64,000 bases of DNA from Eutreptiella sp. 'Long Island Sound 2002' (lineage: Eukaryota; Protista; Euglenida). The stretch lies in assembly GCA_964036045.1 (NCBI GenBank), contig OZ038379.1, positions 3,906,001-3,970,000 of the forward strand. The letters run 5' to 3'. A model generated the notes under the pieces. It saw only the letters and a program-made list of their open reading frames with translations. It searched no databases and was not told where the DNA came from. The position numbers and the translations under genes were made by a program. Positions 1 to 64,000 of the stretch are shown one piece after another (position 1 is the stretch's first letter; the number at the start of each line of letters is the position of its first letter).

Positions 1-227
1 GCATTTGCAAACCAATGCTACAAAGTATGGTACTGGTCTCTGTGTGCGAATTGTGGATGTGTCCAACACCTTCTTACCTTCGGGGCAGTGTTGGCTACAC
101 AAGTGCACGAGTGCATTTGTTTATCGCGCAGGGACATGCACCCATATCCTACCACCCACCCAATTTGGGGTGGCACTTCGCCAAGCCACTTGGGTACGGA
201 AGTGTTTGACTTTCCCGAACTTTGTAG

Positions 228-1295
228 GTGCTTTATGAAGTGACCATGGCACTGGTGGTGGAACAAGTGCACAATGTTGCATTTGAAGAAGGGCCAAAGG
301 AGGCGTATGAAGGGCTTGGAGATGAGGAATCTAAGGCACAGGCCCAGCTGCAGCGTCTTGAGGAGGAGGCAGTTGAGATTGAGAAGAAGACTCGAGAAGT
401 GCGTGCAATTGTCAAGCGGTTTGAACAACAGCGCCAGGAGCAGCAACAGCTAAAGGTGGTAGAGGAAGCGCGTGCAGCGGCACAAAAGGTAGAGGAGGCA
501 CGGAAACGGGCGCACAAGGCGGAGGAGGAGCAGAAGTTGGCGGAAAAGCTGCTGGAGGAGCGGAGAAGGGCGCAGAAGGCAAAGGAGGAGCGGAAGGTGA
601 CGGAAAAAGCGCGTGCAGCAATGTTAAAGATGGAGGAGGAGCAAGAGCAAAGCATGCGAGAGAGAGTGGCAAGGGGGAGGCAGCTGCTGGCATGGGCGGA
701 CGACGCGGACGAGATTGACGCCCTCTTCACGCCAGAGGTCACGTGCATCGCCACCGGGGCAATGGCAACTCTGGTGCTGTACGAGGACCCTCGGAGGGCA
801 TGGGCATACACGCGCAATCAGGGCCTGCCGCAGTCGCTGCTCAGCGCACTGCACGGCCGGGGGCGCCACCTCCCTCCCCCGTCGTGTGCTGCCCTGGGCT
901 CCCAGGGGCGCTACTACCTCCGGTTTGCGGACGGCACCGCCCAGTTCGTCGCCCCGCAAGCGTTTGGGAAGGCTCTGCAGTCCCGCGAGGACCGGGACGT
1001 CCGGACCGTGGCATTCGGGGAGGATTGGGAGACATTCTTTGTCACGTTTGAGGATGGGTCCTGGGCGACAGAGGGGGCCCTGCCGGAGGGACTCAGTGCG
1101 CTTCTAAAGACCCAGACGAGCCTGGCGGACGTGGCCCTGGGGCCTTGTGGCGAGTGGTTCTTGCGGTCCAGCAACCACCACTGCTGGTGGGGGGGGCTGG
1201 GGGATGAGGCCCAGAGGTTCCTCGCGTCCCTGCGAGACCGTCTTGTTTCAGTGCGCTTTGGTGAGGCCCACGGGTTTCTATGCCGCTACAATTAG
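228..1295 (+). CDS. Probable terminal exon of a gene starting upstream of the window; Glu/Lys/Arg-rich coiled coil followed by a beta-rich repeat domain of unknown function
   Basis: Open 355-codon frame starting right after a pyrimidine-rich acceptor (tttgtAG|G, AG at 226-227) and ending in TAG. The first ~150 codons are EEARKRA-type coiled coil. The C-terminal half has recurring V/A-x-(L/F)-G-x(3-5)-(Y/W/F)-F-(L/V)-x-F-x-DG units (ALGSQGRYYLRFADG, VAFGEDWETFFVTFEDG, VALGPCGEWFL, VRFGEAHGFL). Confidence 0.7.
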   Translation: MLYEVTMALVVEQVHNVAFEEGPKEAYEGLGDEESKAQAQLQRLEEEAVEIEKKTREVRAIVKRFEQQRQEQQQLKVVEEARAAAQKVEEARKRAHKAEEEQKLAEKLLEERRRAQKAKEERKVTEKARAAMLKMEEEQEQSMRERVARGRQLLAWADDADEIDALFTPEVTCIATGAMATLVLYEDPRRAWAYTRNQGLPQSLLSALHGRGRHLPPPSCAALGSQGRYYLRFADGTAQFVAPQAFGKALQSREDRDVRTVAFGEDWETFFVTFEDGSWATEGALPEGLSALLKTQTSLADVALGPCGEWFLRSSNHHCWWGGLGDEAQRFLASLRDRLVSVRFGEAHGFLCRYN

Positions 1296-4200
1296 GCCCG
1301 AGAGTGCGACGCAGGGATGTCACTCAGGATGGGCCATGTTTGGCGGTGAGGGTGGGGCGGGGGGGGGGGGGATGGCTGCTATGAAGTGGAGATGTTTTCT
1401 ATGTATGGGTCCGGTGGCTCTTCCATAGACCCCATGCCGTGGGGAAAGCGGGAGGGGTTGGGAGAGGGGGGCTCTCATTGTGCTCTGGCTAGGGACGCCC
1501 ACCCTCTCCGTGTTATTCGCATCCCCGTTGTGAAGGAGTTGGGGCCGTAAACTATGTGGATCAGTGTGTTGCGGGTGGGGGAAAGTTGCCTGCGCCAGAG
1601 ACTGTCTTGAGGTGCCTGTATTGGAGGCCTCACCCTCCGACCGATGGTAATATGGGTGTGTCACAGGAGCCTGCTTTGTCTCTGTTTCCTGGCACTGCCG
1701 TGCATGTGGAATTGATTGATCGCCCCCCTTCCCCTCCCAGTCAGACAGTGCATGAGATTGCTGGGACTATCACGAGATCAAATAGTGCAGGGCACTGTGC
1801 TGAACCATTCAACTATGGTGCCCAGCACGAGAGCTGACCTGTGTGGGCGTGGCACGATGCCAGAAATGCAAGCAGCGGATGGCCAGGCCACCTCAAGAGC
1901 AACCCTGAGCTTCCATCAGTACTTCCATCAACACTTCCATCAACACTCCCATCAACACTGCATGCGCCTACACAATGCCTGTCCAAGGGGAACACATTGC
2001 ATTGGAGAGCAACGATCAACCACAGCTACAGCATAAACTTCTGAAACCACTGCCAATTTTTCGTTAAATGGAAGTCGGAAGAAGCAGCGAGGCCGCCGGT
2101 AATCAAGGGAAGGGAAGTGTTAACCTGTACGTGTTACATCCCCTTCGGCCGGTGACCTCGCTATGTGGTCCTGCTCTTGCCCTCCTTTGGACAGGAGGTG
2201 TGGGCGTGCGCCTAAAGAGATCATGTCCGAACTTCTGTGCCCAAACTTTTGCATTGTGTCAAATATTAGACAGGCCAGTGTGCCAATCGAGTCGTGCCAA
2301 GCGGTGGCAATGGATAGAATATAGTGCAATAGAATTTGCTTCCAGAAATGCGCGACACAAAGCACTACAATGCGTTCATCTCGTTCAAAGTCAAAACTGC
2401 ACCGAAAACGATGTACCAGAGGTCCATTTTTCTCTGGGAGACACTGTCACAAAAAAAAATGGACAACATGTCACACAGACCCGTCAGTTGAATGATGTGC
2501 TTAATGCCTGGTGGTCTATAAGCTACAAATAAACCTCCACTTCCATTGTCTCACATCAGTGCTGCCCCAGAATACCGGCACAACAATCGGTGGCATCACT
2601 GAGAGTCATTTATGGAAAAGTGGCTCATCCACTACCATGGGGTCTCCAGCACATAATGTGGGTCCAGTGTGGTGTGGTTTTCTGTCCATTATGCAGCGCA
2701 TGGCTGGGGCAAACTAAGACGTGGTTCCTGAGAGTTTTCGCCAGGATTTGGAAATCCTGACAAGAACGCAAACAGTGCTAGGACAATCAAGAGACTTCAG
2801 TCATTTTCTGGGGTGCCGAATGTCAACCCTTTCCCCTCCCCACCCCATTCTACACCCTCTACGGCCCTGTGCATTTGTGAAGAGCACCACTTGCCTACGT
2901 CCTGCTACCGCCTTTCCTTGACGACTACTGGAATTTTTAGAGTTTGAGAAAATCCCCACTCATCTGTATGCGTCAGTAAATTAATCATTTAGTGCCTTCT
3001 CAAGGGATTCCATGACATCCTCCCTGCTGCCAGACCTGACAAAGAAGGTGCTTCACTACCTGGTATCCGGCCTTTCCTTTGGTGTGAGGCCTCCTTTTCT
3101 TCCCAAGGGGATTTCATTTTAAAGAGGGCGCCCACACACACCCCTTCCCCCAAATAGACGTCCTTCCAGATGTATCACCGAACTTTCCACTGCAATGGGG
3201 GTTGTGGGTGCGGTAACGTTGTGAAATATGAGCAGCTGGGTGCATATTACGTTCCTTTAAACACATGAGCGCTTCAGTCAAGTAGATCAGATGTATGATG
3301 TCCGGAAGCATCCAGGGGCACAGACGTGATGCACGGAGTGCAGCTCAATACAAAGCAATGATGAGAGCAAAGGCTCAATTAGGGACAGCAGCAGGTGCAC
3401 CTCTACTTTATCACTACTTGCAGTTCAAACGAAATGTGCTTTGGTTTCCCCTCCCTTTCATCACCCACATTGATACTACAATCTGCCTGTATGCAAAAGG
3501 ATGTCCTACAGCAGTTGTAAATCCTGCAGCTGAGCTGTGTCCACCACTACTTCCAAGGGTATGCCTTGAAGACACCCTTGCTTCAGAACTAGTGGTGGCA
3601 GCATGGGTTGTAGTGTCGCATGTGAAAATCTGATCCCCAGCGCCATATGCCACCTGCACGCAGAACCATTTGCAGCCTCGACCCTGCAGAAGTGAAAAAG
3701 GATTTGCGATATCCTGCTAACCCATATGATGCCGTGACCAACACCCTTAAGACCGACGCATCCATTAACACCACACTGCCTTCCTTGGGCTTTGTGGGAC
3801 AGTGAATACCCAGTTGCGCAGATTACCATTCTGAATCGACTATGTACATACATAGGAGAACCAAGTAAAACCTTAAGCCCTGGAATTACCCATATGTCGT
3901 GTGGCATGCGCTATGTTTCGTGAAAGCAGCATCTGAAAAGCATTCAGCTTGCCAACTCTGCCAACTTTGCCAATAAATTTTTCCTTCGTGTGGTTTCGCT
4001 AAGCTGCACATATGTTGCACTGTCTCTGCTTTTGGGGACCGAGCTGAAAAGCACTGTTAACGAACTGCATTCCTTTGACTACCACTGAAACTGTTCCCCA
4101 GCACCCGTTCCCCTGTGTTCTCGTTAGAAATGGTGGTTACTGAAAGTGCACATTTCACTGAGATTTTCCCAAAATAGTGTTTCAGTGGTGAAATGGAAAA

Positions 4201-6002
4201 TTTCCTGCTTTTGGTGAAATTTTCCCCAACACGTGGAGTTGCCCGAACTGTGCATGCGCTGTGCAAGGTTTTTGTATCACCCTTGGACCCAAAAAAATTT
4301 CCTCCAGCTCCTTCGGCACCTCGGATTTTGGCAGCTTCCCAAGGATTCTGTCCAGCGGGTAACCTCCAGGTGCTTACCCAGAAAGATCCGTGCAGTGTGC
4401 CCCAGGCTTTGCCCCAACAAGCTTTGTGTTGTTCACAATTTCCTTGGTGTGTTTTATGTTACGGGACATTCTTTTCATTTCGGGTGCAAGATGCAGGTGC
4501 AGATGGACGTCCTGGACATCCATTACATCCTGCACATATTTGTGCGCAGTATACTGCCACACATCGTGCACGCATCCCGGAACCAGAATTCACACTACGT
4601 TTGTTGTGATGGACCTGAAGGTGCAGACTATTTGGGCCAGACAGTAACACGGGATTGTTGTGCTTAGACAAGGCCCTCTCATCAAAGGTATTGTAACCCG
4701 TTGTTCTGCCCATCGGGCATGATGTAGCAATATGCCTACGCCAAGGCCTCGAAGAATTAGTCTATTTGGCCATTTTAAACTGTGGATAATCATCAACACA
4801 AGTTATTGGCTCTTTAGGTGGCAACTTCTGAAGCCACCTTACCGAAGTTTTACAATTCTCTCATGCATTAATTTCAACAAGGAACGTTTCAGGTAGTCCA
4901 CGTCAACTATCGGCTCCTTCCTTAGGATAAAGAGCCTACCAGTTTCCAATTAGATGCCAAGAAGCAAAAACGAGATGAATGCAAAGCCAGAGAGTCGAAG
5001 CAGGTGCTAGCCATCCAGAAGGCTCATGCTGCGGCAAATTTTGATGGTCTATCAAAAGCATACCCCAAGGTTGGGGCAGTAGAAGGTTTTGGAAGTGGCT
5101 TTTGGGGCCAGTGGCAGATTTCCTCACCACAGAAGGACACTACAGAAAAAAAAAACCCAACTGAGCAGAACACAAGGCGGCCATCTCAGCAGTCGTCAAA
5201 GCTACGCCAAAAACACTGAGTTTTGGGGTCTTCAAATATGCCCTCGATGGGGTACAGCGACACAACGGGTGCTTGAAATCGGGGCCAGTTTGTTGCTCCG
5301 ACTTCTGGGATGCGCTACTTGTGACCCTTGACCCAGTACAACATCTGATCCGTCGAGCCTAGTACATCAGGGCATTCCTAGTAATGAGAGGGCAGATGAA
5401 TTGGCCGAACAGGGGAGACTCGGAGAAGGTAAGCTTGGGTCTAAGTCTAGGACATTTTCCCAAAAGTGTCGCGCTGGGTAAATCTCCCTCCTCGTGTCAC
5501 CAACGACCCAAGCCTAAGCCTGGCCAAAGCGCCCGTTGGTCATAGGATTTTACCCCAAGAATGTGGTTTCAGTTTCAGCCAGCCAACCCATGGAGGCTTG
5601 AAAACAGCTCAATCCTCACTGGTGCGGCCTCATCGGGAGGCTGATGGGGTGTATCGATGGCCGATGGGGGTGAATGACAGGGTGCCTTCTTCCCCCTTTG
5701 TTTTGCACCTGTCGAGTCCAAGGTCCTTCAGCAGTGGTCACGAGTCAATGGAGGGAGAGTCACTAACCCATTGTTCCCGAATTCCAAGTAGGCGACACGG
5801 CGAAGGGTGAAGGATGGAGGTTGAATAAGAGTGTGAGCACGTTATATGGCAGTGCCCACCTGTAGCATATACATGGTGGGTGCAGGTCGGAGACCTGACT
5901 GCGCACACATGAAGCGCTGCATGCCCTTGCAATGGCAAGGTGAAGTATGCAAGAACGCTCATGGTGTCTCAATGGGATTCGTGGCCACGTTTGTTTTTCA
6001 CA

Positions 6003-6004
6003 AG
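6003..6004 (+). promoter_or_regulatory. Candidate trans-splice (spliced-leader) or 5' UTR acceptor AG for the histidine kinase gene
   Basis: T-rich tract (tttgtttttcacaAG) ends 23 nt before the ATG at 6028. The trans-splicing interpretation is inferred from the euglenozoan assignment. Confidence 0.35.
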
Positions 6005-6027
6005 CTGCTTTTTTTTGGTTTCGTTCC

Positions 6028-9000
6028 ATGAAGTGCTTTAATTGGAACCCCGGGGACGAGTACGAGTCGTTCTGGTGTGGCTTCCGGTTCAAGGCCCACG
6101 CCAAGGAGGAGCAATTCCTCAACCGCTACATGAACTCCGTGGTCATCTGCTGCCAAATCTGGAGCATGTTCAACTTCCTCAGCAGCATTTTCATTCTGGT
6201 GCACCGGCCCATCCCCCGAGGCGTCGGCGTCAGCCACATCCCGGGGCTCGCTGTCTGCGTGATCGCCTGCGTCACGTTCCTCCTGTTGTCCTTGCCCCGG
6301 CTGGTCAAGCACGCGGGCCCGTACGCGGTGCTGATCCTCAGCATCGCCACGGTGCTCGTGACGCTCTGCCAAAGCGTCGACATGCACATCCAAGCGGAGG
6401 TCAACCTGCTGCACGCGCCGCAGGGGCAGCTCCGCACGATCTACGAACAGGTCTACGACGACCCCGAGGCCCTGGAGGTGCTGCGGTTCTTCTTGCGGGA
6501 GAAGCTGACGTGGGACATGTACAGCCTCTACATCGTGCAGTCCCTGCTCACGCTGCTCCCCCTGACGATGGTCGGGTTCTTCAAGAGGTTTGCCCCGATT
6601 CCCCGCGGTCTGCGCGTTCGCAAACTCCCCCATTCTTTCCCAGTCATGGTATCACCATCAGTGCCGTGCCGCGCCAAGCCCCTCGACAGGGGGGGGGGGG
6701 GGTAAAACTGCTCAACCGGCATCAGGTGGGGGGTGTCTCCCGCAGCCCAGATGGGCTGTTTGCGCAACAGGAGCGGGAGCCCATCAGGGGCAGACCGGCC
6801 GTGAGGGGGAAAAGGACATGTGGTGGACGGTCGGGACAGCGCGTGGAGGAACAGGGCACCTGGGCCGCACAGAAACACAGCGAGGCAGGCTATGGACGGC
6901 CTGTGGACAGAGGTGTGTGGACAGCAAAAACAGTCAAACGACCCCGGCAACAACCAGCACATCCTCAATACGCCAATTATTGGGCGCCGCTGACACGCAA
7001 ACGGCACACCATGTCACATTCAGCACAGCCCCAACACACCAACTACTGGGCTCCGCGAACGCGGAAACGACACCAGCAAGAGCACCGGCCGCAGCGGCCG
7101 ACAGAAAGCAGCGACCCGGCGCAACATGCGAAGGGAAGAACGGGTGACCGTCCAGGGCCCCGTAAAGGAGCAACAACCAGACGGAATGTCACACAGGGGG
7201 GGTAAAACTGTGGCCTTTTCAGTGACAATCGCACACATTATTTACGGGGGAGCACTGGAGGCCCCGACGCATTGCGGACCCCAGCACCAGCAGGCACACA
7301 TCCCTGCGCCTCGGGGGATATCACTGGTCGAAGGCGGCTCACACTTCCCAATGCGCTCAGTCAACTCCGGTTGGGTTACTCGAGGGTCCCGCAGGTGACA
7401 CAAATCGTGGATTTTCTGCCCAAAACCCGTGCAACCGGTGGCGGCCGAGGGCCTGCCGCGCTGTCATTTCCCCCACTGCGTCCAGCACCTTCTTCGCCAT
7501 CGTGCTCATGCCCTCGGCCGGGCTCTTCGTCGCCGTCGTCAGCCCGGTGATGCTGACCATCTACGCCCTGATGTTCGTGATCTTCCACGTGCTGTTCAGC
7601 GTGCTGGTCGTGGGGCTGAGCATCGTCCTGTCGATGACCCGCCGCTCCCAGTTCTCGATCGAGCACTCCTTCGAGCTCAGGCTGAAGGAGGAGCTGGAGG
7701 CCAGCCGGCAGGCGGACAGCATCCTCAACCACACGCTGAAGAACACGATGGCGGACGCCGCGGGCGAGATCGAGATGTTCCTCGAGAAGACCGCCTGCGC
7801 CCCGAGCGCCACGCGCCACCTGCAGCAGTCCTCCGCCTCGCTGCGGCGGGGCATGCGCAGCTGCCGGCACCGCCAGGCGTACCTGAACCTGGTCATGCAC
7901 CGGTACATGGTGTCGCTGCGGCCCGTGCAGCTGCTGCAGTTCGGGAACGAGCTCACCCGCGGCCGGAACATCAGGCTCTCGGTGAAGGACCTGGTGGTGT
8001 GCATCGACGTGACACTGTGCGGGCTCATCCTCGACAACGCCATCAGCAACGCGTTCAAGCACGGGCACCCGACGGCCCCCGACGTCACGTTCACGATCAC
8101 CGACGCCGCCCCGGCGGCCTCCCCGTCGCGCGCGCTCGTGCAGGAGCAGGTGCAGCTCGCGTTCGTGGTCACCAACAAGGCGAACCCGGCGCGGCCCCCG
8201 CTGACGCAGGAGTACATCGACCTGGTGCGCAGCGGCAAGCCCGTGCCGTCGTCGGCGGTCACCACGTCGGCCATGTCGGACCAGATCGGGCTCCAGCACT
8301 CGTTCCTGGCGGCGGAGGCCCACGGGATCGAGCTCAGCATCAGGCAGGTCGGGGTCATGCCTCACTGCTTTGCTGTTACATTTCTTCAGCCCTACACCTG
8401 AGTGTCTCCGTTCAATGGCACACTGTGTTCTGCCCCTAACCAATGTTATGCATTAAATCCACCACAACACATGCATCTATGCAACTGGGTACAGTGCATG
8501 GTACGTGGTGCGGTAAAACGGCATGTATGTCGGTCTGATGCAAGGGATCATCCCTGGGGTGGGACCCCAGCCCTGTGCACAGCACGAACACGGGGGGCAG
8601 GCTAAGTCATTCCAAGAATACATGTCATTCCTGAGCACTTTCTGGGATTGTTCTGCAGAGATATTCTGTCGAAACAGGCGCATAGTGCGAAAGTCGGCCG
8701 CAAAAAAGGGTAAACTACATGCCAAGAAAAAGCAGTCTGATGCAGGGGACCATTCCTGGGCAGACGTGCCACTAGTGTCCGGCGGGGGAACTGAGTTTTG
8801 CTCAGAATCAGCCCAGTGCCAGTGTGCCACTCAGTAAGATCCGCTCTTCTGGAACTCAGTAGGAACCAGCAGGGGCCGTGTCCGACTCAGTAGGATCCGG
8901 CTCCTTCTGATCACGTCTCACGTGTGACTGGCAAGTCTGGTCCTGGGGTGCATTGCACAAACTGGTTACGATTGTTGTTGCTGCTGTTGTAGGTCGGGGA

Positions 9001-10691
9001 CCAGGTGACGTTCGAGGCGCACTTCAGGGCCGACGTCAGCGAGATGGTCCCGGATGCGCGGGACGAGGCCCGCGCCGCGGACCTAGACGCGTTCCCCGCG
9101 GACCTGCACGTCTACTGCATCGACGACTCCGCCACGGCCCGGCGGCTGCTCGAGCACAACCTCCGCCTGCGTGCCCGCACCGCCAACGTCCACCTGTTCG
9201 GCGAGTATGAGACCGACGCCGACGCGTTCGTCTGCGCCGCCCTGACCGACGGCGACGTCGCCATCCTGGACCAGCACCTGGAGTACGGCGGGCACTCGAA
9301 CATCCTGGGAACCGACATCGTGCGGCAGCTGGTGGTCCAGGGCTTCAAGGGCCTGGTCTGCATCCGCTCGGGCAACGTCACGCCGCAGGTGCGGGGCTAT
9401 ACTGAAGCAGCCGACCCTCATGTTACAATCCCCACACCGTTCCTCCCACACCACTTCAATTTTCGTCTGTACGGAAGGTGGCGAAAATTTTCTCCTGGCG
9501 AAATCTGGGGGCTTTGGCAGTGCAGTGTGCGCGTGAGGCAGTGGAAGCTTTGAGATTTGCAAGGCTGGCGAATTTTTCCCCTCCGAAATTTCTCCGGCGA
9601 AACAATCCCCGTACGCAATTAACCCCCTTGTACTCCCGCACCACCGCTCCAACACCATGTTAGCGGCAAAAAAAAAAGACCCGAACACGACCGACAGGTA
9701 CCTCGTGCTTGATGAGTGCAGCCGCATTCACGTTGCTGTACTGCCGTACCTCATCCACGCCTTTCAGCTGCGGTGCACAGTGCTGTGTGGAGATACCGCA
9801 CGGCTGCCTCCATCATGCACGTGAACCGCATGGCTGGACTGCAGCAAGGCGACGCGAAAACCAGCCCTCCTACACCATCACTCCCACACCACTACTCCGC
9901 TAACCCACAGCTCCTCCACCACCACTCCTGCACCACCCCTCCGACACCACCTTCTGCCTCCACCGCTCCGACTCCACCCTCCTGAACCACCAGTCCTACA
10001 CCACCACTCCTACCAGGCCTTTGCTTAGTGGCTGGTTGATACTATACCGGGGGGGGGGGGGGTCGGTCAGAGGCCAAAAAAAAGTTTGTGTACCTAAAAT
10101 CGACCTCCAAGTTCGGGCCCCTTTGATAAATTTCATTTTTTCCTGAGGAAAAATTTTCTGATGTGGGTGGGTGGGTGGGTCAGCCAAAATCCCGGGGGGC
10201 CAATTTGACCCCCCCCCCCATTATCACTAAGCAAAGGCCTGACCCCTACACCATCAATCGCTCCGGCACCTTCACTTGTAGACCACCATTCCCACACAAT
10301 CAGGCACACACCATCATCCCTCTCCTCCCTCCCACACCATCATTCCGCTCGCACCGCTCCTGCTCCATCAGCCCGATCCCTCCCGCAGGACCAGGCGCAG
10401 TACTTCCAAGCCGGGGCGCACTGCGTGTTCGGCAAGGACGCGGGGATGCGGCAGGTGATGGACGACATGAAGGTGGCCTACGTGCGCCGCATCCTGTACG
10501 CCAACCCGGCGGCGGTCCGCAGCGACGTGCAGGAGCGAGGCCGGACCCTGGTCATGCCTTTCTCCAGCGACCCCCTCCCGGAGCCCAATTCTGCACTGCG
10601 GGATCCGGCGACGCCGCCGCAGTCCTCCCCGGGACGGCGATACAGCGTGAACCGCTTGTCGGGCGTTGATGATTGGCAACTGGACGTTTGA
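6028..10691 (+). CDS. Membrane-bound hybrid histidine kinase (multi-TM sensor + HisKA + HATPase + receiver), join(6028..6587,7486..8347,8993..9388,10389..10691), 706 aa
   Basis: Four GC3-rich exons joined by GT-AG introns with matching phases (2,0,0); total 2121 nt = 707 codons. H-box ADSILNHTLKN, N-box LILDNAISNAFKHG, G2-like DQIGL. Receiver motifs CIDDS, AILDQHL, IRSGN and VFGKD, with the receiver split across exons 3 and 4. Several hydrophobic TM segments in exons 1-2. Confidence 0.9.
6708..7203. mobile_element. ~490-bp interspersed repeat (SINE-like/non-autonomous), copy 1, in intron 1 of the kinase
   Basis: Colinear and highly similar to 54282-54763 (ctgctcaaccggcatcagg...gacggaatgtcacacaggggggg). 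Bracketed by the direct repeat acag(G)n-taaaactg (6687-6710 and 7193-7210). Confidence 0.85.
10014..10241. mobile_element. 228-bp MITE, hAT-like, in intron 3 of the kinase
   Basis: Perfect 17-bp TIR CAGGCCTTTGCTTAGTG (10014-10030) / CACTAAGCAAAGGCCTG (10225-10241). The 8-bp flanks ACTCCTAC and ACCCCTAC match 7/8. CAG termini plus an 8-bp TSD are hAT hallmarks. Confidence 0.7.
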
Positions 10692-11199
10692 TGGCCTGAC
10701 GCGATGATGTGGTAAGGGCGTTCGCGGTGTCAATGGAACATCGGCCCGCACACTCCTATTCCCAGGGGAAGGGGGGGGTTTTAAGTGTAGGTCCAGACCA
10801 CTGCCTTCAAGCCCCCAAACCTACGCCCACGCGGAAGAGCACCTTTTTCGCCCAAAGTGAATTTTTCGGCAATTTCGCCTCCGCTTACGTGTAGTCGAAC
10901 TGCTCAACAGTTGATGAGGAATTCAAGTATGCCAAACAGAGTACCCGGAACAGTGTCTTTTCAACAGATTTCGAAAAGTGTACAACAAATGCGGAACACT
11001 GTTGCAACACTGTGGCCAATTGAGCACCCATTTTTGTGCAGTCAAAATGCTCAGGAGTTAGTCAAGAAAGCGAATATTCCCAAAGAATGCGGGTTTTTTT
11101 ACCCCCCACCCCCCCCCTGCAAGGCCCTCTCCTCGGCCGCAGGGGAATCGGTGGCCCACGTGCGTGTCGACCGCTTCTGGGGTTAGGGACCGTAGGGTG

Positions 11200-11490
11200 C
11201 GCAGGTTCCCTGTGGAGCCGTGCCGGACCTTCTTGCCCTGCACCGAGACCCGCAGCACCCGTTGGAAATAGGTGCGCTGGTCTACCAAGACCCCCTAGAT
11301 CAGCCGGCCTTCCCCCCTCGCGAGGATGGTGATGGTGTCAGCCACCCACATCATCATGGGGTGGGCCATCGAGGCGACCAAGTACGCCCTGTAGGCCATG
11401 TCCATGTACTTCAGGAAGGGGATGGCTGCTGTGGCCCCCACATGGGCGCCCTGTGTGGTGCCTTGGGGGATACCCGGCAGTTGGTCGAGC
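11200..11490 (-). pseudogene. Decayed reverse-transcriptase fragment, non-LTR-like
   Basis: Minus-strand frame reads GIPQGTTQG...AAIPFLKYMD...MMWVADTITIL. This places a PQG motif ~35 aa before a YADD-position motif (WVAD, probably from WVDD). The frame is interrupted by a stop. Confidence 0.4.
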
Positions 11491-13025
11491 TGCGCAGCGG
11501 CAGCGGGAGGTGGAACACCCCCCTTGCCTATACCATCGCACCATCCCCAGACCGGCACTGCTCTAAACCATCACTGCTGCACCGCCACTCCCATACCACC
11601 ACTCATACACCATCACTCCCATACCACCACTTGTAAACCATGGCACCTACACCACCACTCCTCTAAACCGTTGCTCTTTTGATGGAAGAGCATGCGCGCG
11701 CGCACACACACACGTACGAAACTAAACTGAAAGAACATCGGTACACGGCGCTGCAGGCTCTGCTGGCTCTGCTGCAGAGCATCGTTCCGGCATTGAAGGC
11801 CACCTTTCAGTCCATGGGGAAGCCCTGGCGCTGCCCATGGGGGAGGGAATGCACTTCAGCCCCCCTTCCTGCGACAATTGCATCCCAGCAACGCCAGGAC
11901 CCGCGCCAGCTGGAAGAAGTGTGGCGGGCTTTTCGCTGCTTTCAACCCCCCCTCCCCTCTGACTAGAATTTTATCTACACCCGCTTTTGGAAAAGGTTGG
12001 CTGTATGCGTGGGGACTAGGCCAAGGGCCCCATCTGTCTGACGCCTGTCTGTTTGATGGTGCAGTGGATGATATATATCATGGGGTGCAAGCCTGTTCTT
12101 GGCTTACCACACCTGTTGTGCTACACTCCAGAAGTATACAAGTGACTGAGCATGCCAGATTTGTCACTGGATCACTGTGCTGCCCTCCAGGGCTGGCTTG
12201 TACTGGGGTCTGATGTAGTGGGCCCCAAGCGCTGCAACCCGTCCATGCCGTCGGACACATGTGTTGTTTTTTGGGGGGGGGTGCGGGATAAAGTGGGTGA
12301 CAAGCGGCGTCGGGCAGCAGAGATGATCATTGATGCGCCAGATGCGGTGCATGTGCCAGAGGGTTATCCAGAGTGCCTCATGTGCACTGGAGGCCCCTCG
12401 TGTGGGTTGTGCAGGCGATGGTGTGTGGTTCGGCCCCTTGACCCACGGAAATGGGCCCACCATTTGGAAGGCCCCCCACAAACGATCAACAGGCCGGAGG
12501 TTTCTGCAATGCATTGCTGACCGAGCAGTTGTTCCGCGGGTCAACCCTTGCAAGCGATAACCGATAGTAAGTATGTGTATGATGGTATTCTGTAGCAGGC
12601 ACGGAGGTGGCGCATACAAGTGAGAACCTTCCTCAACCCGGACATGAGCAACTGAGTGCGGAGGCCAGCAGGGCTCCTACCATGTGGCGCCACGTTTTCA
12701 GCGTACCTTTGGTTCTGCTGCGTGTAGGGCTGTCATGCTTTTGATTATCAGCACAACCCCGTCTCTGCCTGATACCAAGTGTCACCATTGTTGTCTTCCT
12801 ATCCTGCTTGTCTTGCCCGCCCCCAGGCCGCGTGTACTACCAGCAAGGGGGGCTCACGGATGCTTGCCCATGCCCCTCTGCTGTACTTTGCCTGTGTGTT
12901 TGCTGCTTTACTTTTGTTTCGCAATGTGTCCGCCCGGAGCATAATTGCTGCAATTTGGATTTTGTTTGCCTGCTGCACTGCCTCAGCAACCTCCTGCTTG
13001 GTCTCACCTGTGGCATAGTCTGTTT

Positions 13026-13086
<61 letters not shown>

Positions 13087-13398
13087 TAGTAGTGGTAGTG
13101 GTAGTAGTAGTGGTAGTGGTAGTGGTAGTGGTAGTGGTAGTGGGTAGTATTAGTAGTAGTGGTGGTAGTGGTAGTGGTAGTGGTAGTTGTAGTGGTAGTG
13201 GTAGTGGTAGTGGTAGTGGTAGTGGTAGTGGTAGCGGCAGCGGCAGCGCAGCGGCAGCGGCAGCGGCAGCGGCATCAGCAGCAGCAGTAGCAGTAGTAGC
13301 AGTAGTAGCAGTAGCAGTAGCAGTAGCAGTAGCAGTAGCAGTAGCAGTAGCAGTAGCAGTAGCAGTAGCAGTAGCAGTAGCAGTAGCAGTAGCAGTAG
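13026..13398. repeat. Compound microsatellite (GTA)n > (GTAGTG)n > (GCAGCG)n > (GCAGTA)n
   Basis: Read directly; 3/6-bp periodicity holds across ~370 bp with a single phase slip near 13141. Confidence 0.97.
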
Positions 13399-13487
13399 GA
13401 ATGTAGGAATGTTGAACCTCGCAGTTTGAACGTGATTTGAATTGATTCTTTGGTATATATGAGAAGCTAACAGCCAAACCAATCCCC

Positions 13488-13530
13488 GCTCATGCGAATT
13501 CCCCGCTCATCCCCGCTCATCCCCGCTCAT
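13488..13530. repeat. Short tandem repeat of CCCCGCTCAT (4 copies)
   Basis: ccccgctcat occurs once at 13483-13492 and three times in tandem at 13500-13530. Confidence 0.8.
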
Positions 13531-14914
13531 GTACATTTGCTGAACATTACACTTCCAAACTAACTTCAAACCTCCGCAAAGCAAGGCTAGTGAGAGTCAA
13601 GCAGCCCTATGCCTTTGGGCTTTCCCTCGGTCCTTGCTCTGACCTTTGATGGAAAGATCAATCAACCACAACGTGACATATTTCAGGTGCCATGCAAATA
13701 TGACGACACACATCCTGGTGATCCTTGTGAATCCCATACTCTGTATCCGCACCTTTGCGCCCTTTTGTGATTGACGAAGGAGAGCGAGGCGAGTTGTGTG
13801 GCAGTATTTGTGAGACCCGAAAATGGTGGACGGAACAGTGCTCTCGAGCCATGAACCGCAACAGCTGCAAGACCTGGCTGTGCCAGCAACCATCCTTGCC
13901 AGACAGAATTACATGCTCGGGGCTGCCAGATGCAAGGCCTACCCCATGCCGGAGGTTGCCGGATGTGGATGTGGCTGTTTGTTTGCTTGCCATTTGGTTC
14001 CATGGCACTTCACTGCGCTTTAGCAAAAGAACGTAGCGACCAGCCCCACCCACATATGGTTATGTTGCATCCCGACAACGCCCATGTATGCATCTAGAAC
14101 AGTGGTGTTTCCCCTGCCGGAGGTCGCCAGGTGTGACCCCGTGGTTGTGCCCCAGGCTACCGAAAATTTTGCAGGAGACCACTGGCAACTCTGAAGGGGA
14201 TTACGACAAGTTTGAACCAGTTTCCGAGAACATGTGTGCGTGCAAACAATGCAGGACGCTCGTTCCTCGTGTTCCCCAGTGCAGCAACATAGACGTCAAG
14301 CATTTTCGTGTTTCCCCGCCCTCCCCTTTGCGAGCACACCACCCTTGTCAGAACAACAGTGCGTGTTGTTTCCGTATGTTTTGGAATCATCAGGCGCGAA
14401 ATATAAAACCTCCGAGAAAGGGGCCCTCATTGCCGACCTCCGGGCCCTCAACAGTATGCTTCTCAAATCACTTCCTTTCAAATTACCTTCACTTGCCCAG
14501 CTGGGCACTTTGTTTTCTGTGTGCAGTTAGTTGAGACTAACACTGTACTGTACACCAAGTTGGATGTATCCAATATGTACTGGCGTTGTAAAGTCCCCGA
14601 CAGCGCCAAAGGTCCTCTTTGGCCCTATATAAAAGCCCCTTTGTCAGAATAACACTCGGTGTTGTTGCCACGAAATTTTCGGACAGTGTTGTTCTCGCAA
14701 TGGGAGGGGGGCCCGGGGGGGGGGGGGGCGACTCCGCGGGTCCTAGGACGCCAACTACCCCCCCCCCCTCCCCTAGGGGCCTCCGGCGAACAGTTAGTTG
14801 CCAAACGTGCCGCCCTTTGGCGTCCATGGGCGCCAAAGGCACGCGACGCTCCATGGGCACCAAAGGTGCCCGAAGGAAAATTTTGTCCACTTTGCACCCC
14901 AACACTATCCTTAA

Positions 14915-14995
14915 ATCCAACCCTGACCCTAACGCCTGCCCCAACCCTACGCCTAGTCCTAATCCTACCTGTACCCCTAGCCCTAACCCTAACCA
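14915..14995. repeat. Degenerate interstitial telomere-like (CCCTAA)-type repeat
   Basis: ccctgaccctaacgcctgccccaaccctacgcctagtcctaatcctacc...ccctagccctaaccctaacc. Similar tracts lie at 16360-16400 and, inverted, at 17635-17670. Confidence 0.6.
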
Positions 14996-15084
14996 GGATT
15001 GAATATTGGGACCGAGCTGGTGGGGGAAGGAACATTGTCTAGGAGACTTCAACGACAAATGAGGTCCGCACTAGGAAGTGGATG

Positions 15085-15615
15085 AGAGCAACTCAAAAGG
15101 GGCTCAAAATGAGCTGTATTCATCCTTTTGGGCACCACAATCGGACAAGGATCTTTTTTGGAAAACCATGGTTTTGACCCGTTTTTGAGTCATTTGTGGT
15201 CCCAAATTGGCCCATTTTCAAGGCCCTTTTGGCCTTGAGAGGGGCCAAAATTGCTCAACATGGGCTCAAAATGGGCTTATTCCACTTGTTTGTGCACTTT
15301 GGAAAAACACATTTTTGATCCATTTTTGACTGATTTTTGGTTCCAAAACAACCCATTTTCAAGGCATTTTGTGACTCTGGAGTGGCCAAAATGGCTTGCA
15401 ATGGGCTCAAAAAGGGCTCATTTCACTTGTTTGTGCACCCCAAATGGTCTAGGATCATTTTTGGAAAAACACATTTTTGACCCATTTTTGACCCAGTTTT
15501 TATTCCAAAACAGCCCACTTTCAACGCATATTGGGATTTTAGGAGGGCCAAAATGGGCCACCACGAGCTCAAAACGCGATTCCATGTGGTCCAAGATCAT
15601 TTTTGAAAAAGTCTC
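15085..15615. repeat. Diverged satellite, ~162-bp unit, ~3.3 copies
   Basis: The marker g(g/a)gctcaaaa recurs at ~15100, 15262, 15403 and 15567, and ccca(t/c)tttcaa at ~15211, 15352 and 15514. Confidence 0.75.
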
Positions 15616-16520
15616 CTTTTTTTTTTTGCACCCAGTGGACCTTGTTAACCCACCCACCTCTTTGGGCTAAGTCTTGCAGCTTGCCGTAGTCCATGGGGCC
15701 TAAGTACGGGGGTCTAGGCGTCGGTTAGGGCAGTTTTGAGGGGTGGAAACCACCAAAAGTGGGTGGGGGCGAGTGGATTAGGTGCGCTCGGAATCGCGTT
15801 TTGAGCCATGTAGCCCAAGATATGGTCTGTTTTTGGTTTGGGGCTGTCGGCGGCCAATGTGCACGAATTCAAGGGCTTTCGGGGGCCTTTTGGGGGCGGT
15901 GCGCGAACATATTATGGAGTTAGAGGGCCCTAGAGGGCCCTTCGGCACGGGGAAGTCTAGTAGCATGTGTAGAGTAACCACTATTTCCCTTCATTTGGCC
16001 GTTTTCAGCGGGTTTTAAGGCTGTTTTGAGCACAAAAAGGCTGATTTTGGCCCTGAATTGCGGATTTTGAAATGGAGGTCCGGCACTTGCGACGCCCATT
16101 CCCGGCCGCCATTGTTGAGCTCTTGGCCCCTACTTTGCGTGGTTGTCCCTCACACCCATAGGTAGCATCCACCAAAATTTTTGCCAAATCCGAAGCACCA
16201 CGACGGAGCTCTGATTTTCCCCCATTTCGCGCGTGCGTGCTTCCGGCTTGCTTGCTGTTGCTTGCTGGCTTTCTTGCTGCTTGCTTGCCAAACCTGTTAG
16301 GTCCACCCTAGACACTAAAGAGGGTTATAAAACCAAGACTGGTTCCACCAGCTCGGTGACCTTAGCCCTAGCCCTAGCCCTAGCTGTAAACCTAGGCTAG
16401 GATCGGAGTTAGTGTGGGGGTCCACAATGGAGAGCAATGATGCGGCAAAAGCAGCCATGAACGAAGTTCTATTGCCTTCGGCAAGTCCACCTCGCAAAGA
16501 ATCTACCCCAAGCAACACGC

Positions 16521-16872
16521 ACCCAAAATAGGGTAAAAACTACATAAACATGGGCTAAAACATGCTTTACATATTTTGGATGGTCATTTTCAGTGATCAC
16601 AACATCAAAACAATAAGTTTCGGAGACTTCGATTTTTGAGCTGTATAGGCTGAAAAACTGCATGAGCAGGTTGTGTACCAATCCCTTGGGAGACCCCCTC
16701 CCCCCCGCACCCAATACCCAAATAGGGTGAAAAACACGCAAACACGGGCTAAAACATGCTTTGCATAGCTTGGATGGTCATTTTAGGTGATCACAGGAGC
16801 AAAAAAACAAGTTTCGGAAACTTGGATTTTTGAGTTGTCCAAGATGAAAAACTGCATAAGTAGGTCGTGCAC
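16521..16872. repeat. Two diverged tandem copies of a ~195-bp unit
   Basis: accca(a)aatagggt...gggctaaaacatgcttt...ggatggtcatttt...gtgatcaca...aagtttcgga...gatttttgag...tgaaaaactgcat starts at ~16521 and again at ~16716. Confidence 0.8.
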
Positions 16873-16873
16873 C

Positions 16874-16948
16874 GGCCCATTCACTAGGCCATTATTGGTG
16901 GAAATAGTTATTTCACGTTTCCACCAATAATGGCCTAGTGAATGGGCC
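16874..16948. repeat. Perfect inverted repeat: 31-bp stem, 13-nt loop
   Basis: 16874-16904 GGCCCATTCACTAGGCCATTATTGGTGGAAA is the exact reverse complement of 16918-16948. Confidence 0.97.
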
Positions 16949-17849
16949 AATGCACAACCTACTTTGCCACGGGCTTTGACCGGCCTTTGGCAAGGCTACA
17001 GACTGCAAAAAACATCCTTTTGGATCCTAGTAGGCATATACGGTCACAACATCCCCACTCACACCCCTCAGAGTGGGTACCACAGGGTCACCGAGGTCGC
17101 CAAAACCGCCAACAAATTAAAAAATGGCTGAAAGGTGGATAAACTGCACAAGCGCTCGTCCCACTCTGCCCCATACAAACCCCATGGAGTCGGGACGCAG
17201 AACCCATTTTCGGCTCAAAATTGAAGAAAACCAAACGATTCATGATTTCTGACCCCAGAAAAAGGGAAGGGTCATTTTTTGACCCCCCCCCCCACCCACC
17301 TCCCTCGAAACCTCAAAAAAGTGTTTTTCAAGTGAGGGGGGTCTAGGGGGGTCCGGACCAAAAACTCATTGGGAATTGCATTTATTGGACAAAATAATGA
17401 TTTTAGAAGGGGTTAAGCGTTTATTGGACAAAATAATGATTTTAGAAGGGGTTAAACAAACGATTCAACCCCTTGGGGTAGGGTACGCGAATAGGCCCAA
17501 AATGGGGGGGTATGTGGCATTTTCCCCTACATACGTGCCTGCTTGGCTTTGATCTAACAACCTGTGCGAGGTGATTTAGGGGATCTTGTTCAGCCCAATC
17601 AACATGGCTAGCATGGCTGAACCTACTGGCTACAAAGGTTAGGGTTAGGTTTATGGTGATGCTATGGTTAGAGGGAGGGCAAGTGGAGGTAAGGGGAGCC
17701 TGTGCCCCCCCCCCCCCCTCCCACCCCAAATCGCCCCACCTGGATCCCCCCCCAACCGACCCTCCCGACCCCCCCCCTCAAAGCCCCTCCCAAACACCCC
17801 GCTCCCCATCGCCCCTCCCAGAACCCCCTCCCAGAACCCCCCCCCCCCC

Positions 17850-17925
17850 CCCCGGGGCCTTCGGCCAATGGTTAGTTAGGGGGGTAGTTGGCGTCCAAGA
17901 CCGAGGAGTCCCCCCCCCCCCGCGG
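17850..17925. repeat. GC-rich interspersed motif family (ggggcc(t/c)tcggcc...gttagtt...gggtagttggcgtcca...)
   Basis: A near-identical copy is at ~32462-32540, and a rearranged, partly inverted copy at ~14720-14805. Confidence 0.7.
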
Positions 17926-19089
17926 GGAGGGGAGGTACGAAATGTCGTTATCTCCCCGTGTCTCCTTGCGCAAGCCACCCCCATGCAGCCCTGCAGTCCT
18001 TCACTTCTTGATGGGCTTTCGTGTGGGACCTCAAGGTGTCGTTGACATTCAAAGAGGGCTTGTGGAGAACTTGACAGTTCGACGTGGGACATCTCGGGTG
18101 GGTTGCTTGGCTGAAAGTTCCTTCCTCCCACCATTCCAAAATGCAGGCTGGCTGGCTTTCAGCCTTGGCTGCTTCAACAAGGCGTCGCTGCATCTGCAGT
18201 TGCCTCCGAACAAGTTCCCGCCAGTACCTACAGCCCCTGCTGAGTGCCAATATCGCATCAGGTCATACTGACCTGTGAACCCGAATGGCGCAACCATTTT
18301 GTGCCTCCACAGTCACATTTTTCTGCAAGATTCTTGATAATGCACCTGAGTGGGGGCGCTTCTGGTGTTGCAAAGACTGGCCCGAAGTGCCACCACACTG
18401 GTTCATGCAACCAAAGGCGTGCTTCTCAAAGATGCGTTGCTTTTGAGCATATTCAATGGATCATGTACATACACATATTCAGCAGAACGTATACTAGACG
18501 CAGGCTTCTGCACAGCCCTCTTCGTGGCTATCATATTTGTTGCCCCATCAACTTCCAAACAGTTGGCATAGGTGGTGCCAACGCACTGTGTAAGTTTTTG
18601 TTGGATAAGACTTCCCTCTTTGACTTCTGCAAAAGTATGATATTTGGTGCGTCGTTTGGTTCGTTGCCTTTGACCCTGAACCGGAAGCATCTGGAATCAG
18701 CGAATTGCTTACCCTCCCTCCCCAGTGTCAAGTGGGCACAGAGAAGTGGGTGGTGGTCAAGCAACGTGAACGTTGTGTTCCAACAGAGTCCCACCCTCTC
18801 AAATGCGATTTCTTTTCGCATGGTAACAGTGCAGTTGCGCAAAGGAGAAGTATTTGCGCAGCTCTCAGGCACACAGACCTGCTTGGCAGGTTGCACACAC
18901 TATTCCACAAGTGATATAGAAACCTCCGATTTTGTTTGTCTGTTTGTCATGCTGACTGGCCCTACAACCAGGGGCAATATATCCAAAGTGCATGATAGGG
19001 CCTGTGGCAGTGACCTTGTTTGGTGCAGTCAAAATCGACATACCACGGCTATCGTTGCAGAGCAATGGATCCAAGCCAGCATACTGCAG

Positions 19090-19869
19090 GGGGGAACGTT
19101 AGCGCGCCGGGCGCGCGCCGGGCATCTTTTGTGACCCGTGCCCTACCGGTGGACTGTTGCCGTTGATATGTTGGGCAACATAATATGGATTTGCCCCTTG
19201 GCCCCCGGGACATCAGTAGATGTTTTGATTTGGGATGGGTATGGACCTTCTCATACCCGAGGTGATTTCTTTGATTTCGAAGTTGGGGGCCATGATGGTG
19301 CTTATAAGGGCCGGATTCATGTCATTGTGCCATTCATTGGAAGAAAGAATGGCACTTTGACAGCCCGCCAACAATGTTACAATGAGGTGCACGGGTGGTA
19401 TAGGGCACGCATTGAGCAGCTGTTTGCTCGGTTGTGGCACGCAAGATGAGGCAGAGGATGAGGCAGAAGTGTGTGTGTTGTGTTGCCAGGACGCTCCACC
19501 GTCGCAGTTTGTGATGAGTGTAAGGAGCACTATTGTACTGAATGTATTGACACCCACACTTGTGGGACCAATGTTATGATGCAGCTCTACTATTCGCGAT
19601 ACCTCAATAACGCCTATCGCTTCTACTGGAGATCGATGCGGTTGTGCTATCCTAACCCCCCATTCTCCCAACTTGCTAAGGTGTTGACCAAGATCGCCTT
19701 TAAAGGAGCGAGAGTGGTACTGTGTACCCCAGTTTGCAACTTTCTTGAGCTGGGGCAGTTTGGGTCACCTAATTCTAAGGGCATTTCCAAGGGGTGTGCT
19801 TGGGGGCTCTTCGGGGGGAACATAGTCTAAAAGTAGCGCGCCGGGCGCGCGCCGGGCAAACATTCCCCC
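19090..19869 (+). mobile_element. Internally deleted PIF/Harbinger-ISL2EU-type DNA transposon, copy 1 (780 bp)
   Basis: TIR GGGGGAACGTT / AACATTCCCCC (10/11 match), 3-bp TSD CAG/CAG, subterminal GCGCGCCGGGCGCGCGCCGGG at both ends. It carries a DDE_Tnp_4-like segment (WTVAVDMLG..PGTSVD..HDGAYKG..VPF..YNEVHGWYRARIEQLF) and a frameshifted Cys/His-rich tail. Confidence 0.8.
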
Positions 19870-22023
19870 CAGGTAAACACACTGCATTGTAGATCAAGTC
19901 TTTTCTTTGCATCCTTGTATTTGTGTCTAAGGGAGGGATGCGGTGCGTGTTGTATTTAGAATTTGTCCTGCCCCCGATCTCTGCAAATACTTGTGACCTC
20001 TGAAACGACAAAGATGAAGGTACGCAGAATTGCTGAAAGCAGACCTGTTCGCTGGATCCAGGATATTGCTTGTTGTGTTGCGAGTCCTTACCAGGGACCC
20101 TTTTGAGTTGTGAATTTGGTGCAGCCCCATGGAAAACCATGCTTGACACGAGACCTGCACAACTAAACCCCTTCCCCCACTTATCATAACCCCAGGTACG
20201 ACCCCGAATTTTTTTGGCTTCCTAAGGGGGGGGGTACGATAAGTTGGGGGGGGTGGTGCAATAAGTGGGCGGGGTACGACCAGTGGGCGGGTGTCTTTTA
20301 CATTGCAGATTTTCTGTTTCCAGTTCTTGCCATGTTGGTTCAGGTCCTGCCTGAATACAAGGATGATCCCAACGCAGAGTTGATTCAATTTGCAAATCCA
20401 CCTGAGCCTCCTGTGGCTGAGGAGCATCCTGCCAAGAAGCAAAGGCAACTTGGCATTCGCTCCTTCTTTGAAACAAATGCAGAACTTCAATCACGCAGGC
20501 CTGCCAACAGTGTGGCTCCCTGGTGCAGTGCCCTGCTTTGTTATGAGGTGTTCCACCAAAGGGGGGTACGTTAGGTACTTGATTTTCCTGGATTCCTAAT
20601 GGGGGGTTACGATAAGTGGGGGGGTATCTTAAGTGGGGGGGGGGGGGGGTTAGACATGGGCACAACACAATGCACAACACAAAGCACGACACACACACAC
20701 ACCCACCAGCATCACATAGATGTGCAATTTTACACTTTTGGCCGGTGCGCCCAATCTCAGATGTCTCCAATTTCTGTAATTGCCTGCACCTCTGTGCCAA
20801 GTGCACATGGAATGTGGCTCGAAATATCAAAAACCAAAAATCACAACATCAATCAATCCAAAGCAAGATCTTTCGCTTCAGTGCTGTACTATGAATTTTG
20901 TGGTCGAGCGTTTTCAGAAATCAACCTCATCAACACAGAAAACTGAATAGGTCAAAATATTTAGATTTCAAATCACCACATTTGGTGAATTTTGCATCTT
21001 GGTCCAGGCTGATGCCTGAGAGCTCATACTGTAATCCGCTGTTGAGCTTGTGAAAGAACAAAAAGTTGGTGAATTTTGCTGTTCATGTGGCTTGCATGAT
21101 CATGTCCATGGGTACATATTTGTAACATCCATATGCTTGCTTCTGAGATTTGAAGTTGGACTCCACTGATTGGTCATGTACAATGGTTTGAATTACATGT
21201 TCAAGGCGCCCTACTAATACAGGGGTTGTTGCCGACAGCTGCAAGTGTACTAGGGATTGTATGCTACTTTGCAATCGAGGGACAGGCCAAGTGAGTATCT
21301 ACTGAAGCCACACTGTGAGCGAGGAAGAACCACATTTTCTTCCATAGTAGCAGCCAGCCCCACCCATGTATGGAGGTTGATGTTGCATCCAAGAAATGTC
21401 CATGCATGCATGTAGGAGAGTGGTGTCTCCCTTGCTGGAGGTCTTCAAATGTGACGCCAGGCGTGTGCCGGGGGCTGCCGAACACCTTTTGATGGAGACG
21501 GGTGGCAGCTACGGATTACACCAAGCTGTAAACTATTTTTCTTTCAAGCATGTGTGTGTGCAGACAATGCAGGACCCTTGGGGACGCATTCAGCATTGTA
21601 CGTGCACAGTGCAATTCTTCGGCTCTCTTGCTGTTAGTGGTGGGACCAAGCAAAAGCAAGCCTTGGTGTGCACAAGGCCACTTTTGGCTTTTGGGTAATC
21701 TCTACACGCATCAGGGAACCTGTTTTAGGTGTTCACACTCCGGAAGGAGTGGAATCCCTACGACCAGTATTACCGTCCTAGGGAACACAAATGATGAGGT
21801 CCAGTGAAAGCTCCTCATTGGTGCTTCCCCAAGCGGCTGGAGCACCACATTTTTCCTTGGGTGCCAAACAGTCTAGGATGTGGTATGAATGCACTGTAGT
21901 TCCGCAGGAACGGAAGTTCCGTGCGTCGGAGTAGGGCGGGCGGGGGTGGCATGCAGGATATAATATCTCCCCGCCCCTGCTCTTCAGTCGAATTTCTTTG
22001 TGCCCTCCTTTCTCTGTTCCTCG

Positions 22024-23246
22024 ATGTCTGAGAATCGCTCTTATGATTGGGGGTGGGAGCATCTGCTGGCTGAAAACCCGGACGTGCTGGATCAGGGCTA
22101 GTCACATCTGTTAAAACACCCAGACAAAGCAGAAGACATTCCGGAAGAGCACAGGAGCAATGTACTTACGGCCGGGTACAACGTGTGGATAAATTCCAGT
22201 CATTCGACTACCACGCGCGGCGCAGTGTTGTTTAAGCAAATGCTAAATGTGCACATGGTCTCTAGCACATTTCAGTATTACCGAGATTGCTTCTTGTTTG
22301 CGCTGAGCGTGTCATGGGATGTAGATGTACAGAGGTTCGATCTCACCCCAGACCAGAGTCAAGCGGCTTTGGCATACGTTGATATTATGAGACAGGCGCA
22401 GCGATTCAGCCCGCTGAGGGATGGGTCGTGGCGCGGGAAGCGCACGGGCTCGACGGGTAACAACGCGGGCGATGGTGCGCAGCAGCAGGCGGCGGCGATC
22501 AAGCATGAGGGGCCATCGCACGGAGCCCGACATGGAGAGGAGCCTTATGCGGATGACAAGTATGCGCTGTCCCAGGGCACCTCAAGGATCTGCGGAAACG
22601 TGCAGGGGCCTGTCGCTGGACACAGAAGCTGTGCAGAGTGCTGGAATCATACCTAAAGCATCTGCTGGAGGCGGCCAGTGGAAAGATTCGAGCGGAATGC
22701 CCCTACGGGGGGACTGACATGAGCATGCTGGAACACACGGAAGACCCCCTGCTGCACTGGGAGCTGGCCTTGGCGATCTGGGACACCATTCTGAAGTGTG
22801 ATGACGATGCCAAAGGAGTGCTGAAGGAAAAAGCCAAACAGGCGAGAAAAAAGGAGAAAAAGGCGCGCCGCAAGGGCAAAGGAAAAGGGAAACGATCCCA
22901 TTCAACCCGTGCTTCAAGTTCCATGTATTGTGACAGCTCTAGTTCGGATTACGGGTCGACCACGTCCTCCTCTTCGTCGTCGTCGTCTGGCGGTCGGAGG
23001 GGCGGAGGAGGAGCAGCGAAGGACATCTCCAACTATGACAAGCTGTTCGAGGACAGCAAGGACGCGCCGGGAGCGCCTCCTTTCATCTACATCAAAGGTG
23101 TGCCGCATTTTCGTTCGAAAACGACCGGCGACCTGGTGAATGCGGGGAAGCCGCCGAATACCCCCTGCCTGTCCTGCCAAAAATGCCGCTGGTACTGGCA
23201 GGGATCGGCGGCCGGCTGCCACGGCAACGCCGCGCGCAAAAGATGA
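22024..23246 (+). pseudogene. gag-like ORF of the YR retroelement, disrupted
   Basis: ATG at 22024, 2 nt after repeat A1. In-frame TAG at 22099-22101, probably from TGG. Coding continues through frameshifts into ORF 22638-23246, which ends in a Cys/His knuckle-like CLSCQKCRWYW...CH. Confidence 0.65.
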
Positions 23247-23357
23247 CCCGGGTCACCGGTCGCCCGGCGCTCACGCTCGGCGCCGGGGGAGCAGCCGGCC
23301 CGAGCGAAGGCCGAATTCCACGACCAACAAGAGATCGTCAGCGCCGAGCCACGAAGC

Positions 23358-24500
23358 TTGCCAGCAGACGGGTCAGGAGGCAGTCGAGGCGATGACGCGC
23401 CTATACACCAACATGACGCTCTCCAGCTGGTCGAAGCGGTGCGTAGATTGGAGGCAGGTGTCGCAGCGGGCTACGCCTCGTCTTACGCGGGAAAAACAGT
23501 GTGTGGGCTCGCGGATGACACCAACAGAGGGTACTTGCAAGAGCTACGCAAGTTCGCACGGCGCATTCGTCAACAGCCCGGGGCAAGCGCGCGAACCAGC
23601 CTCGACGATCAGGTCTTGCACCTTGTCCAAACCACCCAATCTGAATCATCCCCTAAAAAGCTGCTCAGTGGGTTGCGGCTGCTGGAGAAACTACGATGGA
23701 TACCGCAAACAGTCAGTGCCGGGGACTGGCTTGTCGTGCAGGCAATGGAAAAATATCAAGAGAAGCATGGCAAGGTCAGTTCCAAATCCTGGGCCTCAAT
23801 GCGGGGTTTCGCAAGCATGTGCAAATTGGCGCAAACTCCGGCAGACTGGGAACTCTGCGCGATGGCGGCCCTCAGCATGTCCTTCGGCCTCAAGGCGGTC
23901 GAAGCGCTGTCTGTATCCTACGACGGGGGCACAGTCCACTATGCGGGGGCGAAAGGGCGCAGGGGGCGCCACTCAGAAGAGGCGGGCCCCTGGGCCCGCG
24001 AGTGGGGTGAATTTCTGCAAATGTTGCGAGCTCGCCACGGATTCCCCCCCGCAAGATCCGCGTGGTTCCACTCCAGGGCTGCCCTGCACAAAGGCTTCGC
24101 GGAGCTGGTGGGCAGGCCGGAGTCCGATTGCAAGGCACTGCGCTGGCATTCATGGCGCCGGTATGGAGCGGCGCAGCTGCGCCTCCTTGGGGCACCGACG
24201 CAATCGCTGCTACGATGGGGGGGCTGGGCAACGCCGAGTATGCTCAAAGTGTACGCGTATCCGCCCAGCAGTTGGAGTTTCGTCCGAGGTGGTCCGCTGC
24301 CGGTCGCCACGATTGACGAAAGCAAGAACATCACGCTCTCAGAACGGGCGGGTACCACGCTGCAGCTCTGGGCGCCATGGATGCGGGCCGACATCGCAAT
24401 GGCAGAAGAAGCGAAAAGGAGCGCTGTCCGACCTGCTGGGTTGCAACAACGTCCGTCGGCCGGCTCGAAACGACGCCGCACCCGCTCGCAACCGTCGTGA
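23358..24500 (+). CDS. Tyrosine recombinase of the retroelement
   Basis: Open 380-aa frame with HSWRRYGA (H-x-x-R), LRWGGW and MLKVYA (catalytic Tyr). The box-I Arg position reads FGLKAVEAL (K in place of R). The true N-terminus may be frameshifted from the ATG near 23243. Confidence 0.88.
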   Translation: MPADGSGGSRGDDAPIHQHDALQLVEAVRRLEAGVAAGYASSYAGKTVCGLADDTNRGYLQELRKFARRIRQQPGASARTSLDDQVLHLVQTTQSESSPKKLLSGLRLLEKLRWIPQTVSAGDWLVVQAMEKYQEKHGKVSSKSWASMRGFASMCKLAQTPADWELCAMAALSMSFGLKAVEALSVSYDGGTVHYAGAKGRRGRHSEEAGPWAREWGEFLQMLRARHGFPPARSAWFHSRAALHKGFAELVGRPESDCKALRWHSWRRYGAAQLRLLGAPTQSLLRWGGWATPSMLKVYAYPPSSWSFVRGGPLPVATIDESKNITLSERAGTTLQLWAPWMRADIAMAEEAKRSAVRPAGLQQRPSAGSKRRRTRSQPS

Positions 24501-24788
24501 CGGGCGGTGTCGGCGCGGGGGCGGCGAGCACGAGGTCTTGCAGGCAGTGGCGGCGGCGTCTGCGCTGCGTGGCGTAAAGCGTGGCAGGGCAGAAATGGTG
24601 CACGGAGCCCTGCTGGACGTGTTTGCGGCAGTGCAACAAGTGGCAGATGGTGGCGAAGGCAGTCGCGTTCTTTTAAAGGCGCTAAGTTGAGTGATTCAGT
24701 TTGGGTTAGGGGAGGACGAGGAGCAAGTCTATGATCCTTTCTGCCCCCCCCCCCCCCCTCGAAGCCCACATTCAAGCGCGAGCCGGCA

Positions 24789-26200
24789 GTGACAGAAGAC
24801 ATGGCCCGGGCGGGTTTGGGTAAAGCTGGCAGGGCTTCCGTGGCCCGTTCCATATGGAAGAAATGTGTCCCTCCAGATTTACTGGACGTGTATCTCCGGG
24901 CTTTTCGCAGCGGTAGTAGTTTCGCCACCCCTAATTCTAGGTCCGCGAGCAAGCTGCGGAAAATGATGAACTCTGTCCGCCTGGATGCCAACGGCCTGCG
25001 TATTACGGGTCGCCCAGCCTCTGCTCCGGCCTTCTTGCGCTATAAAATCAGAACCAAATGCTGTCTTTTGCTGAACGCCACAAAAATCAACGCGGCCGAT
25101 GACACGAGGCCGCCACGAATCAAACTCCCTTCCCTACAGTTGCTGGCGGAACGTTTGGCCAAGCCGGCCGGAAAGCGTCTCTGGATGGCAAAGCTGGACC
25201 TTACCAACGCCTACTGGTCCATCAGATTGCCAGGGGCGTGGAGAAGGGTGTTTGTGGTGCGGGTGCACGGAAGGGGATGGAGGTACACCCGCCTCCCATT
25301 TGGCTGGAAGTACTCACCTGCGGTCTGTCAGCATCTGGTGCGGGCCCTGGTTAGGTCTGCGGTGCAGGGGCTGCCGGTCCTGACAGATGTATATTTAGAC
25401 GACATTCTAGTCTCAGCGTCCTCTCCCCATTTGGTTTCTCGGGCGTTGCGCAAAATTATAAATAAGTTGCGGTCCGTAGGGTTTATAATAAGCCCAAAGT
25501 CCGAAACTACACCATCCCAGCGACTCACCTTCATCGGTAAGCACATCGACTCGCGCCAGGCATCCATCGCCAATAGTCCGGAGGCAATAGCAGCAGCGCT
25601 ACGCATCTGGCTACGGGGGCTGGGGAGGGGGGGGGGGGGTCCCCCCACGAGCTCTCGCGTTTGCTGGGCCGCCTGCAATGGCTGGCCAGACCAGGGGTGG
25701 GTGCTGCCCCCTTTTTGGCAGGGGCTTACCGGCAGATCGGTGCGGGTCGAAGCCACTTCACCAGGGCGTTGGCCCGGTCGCTGGGTAATGTGATTGCCTT
25801 CTCCGCCCCCCCCCCCTACGCATCTCCCGGCGCCGCACCTCGGTCTTTTTCAGCGACGCAGCACAGGCGCCAGGAGGTTTCCGCATGGGTGTGGTGGGCA
25901 GCCCAGGGTGCTATCGCACGCGCATGTGCCCGTCGTGGATCACCTCCCTGCAGCAAGCTGAGTTGTATGCGGCGTATTGGGCCACTCAAATAGCCGTCTA
26001 CAAAGGGGCGCGATCGGTGACGGTTGGTCCAGATAATGACGCCGCCCGGGCGCAGCTGAGTGCCTTGTCGGCAAGTGTGGCTTGTGTGAATCAGCTACGT
26101 GTTTTGAGGAGAATGTTTTGGCTCCAGGCGTGGAGTCATGTTGAGCCCTCTTTCTTCAGGGTAGACTCGGCACTCAACCGATCCCCTGAGCCGAATCCAG
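24789..26200 (+). pseudogene. Reverse transcriptase + RNase H of the retroelement, with frameshifts after the RT core
   Basis: RT motifs KLDLTNAYW, LPFGWKYSP, VYLDDILV and TFIGKHID in ORF 24789-25793. RNase H motifs FSDAA, LQQAELYAA, GPDN and RVDSALN lie in the frame of ORF 25885-26310. One shift coincides with the G/C homopolymer at ~25628-25647 and could be an assembly error. Confidence 0.88.
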
Positions 26201-26829
26201 GATTTCCCACGGTGGGCACATGTCGCGGCGGCCGCCGAGCGCCGCCGAAAATCGTGGGGCATGAATCTGGGGCAGTTTGGTGGTTTCTCCCCCTCTCGTC
26301 CTTCCACTAGGGTGGCGCGGTAGCGCGGAGCTCACACAGGGCTCGCATTCGCTCGCTGTAGTGCAGAAGAAGATATGATGATTTGAGGCCTACTCCTGCG
26401 TGACATGCTTGTTGGGGCGCATCGAGGAGCGACAGGGGAAGCAACGCGCTCGCGCTGCGGAGACCACGGAATTGTAATTCCGCAGGAACGGAAGTTCCGT
26501 GCGTCGGAGTAGGGCGGGCGGGGGTGGCATGCAGGATATAATATCTCCCCGCCCCTGCTCTTCAGTCGAATTTGTTTGTGCCCTCCTTTCTCTGTTCCTC
26601 CCCACCCACCCGCCCATGTGGTATCTGAGTCCGAGGCAGCGTCGCCTCGGGAATCACACACTCTAGAAGGACCTTCATCTTCGTACTCTTGCTGGGAATG
26701 TTGTACAGAAGAAGTTGTGCAGAAGAAGGTATGATGTTTTGAGGCCTACTCCTGCGTGACATGCTTGTTGGGGCGCGTCGAGGAGCGATAGGGGAAGCAA
26801 CGCGCCCGCGCTGCGGAGACCACGGAACT

Positions 26830-26990
26830 TGCATGGGAGGACAGTGACGACATAGATGTTATGGGTGACAATGGAGATGTATGTGTATTTTGTTACAACA
26901 AATCTGACCTTGAGAAGTTGACCATGTATGATAAGTGTCAGGCAACATATTGTAATGATTTCATTCACAAGTACACATCTAAAAAGGTCA
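26830..26990 (+). pseudogene. Acidic + CxxC...CxxxxC..H (B-box-like) fragment related to the Harbinger transposase tail
   Basis: WEDSDDIDVMGDNGDVCVFCYNK...YDKCQATYCNDFIHKY parallels EDEVEVCVLCCQK...CEECKEHYCT..IDTH at ~19440-19560 and ~29255-29355. Confidence 0.45.
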
Positions 26991-27274
26991 CCGTGGGCTT
27001 TTCGCAACATGTGGGTGTCCACTTGGGAGTCTTGGAGAGTATGTTAGCACACCGGGCACATAGGGCAAACTTTTCTCTTATCTTCCCTCAATTCCCCCCA
27101 TTTTTCCGCATTTTTTGTCCCCGTGTTGGGGAAACATTGTTGTTTGAAAATGGCTATTTTGATGCTTCTTTCATATTGGGGATATTGTATATTTGGATTT
27201 TCACCCACTTTCGCCAGTTTTCACACATTTTTTGTTCATTTCCACCACAATTATTCTTTTCTAGGTTGATTTAT

Positions 27275-27535
27275 CCCCACCATGGGGACCCCGAGAAGAC
27301 ACGGGTGAGGGTGATGTAGCCATATTCATCTTTCCCCACCATGGGGACCCCAAGAAGGCAGGGGTGATGTAGCCATATTGATCTCTCCCCACCATGGGGA
27401 CCCCGAGAAGGTAGGGGTGATGTAGCCATATTGATCTCTCCCCACTATGGGGACCTGGAGAAGGCAAGGGTAATGTAGCCATATTGATCTTTCCCCACCA
27501 TGGGGACCCGAGAAGGCAGGGGTGATGTAACCATT
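27275..27535. repeat. Minisatellite, 53-bp unit x5
   Basis: ccccac(c/t)atggggacc..gagaagg..ggg(t)gatgtagccatatt starts at ~27275, 27334, 27387, 27440 and 27493. Confidence 0.92.
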
Positions 27536-27889
27536 CCGACCACATGTGGGCTCCCGAGACAGCAGAGGTCAAGCAATCAACTGCTGAGTGACAAAGGAAG
27601 CCGAAGTACGTACGCCGTGCGCTTCTGGGGACAGTGTTAAGGAAGTACCTTCGGGGAACCCAAGGCCGTGCTAACCTATGCTTCGGTGGTTTCGGTACCT
27701 ATGGGGAACCTAACCGTCGTTTGTCTTCGATCCAACCTTCCAGTGCTATTGAGGAAACTGGGCCAACCTTCGTTCCGTTTTTACGTTGCATTGCGTTGTG
27801 TTGCCAATTGTGTGCAATAAGTGATGCAAGGGACAGTTCATCTGCTTGTACATGGGTTGGGAAAAGGACAACCAAGGCGGTATGACGGT

Positions 27890-28380
27890 GATACATCGTG
27901 GGGGCTCATATGGGATGGTTATGGTCCGTCACCCATGAGAGGGGAATTCTTTGATTTTGAGGTGGGCGGCCATGATGGGGCCTGCAAGGGTAGGATGCAT
28001 GTGATAGTCCCATTTGCTGAGCGAAAAAATGGGAATTTGAGTAACCGCCAACAATCATACAATGATGTGCACGGCTGGTATAGTGCAAGGATTGAACAGT
28101 TGTTTTGCCATTTGTGGCATTGGGCTTTGGTGAGGAAGGTTTGGCGTGGCAGTGCAGATCAGTTGCACCACAGTGTGCGGGTGTTTTTGCATTTCGCCCA
28201 GTTTGCACCAAGAGGCAAGTACGGTATAAGCCTTATGGTCCATGGGACCATGTGCCGCCACATGTTTGGGCGATTGTTGATGACCCAAGCACTGCCTCAC
28301 GAGATAATTGTGATGAAGGTGATGAAGACGTTTGTGCTTTGTGTTGTCACAAACGTACCACCACATTGTCCGGCTAGTCC
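27890..28380 (+). pseudogene. Harbinger/ISL2EU-type transposase remnant, copy 3 (no TIRs seen)
   Basis: LIWDGYGPSPMRGEFFDFEVGGHDGACKG..VPF..YNDVHGWYSARIEQLF aligns with 19230-19430. After a frameshift it continues KRQVRYKPYGPWDHVPPHVW...EDVCALCCHK. Confidence 0.8.
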
Positions 28381-28755
28381 ACCAGCAAAAAGGGTAAACA
28401 TTACACGTAGGTTCGTAGGACAGGGAGGACACAATCTAGCATTCTTCGGTGGTGTTCATACAAAACGAGCCAGGGGCCTGGTTGGCCGAATGAGTGCCAG
28501 CATTGCAAGCTGAAACCCACTATTGTGCAAAGCGCAACATGAACAATGTCTGCACCTGAGTACTGTGTGTCGCGTCGATCGCAACTTGGGGGGCTGGAGT
28601 AGCTGGAAAAACCTCGTGATTCGGCCACCACCGTTTGTGGGCAGTGTAATGAGAGGTATCGCGCTGAATGTATTGACCCCCACACTTGTGGAGATGAAGT
28701 TGTGCATGTTGCAGCATAATTTTGTAATGTTTCTTTACATCAGTGACCTTCCCGT

Positions 28756-29574
28756 GGGGGAACGTTAGCGCGCCGGGCATATTTTTGGACCCGTGCCCCA
28801 CCGGTGGCCTTTTAGGGCGTGCACTAAGGGGGCGCACTTAGCGCAGTGCTGCTATTTGGGCATCTAGCTGTACTAGAGACCCATACTTTGAGATACTAGG
28901 GGCATCATTGTGACCCCTAGCGTAGGTTTTGACTTCTGATTTTGTCCCCTTTGTTGGGGACCCCCGAGAATGCAGGGGTGACGAAGCAATTCTGCCCTCT
29001 TTTGGGCCCCAACCTTCCGGTGCTATTGAGGAAGCCGGGATAATCTCTGAATCCACGCTTTGTTGCGTGGCCCCTTGAGTTGGGGTTAGGGACTCGCAAT
29101 CCACCAGTCAGTCCGTATCTTGTTGCATTTTGCACAATTTTGCATCCGGAGGCAAGTCCGTCACCCCCCCCTACGGACCATGGGAGCCTGTCCCGCCTCA
29201 TGTTTGGACTGACCAAAGCAACTCGGCTGCCACGCAAGATGACACAGAGGATGAGGTAGAAGTGTGTGTGTTGTGTTGCCAGAAGCGCTCCACCGTTGCA
29301 GTTTGTGAGGAGTGTAAGGAGCACTATTGTACTTAATGTGTTGACACCCACACTTGTGGGACCAATGTTGTTTGTTAAGTACAATACAAATGACATTTGG
29401 AGTTGTTGAATTCATAGCTATTGCTTTATTATGCAACGTGCTTTGTAGTGAAGGTGTGCAGTGCAATGTGGTCTACTTGGGGGGCTTCTCCATGAGAGGG
29501 TAAATCTGGGGCTGAATTCGGGATAGTCAATAGAAAAGTAGCGCGCCGGGCGCGCGCCGGGCAAACATTCCCCC
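28756..29574 (+). mobile_element. Internally deleted Harbinger/ISL2EU-type transposon, copy 2 (819 bp)
   Basis: Same TIRs and GCGCGCCGGG subterminal motifs as 19090-19869. Flanks CGT/CAT could be a 3-bp TSD with one CpG-type change. It carries the PYGPWEPVPPHVW...VCVLCCQK..CEECKEHYC tail. Confidence 0.78.
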
Positions 29575-31990
29575 CATGTTACAATACACCCTATATTATT
29601 TCCTTGGAACACAAGCCTAGGAAGGCATTACAATTGTGGAATAACAATGCATGAAAGGTTCCTTGTCCACCTGCATTTGTGTTTTGTTGTGTCATTTGTG
29701 CTTGGGGTTATTGGGCTAGAGGAGGGAGTGATATTTAGTGGTAAAGTATTGGGATGGACAACTGGGACATTGATTTGGATGCCACGCGCGCCGAGCGTGC
29801 GCTGGGCAAACGTGCCCTCTCGCAATCATAATGTGGTGGACTAGTGGACTAGGGCCACTAACAATACCTCTACCACACAGCATGTCTCCGCATTCTATAT
29901 TCTACAGCCCTTTGGTGACCGGTTGCCACCGGGTTTCGGCACCCAGCTACGGGAATAAGTGGCGTGGCACCAATACTATGTCCTAGTGGGGGTCCGGATA
30001 CTCCAAGGGAACCTCACCATGCCGCCGCGCCACGTTGGTTCTTGTTGTCACCTCCACAAACATGTTGGCGTGGTTGCGGCCCTACGTAGTCGAGCCCAAC
30101 CCTACTAACGTTGGCCCACGCCAGCAGGTGAGGTACACCCCAACACGCATCAAACAGGGTAAAGGAGCCACATCCTATGACCGAAGAGTGTTTGTGTGCC
30201 AAGCCCAGCACACCCTGCCACAACCATTGGGGTACTATACCAAGGCGTGGATGGGGTGCTACCTAGATACTCACTTTTGGGACTCTTCAAACTACCCCGC
30301 TACCCAACAGGTATTGCAATACTTGGCCTAGCCCTTGGTTCAACACTACCGGAGCATGATGTTGCAGGACACCCTCCGCAGTGGAATGAGGTTGGGCAAC
30401 GATCTCCTCCGGCAACACCATACCTCAATCATGGCCCTCAAGTAGGCGGTGCAGTGGCTCCAACTTCTGGTGCAGGCGAAATCGCCACACTTACTAGGCA
30501 GAGCGCTACCACCTCATGCGCAGTTTGTGGGTGGTGGGTAGGACACATATGTCATGTGTGGCGCAACCCATCACCAAAGCGAGTCTGCCAGCATCATATG
30601 GAGTCCTACGAAACGGCGTGCCGGGCATCCTTGGACCAAAAGTCACCTCCAAAACGTCGCATTATTTGTCACCTCTATATGTTTCATGTGGGAGAGCAGT
30701 GCATGCTAAAGTGCACAGGCAAGCTACGGAGTTGCATTGAGCACGGCACATGAGATAGAGAAGCACCGTCGTGACCTACGTCAACCCGTGTGCCCCAGCA
30801 ACAAGGTGCCACGAGCCAACAACACATCGTCACTGCCTTTGTACGCCTTGTTTGAGGGAGCGCAGCCTCTTGCTGCAGTAGAGAGCATCATGATGTGTAC
30901 CATGTGAGTTATGGGTCAGTGCCTTGTGCCATGGTCTCGCTAGGGATCTAGTGTATCACATCAGTCCAATACCCCCTTTCCAAGACTGTCTTGAGTACTT
31001 TACTTTACACAAGTTTGAGGCAGCCCCGAAAAAAAAAAAGCATGCTTTGTTTGCACAGTTTTTTCTACCATGGAATTTGCTTGTTCCGTTGTACGGGTGA
31101 CCCATGAAGATCAATTTTGTTTTTGGTAATTCGGGGCTGGGGGATGGTATTTTGGGGATGCTGATTACTGTCCTGCCACCCAGTTTCACCCCTTCTTCTT
31201 CTGAGGTGGAAATTAGGGAATCACCTGACGACTAGTACATTCATGACACAATGGTTGCTTCTTGTGTCTTCTCACGGTGCACGTGAACAACCCCCTTGTC
31301 AGAGCAACAGAGGTGTTGTTTCTGTCAAATTCAGTGTGTATACTGTTGCTCTCACACGGGAGGGGGGGGGGTGTCACTACTTATGTTTGCTGGCTGGTGG
31401 TTTCTATTGGTTGTTTCTCCTATGTGGTATCGCCATTCAACATTAGCTCTATGCACAGGTGAAGAATCTGATGCATAGTTGTGTGTGTGCATGTGTGCAT
31501 GCATGGCTGGTGCGTAAGCAGGCCCACCATCACCGTTTCAAGAAACCCCTACTTCTCCCAATCAACACTTGTGTCTCGTCATTCACACAAGCGTCCGGTG
31601 TTTTCACTCACGCAGCACCCTGCCCCCCCCCCCCATTATGCATTGTGGTGCACGCTTCTGTTGTGACAAATATTGAATAATCCACTTTTTTGTACATGCA
31701 AACCAGATGGGGGTGTGAAGATTCTCATGAAAACCTGAACAGGGCCAGAGTTGGGGGGTGGGGGGCAGGAGGGCAGGATCCTGTACTTTGTTTGAAACCT
31801 CCCATATGCCCCTGCCCCTGCCCCCCTGTGGGCGGGGACATCCAGCATCAGTTACCCACCACAATTGTGCCCCCATGGGGAGCTCGTGGGTGGGTGGGTC
31901 CAGCTTCACCCCGTCCAACCCCCATCACTAGGAAAAGGCTTGATGCAGCCCACACCCCATCTAATCAGTCAACGGTGTTTTCGACATCCA

Positions 31991-34900
31991 ATGGGTCCCT
32001 CAATCAAAGTTGAAGGGTTCAAAGCGGAAGAGCCCAAAGCCCCAATCGAAGCAGAAGGGCTGTCCCCCTTTGAGTTGGAGCGCTTGGCCACCATGGCCCG
32101 CAACAAGACCGTCCTCGCGGACCTTGGCCTGGCTGGCCCCAGCCCCATCGCATTGCATCAAGAAGCGAAGCAGCGACAGCGGCTCGAGAAGCGTGTGTCG
32201 AACTCCAAGAAGCGTAAGAACGAGTCCACTGAATCGGACGCTCCGGCACGTCGATCCAGGCGACTGCAAGGCACTACAGTCAACTACACCGAGGTCCACA
32301 AACTGACTGACATGCTCGATTTCTGCGAGACCCGCATGGGCAACCGAGCTCCAAAGGCCGCGAAAGGCAAGAAAGGTGTGGTTGCGCCAGGTGGGTGGCT
32401 GGGCCCCACACCTGTTGGCCCTGTGGCAGTCAGAGTTCCTGATCGGGTGGTGCCCCCCCCTCAAGGGGCCTCCGGCCGACAGTTAGTTGGGGGGGTAGTT
32501 GGCGTCCAAAACCGAGGGGTCGCCCCCCCCCCCCCCGGGGGTTGAGGTAGGTGCCCCCCTGCCCAAGTCACTCCTTGTCTAACTCGGGACCCCTTCGGAT
32601 TCAGGACTGCTTATAGAATGCATTGAAAGGGACAGGACGTGTGTGCACTGCTGGTGGTCCGCTGCTGTGGCACACATGTCCTGCGGCTGTCTGGCACCCT
32701 TAGTGCCTGCCTCTCCCAAACTTGCACCAGAATGACAGACGCGGGGCACCAAGAAGAGTAGCCCAAGGGTTAGGACTCGTTAGGTCGCGCGCACAACTCG
32801 CGCGCGCGCGCCGGCACACACAGAGCGATACGCCCCCCAAATACACCTACGCCTACAACCACACCCACACTGGATGTGTGGCCAGTCCACACGAACGTTG
32901 GTGAACGATCGATTCCCATGCTCTCATCCTGTGGCAGGTAAAAAGGACCCGGCCCTATGCGGCGACAGTGACGGCGAAGAGCTGCTCGTGACGATCAACG
33001 CCGAGCCCATGAGCGAGGAAGAGGTGGAGTATTGGAGGCGGCTGAGTGAAACCCCCAACATCCACACAAGCATGCCCGAGGAGGTGAAGAAGCGGGGCAC
33101 GGGGTCAGTCATTGTGGAGGGCCATGAGAAGCACAATTTCTTCGGCCGTGGCCCCGAATGGGGTAAGTCCAAAGTTTACACGACCGCCGTCACTGCAAGC
33201 GTATGTTTGCTGTGCATCCCCCACTTTCCAAGGGGGGGGTGTTTGGAATGGCATCTGAGTGTAAGCATGCATGTGTGTGCGCGCCTGTGTGCGTGCGTGT
33301 CGCGCCTCCTCTCTTTTGTGTTGTGACAGTATACCATTAGCTCCCCCTAATGCCCAGTTGCCTCAATGATGCATAGGGGATGGGGTATGCAGGGCTGGGG
33401 TTTCATCAGGGCTGTGCTGTCACTCAGAGGCCCTTAGCGCCTGCTCTTTATCACTCTCCATGTGTCTGGCCTGACGGGACGTTGAAGCTGTCCAGTGCAG
33501 TGCCCTGTTGCCTTCCGTGTGCAAAGCAGCCAGCCCTACATGCCACATGCTGCCTTGTGTAATCCTACCGGCAACCTACTCAGTGTGCAGTCAGTGAAAT
33601 ATGGACGGCTCACTATGGGAGGTACCCTTGCATGTCATGCCTACAGCTGTGGTCTTTCTGCCTTGAAACGTTTCCGAAAATGGCTTGGAACCCCCCCAGT
33701 ATGATGGGGCAGCTATTGGTTGCTGGCTGAATGCATTTATGAGGTTGACAACCGAAATTGCCTCTGAAGATAGTATGCACGAAGCCGCCCCCCCCCTACC
33801 TCCCCCCCCTACCTACCCCCTACCTCCCCCCCCTACCCCCCCCCCCCTACCTCCCCCCCCTACCTTCGGCTCGCTTCGCTCGACGTGGGGGCCAGCCCCC
33901 GCACCCCCCTTAAATAACATGACTCCTGCGGTGGCCACAGGCCGCCTTTTGTGTGTTCCGCCTTGTGTGTGCACCGCCTTCTGTGTGTACCGCCTTGCCT
34001 GTGGCCCCTTAAATAACAAGACTCCTGCGGTGGCTACAGACCGCCTTTTGTGTGTTCCGCCTTGTGTGTGCACCGCCTTCTGTATGCACCGCCTTGCCTG
34101 TGGCCCCTTAAATAACAAGACTCCTGCGGTGGCTACAAACCGCCTTTTGTGTGTTCCGCCTTTTGTGTGTTCCGCCTTGTGTGTGCACCGCCTTCTGTGT
34201 GTACCGCCTTGCCTGTGGCCCCTTAAATAACAAGACTCCTGCGGTGGCTATAGACCGCCTTTTGTGTGTTCCGCCTTCTGTGTGCACCGCCTTCTGTGTG
34301 CACCGCCTTGCCTGTGATGCCAGCCCCCCGGGGGCTCCATTCACCCACATGTGTTTTAGAATCGACCTGTGCCGGCTTATCACCGCCAAATTGCATCTTT
34401 TCTCAGTGGGTGGCAAGGAGGTTGGCACTGGGGTTCTTCCATATTCCACGCCACGGATAATCACATGCATGTTGCCTTAGTGATTGGGTGATTGGGGTGC
34501 ACAGCACGTTCCAAACGCCATCGCCATCATTGCCACTGATTTTGTCTCTTTCGGCCATTTGTTTTACACCAAGTGTCTGGGTATCAGTTTGTGTGTGTGC
34601 TGCCCTTGTCATCTACCTGGCAATATCACCCTGCAAAGCTACTTCGCTTTTATGGTTCACCCCTCCCCTGCTCCGTGCCAAGCCGCCCCTGCTTTTGCCC
34701 CTAAAGGCAAAATGCCTGCACACCGCTGACGTCTAACATTTGGTGATCCAGAAGCCCCTGGCCCTGCGTTACATTTTCCATCATTGGTGGTGGTGAGCAC
34801 CTCCCAAACTTCTCTGTCATGGGAATGATCGAATGTGAAGCGCTGGGGGACGCCCCGGGGCTGAAGCAGCACTTGTGAGCGGAGGGACAACTGTCCCACT

Positions 34901-37114
34901 CTCACTGACAGAAAAATCTTTTCCCCACCGTCTGTGGACAGGCAATGTAGACCATTTCCTCCTGAAAATCCAAACCAGTGTGCACGAGGGAGGCTGGCAG
35001 CAACAGAGGGGTATTGGCAAAAGGTCCATTAAAACAGAGGAGCGGGGCTACAATCAATTCACTGAAAATCTCGACCTAAACGAAAGGAGCAGGCGGTCAA
35101 CCACAAAAGGCGGAGTAGGTTTGTTGGTTGGTACTCACAGTTTGATGAACTTGGGTGTGTTTCGTGCGGCTGCGTGCGGTTCTAGGAGAGTGCATGTGTG
35201 CGGGTTGGGGGGGAACGCGGTGCAGTTTGTGGGCAGCAGTGGAATGCCTGCCACTCCCCTGTCAGCACTGACAAGCATTCAGCCGTTCCCAGGCCGCGAA
35301 GTGTGAACGGAGTGGGGGGTTACCATCTTGACTCAGTAAGTGTGCCAGTTGGTACTTCCAGCTCATGAGAGCATGGCGAGCATGACCTCCTCACCCCTTA
35401 CCCCACCCCAGAGTTCTACTTAACAACACAGCACCAGTTGGGGAGGCGGGGTTGAGCCCGTGACCCCACGACCTACCCACCCACCTGGGCAAAATTTTCA
35501 TCCGCACATTGTGTAGCCTGGATATGCCACTGTCCTGGCATGACTTTGGGAGATGCCATTGCATGTCATAATTAAAGTTGCGGTCTTTGTGCCTTTGCCA
35601 AGTTTCGAAACATTCTTGGGTGTTGTTGTGTTGATAATACCAGATCATCAAAGGGAGCATTCCTCAAAGCTTTGGAAAAGGTCTTTTCAAAGCTTCATGG
35701 TCTGCCTTGTGACGTGTATGGCAGCTGTTGGTTACTGGGTGGATGTATTTGTGGGCCTGAAAAGAAATACTGGCCTCTGAGATTTCAGATCAGTATCCGG
35801 GGGGGGGGGGGAGAGTCCCCCCTGGACTGTCCTCACAACCAACCACCACCACGCCTTCAGTGGAACCCTGAAGCCCCCCCTCTTGACATGCCGCCCGGCC
35901 CTTGTCCTGCTGTGCACCCCGTCCGCCCCACGTCACAGTTCGGTTCGTCGTGCCACTGGTGCCGCCAGAAGACCATCGACCGCAAGGTGCAGTGCTCCAA
36001 CCCCGACTGCCTGAGCATCAGCACGTGGTGCGGCTCCTGCCTTTGGAACCGCCACCGCGAGGACATTTTGAGCGCCATCGACGACCCGGAGTGGCTGTGT
36101 CCCGCGTGCCTCGGAGAGTGCAACTGCTCCCTCGCAGGGCAGTTTGCGTGTGGGATGTACCGCCGTGGCAAGAGCAAGACCGGGGCGCTGAATTCCATCG
36201 CGGAGATCAAGAATGGCTCCATGACGCCGAATCAGTACATCCGCTTGAAGATGTACAAGGGCGAGGTGTGTGGTCCTGCTGCGGGCTGCAGGACACCTGA
36301 CGGTGTTCTCAGGGTCAGGGGGGCTGTTCAGGAAACAAAGTGGCTGTTTCACGTGTCACGGACAGCGGTCCGGTGTTTGAGTGGCAGAAAGGCGGCGATC
36401 CGACTGCCGCAACGGTCATCCAACCGCTGCCACAGTTGATTGACCACGGGTGGCACCCACGGACCGCCATTCATTTTGGCCCTCCCATTCATCCGATGTC
36501 CCCGAGTTTGCCACTTTTATCTTTTAGGATCACGGACAGCCCTGCAGTGTGCAACACCACGTAGAACCCACTGCTGCTGCCCCCTGATGGTGTGGTTTCG
36601 GGGCTGCGCTGTTTTGCTGTAGCATGCGCACGTCCCAGGGCGTTGTTTTGTAGTTAAGTTTTCCCCTTTTTTGTCAAGAGGTGTCAGCCTCCGAATACCA
36701 TCAGTTAACCCTTTCTTGCTTTTAGTATCATCATTGACCTCTTACCACCATTGGTTACGCTAACCGCCGTCGGTTATCTTCCAACCGCCGTTGGTTGCCA
36801 CTCAAGTGCTGTCCAATCGTGTGCCCAAATAGTGAGCTGGCGCAAGGATAGCCTGATTTTTTTTGTTTTTTTACTTTTCCTTGTTTATTTGTTTTCATTT
36901 ATTGATTCAAAAACGTCCTGGTGCGTGCCTCCACTTGCAGTTGGACTGGAATGACGCGCGATATGTGAGCGACTATGTGAAAGACAAGGCGGCAGCAGAG
37001 GGCTTGTCGCTGGAGCAATGGGCGCTGCAGTACCATGCGAAGCGCGGCACAGTCTCCGGCCGGATGGGCCTCTCACGCAGCGAGGAGGCGGCGAAGCTGA
37101 AGGCCCTCCCTTGA
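31991..37114 (+). CDS. CDCA7-like zf-4CXXC_R1 protein, join(31991..32390,32938..33200,35939..36265,36941..37114), 387 aa
   Basis: GT-AG introns with matching phases (1,0,0); 1164 nt = 388 codons. N-terminal FELERLATMARNKTVLADLGL and RRSRRLQG motifs. Zinc finger GSSCHWCRQKTIDRKVQCSNPDC...WCGSCLWNRH...DPEWLCPACLGECNCS...C, followed by KTGAL. Confidence 0.85.
33790..33865 (-). repeat. G-run/TAGG tandem (G-quadruplex-prone on the minus strand) in CDCA7-like intron 2
   Basis: (C6-10 TAC CT) units repeated about 6 times. Confidence 0.7.
33910..34315. repeat. Minisatellite, ~99-bp unit x4, built from ~15-bp ccgcctt(g/c)tgtgtg subunits; related monomer at ~41575-41725
   Basis: ttaaataac starts at 33910, 34009, 34108 and 34223. 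Confidence 0.92.
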
Positions 37115-38359
37115 GTCGGTTGTGCTGGCGGTTTGGCGGCCGCCTCCCTCTCAAACAGTGACCCGACGTTTGTTGACGCGCGGTGCGCCGCTGGGACGGC
37201 GTTCCATATGGAGCGGCCGCCCCGCGGTGTGCCCTGCCTTCCCCGTCCTCGCGGCTCTTGCGGCGTGGGCTTGCGTGTTTGTGTGTGTCGATCGGCTGCC
37301 TCAGGCCGCAAGGTAGTTACCCACCCGCCCGGCTGTTGGGCTGGTGTGTGGCCTGTGCTGATCTGGGAGCCCTCGTGGGGTTTCTCTCTGCCTCCTGACA
37401 GCATGTTTTTTAAGGAATGCACCGGTATTTGTGCAGGACCCGTGGCAACGCCGGATGTTGGTTGTCCGTCGATGTCAGTTGGTTGTTGTGAATGTTGGTT
37501 CCTCGGGTGTGCTGGGAGCTCAGCTTACCCCTGCTGAGCTGTGTCCGCGTGAGATCCGGTGGTTTCCTTTTTTCAAAGCTTGCTGTCTCTGATTGGGCCT
37601 ATTAGGCGTCAGGGGCGGGCTGTGAGTTCTTCAACTCCCCGCCCCTGTCCTCAACAGAGTATTCCTACCTGCTCAGACAAACCCTGGTTTATGGGCTTTG
37701 CCTGCCATGCCTCGTCAGGCTTAGCTTCCATGGGAGCTTTCAGCTCCAAACGAGTCGTAGCTCCCAGGCACTGCGATTGCATCCTCCTCCCGTCCACCCT
37801 GTTTACTCCATCATGCTTTTGTCGATTACAGGCAGGAACCCCCGCCCAATTCAGGTGGCTTTATGACAAGGGTTCACTGACATCCCAATTTTGCTGTTCC
37901 CATCTCACCATCAGCCCTTGATGCATTAGTGAGATGCTATGAAGTGCTGTGGGTGCATGAGAAGTATTATTTTGACCTTTATGGCACACAAATACAGGTT
38001 TACATGCCACGACACAGGGGTGAGTCAATTCCCGAGACCGTTCACCTGAGATTGTTGTTTTTCAACCTCAGGGTTTTGGAGGTTTGCCTCCCAAGTGATG
38101 TATGTTTCTCACGTATGAGAGCCTTTTTTGTAGGCATATTACCGCTCTCCGCTTTGGAGACCCCAATGCTGCAGGGGTTGTGCACCCATGTTACTCCTCT
38201 GGATACCCAGCTGTTTTCAGGCACAAAGGAAAAACGGGGTTGGTTCCTGGTGACATAGTTGGACACGTGCATACGTGGTACAGGCATCCCCTCCAACACT
38301 GGCAGTGGTGACATGCAGTGCACACACACCAAAGTGTACAGTATTTTTGCTGATTTTGA

Positions 38360-39340
38360 ACAACGCGACGCGTCAATTCGCCTAAAAGATTGGCTCTGGT
38401 GTTGTTTCTCCTGCACCCTCATGTAATCATTTCATTCATTCATTCCGTCCAAAAGAAGGGTGGAGCGGTAATGACCAATATCAGCCCTCTCGGCACGCCC
38501 AAATTGAACAAAATCGGCCCCTCAGCGGATCCAGGGGGAGGGGGTATGTATTCGTTTTTCGCTTTTTTCCGAAATCTTATTTTTTAGCACTTATCTTTTT
38601 TTTGGCATAAAAAAAAAGAGTTTGCGCTCAAAAAAAAGATTCCGCGCTAAAAAAAAAAGATTCTGTGCTAGAAAAAAAAGATTCCGCGTGAACAAAGCGA
38701 CGCGTCAATTCGCCTAAAAGATTTGCTCTGGTGTTGTTTCTCCTGCACCCTCATGTAATCATTTCATTCATTCATTCCGTCCAAAAGAAGGGTGGAGCGG
38801 TAATGACCAATATCAGCCCTCTCGGCACTCCCAAATTGAACAAAATCGGCCCCTCAGCGAATATAGGGGGAGGGGGTATGTATTCGTTTTTCGCTTTTTT
38901 CCGAAATCTTATTTTTTAGCACTTATGTTTTTTTTAGCATAAAAACAGGGGTCGCGCTCAAAAAAAAGATTCCGCGCTAAAAAAAAAGATTCTGTGCTAG
39001 AAAAAAAAGATTCCGCGTGAACAAAGCGACGCGTCAATTCGCCTAAAAGATTTGCTCTGGTGTTGTTTCTCCGGCACCCTCATGTAATCATTTCATTCAT
39101 TCATTCCGTCCAAAAGAAGGGTGGAGCGGTAATGACCAATATCAGCCCTCTCGGCACGCCCAAATTGAACAAAATCGGCCCCTCAGCGGATATAGGGGGA
39201 GGGGGTATGTATTCGTTTTTCGCTTTTTTCCGAAAACTTATTTTTTAGCACTTATTATAAAAAAAAAGAGTTCGCGCTCAAAAAAAAGATTTCGCGCTAA
39301 AAAAAAAGATTCTGTGCTAGAAAAAAAAAGATTCCGCGGT
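38360..39340. repeat. Near-identical tandem triplication of a ~330-bp unit with internal A8-GATTC(C/T)G subrepeats
   Basis: gcgacgcgtcaattcgcctaaaagatt starts at 38365, 38697 and 39026. Confidence 0.95.
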
Positions 39341-42014
39341 AAAAAAAGTTTTTTACATGATCATCAGCTTTTGTCGTAGTCTGGAGGTAGTTGCATGGAC
39401 AAGTTATGCAAGATCCACTGCACATCTTATGCGCTGTGCACAACAAATGCAAAGATGATTGGCGAAACAGCGATGAGGCTCTACGAACTCTCGTCTCATT
39501 TTGGCTGCAGAAAATCTATACAAAGCCCCACATTATTAAAAATCATTTGTGGCTTTTCGGCAATGGTTCTGATCGATATGTCTCTACTGGACATTGCACA
39601 ATTGGTCCCGCAAAAATCTGCACTACGTGCCCTCACTGACAAAAGTGCTAGCTGGCGGAAAGCGTTGCACCAAGCGCTGCAGAGGACACTCCATCATAAT
39701 GCACGCTACTCTTGCAATTAATCCTCAATTCGTTTCCCTAACGAAGGAGAACCTTTGTGAAAACCAAGTTCGCCTCCGAGTGCAAGATCGGTGACAAGAT
39801 GATCGATGTTGTCTCCAGAGGTGACTGCCCAACCGTGGCAACTGAACGTGATACTGCTTTTGTCCTCAATGGTACCGCCTGAGTCAACCAAGCCTTCTTC
39901 GATAGTTTCCAGGCGAGGCACGGAGATGCACTCACAAACCTCGACCGCCACATCAATATACATTCCAATTTGAGATGATGGTCAATGTGTCCAATTCTCG
40001 TGTTACACTTTGTCGTTTTGTCTTCGTGTGTTCTACTACTCTCTACGTAGGGTGGTTTGTTGTTTTTGTTGTGTTTTTGTCATTCAGCTCCGATGCTGCG
40101 ATCCTACATTACTGATAATCGTGGTATTTTTTGAAACGGAAAAATGTTTTCTGAAATAGTGCTCTCATAATATGATAATGCATTTGTGACTTTTGCAGAT
40201 AACGGATCCTTAATCTATTCCCCACAGCTACTATCTCGTATTGTTTTGAAAAGCATTTCGGTTCATGAGCACTTCCGTTGAATGGCAGCGGGGGTAGGAG
40301 ATTGCTTCCGATTTGGGGGTAGATTTGGGGGAAACAGCAGACATGCAATTCCATATTCCATAAGGCAAAGGGACCGGTTCATCCCCGGTGACCAGTTGAG
40401 CCCGACCCTGGGGATTATCAGGGCAGGGTGGGGATGAATAAGACACCCCCTGGGGATAAAAAGGGCACCCCGGGGGATAAAGAGGACACACCCTAAAATA
40501 CTACAAGCCATAAAAAGCTTGTGTAACTTTGCGGCGCTAATTTACGCAATTTCGCGCGGTATTATCTGGCGATTTACGGAATCGCCAGATGGATCTCGAT
40601 TATTTTTATAATGTTCAAAAGAATGTTTCTTTGATTATAAATCGTCATTTCCTTATAACATTATTTGCCTGACGATCCTGCGCCGCGACAGTGGGTGTCT
40701 AACTGGTCCCTTTACGTTACATCTAAAAGGACTGTTACTGAAAAATCCAAATCCAAATGACACATCGGGAGAAATGAACCTCATGAACCAAATAAATTTG
40801 ACGACGGTGAACAACTAGTTCTAACGGTGATCGTTTAATGTGCCAATGTGGTATTTTGTAGGAGGGTGCAAAAACTTTGAAAAACCGGGGACACAGGAGT
40901 TGGTCGACATCAACGAATTTTTTCACGCTGAAAAAGTGCAACTGCCCGAGCCCTCCGCAATTGGTATTTCCATTTCTATTCCTTTGCTTCTACTTTGTCG
41001 TGATGTAATGGTTTTGAGAAAAAAGGATTCATCAAATGCGACACTCTACGTAAAACAACACTTTCGCCCCATTTACACCGATTTCGGCCCAGAGCCTGGA
41101 GTGGACGATTTTCCTTTGAAAGTTTGAAAGTCTATTCAGCAAAAGCAAGATTTGCGTCTCAGATTTCAAAATGTTTCTTCCCTTATGTCTACACTGGCTC
41201 AGGCAGGCAGGGTGCTGAGCAAAGAAATAGCTCCGCGAAATAAGTAGGCCAAGTTAAAAAATTACACTCTTCGCTGTTTACTACATGCAAGTGCGTATTA
41301 CTTGGTAAATGGGATCTTTTGAAGCCATGTTTTGACGAGGCATTTAATCAAAGAATCGGCTGCCGTGCGCCGACACCGGCTTCAACCGGAAAGGTAGGAG
41401 GCGTTTCTGCCAAGCGCGTCTGGGTGACCTAACAATCTTGCCGTTCCCTGGATGTGGCAGGGCGAAAACATGAAAAGTTCTCCTGACCTTTAGGCCCCAG
41501 CCAGCCTAAGCTAGGTTGCCAAAAGGGAAACGGGGGTGTAGTGGCACTATCTCTGAAATTATCCCCCCCCCGTCTACTAACAACAAAACTTCTACAGTGG
41601 CCATAGACCGCCTTTTGTGTGTTCCGCCTTGTTCGTGCCCCACCTTTCCGTGTGTACGGCCTTGTATGTGCACCTTCTTCAGCGGTTACCGCCTTGCCCA
41701 CGGCTCCCTTAAATAACATGACTCGTGTGGTGTCCACACCCGCAAAGAGAAATGACGGATTAAACACTCAACAGATGGGGCAATAGCCACCGAACCCAAG
41801 TGTGATTCAATCCTGATTGGGTCCGGTGTGGCATATACTCCCTCGTGCTGACAGCACCAGAAGCACACATCAGAAGATTGTTTTGGAGAATAGAAACCTA
41901 ACAAATGAGTTGTTATTAGAGGTTCACACTAAATTGTTATGAGAGCTGCAAACATTCTATTGTTGTATATGTCCACCCTTTCCATCCACGCCACAACACA
42001 ACTCCGTGCGCCTA

Positions 42015-42149
42015 CATCTTTGGCTTGTTGGAATGATTTTTTCCCTATTGCTTCAAGCCAGTTCCCCTGACAACACACCAGCATCTTTGGCTTGTTGGAA
42101 TGATTTTTTCCCTATTGCTTCAAGCCAGTTCCCCTGACAACACACCAGC
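42015..42149. repeat. Perfect-looking tandem duplication, ~67-bp unit
   Basis: catctttggcttgttggaatg...gacaacacaccagc starts at 42015 and 42082. Confidence 0.9.
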
Positions 42150-43094
42150 GAGTGATATATACACACATATGGAGTATATATATACATATACACACCAACA
42201 ATGATATATGCTGCCACACCCTTCGGCACCCAAAAATCCTTTGCTTTTAGCACACCAAGTAGATGGCAACGCAAGCCTCGTGAACCTCTGCGCCCGATTG
42301 AACCGGATTGAAGCGGATTGACAAACGCAGCATATGTTAGATGTACCCATAGATGTACCTGTTGTCCGTTCCTGCATGTGCCACTGATTATATCCAAAAC
42401 ACCAACACGCACTGGTTGCACCTGATCAACATTACCCCCAAGGCAGCCACAATTCATCCCTCGGCAACCTCATTAAACTGAAAATGCACGGCAACCTCAT
42501 TAAACTGAAAATGCACGTGCCCCAATTGCACAAACTGTGGCCTGAAAACATTTGTGCATTTGGTACATAAGTGCATGAACGTTCCACTCTCTTGATGCCC
42601 TATTTCTCCCATGTGGTCGTGGCCAACAAGACCGTCACAGTCGCCACCCCAGGCGCTCACTAGCTGCTTTTGTCACACACCGTGCATGCAGTGAGAGGTC
42701 TAACGTTTCTAGCACTGTATTCATCAGCTGGTACCACCGTGTCCACTCCCAAATGTTCTGTCTGATACACACCTCTTGCTGGTTTCCACACAAGTCCACA
42801 CAAGAAAAGAAAACCAAACAAAAAAAATACACCATGCCCCCTTATGTGCCCTTTCACTCAACAAACAGGTGGAATGTATCTGCTTTCCGCCCCCCTGACA
42901 TTGTAACCATCAGCTGCCTTAGGGCCTTGAAAACTTGCTGCGTCCTTGCTTGTGTCAACACAAAATTTGTCCTTCCTGGTGATTGGACTTCCACACTGGT
43001 GTGCAGATTTTTTCTGCAGGACAGAAACAACTCATCAAACTTGTCTCTAATGGTGATTGGAGTCCAAATTGGCTGTCGAGTTTTTATTTTTCGC

Positions 43095-43495
43095 AGGACA
43101 AATAGTATTTAGGCAAATCCACAAATCCATAGGAATGATGCTTAGAGCCCTGCACAGCAGCTTGCTTGTTTCACCACAAAATTTATCCTTGCTGGTGCTT
43201 GGGTTTCCACACTGATGATCAAGTTTTTGGCAGGACAAAAACAATTTAGGCAGTTTCACCATGACATGCGACTTGCTTGTTTCACCACAAAATTTTTCCT
43301 TGCTGGTGCTTGGATTTCCACACTGGTGATCAGGTTTTTGGCAGGACAAAAACAATTTCGGCAGTTTCACCACAACATTTGTCCTTGCTGGTGATTGGGT
43401 TTCCACACTGGTTCTCAGGTTTTTCGCAGGACAAAAACAATTTAGGCAATGGCACGCAAAAATCCATAGGAATGACGCTTAGAATCCTGCACAGT
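43095..43495. repeat. Diverged tandem repeat, ~110-bp unit
   Basis: cttgcttgtttcaccacaaaattt occurs at 43161 and 43272, and gcaggacaaaaacaattt recurs three times. Confidence 0.75.
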
Positions 43496-43938
43496 GATAA
43501 CGCGCACATGGCAAAAAAAATGATCTGTTACTTCAAACAGTCGCGTTCATCAACCCATAGATATTAGCTACCAAATTTTTCGCTCGGAAACGGTATAAAA
43601 CAGACAGAGCAGCATCCAGTTCTCTGTCCCATCCAAAAAAAACTGTGATAGTGAATCAAGTGCCAACATTTGGTTAGACGTCGGTTTCGGTCAACCGGCG
43701 TTTGTACGAGCGCAAGAGCCGGGCATGCAAGGAAGGACTCCCTCCTTGTGACTCGTGCCCTTCCAGGATGCAACGCTTGTTTGCGCAGCGGGGAGTGCTT
43801 TAGCGGTAGCCTGCGGAGCAGAACAGGGCACTTTCGGTCGCTTCGTACAGGGCACAAGGCTTAAGGCAGGGCATTTAGCCCAACAGGCCCGATGTTTTAG
43901 GATGATTCAAAAAATATCTGCACCTGCTCGCCTGCCAT

Positions 43939-45969
43939 CTAATATGGCAGACCGGTGACGGGTGCGCCATAGGCCCCGGTGACGGGTGCGCCATAGGCCC
44001 CGGTGACGGGTGCGCCATAGGCCATAGGGGCGGCAGCGGTCACAGGGCCGCCGTATGCCATTGGGGCGGCGGTGACCGGAGCTGCGCCATAGGCGACAGG
44101 GGCGGCGGCAACAGGGGCAGCGGCAAACTGCTGGCCCTGCACGTACTGAGTGGGCAAGGTGGTGGGGGCACCACGGCCGTGGACAACCTGCTTAGAGACG
44201 ACCTGGCGGGTCACGTGCTCTGTGCGAGGCACAGGGACGGGCACCTGCACGACCTTCTCAACGACCTTCTCAACGATCTGCTCAACAGGCACGGGAACCT
44301 CGACGTGCTTGACGATCTCGACAGGCACCTGGACGGTCTCGACGACTGGGACAGGCACGTCGACGGGGACCTGCACGATCTTCTCCACAACCTTGTCGAC
44401 GACGACCTGGACTGGGCGGTCCACAATCTTCTCAACAGGCACAGGGACCTGGACGGGGGTTGGGACTGGGACCTGAACAGGGGTTGGGACTGGCACTGGG
44501 CGCTCCACGATCTTCTCAACGATCTGCTCCACAGGGTAAGGCACGTCGCGGGTGACGACCTTCTCCACAGGGACAGGGACCTGCACTGGGACCTTCTGGT
44601 ACTGGATCTGAGGAACGTGAACCACCTTCTCCACAATCTGCTCCACTGGGTATGGGACAGCCTTGTGGATGATACGCTCCACAGGGACGGGCACGCGACG
44701 CTCCACGATGACCTCCTGAGGAACTGGAACCTGAACAACTTCAGGGACGGTGACCTGGCGAGGCACCTGCACGACCTTCTCCACAATCTGCTCCACAGGG
44801 TAAGGCACGTCGCGGTTCACAATGACCTCGTGTGGGACGGGAACCTGAACGGTCTTCACCACCTCCTGGGGGACTGGGACGTCACGGGTCACGACGACCT
44901 CATGAGGGACAGGCACCTCAACGCGCTCAGGGACGACAACTTCATAGGGGACCTGCACCTGGCGCTCAACCACCTTCTGGACAGGGTAGGGGACCTGGCG
45001 CTGGACGACCTTCTCGACAGGGTAAGGCACCTGGCGCTGGACGACCTTCTCCACAGGGTATGGCACCTGAACGTGCTGAGGCACCTGGACGGGCACGTCA
45101 ACGGGGACCTGGCGGACGACCTCACGGGGCACATCGACGGTGACCTGGCGGATGACCTCCTTCATGACGGTGTAAGGCTCATGGCGGACAACCTCCTTCA
45201 TGACAGGGTGTGGCACTGGAACCTGCTCCACGACCTTCTTGGGGACAGGGACAGGAACCTCCACAGCCTGCTCAACGATCTGCTCCACGGGGACAGGGAC
45301 ACGCTTCTCAACGATCTGCTCCACAGGGTATGGCACCTGACGGTGCTGGATACGCTCAACTGGAACAGGAACCTCAACACGCTGAGGGACGGTCACCTGA
45401 CGTGGGACCGGAACACGTCGCTGCACAACACGCTCCACTGGCACAGGGACGGCGCGCTGCACAACCTTCTCGACAGGGACCACAAACTCACGCTCGATCA
45501 ACTCGATCTCGCGCTTGCGCTCCACGGGAACGTACTCAACGTGTCCGACGGCCTCCTTGCCGATCACACGCTGGCCAGCAAACTGAGCATCACCGCGAAG
45601 GACAGATGCGCCCACACCAGTGGCGTACCCAGCGGCGTAACCAGTGGCGCCAGCGGTGTAACCGGCGCCAGCGGTGTAACCAGTGGCGGGGTAGGCGGTG
45701 GCCAAGGACCCAGCCGAGTAGGCACCAGCGGCACCAGGGTAGGCACCAGCCGCAGCAGTCACTGGGTATGGGGAGGTGGTAGCAGCGCCAACGGTGGGAG
45801 CACCCACTGGGTACGCGGCACTAACGCCCTGAGAAAAAGGAAAAGGTAGTTGGTAGGGTGCTATGTCGTACAATCTCGCAGATCGAAATGCGATTTCGGA
45901 TGCATTTAGTAGTGATCAGATGCCAGGACAGGTGCATACCGTAGCAGGGAAAGAAGTTGGGTAGGACAT
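43939..45969 (-). CDS. Articulin (euglenid pellicle/epiplasm protein), complement(join(43939..45828,45940..45969)), 639 aa
   Basis: Exon 1 encodes MSYPTSFPAT, followed by a 111-nt GTATGC...ttttctcAG intron in phase 0. The central domain is ~12-aa VPVPVE(Q/K)IVE(K/R) repeats. The termini are Ala/Gly/Tyr/Pro-rich, ending in (Y)GAPVTGA repeats as in Euglena articulins. Confidence 0.92.
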
Positions 45970-46433
45970 GTTCGTTGCTGTAACAATAATGCAAATGCAA
46001 CGAAAGCGCGCTGGAACAGCAATAATTCGCACAATGCTATCTGATGCAATTCGTTACGCTGTGAAAAATAACAACGCACGTTGAAAATATCTTAATTGTA
46101 TTGTAAAATACATAGTGGGACTATGCAGATCAAAATTTTCCTTTGTTGAAGCCTGTGTTGACCATCGCTCTCGTCACCATGAGGAATGTCGCGGATGTGA
46201 AGGTTTCCGCAGCGCGATTCATCGCGGCCATGGCAAACGGGTTTTTAAGCCCCACAGCAAAGCCTGTATGGGAATGATTTACCTGACATCTTGCATCATG
46301 TAGCATAGTTCGGTACTTTTAGTACATTTTTTCCACGGCAGAGCCTGCAGTTAATGGTTTAACGACACTTGACCATTGGGTGTTTAGCATTTAGGCTGCG
46401 TACGTTCAGGTCGTTTTGTCCGGACCGTATGAC
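45970..46433. promoter_or_regulatory. 464-bp divergent (head-to-head) intergenic region
   Basis: It lies between the articulin ATG (45969, minus) and the Tes-like ATG (46434, plus). It is AT-rich yet keeps CpG and is free of the repeats that fill other intergenic DNA. Candidate acceptors occur on both strands (45978-45979 minus, 46408-46409 plus). Confidence 0.6.
45978..45979 (-). promoter_or_regulatory. Candidate trans-splice acceptor for articulin
   Basis: Minus strand reads ...gcatttgcattattgttacAG|caacgaacATG, leaving an 8-nt UTR. Confidence 0.5.
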
Positions 46434-49400
46434 ATGAGCCACGAGGAGCCGGATATTGTTTATGAGACATTTGCATTATGCCCTTATTGTACCTTTGCAC
46501 AAGGAAAGCCTCCAAAGTGGATGGTGGCGAAGGTAAGCCGTGCCGTGGACGGTTCCCACAGTTGAGCTTTCAAGTTTATCACGTCGGTTGCGCTTTACGT
46601 TCCCAAGGTACATACCTAAGGGTGGGTAGTTAAATTGATTTTCACTAAGTTACCAACACGTTTCGCGACCCCTTCTTTCAGGTGTTAGTTGAGAACGCAC
46701 GAGTTTATGTACAAACCGAGTGCCCGCACCACGGGAGAAGGAGAACATTGTATGCCAACAACGCTGAGTTCTTCAAAAGATCACTTCGCTTTGACCCACA
46801 ATTCACTTCCGGCGAAAACACTCCAAAATCTCCCACCGTTGGCGGCCTCCCAAAGAACATGGATAAATCGGGGAGTGATAGAGTTAGTAAGTATGACACC
46901 TTCGATGATGGCGAAAATTGGGCGCTTGAACGGTCCCGTTGTATTTGAAATCTCGGAACCATCCTTGGTGCATCGATCCTCTTTGTCCCTAGAATTGCAG
47001 ACATTGAAGAATTGGTGGGCAAAATGCAGTTTCATTCGGATGATGATCCCCTACCTTTGATTTGTTCGATAGATTTATTTCAACTAGGGGCGTATGTGGA
47101 TGACAACGTTGTCTTGGAGAAAGTGCACTCCTATGTTGCACATTATCAACACCAACAAGGGAGCAATTTCTTTTTAAAGGTGTGAATGCGACAAAACGAT
47201 CACAAAACCAAAGGGCTTGAACAATCGCGACTCGAGTCGTTTGATGGTTTCCTCACTCGATGGTACGCCACGTGGACGATACGTTCCTAAATCTCTTTTC
47301 CACATTTGCTATTGCAGCTGACGGCCATGCTTTCACCCAATACTTCCGTATTGAACGCAAAAATACGGCTAGTTTTATCCCAAGTCCCTCCGAATTGTAT
47401 GGTGTTGGTAGAAAGCAGCACAGATAGATTGGTGGCTCTTGTGAATCACCCGGAGTCCGTGTTGCTAAATTCAAAAGTGTTTCCTATTGTCAAGATGTAC
47501 GTGAAAGCCGGAAACGAAGAGGACGCAGAAGATGAGTTGTTGCGATATTGTAAAGGTTTGTTCATGGAGCAAGGTTTGGGATCGTGATGTTTGTGCTTCG
47601 GTGTCTCCTGCAACCCGCATGAGACGAGGGTGGGTCGCATAGCTATTATAGTCATTACCTCATCCTTTGGGAGGGTTTGGGGGTGCGGAACGAGGGGGGG
47701 GGGGGGGGCGCTCAATACTCCTCCACCGAATGACCATCCACCTTCACGAGGAAGGACACGGAGGTGGGCTACTAAAGGTGGGAACAGCGGGATTGAAAGG
47801 CGCGGTGAGTTGGGTGGGCTGATGTGTTGTGCTCCGGGTTTGGGAGGAATATTCACGGCGGTAGGGTGGGTAGCAATATGGCACCTTTATTTCGCGTGGC
47901 TATATTCCCTAGCATGTGCACCTTGTTATCAATTCCGCCGCTATCCCGCTCATTATTCCCATGCTGGGTCGCACAAAGTGGACCTCGCCTTGTCGTACGC
48001 AACCATTATCCGTTGCCCATTTCCCAGGCTTGACAAATATCAATGAGATTAGCACGGTTGTGAATCTCTTTATATCACCACCGCTCCCGAATTTGGCGAG
48101 ACTACTAACCATCGTGCGACAAAGACCAGGTATTCATGTTTGTAATGTGGCTAGGGGTGATACATGTGCACCCGATGATACCAGCGAGCGGAGGGGAGAG
48201 TTGGCAACAACTTGGGCTTGTTAGGTCTAGATTGAGAATGCCACGTGGTATATCCATGTAAAATGCAACCGGAATTCTCCCCTTGCCCCCTCTACGGGTT
48301 GAGAGCCCTTGCCCACATGGATTTGTCCCCTCCCTCTACGGGTTGAGGCGTACAATCTAGGCTAGTCGGGGTGACCCGTCGAGACTCTTGTTTGTAATCT
48401 GTGAGCGAGAATAGCGAGAATACCCAAGGCGGCCCTCAACCTATAGCCATGGTTCAAAAGGGCAAGACGGCACACTGGTATGTATCCGAGGATCTAGCTT
48501 TTGAGACTCCTAAATGGCCCTGCCAAGTTCGGGTTTCGGCGCAAACTTCGACACGAGCAACCGATGTTGCCGGCTAGAGGGGTCACCAAGACGAGGGGCC
48601 CCCCATGCTTTATTGCAGGCATTATTCGTGTCCTCGTTCTCAATCAAGAGCAGCCAACCAATTCGTTGATTCAACTCATTTCTGGGAGCTCCAAATCTCA
48701 AGAATCAAGACAACCCATGGATGGCTTTGAATTGCTCTCCAAGTTGGAAGAGGATACCAATGGCTTTCTCTCTGCACACGATTTCGTTCCGGCGAGGTGC
48801 GGCCTTGCCCCAATACATACATACATACATACGTGCATACGTACGTACATGCATAGTTGTGATGTGCCATGGGCCGCACAAGACAATCAAGTTGGTTTCA
48901 TGAGCCCAACAACGTAAGTCTACGTTACAATACGTTACAATTCATTTCCCTTCTGTTTGGCCCCCTATTGCGTCTTTTCCCCCGGTGAGCCCAAAGCCCA
49001 AGGGGTGGTGCTGGTATTTTTGTTGTGCTCTATTTTGCATGAATACAAATCTACACACATTTGGTATAGATAACACGATTTCACAGTGTGGGCAGCCAGT
49101 AGGAGTTCAACAAGTTTCCATGCACTTCCGCATTTTCAAGGGTGTCCATGTTGGCCATTTTGTTTGTCTCTAGTGTTCGTTTCTTTCTTGTTCGCATCGC
49201 AAGGACATCCTTTTTCTTCATCCCAAGCCGCTTGACCCTCCTACTGTGCAGACATGGTGCATGCCAAAGTAGATAGATTCCCTCAACTGCCCTCCCGCTT
49301 GGCTTTGAGAATACTATCCGAGTTGGACACAGTGCAACACGAGGGCATCGTTTGGACCTGTCTCCGCAATAACGAGCCTTGGTGTGCGCCTTCTATGCGT

Positions 49401-52400
49401 TGCAACTGTTGGGGAGTTGCTACATGGTGCGCAGCGTGCAAAGTTGCTCGTGGTGCATCGGGCCCCCAAGACTTACAATTTTGGATGCAAGTCATTGGGC
49501 TGAGTGGTGTGGTGTTAGTGTGAATTGTGGTTTCTGGTTATTGTTTCCCATTGTTTGCCTCGCACATAGTAGCGGGGAGTGTCAAAATGGCCTCATGAAG
49601 TTTCGAGGTCCCCAAGGCCGCAGGAACCACAAAAACGGGCTGTGTAATCCCTGCCAATTGTGGTTCCAATGCGGGGTGGAGCTTGCAAGATATAACATGT
49701 GCTGAAGTGGGTCTGCAAAGCATGTCCCAACAATGGTTGCATGACCCCGACCCTCCCCCTGCATCAGTGTTGTTTGATTCGTTGTCGTTTTCGTCGTTAT
49801 TGGCACCGGTCTTTTTTCCTGCTTGTGTCCCACAGTCTTTTGGTCCAGCGGTAACTCCGCTTTGTGGGAGCTTTGTGGGACGCGCTTAGCATAGTAAAAC
49901 TCGCTTCTCCGCCCAAGACACGAGTGGGATGTCTCTTCTAGGACCCCCTTTGAAGCCCCTTGACTTCTACTGCATCTTTGCTCCCGCTTGACCACCGTGG
50001 CAATGGCGGGCACCTAAAGTCCCCTAGGTGTGGTCCATCTCTAGTTTCTGCTCACCCATGTCCGGATCACAGTGTTTGTGCCCTGTTGGAGCCCTTCATC
50101 GAGCTGCTCGGATTTGGCAGATTTAGCATCCGTCCTTCGCCGCTTTGTGGGCATTTAACATGCTTCGTCAATTCGGAGAAGTACACAAGCACTCCTCTCA
50201 GGTTATTGCATCGTCGCCCTCTGTGCTGTCACCCCGGGCCTGTGTTTGAAGGGGGTTATTGTCAGTTCCCCCCTCCACACCCCATTGCCCTCCAACCATT
50301 TTGCAATCGTCAGCATGGCCACAGGGACCGCTTTGGCGCGCTCTTGAAACCTCTTTTCAGGCTCCCTCCCGCTCAAGCGCAGCAAATGGGCGCCTCATCT
50401 TGTGGATTGGTGTCCTGCCATGTCGCAGTCGTCTTATGATGAAGTGCACCGCACCAACCCCTCCACAATTCCCAAACCACTCAAAACAAGCGTCATGAAG
50501 CATGTGCCCTGCTTTTGGGACCCAAAAGAAAAACAGACACACCCCTTGGGTTTTTTTGAAACAGTCCCAGCACTCAGGGTGATGCGCAAGCGTGGGCCGC
50601 TTTGGAGGGTGATGCGCAAGCGTGGGCCGCTTTCGAACAATCCCACCAGACAAAGTCACGACTATGGTCAATGCGCAGAGCCCCCGTAATCAGAGGTTGC
50701 AATGGGTGCCTAGCGCAAGTTGTGTTTCCTCCAATGCAGGGTGCTCCAACTCGCTCCTCTTGAGGTAGCGCACGTGGTTCGTGGTGGTTCGTGGTGGTTC
50801 ATGGTGGTTCGTGGTGGTTCGTGGTGGTTCGTGGTGGTGCGTGGTGGTTCGTGGTGGTTCGTGGTGGTTCGTGGTGGTTTGTGGTGGTTCGTGGTCGTCC
50901 CTGTAGCCCAAAGGGTGACGTATGAGTGCTGGTCTCTTGGGGCGTGGCCTTGAACAATGGGAGTGCTTTCCCTGCAGCACCTGCGGTGCACCCTGCGGCG
51001 TGCCCTGCGGCGCACAGTTTGGGTAATTATACCAGAATCGAGGCGGAATAGTGCCGCATACATACCACATTTGTTACATACCGTTTACCCCCCCACACAC
51101 ACCACGTTTTTCTCCTGTTTGATTGTACATTCCCCTTTTTGGGCCTCTATCTTTCACAAACGGTGCATTTGATTCCGTATGATGTTGATCCGTGATGGGC
51201 ACTCTTTCATTCGAGGCCTTGGAGAGCATCTGTTTGCCCAATTGTACAATTGGGCTGTGTGCCGCGAGCCGTGCACCAAGTTGGGGATGAACGGGGAGGA
51301 GCGCATCCTATGACTCCATTGGATGGTCCATGCTGTGAACAGCATTTCATCAACAAGTGCAACGTCAAGTACAAGCCGTATGGTCCATGGGGTCCTTTTC
51401 TTGGACATTGTACACTAAAGCTAATTACCCTTTCCCTGTGGCGCCTGCGGCGCGCCGGAAGCATTCCCAATGGGTCAAGGGGGTGTTGGGGCATGGGGTG
51501 GGTGAGGGGGGGATTGGGTCAGGGGGGGGGGGGGGGACGTTGGATCATGGGGTTTGGTTTTATTCAGTTTGCTTGCAGCGCACGGTTCTGGCGGCATCAC
51601 CCTCCTCTGTTGGCATGCAGTATTCCACACACAAAGGTTGGTTGGGGTGGGGATCCTGGTCCCAGTCTACCAACACTTGGCTTCAACCCGTTCTTGGGGT
51701 TTGGTTAATGGCCCGCTGCAGCGCTGAATGCAGACCCTCTTGCATATGATCCCGGTGAACTGCCTAGTCCCCTGCCGGGGAGGACCCATGTAAGACCGCA
51801 CATAACACGACACACTCTTCGGTTTCACAGCCACTAACACTGGAGGCGGCATGGGTGCCAAAAGGATTGCTCCAGGCTGGGCTGCTGTCCAGCTTTCCAT
51901 CCGCCTATTGAACATTGCCTGGTATGTATCCAACTGCTTTGGATGCCACCAACCCCGTCAGAATTGAGACGCGCCGTCCTGCTGTTTTGCTCCACCGTTT
52001 GGTCAGGGATTTGTTCTGGCCAACCCGATGCTGCCAGAACCCCCACAACGCTTTGTCGCCACGACAAAGTGTCGGCACCGTCCCTCACACATGATCTCTA
52101 GCCAGCTTTGCCAGCAGGCCACCCTCAGCCGAAACCCCTTCACATTTTTTTCTGTTGCTCTTTGCAGTCGACTGGTGGACGTCGAAAAGTTGTACCAACG
52201 GATGCTGCCGCTCGTGGCTCAGATAAATGCAGACAAAAAGGGCATCACATTATCAATGGGCCAGAAGGTCAAGAGTGTGGTGCAATCCTGCTTGAAGCCT
52301 GGTGTGGAATTGCCGAGCAATCTCGTTTCACTACAGATCAAGGGAGGCCGTCCTGTGGCAGCATTCAATGACTCCGGAGTGTATGATGCCCAGTTCATTG

Positions 52401-52597
52401 TCATACACAGTCTCATGGATGTTGGTCTGGTAGACCTGAAGCGCAGGGCAAGATGCTGCATGTGCTCGTGCAATTTAGCCTCCACTCTCGACAGCAGTGA
52501 TGAAAACAGGAAACGGTGGGCAACGGCGAAGGCGTTCGGGTGCTCTGCAAACAGCAAAGTCCAGTTTGTCGCGGACTGCACTCTGGGGTGCGTGTGA
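46434..52597 (+). CDS. Tes/GDGT-MAS (MJ0619)-family radical-SAM-fold protein lacking the CxxxCxxC motif, join(46434..46532,46682..46886,47001..47179,47318..47555,48028..48129,48619..48796,50073..50201,52168..52597), 519 aa
   Basis: All seven introns are GT-AG with matching phases (0,1,0,1,1,2,2); 1560 nt = 520 codons with no internal stop. Colinear family motifs: ETFALCPYC, RVYVQTECPHHG, LEEDTNGFLSAHDFVP, PLCG, TPLSRLVDVE, HSLMDVGLVDLKRRARCC, ADCT. Family assignment is from recalled motifs. Confidence 0.82.
50774..50893. repeat. 10-bp-unit minisatellite (GTGGTGGTTC)n in intron 7 of the Tes-like gene
   Basis: About 12 units read directly. Confidence 0.92.
51357..51395 (+). pseudogene. Tiny remnant of the Harbinger-family transposase tail
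   Basis: caacgtcaagtacaagccgtatggtccatggg resembles caagaggcaagtacggtataagccttatggtccatggg at ~28208-28245 (RQV-YKPYGPW). Confidence 0.45.
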
Positions 52598-54281
52598 TGC
52601 AATGCAGTGACCAGACACCCACGACAAGCCCCTGCACATTCTCCCCATGGTCCAGGAGACGTCCGTCGTGTCTAGCTTCTCCATGCATGTGGACTGACAA
52701 TGACTAACCAGATAAAGCACAGCAATTGTCCCGGCTGTTCCAGCCTCATACAGCCGGGAGTGTCGGCACGAAGTCACTCCCCCGCCACCCACCCGCCAGC
52801 CCCCCTTTGTACCCCTGGTACCTCCCCCCTGCACCTCCCATGGCACTGGGGGGCGATTTCGTGCTGTATATCACAGCCGGTAGTCGGGTTTGCGGGAAAG
52901 GACACTCACGGTGCAGGCCAATTGCAAGGGGTTTCGGGGGGGTGCCCGATGCGTTCACCAGTGAAGCATTTTGGCACATGGCAGTCTTTGGGGCGCCGAC
53001 CCTATGGTCGTGGAGTCACACCTCACGGCCTGGGACATGCCGGCCAACAGCGTGGTTGAGCCAGAGATGCCATCAGCCCTCTGCACCGACAGGACGCAGT
53101 CGGGTGGCCTTTCAGCAGCTGCGCTGGGTGGACAGGGGCACAGCACAGCACAGTACAGCACTGCATGGCACGGCATGGCATGGCATGGCACGACACGGTG
53201 TTCACAGTGCAGTCGAAGGGGACCTGGGATGCGATTCTTCACCGGAGGCTCAACGTAGGGCGGGGGGAGGGGGGGGCAGGGCGGACGCTTGTGAGACACA
53301 GCGTCCAAACCATTGGTGGTCACTGCACACGACCAACCAGGGGGTGGACTCACACGAGTCCCTAGCTCCGAGGCGTGGACAGCCCGGAGTGAAGTCCTCA
53401 AACGGGGAGCCCCTCAGCAGCCCAGAAAGCAAAAGAGCAACAATGCACCACATTCACCCCAGAACAACCCCAACAAACACCAGTGACAGGTCAGTTTGTA
53501 GATTTGGAGACATGTGCAAAAGTGCCCGGTGCCCCTGGTACCACCCAACTGCAAGTGGGACAACCCGACAGCCACAAGGGGATGCAAGGAGCGACACGCT
53601 GCCCCCCCGGCGCCGCACACCAATAGCAATGAGCGTGCCAGCAGAAAAAGAAAGAGGCCAAAATTGGGAGGAACGCAAGCAGCAAAGCAAGTGGGCACAG
53701 GGCCGCCCCATACACGGCAGTGAGACGAGCCCCAACAGGACACACAACAATACACAAGGGAACCATGAGGTGCGAGCACTGCAGCAACCACCAAATGCGG
53801 CGCACGCCAAGAGAGCCATCAGCAAACACCCCCCCCCTCCCTCTACAAGGTGCCCACGTACTCCACAAGGGCGGGAACTGTGCCCCGCGCGCTGGGAGGT
53901 GCCCGCCACGGGGGTGGCAACAGGGCCGTGACCAGCCAACTGCGCACGGGACAGTCCACGTGGTACCGAGATGTGAAACCCTCGTACCGGGGGGCAGGCG
54001 GGTGGGACAGGAGGGGGTGCGCGAAAGGGGCACCCAGGAGCGCCAACAGACAGGGGGAGGAGCAACACAGATACACAGAACGCGGGAGCCACACCAGGAG
54101 GGACAAGGGCGAGCACAGCAAACAAGGAGGAGGGGCACAGCAAGGCAGGAGAGGCAACCAGAGCAGCGGGAACAAGGAACCAGAATGGAGCGGATGGCAG
54201 AGCGTGCGCATGGGAGGCAGCGACAATAAAGGGGATGGCTTGGCCAGCCAGCCCTGTCGCTACTGGGTGCCAGGGTTACCC

Positions 54282-54763
54282 CTGCTCAACCGGCATCAGG
54301 TGGTGGGTGTCTCCCGCAGCCCAGATGGGCTGTTTGCACAACAGGAGCGGGAGCCCATCAGGGGCAGACCAGCCGTGAGGGGGAAAAGGACATATGGTGG
54401 ATGGCCGGGACAGCGCGTGGAGAAACAGGGCACCTGGGCCTCACGCACACAGAAACACAGCGAGGCAGGCTACGGACGGCCTGTGGACAGAGGCGCATGG
54501 ACAGCAAAAACAGTCAAACGACCACGGCAACAACCAGCACATCCTCAATACGCTAATCATTGGGCGCCGCTGACGCGCAAACGGCACACCATGCCACATT
54601 CAGCACAGCCCCAACACACCAACTACTGGGCTCCGCGAACGTGGAAACGACACCAGCAAGAGCAACGGCCGCAGCGGCCAACAGAAAGGAGAAGGGAAGA
54701 ACGGGTGACTGTCCAGGGCCGCGTAAAGATGCAACAACCAGACGGAATGTCACACAGGGGGGG
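54282..54763. mobile_element. ~480-bp interspersed repeat, copy 2 (same family as 6708-7203)
   Basis: Colinear high similarity with small indels: a 4-nt insertion near 54440 and a deletion near 54690. Confidence 0.85.
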
Positions 54764-57700
54764 CAGGGCGGTTGCAGGACAGGTTCCATGAAGATGTGCC
54801 CTTTGCAGCTTCCACGACACAAGTGCTCCAAAGGTTGCATGGATTGACCAACATGTCCTCTTTTGACATGTCCATCCTCGTGTGGTGTGAGGTCCAAGTC
54901 CCACAGATGGTTGACACTCCCCACCCACAAAGAGCAGCAGGTACGGGGGCGCACCTCTTGTGGTTGGCCTTGGGAAGGCCGATCTCTTCAATATTCTACA
55001 CCTGTTGTGAGTGGTGCATTTTGGGTTGCTGTGGGGTGATGATGGTTTCACAAGGATGCACATGGAATTTGACTTGGTGGCAGCGCTGCCACAGATGTGC
55101 CAAGCTCGCATTGCAGTTCAACAGATTGTAGGCCTGCCAAGGATGGGAGGTTCAATCTGGGCACCGAGCGGTGCCCAGATGGCCCAGATGGCATCCCCAC
55201 TTGGCACGAATGGGTTGTTGCCATCACTCCATCACCTTTCCCCTGCGCTGTCCTGCTTTTCTGGTTCCGAGCTGTACATAGCAACCGGACCTGGGCAACA
55301 TTCGGGTGGTTATGCTTCTGTCCCTTCCATTGATTGAATCGTCTACCGAGCCTGGTCAAGTGGCATTTCCCCCTCCTCCCTCACCTTGCCCTGCAAGGTT
55401 CGGACTGACTGCATTGTTCCTCACCTCTGTTCATTTTGCTGTTCAGTTGGCTGACCTCCACGTTGGCACATGCCCCGTCTGTCCTCCTGCCTGGATGGAT
55501 CGCAAGGTGGTTGCAGGACTGGAGGTAGCAGGCTAACAAGCAATTGCGAACCGCATATGTGCAACCACATCTGCCCACCAAGTCTGCAATCTGGACAACC
55601 AAACCTTCTGCCTTGTTGCATGACGTCCCAGAGTGATCAGTGCTCACAGCTGCTGTGGATTGGACAAAGACAAATGCAGATGTTCAACAAAAACTGCCCA
55701 TGTTACTGCAATTCACACTGGATGTTCCTGGGAGCTGGCAAGCCTGAGAAAGGGGGCATTGGGTGTGCTCATCCATGAAGTCACCATAAGAACATACTAA
55801 GTGTTGTGCAGTACGTAAGCTATGGTCCTGTCTGCAACAGGTGTACGGCCACATGAATTGCCAAAGTTTCTGGGCCTTGAACAAAGCTGGCACAAACCTC
55901 CTTACGCCAACTGTGTGGCTGCTACAATACCCAGAGGAAATTTTTTTCGCATTGGCTTTGCGATAGCTGAGACAAAATTGAGGCAGAGCACTGCGAGCAT
56001 CTTTAGCATTTTGAGGAGGTATACTAGGTCTTTGTTTCGAAAAGATTGTTTCACGTACAGCATTCTGCCCTCGTTTGTCCGTTCTTTATGTCAGTCCGTG
56101 GGAGTCCAGGTTTTGGCTGTAGCTGCATATTGTTTCTCTTGCTAGCCCATCCCCTTTTCCTTGGGCGAACGGTAGCTCACACTCCTATCCAGCCCCATCT
56201 GGACAGCTGTGTTGGACCTTTTGGCATGCCATGTCTGGTTTCAATTTGCCGATTTGTTTTGGCAAGGGTGCACAGAGAGCTACAAGTGCCACCTGCGGGA
56301 ACCCTTGTGAGATTTCCACTGATGATCGATGGGCAGTGGTGGTGCAAAGCAGCAGGTTAAGAAATGCAGGCGCACTGGATGTCATGTGGCTGCAAGAAGA
56401 AAATTGGCCATAGTGGATCCCACACCTTGGAGGCTTTGCTTTCTATGGACAAAATCTTCTCCTAGATGCGACAAAGTATTGAAGCAATGAAGTCTAACAT
56501 TGGTGCCACAGTGACACCACCAACACAACCCTCTGCCCCCGGCAAACATAGACAATTTTTTTTGCCATGTATGAGCTTGATGTAGAGGACACAGGCCTTA
56601 TGCGCGGCGTAAACGAACGTCCCAACATACCTCAACAAATAGCAGCAGAGGCCGGGGACAACACAACCATCAGTTGGTACATAGCTCTATTGACACAATG
56701 GACATGCATGTGCAAATTTGTGTGCCCTTGATGATTGATGGAAGGCTGCCAAGATCCTCCGAAAGGAATGGCTACCCGGCCCTTTGGCGCCGGCACTTGG
56801 TTGCAACCAACAAACTGGATATTGCGTTGAGAGGCATGTCGTTCACACACCAAAATGTGTTGGACTGTACAAATACTAATAGTAGCCATGAAGTTAACAT
56901 GACTACCACGAACAACCTTCCGGTGCTACTGATGATGCCGTTGACCCATGAGTTCCTTTGGGTATTAGTGTTTGCCCCATTCTCCAACCTTGTGGGGGCA
57001 CGCAGAATATCGCTAGCATCCGTGTCAGGTCGCTTCCTGCCATGGTGAGGATTGAGTGGCTTCTTGTGGACCAAGTGGGGCTCTTGCATCAAGGGATCCT
57101 GCGATCTTTGAGTGAACTGTGGACCTGGAACAAGCCTGCTATTAGTGCTAATAGTGGGTGTGCGGCAGGGCGCCTGTGGCCTTTGCTACTCCAATTGCTT
57201 TCTTCTCCACTGACGTTAACTTGCTTCCTGTGTACCAAGTGGAGTTCATGCATCATGGGATCATATGGTTATGGGGTGAATTGTAGATGGGGAATAACCC
57301 TGTGCATGCATATGCCGTGGGGTGTCTAGCTCCTATGTTGTTGATGCTCTCGTTGCTTTCTTCCCCACTGACGTTTGACTTGCTTGATGGACAAGCCCTC
57401 GGTTGGCTGCTTCTAGACTATTGCTTCTTGCTTTTTTGGGGGCCTTGCACTGTGCAAACTCGATTGTCTACCGCCCCTCATGCACTTCCACTATCTGATC
57501 AATCCCTATGCTGAAGGCATCACCCTCTGCACCAACACCTATAGTCCATAACTAGGGGCTTGGAAGCATCCCAGCATCATGCTAGTGACCACTCGAGGTC
57601 GAAAGCTCTTTGCCCTCAACTTTTCAAAGAGCCTACTTGGCATCACACCCGCTAGAACAATTGGGGGACATGCAGATGTATGTACTGGCCCGCGTGTGAC

Positions 57701-60700
57701 CGGAAACAAAGCACAGCCAACGCCTACTAGATCCGTGCACACAACTCACGGTCTAGTCTTTCCTAAATTGGAACCAGAGAAGAAGACACAGCATAAGTGC
57801 ACCCAAGTTTGCATGTGTCTTTCTTGTTGTTCGCAAAGAGTAGCAGACGCGCACTTTGTTGGCTATCCGTCCTTGCTCCTTGAAACACTGCAAAAAGGAT
57901 GCCCTCCACGTTCTCTTCAATCAGCGGAAGTAGTGCATGCGCTGGCAGCAAAGGAGCAAAGAAGTGCCAATGAAGAGGAGCAGGCTGCTCTCACTGCTCA
58001 AGCTGCTGCTTGTGGTGTTGTTGTGGCCACTGCGTCCTCGGTCTTGCATTATGCGGAATATACTGCAAAGTACAAAAGTGTTGGCGGTATTATTGCGACC
58101 CGGCTAACCATGACACGCCATTGTACCATTGGGTGCCAATTTCTGAAGTTGCAAAGGCTGCCCAAAAGTTGAAGAGGCGAGTGGCCCTCCTCGAATTTTA
58201 GTGAAATTTTAAAACACGAAATGCAGCTTTGAGGGCGCGGCATTCAATTGTTGATGCCGGTGCGGTTGCCCAAATCGCCCGCCCCTTGTGCAGCAGTTTT
58301 GCACAAGGTTTTGAAGATGACTGGAATGCTCAGTCGGAGCTATGTACCGGGGCACAGCAGGGATTCTGAACCATTGATTGCAAGTGAAGAGGGGACGGAA
58401 TGGGCTTCTAGCCAAAGCAGCAAGGGTAAGGGCATTGATTGCCGAGGCAAAAAAAGATTCTGAAGGAGACCGTGATAGAGCACAAGCACATGGTGTTGGC
58501 ACACGCTAATTATTACAATGGGGTTGTTATTATTACAGTGGGCCGCATACCCAAGTGTTTGGAGGTGTGTGACACTATGTGAGAACCGTAATGTTTTTCA
58601 TTTGGTGTGCATGTATACTAACCCCTCAGGCCACCGGGTCCATTTTGGGTCCGCCAAGGGGGTGGGGTGGGGGGGGGGCTAGGGTGCCCTTGCCGCGGCT
58701 GATAACCCTGCACAGCGAAAACCCTCCCCCTCAAGCCCCCCCATTTTAATCTTGGCTCGCCACTTGTTATTACATGGCTCAATGCAGCAGTGCAATGGCC
58801 TCGTCGCAATGCAAAGGACTAGTTCTCCTCCCCGCTGCCTGGTAGTCAGCCAACCATGTCCCAGTGGTAGTGCCAGCACCTTTTACGGGATGCTTGTGCG
58901 TGGTTTGCGGATTTGCCACCACCGTGAAACCGGACCTCACATGCTCAAGCCCAAACGGCTTTGAAACAACTTAAGCACAAGGCACTTCAAGCTAAGGGCT
59001 ATGTCCCTATGATGTGAGGCATACCCGTTTTTGCCGATGCATCTCACGACTTTGCTCAAACTGATGGCAAGCATGTGTGGCATGCATGGTCTTAATTGCT
59101 ACAGGACTTCTAGCCTCCCCAAAAATTTATTATAACATAGCTTGTTTGTATGAAGCAAACATAGGCAAGAAAATATGAAAATTTTAGTTGGCCTACCGCA
59201 CATATTTGTTTCGAGACACAATAAGAAAACATCAATGACAACGAAAGCCCGCACGTTTTCCAGCAACCGCTGCAACCAAACACTTGTAAACTTAGATAGA
59301 GGTAAGATAGAGGTCCTTTGCCCACATGGTGAACCCCATTAACGCAATGGCATTCAACCTTTTTTGCAGTGCTAGCATAGTAAAATATTATGGTGCAAGC
59401 ACCATAAAAATGACACAAGGAAACAACGCAGGCAGAGGAAAGAAAGGAAAGAAAGAAAGTGGTAGTGGTAATGTGTTGCAAAAAACTCCCAAAAAGTGGT
59501 TTTCAAACGTTGAAAGAAGCAAGAGCCCTAGTAGAACAGCACTAGGGTCCATTACAAGGAGTGTGATACACAACAATATAGTTATGTATACCATGGCAGA
59601 GTGGCATCATGAAACTGCTGCTCCAACTCAGTTGTGAAACACCCATCAGAAGCACCTATTCAACATCTTTGGTGCCACTATGCCCTAGTGTACATTTCTG
59701 CGGTATGTCACACTATTGTTGCTGTTTTACGGTTACACCTGCTTCTTCCATATTTTGAAAGTGCGTAGCCCAACGAATAAAGGCTTAACGTCACCATGTG
59801 AAAGAAACAGAAGCCACAATTTAGAGCTGGATGGGGCTCTGAGGTCTGCACCTCAAGGTGGGAATTACCAGGCAGCTCAGCCCCACACATTTGGATTTGC
59901 TGCTGAAGCATCAACTTTAACAAGCCTAGGCTGGTGCTTGCATAATTCTTCGTGATGACATAGCCTGCTGGTGCCCATTTAGTCTTTCTAGCTGCCTGAA
60001 GCTTGGCTTGTAAGCAGGCTACTCTGTCAGCAAACACAACCAAAAAGATCAAACCTGAATTTGACTGCTGGTTGAGTCGGGTCCCGATTCTTGTCCAAGG
60101 CGGAGCGGTTCTGTCACACGAGTCGATTAAAGAGTGCTGCTTTAGCCCTGTGTTTTCTTGTAGGCTGTGTTGGCCTTTATCTTAGTAGAGGCATTGTATG
60201 CTTGCAAAGTGTGAGCCATCGCTGTTGTTTATGCAGGCCTATGCTGAGAGCAGTGCAACACACCTGCTTTTAGCCCTGGGTTGGGGGGTCAGGGAATTGC
60301 ACGTGTGCCAAAAAGGAATGAATGTCAGATCAACAAGCTTCAAAAAATACAAGGTGTTAGGCTGGTCCAACAATTGCTGACGATCACCGACCATCCATGA
60401 CGATTTGGAGAGAGTGGGGCAACAGTACTTAGCATCTGGATAGCTGTACGTGTGGTCTGCACACTGACTGCACTTCTCGTGCCGGAGCCAGATGTAGGCG
60501 CACATCAGGCCTTCCGGTATTAACTGTGAGCAGTGGCGGTGGTTGGCGACTCGTGCTTTGAGTAGTCACCCTGTGGCACAGATTATTCTCGACCGTCAGC
60601 AGGAGCCAATGCAGCGCACCGTTGCAGTTGATGGCGCCCCTCCCACCTGCGGTCCTGGCGCCTGTAAGCTGGTGGGCATCTCATCTAGAAATCCCCGCAC

Positions 60701-63559
60701 TGCTATTCTGCAATCCGATACCTGAGCCCTCCCTGCATCCTTGTTTTCTGTAGGAGTTTTAGTAAATTGTTGTGTTGGCATTTGGAACCAAGCCCCCTCT
60801 GCATGGATTTGTTGGAGGATCCATCTGGACCTCGAATCACTGTTTGGAACATTTTTCTTCACCAAATCTCAGCAAACTGGCAACGTCTCTTACTTCCGCC
60901 ATGAGGTGCATGACAACTGATCAAGGTGGCCATACCATGGAATGGAAATTGGAATGGAGTAGAACGGAATGGAAATTCCCTTATCTCCCTGGCGTGCTGC
61001 TCCATTCACATTGCCCTGGGGTTTTACTGGTTGTTACTGCCTTTGCTCACTACTCTGTCTGCGTGTACCATGGCTTGGTCTTTCTATAACGGGACAGCAA
61101 CCAGCGCTGTAGCTGCCACATAAGTTGTTGGGAGGCACAACAGAAAACACACAGGATTTAACTCTGCTTTTGCTTGGATGAACATGTACTGTGAGGGGGG
61201 AAATGAAAATTCCATACTGTGTGCCGCCTTGCATGTGAAGCACATCTGGCCAGCTGGATGCGGAATTCGCAAACAGAACAGAATATCCCTAGAAAGCACC
61301 ATAACATGTCACTTGCACTGCACAAAAGGCTGCTCAGAATTGCTTCATCTTGTTCCTACTATATTTTCTCTGGCAACACTACTTTCTCAACAATCAAACA
61401 ACTGTTCACCGTTTGCACCGATTGGGGTTGCACTTCAACCAAATGGGTGCTGTAGGATGAATACAAGAGGCAATGGGAGAGTGGACTGGCGTAAAGGTCC
61501 GATCATCACGAAAATCCCATTGTTCCGTGCGCAGTACAGTGGTCACATACTGCATAGAATGAGCACGTGTGAGGGGCTTCTTGGATAAGAGCTTGCAATT
61601 ATGGTGGACCAGAAGGGCAGCAAGATGCTGGGTGAACATACTTGCACAAGCAACAGCAAAGGCACCCAAGGTCGCTGAAGCACTTCCTAGTGTTGCTTGG
61701 TTGCCACTGTTGGGTACTGGCACCACCATTCCAACCAGCCAGCCACCATGTAAGGCGGGAGAATGTTCTGAAAACTCTTGGATGCCCCACAGGTCAGTTC
61801 AAACAAGGCAAAAAATTGTCAAATTCAACTCTGGGGACATGTCAGCATCATGCAAAAGTGCCAAAAGCCAACAACATCAACACATCACATAAGTAAACCA
61901 AAGCCCCCCACGGCTAGCAATAGTGTGAGTGGCGGACACAAGGGTTGGGCAGGGCCTGTGTGAAGTAGCTGGCTTTGCTCTATTGCCTCCATGGATCACC
62001 CTTTTTTGCATTATTTGTGCCATGTGCCAGAGCCAGCGCTTGAACAGTGACCACGGACCCAATACTCTGGACTAGTTGCCTGCCAGTCCGGGTCCATTTG
62101 ACATCCACAATTCTGCACAACCAAGTCCAGACCACCCTTTGCATCCCTACCTTTTGGGCTCTGTGGCCACTGTGCCAGAAGGGGCTGCTATGTCGGTTCA
62201 AGTGGTGCTATCTTCCAGCGGGCAGCCAACATTTCACTAGACGAGAGGGACCATACTTTTGTACCGTCACACTCCCAATTGGAATTCCATTATGTTCTGA
62301 GCTGCTGCTTGTCAATCGCAATTGCGTTGCTGGTGCAATAAACCAAGATGAACGAAAGTGATATACTCAGATATATGAAACAATTTTGTGTTGTACAGAG
62401 CCACCTAGACCGACAATATGTAGGGGCTGTTGCTGCAATTTCTCGATTCCCATCCAGCCTTCTGCTCGGCACACCTTTGAAGTGTTTGCACCAAACAAGC
62501 TTTGCTCCAAAAAATCACCAACAATTGTCGCCCCCACTGCACTCTACAAACTCTCATGGTGTGTGGTGCTTGGCACAAGGGTCGAAGAGGCTGGTGGAGG
62601 GTTCTGGAAAGGCCCAGAAGGTGAAACAGTGGGGCAGAGGGTTTTGGGGGCTGGAGACAACCAATGAGGACTGTGAAGTTGCCCATGCTGTACGCCTGGA
62701 AACATCACTGATCCTCTCACGTTCTGTAATTGTTGCAGTTTGACGGCACCCCGTTGGGAGGTAACTGACGGCGGTCGGCGGTAACGGGGGGTGTTTGCCG
62801 GGTAACCGATGGCGGTTGGTGGGTAACCGTGAGCATTCTAGTCAGTGTGGCGGAGGAATTTTTCCTTTTCCTCTTGTTCCCTACGGACGGCCCTGCCCCG
62901 CGTGTGGTGCACCTCCCCCCTCCCCTCACGCTGATTGGGTTGGAATGCACTTTGGCCAAATGGGGATGTTGTTGAGCTGCTGCGCGATTGATCTGCCAGA
63001 TGCATCCTCGTGTTCCAGACAGACCATGATATGGCACACCGCCCTTGTGTGGCTGGGTGTCATTGTTTCTTCATTTCTTCTTTCATACACATTATCCCCC
63101 AGCACAAGCGCCACAGGGGCATCGCAACCATCGACTGTTGCATATCTAGACTGGTCGTACCCAACAAGCCTGCGGGCAGTGCAGAAGCCCCACGGCAGGT
63201 TTGCTGCCTCTGAGTTGCACCCAGACATGTTCGTTTGTCCAAAGCCCACTTCTGCAACCACTTGTCGGAAACCGAAAATGAATTTTGGGAACCCCAGTAC
63301 CCTTGAGTGCCATGTCTAGGAGACACAGGGGTTTCCAGTCTTTTAAGAAATTTGTTTATCAGGGTTGCAACCTCTGGGCGCTCTGTTCTTCAAACGTTAC
63401 CCTGAACTCCCTTGGCTTCCCTTGAGAACTCCTTTGGCTGACTAATTTGCTTGGACCCCAATTTTGCATCTGCGGGCGTTTTCCTAATTGGCGCGAAACG
63501 TTTTGCAACCCCCTGTTTTGCGACTTGACATTGTCGCAGCCCAGTACAGATAAAGGCAA

Positions 63560-63975
63560 AGAAATCCTGATTGGTGCTTCATTCAACAGGCCTTGGTGTG
63601 CAAAGTGCTTTGCGACAGTGTTATCCACTGATGCATCATTTGCTGTGGATGCTCACATCGAGAATTTTTGTCCCCTTTGAACCGACTGCTCTTTCACAGT
63701 TCTCAGGTTGGGGATTTGTCCACAACATCTAGGTGCCGAAACCGGGTTTTGCAGATGACAGTTGTGCGAATCCAGTTCTCTCAAACTGCGGATTTTTATC
63801 CCAAGAGACGGAATCCCCAGGTTGATCGCCGAAGCTGATCACTGTTGAATTATTCTGTGACGGATTATAATCCCCATTGCACCCCATAGCTATCCTGTGC
63901 TCTCTGCTCAGGTTCCATGATGTGTCTCACATCAAGTGTGCGCAAATCGAAGATGTTGCAGATCCTCAATTAAGG
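63560..63975 (-). pseudogene. Possible decayed leucine-rich-repeat coding sequence
   Basis: Minus-strand fragments LP*LRICNIFDLRTLDV, SLRELDSHNCHL, IPNLRTV and LSVLGCDNV, with stops and frameshifts. Confidence 0.25.
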
Positions 63976-64000
63976 TAACATGCCCATCTCTTGAAGTCCA

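Follow-up and report, generated by a model that had tools for sequence, protein, structure and literature searches.

The window, as we call the whole 64,000-nucleotide stretch of Eutreptiella DNA analysed here, contains an expressed, spliced nuclear gene for a Tes-like protein that has lost the radical-SAM cluster motif. Tes, or GDGT-MAS, is the archaeal maker of membrane-spanning lipids. The homology of the window protein to Tes is solid, and cluster-less Tes-like proteins of this kind form one monophyletic, so far unnamed family present in several eukaryotic supergroups. As a member of this Tes-derived, eukaryote-wide family the window protein is probably a non-radical, lipid-binding metalloprotein acting on endomembranes.

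The Tes-like gene spans positions 46434-52597 of the + strand and consists of eight exons that splice to a stop-free frame with a terminal TGA as the only stop codon. All seven introns are of the GT..AG type with matched phases, in line with the exon structure proposed in the preliminary description, and spliced RNA contigs from three RNA data sets cover five of the seven junctions. Junctions 1 (46532/46682) and 2 (46890/46993) are found in a contig from run X9, which carries the same species label, junction 5 (48129/48619) in contig X1 (estuary metatranscriptome) and junctions 6 (48796/50073) and 7 (50201/52168) in contig X2 (estuary metatranscriptome). Junctions 3 (47179/47318) and 4 (47555/48028) are supported by gap-free homology, without RNA reads. 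All seven junctions are gap-free relative to transcript-derived euglenid orthologues (P0041, P0001 and P0002) from Euglena gracilis (EG_transcript_8432), Entosiphon and Ploeotia. The spliced protein has 523 amino acids and not 519 as first given, since junction 2 is set by RNA at 46890/46993; the alternative junction at 46886/47001, which yields 519 residues, is excluded by the RNA contig. An initial 538-residue model with exon 7 starting at 50028 was likewise discarded, contig X2 placing the acceptor at 50073. The window protein lacks a targeting peptide. The features of the locus are:

46434..46532, + strand: exon 1 (aa 1-33), defined by the open reading frame, a GT donor and the RNA joint 46532/46682; start codon and first half of a rubredoxin-like zinc ribbon with C16 (46479-46481) and C19 (46488-46490).
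46682..46890, + strand: exon 2 (aa 34-103), RNA joint 46890/46993; second half of the zinc ribbon with C47 (46721-46723) and H50 (46730-46732), then a Cys-free linker in place of the [4Fe-4S]N segment.
46993..47179, + strand: exon 3 (aa 103-165), entered from exon 2 by the RNA contig; DIEEL motif, barrel strand beta-1 (PLICSIDL) and the Cys-free loop FQLGAYVDD at the expected CX3CX2C site.
47318..47555, + strand: exon 4 (aa 166-245), junctions 3 and 4 by gap-free homology with P0041, P0001 and P0002; degenerate SAM-binding strands, LTAMLS replacing GGEPT and LVESS replacing ATNG.
48028..48129, + strand: exon 5 (aa 245-279), RNA joint 48129/48619 and homology; barrel strand and helix.
48619..48796, + strand: exon 6 (aa 279-338), RNA joints on both sides; last part of the barrel, then the beginning of the C-terminal domain (EEDTNG, DFVPA), equivalent to Tes profile positions of about 288-340.
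50073..50201, + strand: exon 7 (aa 338-381), acceptor 50073 set by RNA contig X2; EPFIELLGFGRFSIRPSPLCG, in which C363 (50146-50148) corresponds to Tes C338.
50774..50895, no strand: 10-bp tandem repeat GTGGTTCGTG of about 12 copies (TRF), non-coding, in intron 7.
52168..52597, + strand: exon 8 (aa 381-523 and stop), RNA joint 50201/52168; recovers the family in a phmmer search.
52406..52579, + strand: C-terminal metal-site residues of exon 8 from the ligand map, H461 (52406-52408, Met439 position), C477 (52454-52456, equivalent to C455) and C518 (52577-52579, equivalent to C470).

The intron 7 tandem repeat lies in a high-copy repeat region (ca. 50800-51600) in which contig depth reaches up to 1400. 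In scans of single exons against Pfam and NCBIfam, exon 2 alone scored (Pfam PF23545 Zn_ribbon_HMPTM, E 7.8e-5; NCBIfam Tes, 1e-4), the other exons being too short or too divergent. Loss of the catalytic residues could suggest that the gene is a decaying relic or pseudogene without function in Eutreptiella, as could a DNA contig from a related sample (X8) that carries, in exons 1-2, five non-synonymous and two synonymous changes together with a 2-nt deletion, which may point to weak constraint on at least one copy located elsewhere. However, the intact 523-codon frame running through eight exons, the spliced transcripts in three RNA data sets, the 42-51% identity to other euglenid orthologues and the residues invariant throughout the family make decay very improbable.

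Profile and structure comparisons connect the window protein and its family with Tes. An HMM built from 30 true Tes sequences matches the window protein with an E-value of 1.2e-13 (Z set to 1e6), while the profile of the eukaryotic family matches the GDGT-MAS structure 7TOL (E 9.4e-13). Alignment of the family to Tes by hhalign gives 99.85% and an E-value of 1.4e-29 over 449 columns that take in the central domain. NCBIfam NF045702 is the sole family matched by the eukaryotic members, with scores (27-68 bits for members scanned whole, 21 bits for window exon 2 alone) below both its curated cut-off of 450 bits and the 567-727 bits of five true Tes controls. PF04055 has no match in 20 family members at E <=0.01 or in the window exons at E <=1; five Tes used as positive controls score 85-102 bits. 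The fold was tested on an AF2 model (pLDDT 81.8) of the Ploeotia orthologue P0002, which is 42% identical to the window protein. Foldseek matches this model to 7TOM with an E-value of 1.6e-19, and VIA-align superimposes 418 residues within positions 38-510 at an rmsd of 3.9 Å (Z 26.3); other radical-SAM enzymes are the next-best structures with Z of 12 or less. The same model reaches a TM of 0.74 against Atlas Tes clusters, and the search among unnamed Atlas clusters returned nothing useful. Judged from the Ploeotia orthologue, the whole four-part Tes fold is kept in the window protein. The relationship to MJ0619/Tes suggested in the preliminary description is recovered by both the profile and the Foldseek comparison.

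A ligand table of 16 eukaryotic and 30 Tes sequences (aligned with MAFFT and hhalign; MJ0619 numbering after PMC9433317) separates the Tes sites that are kept from those that are lost. The rubredoxin-like site C16-x2-C19...C47-x2-H50 of the window protein corresponds to C9-x2-C12...C33-x2-H36 of Tes, with C16 and C19 aligned to MJ0619 C9 and C12. Of the 16 eukaryotic rows, 13 have the complete ligand set, and the remaining three (P0014, P0016 and P0028) are N-terminally short or divergent. In contrast, the [4Fe-4S]N ligands C73, C77, C80 and His83, invariant in 30/30 Tes sequences, are gaps or non-Cys residues in 16/16 eukaryotic sequences, and in the window protein they are without counterpart. 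The CX3CX2C motif is absent from the window protein, where Tes C98, C102 and C105 pair with M114, I129 and F132, as well as from all 34 family matches. Tes residues involved in SAM binding (F106, G144-G145-E146, T172-N173-G174, R210, Q268, S271 and R275) show complete or near-complete conservation among the 30 Tes sequences, F106, GGE, N173, G174 and Q268 being invariant there, but are unconserved across the 16 eukaryotic rows. In the hhalign alignment Tes GGEPT is paired with TAMLS, LKLTAMLS standing opposite QFSGGEPT and LVESS opposite VATNG. The kept CxxC/CxxH, the Cys-free linker replacing the N-terminal auxiliary segment, the missing CxxxCxxC after PLICSIDL and the degenerate GGEP and TNG had all been read from the letters of the window, and all of these readings hold.

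The C-terminal metal site is retained with an altered set of putative ligands. The elements EEDTNG, DFVPA, RPSPLCG, PLSRLVDVE, MD...D..RR.RC and the C-terminal CT are conserved, consistent with the earlier view of a well-kept C-terminal half. Tes C338, C455 and C470 correspond to C363, C477 and C518 of the window protein; C338 is invariant in Tes and, bar one sequence, in the eukaryotic family, and C455 and C470 are invariant among the 30 Tes sequences. The texts of PMC9433317 and PMC13459092 do not name the cysteines that bind the C-terminal cluster, and based on their invariance and on the reported coordination by "3Cys and 1Met" (PMC13459092), C338, C455 and C470 represent the putative [4Fe-4S]C ligands of MJ0619. 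Met439 and Tyr459 are invariant among 1000 homologues (PMC9433317) and in our 30/30 Tes sequences. In the eukaryotic sequences the Met439 position is a His in 16/16 cases, and the Tyr459 position is occupied by S, V, T, A, L or E. A Cys-rich, euglenid-specific tail insert is located between C477 and C518. The family signature comprises DIEDL, RPSPxCG, Q..x.HNxMD....D..RRxRC with His at the Met439 position and a C-terminal A.CT, and the window protein carries it in full (DIEEL at 106-110, RPSPLCG at 358-364, HSLMDVGLVDLKRRARC at 461-477 and ADCT at 516-519). In a separate family alignment of 17 sequences (A1), 14 columns are invariant. The barrel has gained polar residues, of which E241 and R299 are invariant and R211 is present in >=90% of rows of A1 (P0002 numbering). 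Conservation is strongest around the C-terminal metal ligands.

Loss of CX3CX2C, the SAM-contacting residues, the N-terminal cluster and Tyr459 indicates that no 5'-deoxyadenosyl radical would be formed and no Tes-style lipid coupling carried out, and from its sequence the protein is predicted to be inactive in SAM cleavage and in C-C coupling of lipid tails. We propose that it would function as a metalloprotein without radical chemistry in which the C-terminal Cys3His site ([4Fe-4S] or Zn) may now be coordinatively closed and the hydrophobic pocket domain could still bind a lipid tail. The surviving single Fe-S site and lipid-pocket domain anticipated in the preliminary description would fit the retained cysteines and the Met439 to His exchange, although such a Cys3His set could bind Zn in place of Fe-S. 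Family members of lineages other than euglenids contain a FYVE fusion (E 1e-18) or a GOLD_2 insertion. The FYVE finger is a PI3P-binding module. Combined with the missing targeting peptide of the window protein, these domains suggest that it may act from the cytosol at endomembranes, binding, sensing or carrying lipids. Alternatively, the invariant new barrel residues may mark a new catalytic site instead of a dead one. An enzyme using new non-radical chemistry, for example Lewis-acid or redox catalysis, on a lipid or other substrate at the C-terminal metal site or the barrel residues is a real if unlikely possibility, which would fit the conservation peak around the C-terminal ligands, the invariant or nearly invariant E241, R299 and R211 and the maintenance of the family across very deep eukaryotic splits. 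On the other hand, the open site of Tes, with its labile Met439, is filled by His, a firm ligand, and Pfam and NCBIfam recognised no known catalytic motif. Pseudoenzymes often pair with active paralogues, and the fold, fully kept according to the model, would also suit a non-catalytic subunit or scaffold partnering a radical-SAM paralogue that is active in the same cell. We consider this role, raised in the preliminary description, improbable and find no support for it: all eukaryotic sequences found fall in the cluster-less clade, and none of the 34 exon 8 matches contains CX3CX2C, both being weak evidence as the searches were not designed for a canonical euglenid Tes.

The cluster-less Tes-like family is not a euglenid peculiarity. 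Beyond euglenids, members are found in Heterolobosea, Amoebozoa, Breviatea, CRuMs and one centrohelid. The window protein matches P0001 with an E-value of 3e-164 and ten other members with E-values of 1e-48 to 1e-149. An exhaustive phmmer search using exon 8 gave 34 matches and recovered the family; word-based searches with P0001 and A1, in which low-complexity words swamped the candidates, gave 2 or 3 proteins, and Acrasis kona came in through a third such search confined to the P0010 C-terminal domain. The eukaryotic clade and the euglenid sub-clade each have support of 100/100, and the eukaryotic clade contains at least five supergroup-level lineages separated from the sampled Tes by ca. 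4.5 substitutions per site. A recent horizontal transfer from an archaeon or bacterium into euglenids, or prokaryotic contamination, would agree with the prokaryotic nature of the nearest named family but is refuted by the tree and by seven spliceosomal introns; the family is monophyletic across several supergroups, and two eukaryotic homologues have eukaryotic genomic neighbours. In the unrooted tree, with a very long eukaryotic stem and with Tes sampling that was biased by the fetching motif and left out Asgard sequences, the eukaryotic branch joins next to two archaeal Tes sequences (95/92). Most proposed placements of the eukaryotic root have family members to either side, which belong to Discoba, to Amoebozoa, Breviatea and CRuMs, and to Haptista. 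This distribution, the single eukaryotic clade and the attachment beside archaeal Tes are compatible with a LECA-age vertical relic of the tetraether synthase of the archaeal host, which would have lost its catalytic equipment and taken on a new role as a lipid-binding metalloprotein of endomembranes as eukaryotes abandoned archaeal lipids; we regard this origin as speculative and rather doubtful.

The eukaryotic cluster-less Tes-like family is apparently undescribed so far. In the papers examined, Tes figures as an archaeal enzyme that some bacteria also have. We found no published description of the family, and none of these papers, among them a review from 2026 on radical-SAM lipid enzymes, mentions a eukaryotic relative. 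The family represents a natural dissection of Tes in which the fold and two of four metal sites persist and the radical-SAM machinery has been shed, showing which parts of Tes keep a use when radical chemistry is gone. The occurrence of the family in distant protists, combined with the FYVE and GOLD fusions, points to an unstudied eukaryotic protein of endomembrane lipid handling. If inheritance from the archaeal host were demonstrated, the family would offer a molecular way to trace what became of archaeal lipid machinery in eukaryogenesis.

Several known systems can be set beside the family. The radical SAM superfamily (PF04055: MoaA, viperin, SuiB, PqqE) shares the partial TIM barrel of the central domain and provides the best structural matches to the orthologue model after GDGT-MAS (Z 10-12), whereas the family has no PF04055 match (E <=0.01), cluster motif or SAM motif. 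The haloarchaeal TIGR04347 "pseudo-SAM/SPASM protein", compared by name alone, offers a precedent in its NCBIfam name for a "pseudo" radical-SAM derivative but is a prokaryotic member of the SPASM subfamily. The TrsS radical SAM (seleno)protein (NF045646) has a weakly matching N-terminal zinc ribbon; it is a canonical radical-SAM protein and the match is limited to the ribbon. Compared with Tes/GDGT-MAS itself (MJ0619; 7TOL, 7TOM; NF045702), the family lacks the [4Fe-4S]N segment, CX3CX2C and the SAM-binding set from F106 to R275, has exchanged Met439 for His, has lost Tyr459 and scores below the NF045702 cut-off, and the window gene resides in a eukaryotic host and contains spliceosomal introns. 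Shared with Tes are the domain order and, according to the orthologue model, the full-length fold, as well as the rubredoxin-like C-x2-C...C-x2-H, the cysteines C338, C455 and C470 and the motif x-x-x-M-D-x4-D-x2-R-x2-R-C.

The window encodes, in eight exons, a 523 amino acid relative of Tes/GDGT-MAS, the radical-SAM tetraether lipid synthase of archaea and some bacteria. The region 46400-52700 (+) was translated in three frames and scanned for splice sites, which identified eight coding blocks with GT and AG borders, and contigs from public RNA runs were mapped to 46420-52419 for splice evidence.

Final gene model and joints found spliced in RNA
46434-46532, +, exon 1
46682-46890, +, exon 2
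46993-47179, +, exon 3
47318-47555, +, exon 4
48028-48129, +, exon 5
48619-48796, +, exon 6
50073-50201, +, exon 7
52168-52597, +, exon 8
Joints 46532/46682 and 46890/46993, RNA contigs, X9 (RNA run with the genome's species label)
Joint 48129/48619, RNA contig, X1 (estuary metatranscriptome), 0 mismatches
Joints 48796/50073 and 50201/52168, RNA contigs, X2 (estuary metatranscriptome), 0 mismatches

The 1572-nt coding sequence has a single, terminal stop and all seven introns (149, 102, 138, 472, 489, 1276 and 1966 nt) are bounded by GT and AG. The stop-free protein and seven GT-AG introns of the preliminary description therefore stand, but its length of 519 residues becomes 523 since the RNA joint is 46890/46993. 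This joint rules out junction 2 at 46886/47001, which also keeps the frame and yields 519 residues; likewise, 48796/50073 rules out an exon 7 start at 50028 and places it at 50073. Read support, called for at all seven junctions, was obtained for five, with junctions 3 and 4 based on homology alone. All seven lie in gap-free alignment with the transcript-derived orthologues of Euglena gracilis (P0041), Entosiphon sulcatum (P0001) and Ploeotia vitrea (P0002). The alignment of the protein with P0001 (E 3e-164) spans the entire length, as do those with nine other full-length members of its family. One X1 contig lies wholly within intron 4 (47848-47998, 0 mismatches) and may stem from unspliced pre-mRNA or from DNA carried over into the library.

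Over 46420-46995 the window differs from a DNA contig of X8, a related sample ('organism B'). The contig carries nine substitutions, seven of them exonic (exons 1-2; two synonymous and five non-synonymous, among them W29C of the zinc ribbon). It also has a 2-nt deletion at 46885-46886 beside the exon 2 donor, and 11 nt are inserted in intron 2. Elsewhere, over exons 6 and 8, X8 contigs show no difference from the window. The variant may represent a divergent allele or a paralogue, or else a copy in decay. Intron 7 contains a 10-bp tandem repeat at 50774-50895 (GTGGTTCGTG, ~12 copies). Its segment at ~50800-51600 reaches an X8 contig depth of up to 1400 and is abundant in metatranscriptomes too, so it is a high-copy and probably transcribed repeat or mobile element. 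An ATAC-type microsatellite (48813-48855), passed over as repetitive in the read analysis, starts 17 nt past the exon 6 donor. Upstream of the gene, 43939-45873 (-) is a long ORF whose highly repetitive product abounds in VPVPVE and VEKVV; the opposite strand is also open, as is typical for biased repeats.

Exon 2 by itself matches NCBIfam NF045702 (Tes) and Pfam PF23545 (HMPTM zinc ribbon), HMPTM being the old name for MJ0619. With exon 8 as query, phmmer searched 1.84 billion representatives exhaustively and retrieved 34 proteins, the full-length ones matching NF045702 only (1e-6 to 1e-19). A profile of 17 family members matched the GDGT-MAS chains 7TOL and 7TOM (E 9.4e-13). For reference, 36 true Tes loci were retrieved from archaeal and bacterial genomes via the back-translated motif HFMDxYNFDV; five true Tes controls reached 567-727 bits with NF045702. 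With PF04055 they reached 85-102 bits, and no family member scanned matched that profile. As the preliminary description had proposed, profile searches recover the MJ0619/Tes family: an HMM of 30 of the 36 Tes sequences matches the spliced protein (E 1.2e-13, Z = one million), and hhalign, comparing the eukaryotic with the Tes alignment, reaches 99.85% (E 1.4e-29); the 449 columns covered take in the central barrel. The proposed match to the GDGT-MAS structure was likewise found, using an AlphaFold2 model of the orthologue P0002 rather than the window protein (pLDDT 81.8, pTM 0.83). Foldseek aligned this model to 7TOM with E 1.6e-19, and VIA-align with Z 26.3 over 418 residues (model residues 38-510), followed by MoaA, viperin, SuiB and PqqE at Z 10-12; ESM-Atlas Tes clusters gave a TM of 0.74.

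Family members are found in Euglenida (Euglena gracilis, Entosiphon, Ploeotia), Heterolobosea (Percolomonas, Acrasis kona, Heterolobosea sp. BB2), Amoebozoa (Arcella intermedia), Breviatea (Pygsuia biforma), CRuMs (Diphylleia rotans, Mantamonas plastica) and the centrohelid Pterocystis. Two homologues have eukaryotic neighbours (WASH, U-box, Glyco_hydro_47 and RRM genes), and a further one adjoins a flagellar-protein gene on a 3.4-kb contig. An LG+C20 tree places all 18 eukaryotic sequences in a single clade (100/100), on a stem of ~4.5 substitutions per site from sampled Tes. The euglenid sub-clade (100/100) groups the window with E. gracilis (51% identity). The eukaryotic clade joins the Tes side beside two archaeal sequences (95/92), a placement not to be trusted because of branch length and biased Tes sampling. 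Members are labelled 'uncharacterized' or 'hypothetical' in UniProt and NCBI, and full-text literature searches, which included Zeng 2022, Lloyd 2022, a preprint of 2025 that deals with radical-SAM enzymes of archaeal lipids, and a review from 2026, gave no eukaryotic Tes relative, matching the earlier statement that no description in euglenids was known.

Each metal and SAM site was scored over 16 eukaryotic and 30 Tes sequences, using MJ0619 ligand numbers (PMC9433317) reproduced by a Methanocaldococcus sequence (L009). The pattern read from the sequence beforehand, a kept CxxC/CxxH site, a lost N-terminal auxiliary segment, no CxxxCxxC and degenerate GGEP and TNG, holds. The rubredoxin-like ligands C9, C12, C33 and H36 are retained (window C16, C19, C47, H50). 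In all 16 eukaryotic sequences C73, C77, C80 and H83 are deleted, C98, C102 and C105 are absent with mostly hydrophobic residues instead, and F106, G144-G145-E146, T172-N173-G174, R210, Q268, S271, R275 and Tyr459 are lost. C338, C455 and C470 are retained (window C363, C477, C518). They are the only invariant cysteines beyond residue 300 in the 30 Tes sequences and agree with the '3Cys and 1Met' ligand set stated for the C-terminal cluster (PMC13459092). The position of its labile ligand Met439 (PMC9433317) is Met in 30/30 Tes and His in 16/16 eukaryotic sequences. A C-terminal tail insert with extra cysteines (window 52454-52594, aa 477-523; RCCMCSC ... AFGC ... DCTLGCV) is common to the window, Entosiphon and Euglena gracilis and missing in non-euglenid members; it might represent an additional metal site.

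A FYVE finger (PF01363, E 1e-18) is present at the N terminus in one lineage; P0035, P0043 and A0A7S2X683 have it. In another lineage a family member seen in 31 RNA assemblies (P0044/P0021, loci L040 and L041) has an inserted GOLD_2 domain that separates the barrel from the C-terminal domain. Both are domains of eukaryotic proteins of the endomembranes and of lipid trafficking. In the window protein the zinc ribbon comes first, and no targeting peptide is obvious. From these fusions and this start, the loss of the radical site and the His for Met exchange, we infer a non-radical lipid-binding metalloprotein on endomembranes.

In GDGT-MAS the C-terminal cluster adjoins the lipid tunnel, and departure of its Met can open a coordination site (PMC9433317); His at this position points to a closed metal site, structural or for electron transfer, or to Zn, in the window protein. 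Judged by its residues, the protein, with neither radical cluster nor SAM site, cannot make a 5'-deoxyadenosyl radical. The suggested paralogue retaining CxxxCxxC did not appear: CX3CX2C occurs in 0/34 proteins of the exon 8 search, whereas every complete Tes sequence contains two such motifs, 25 residues apart.
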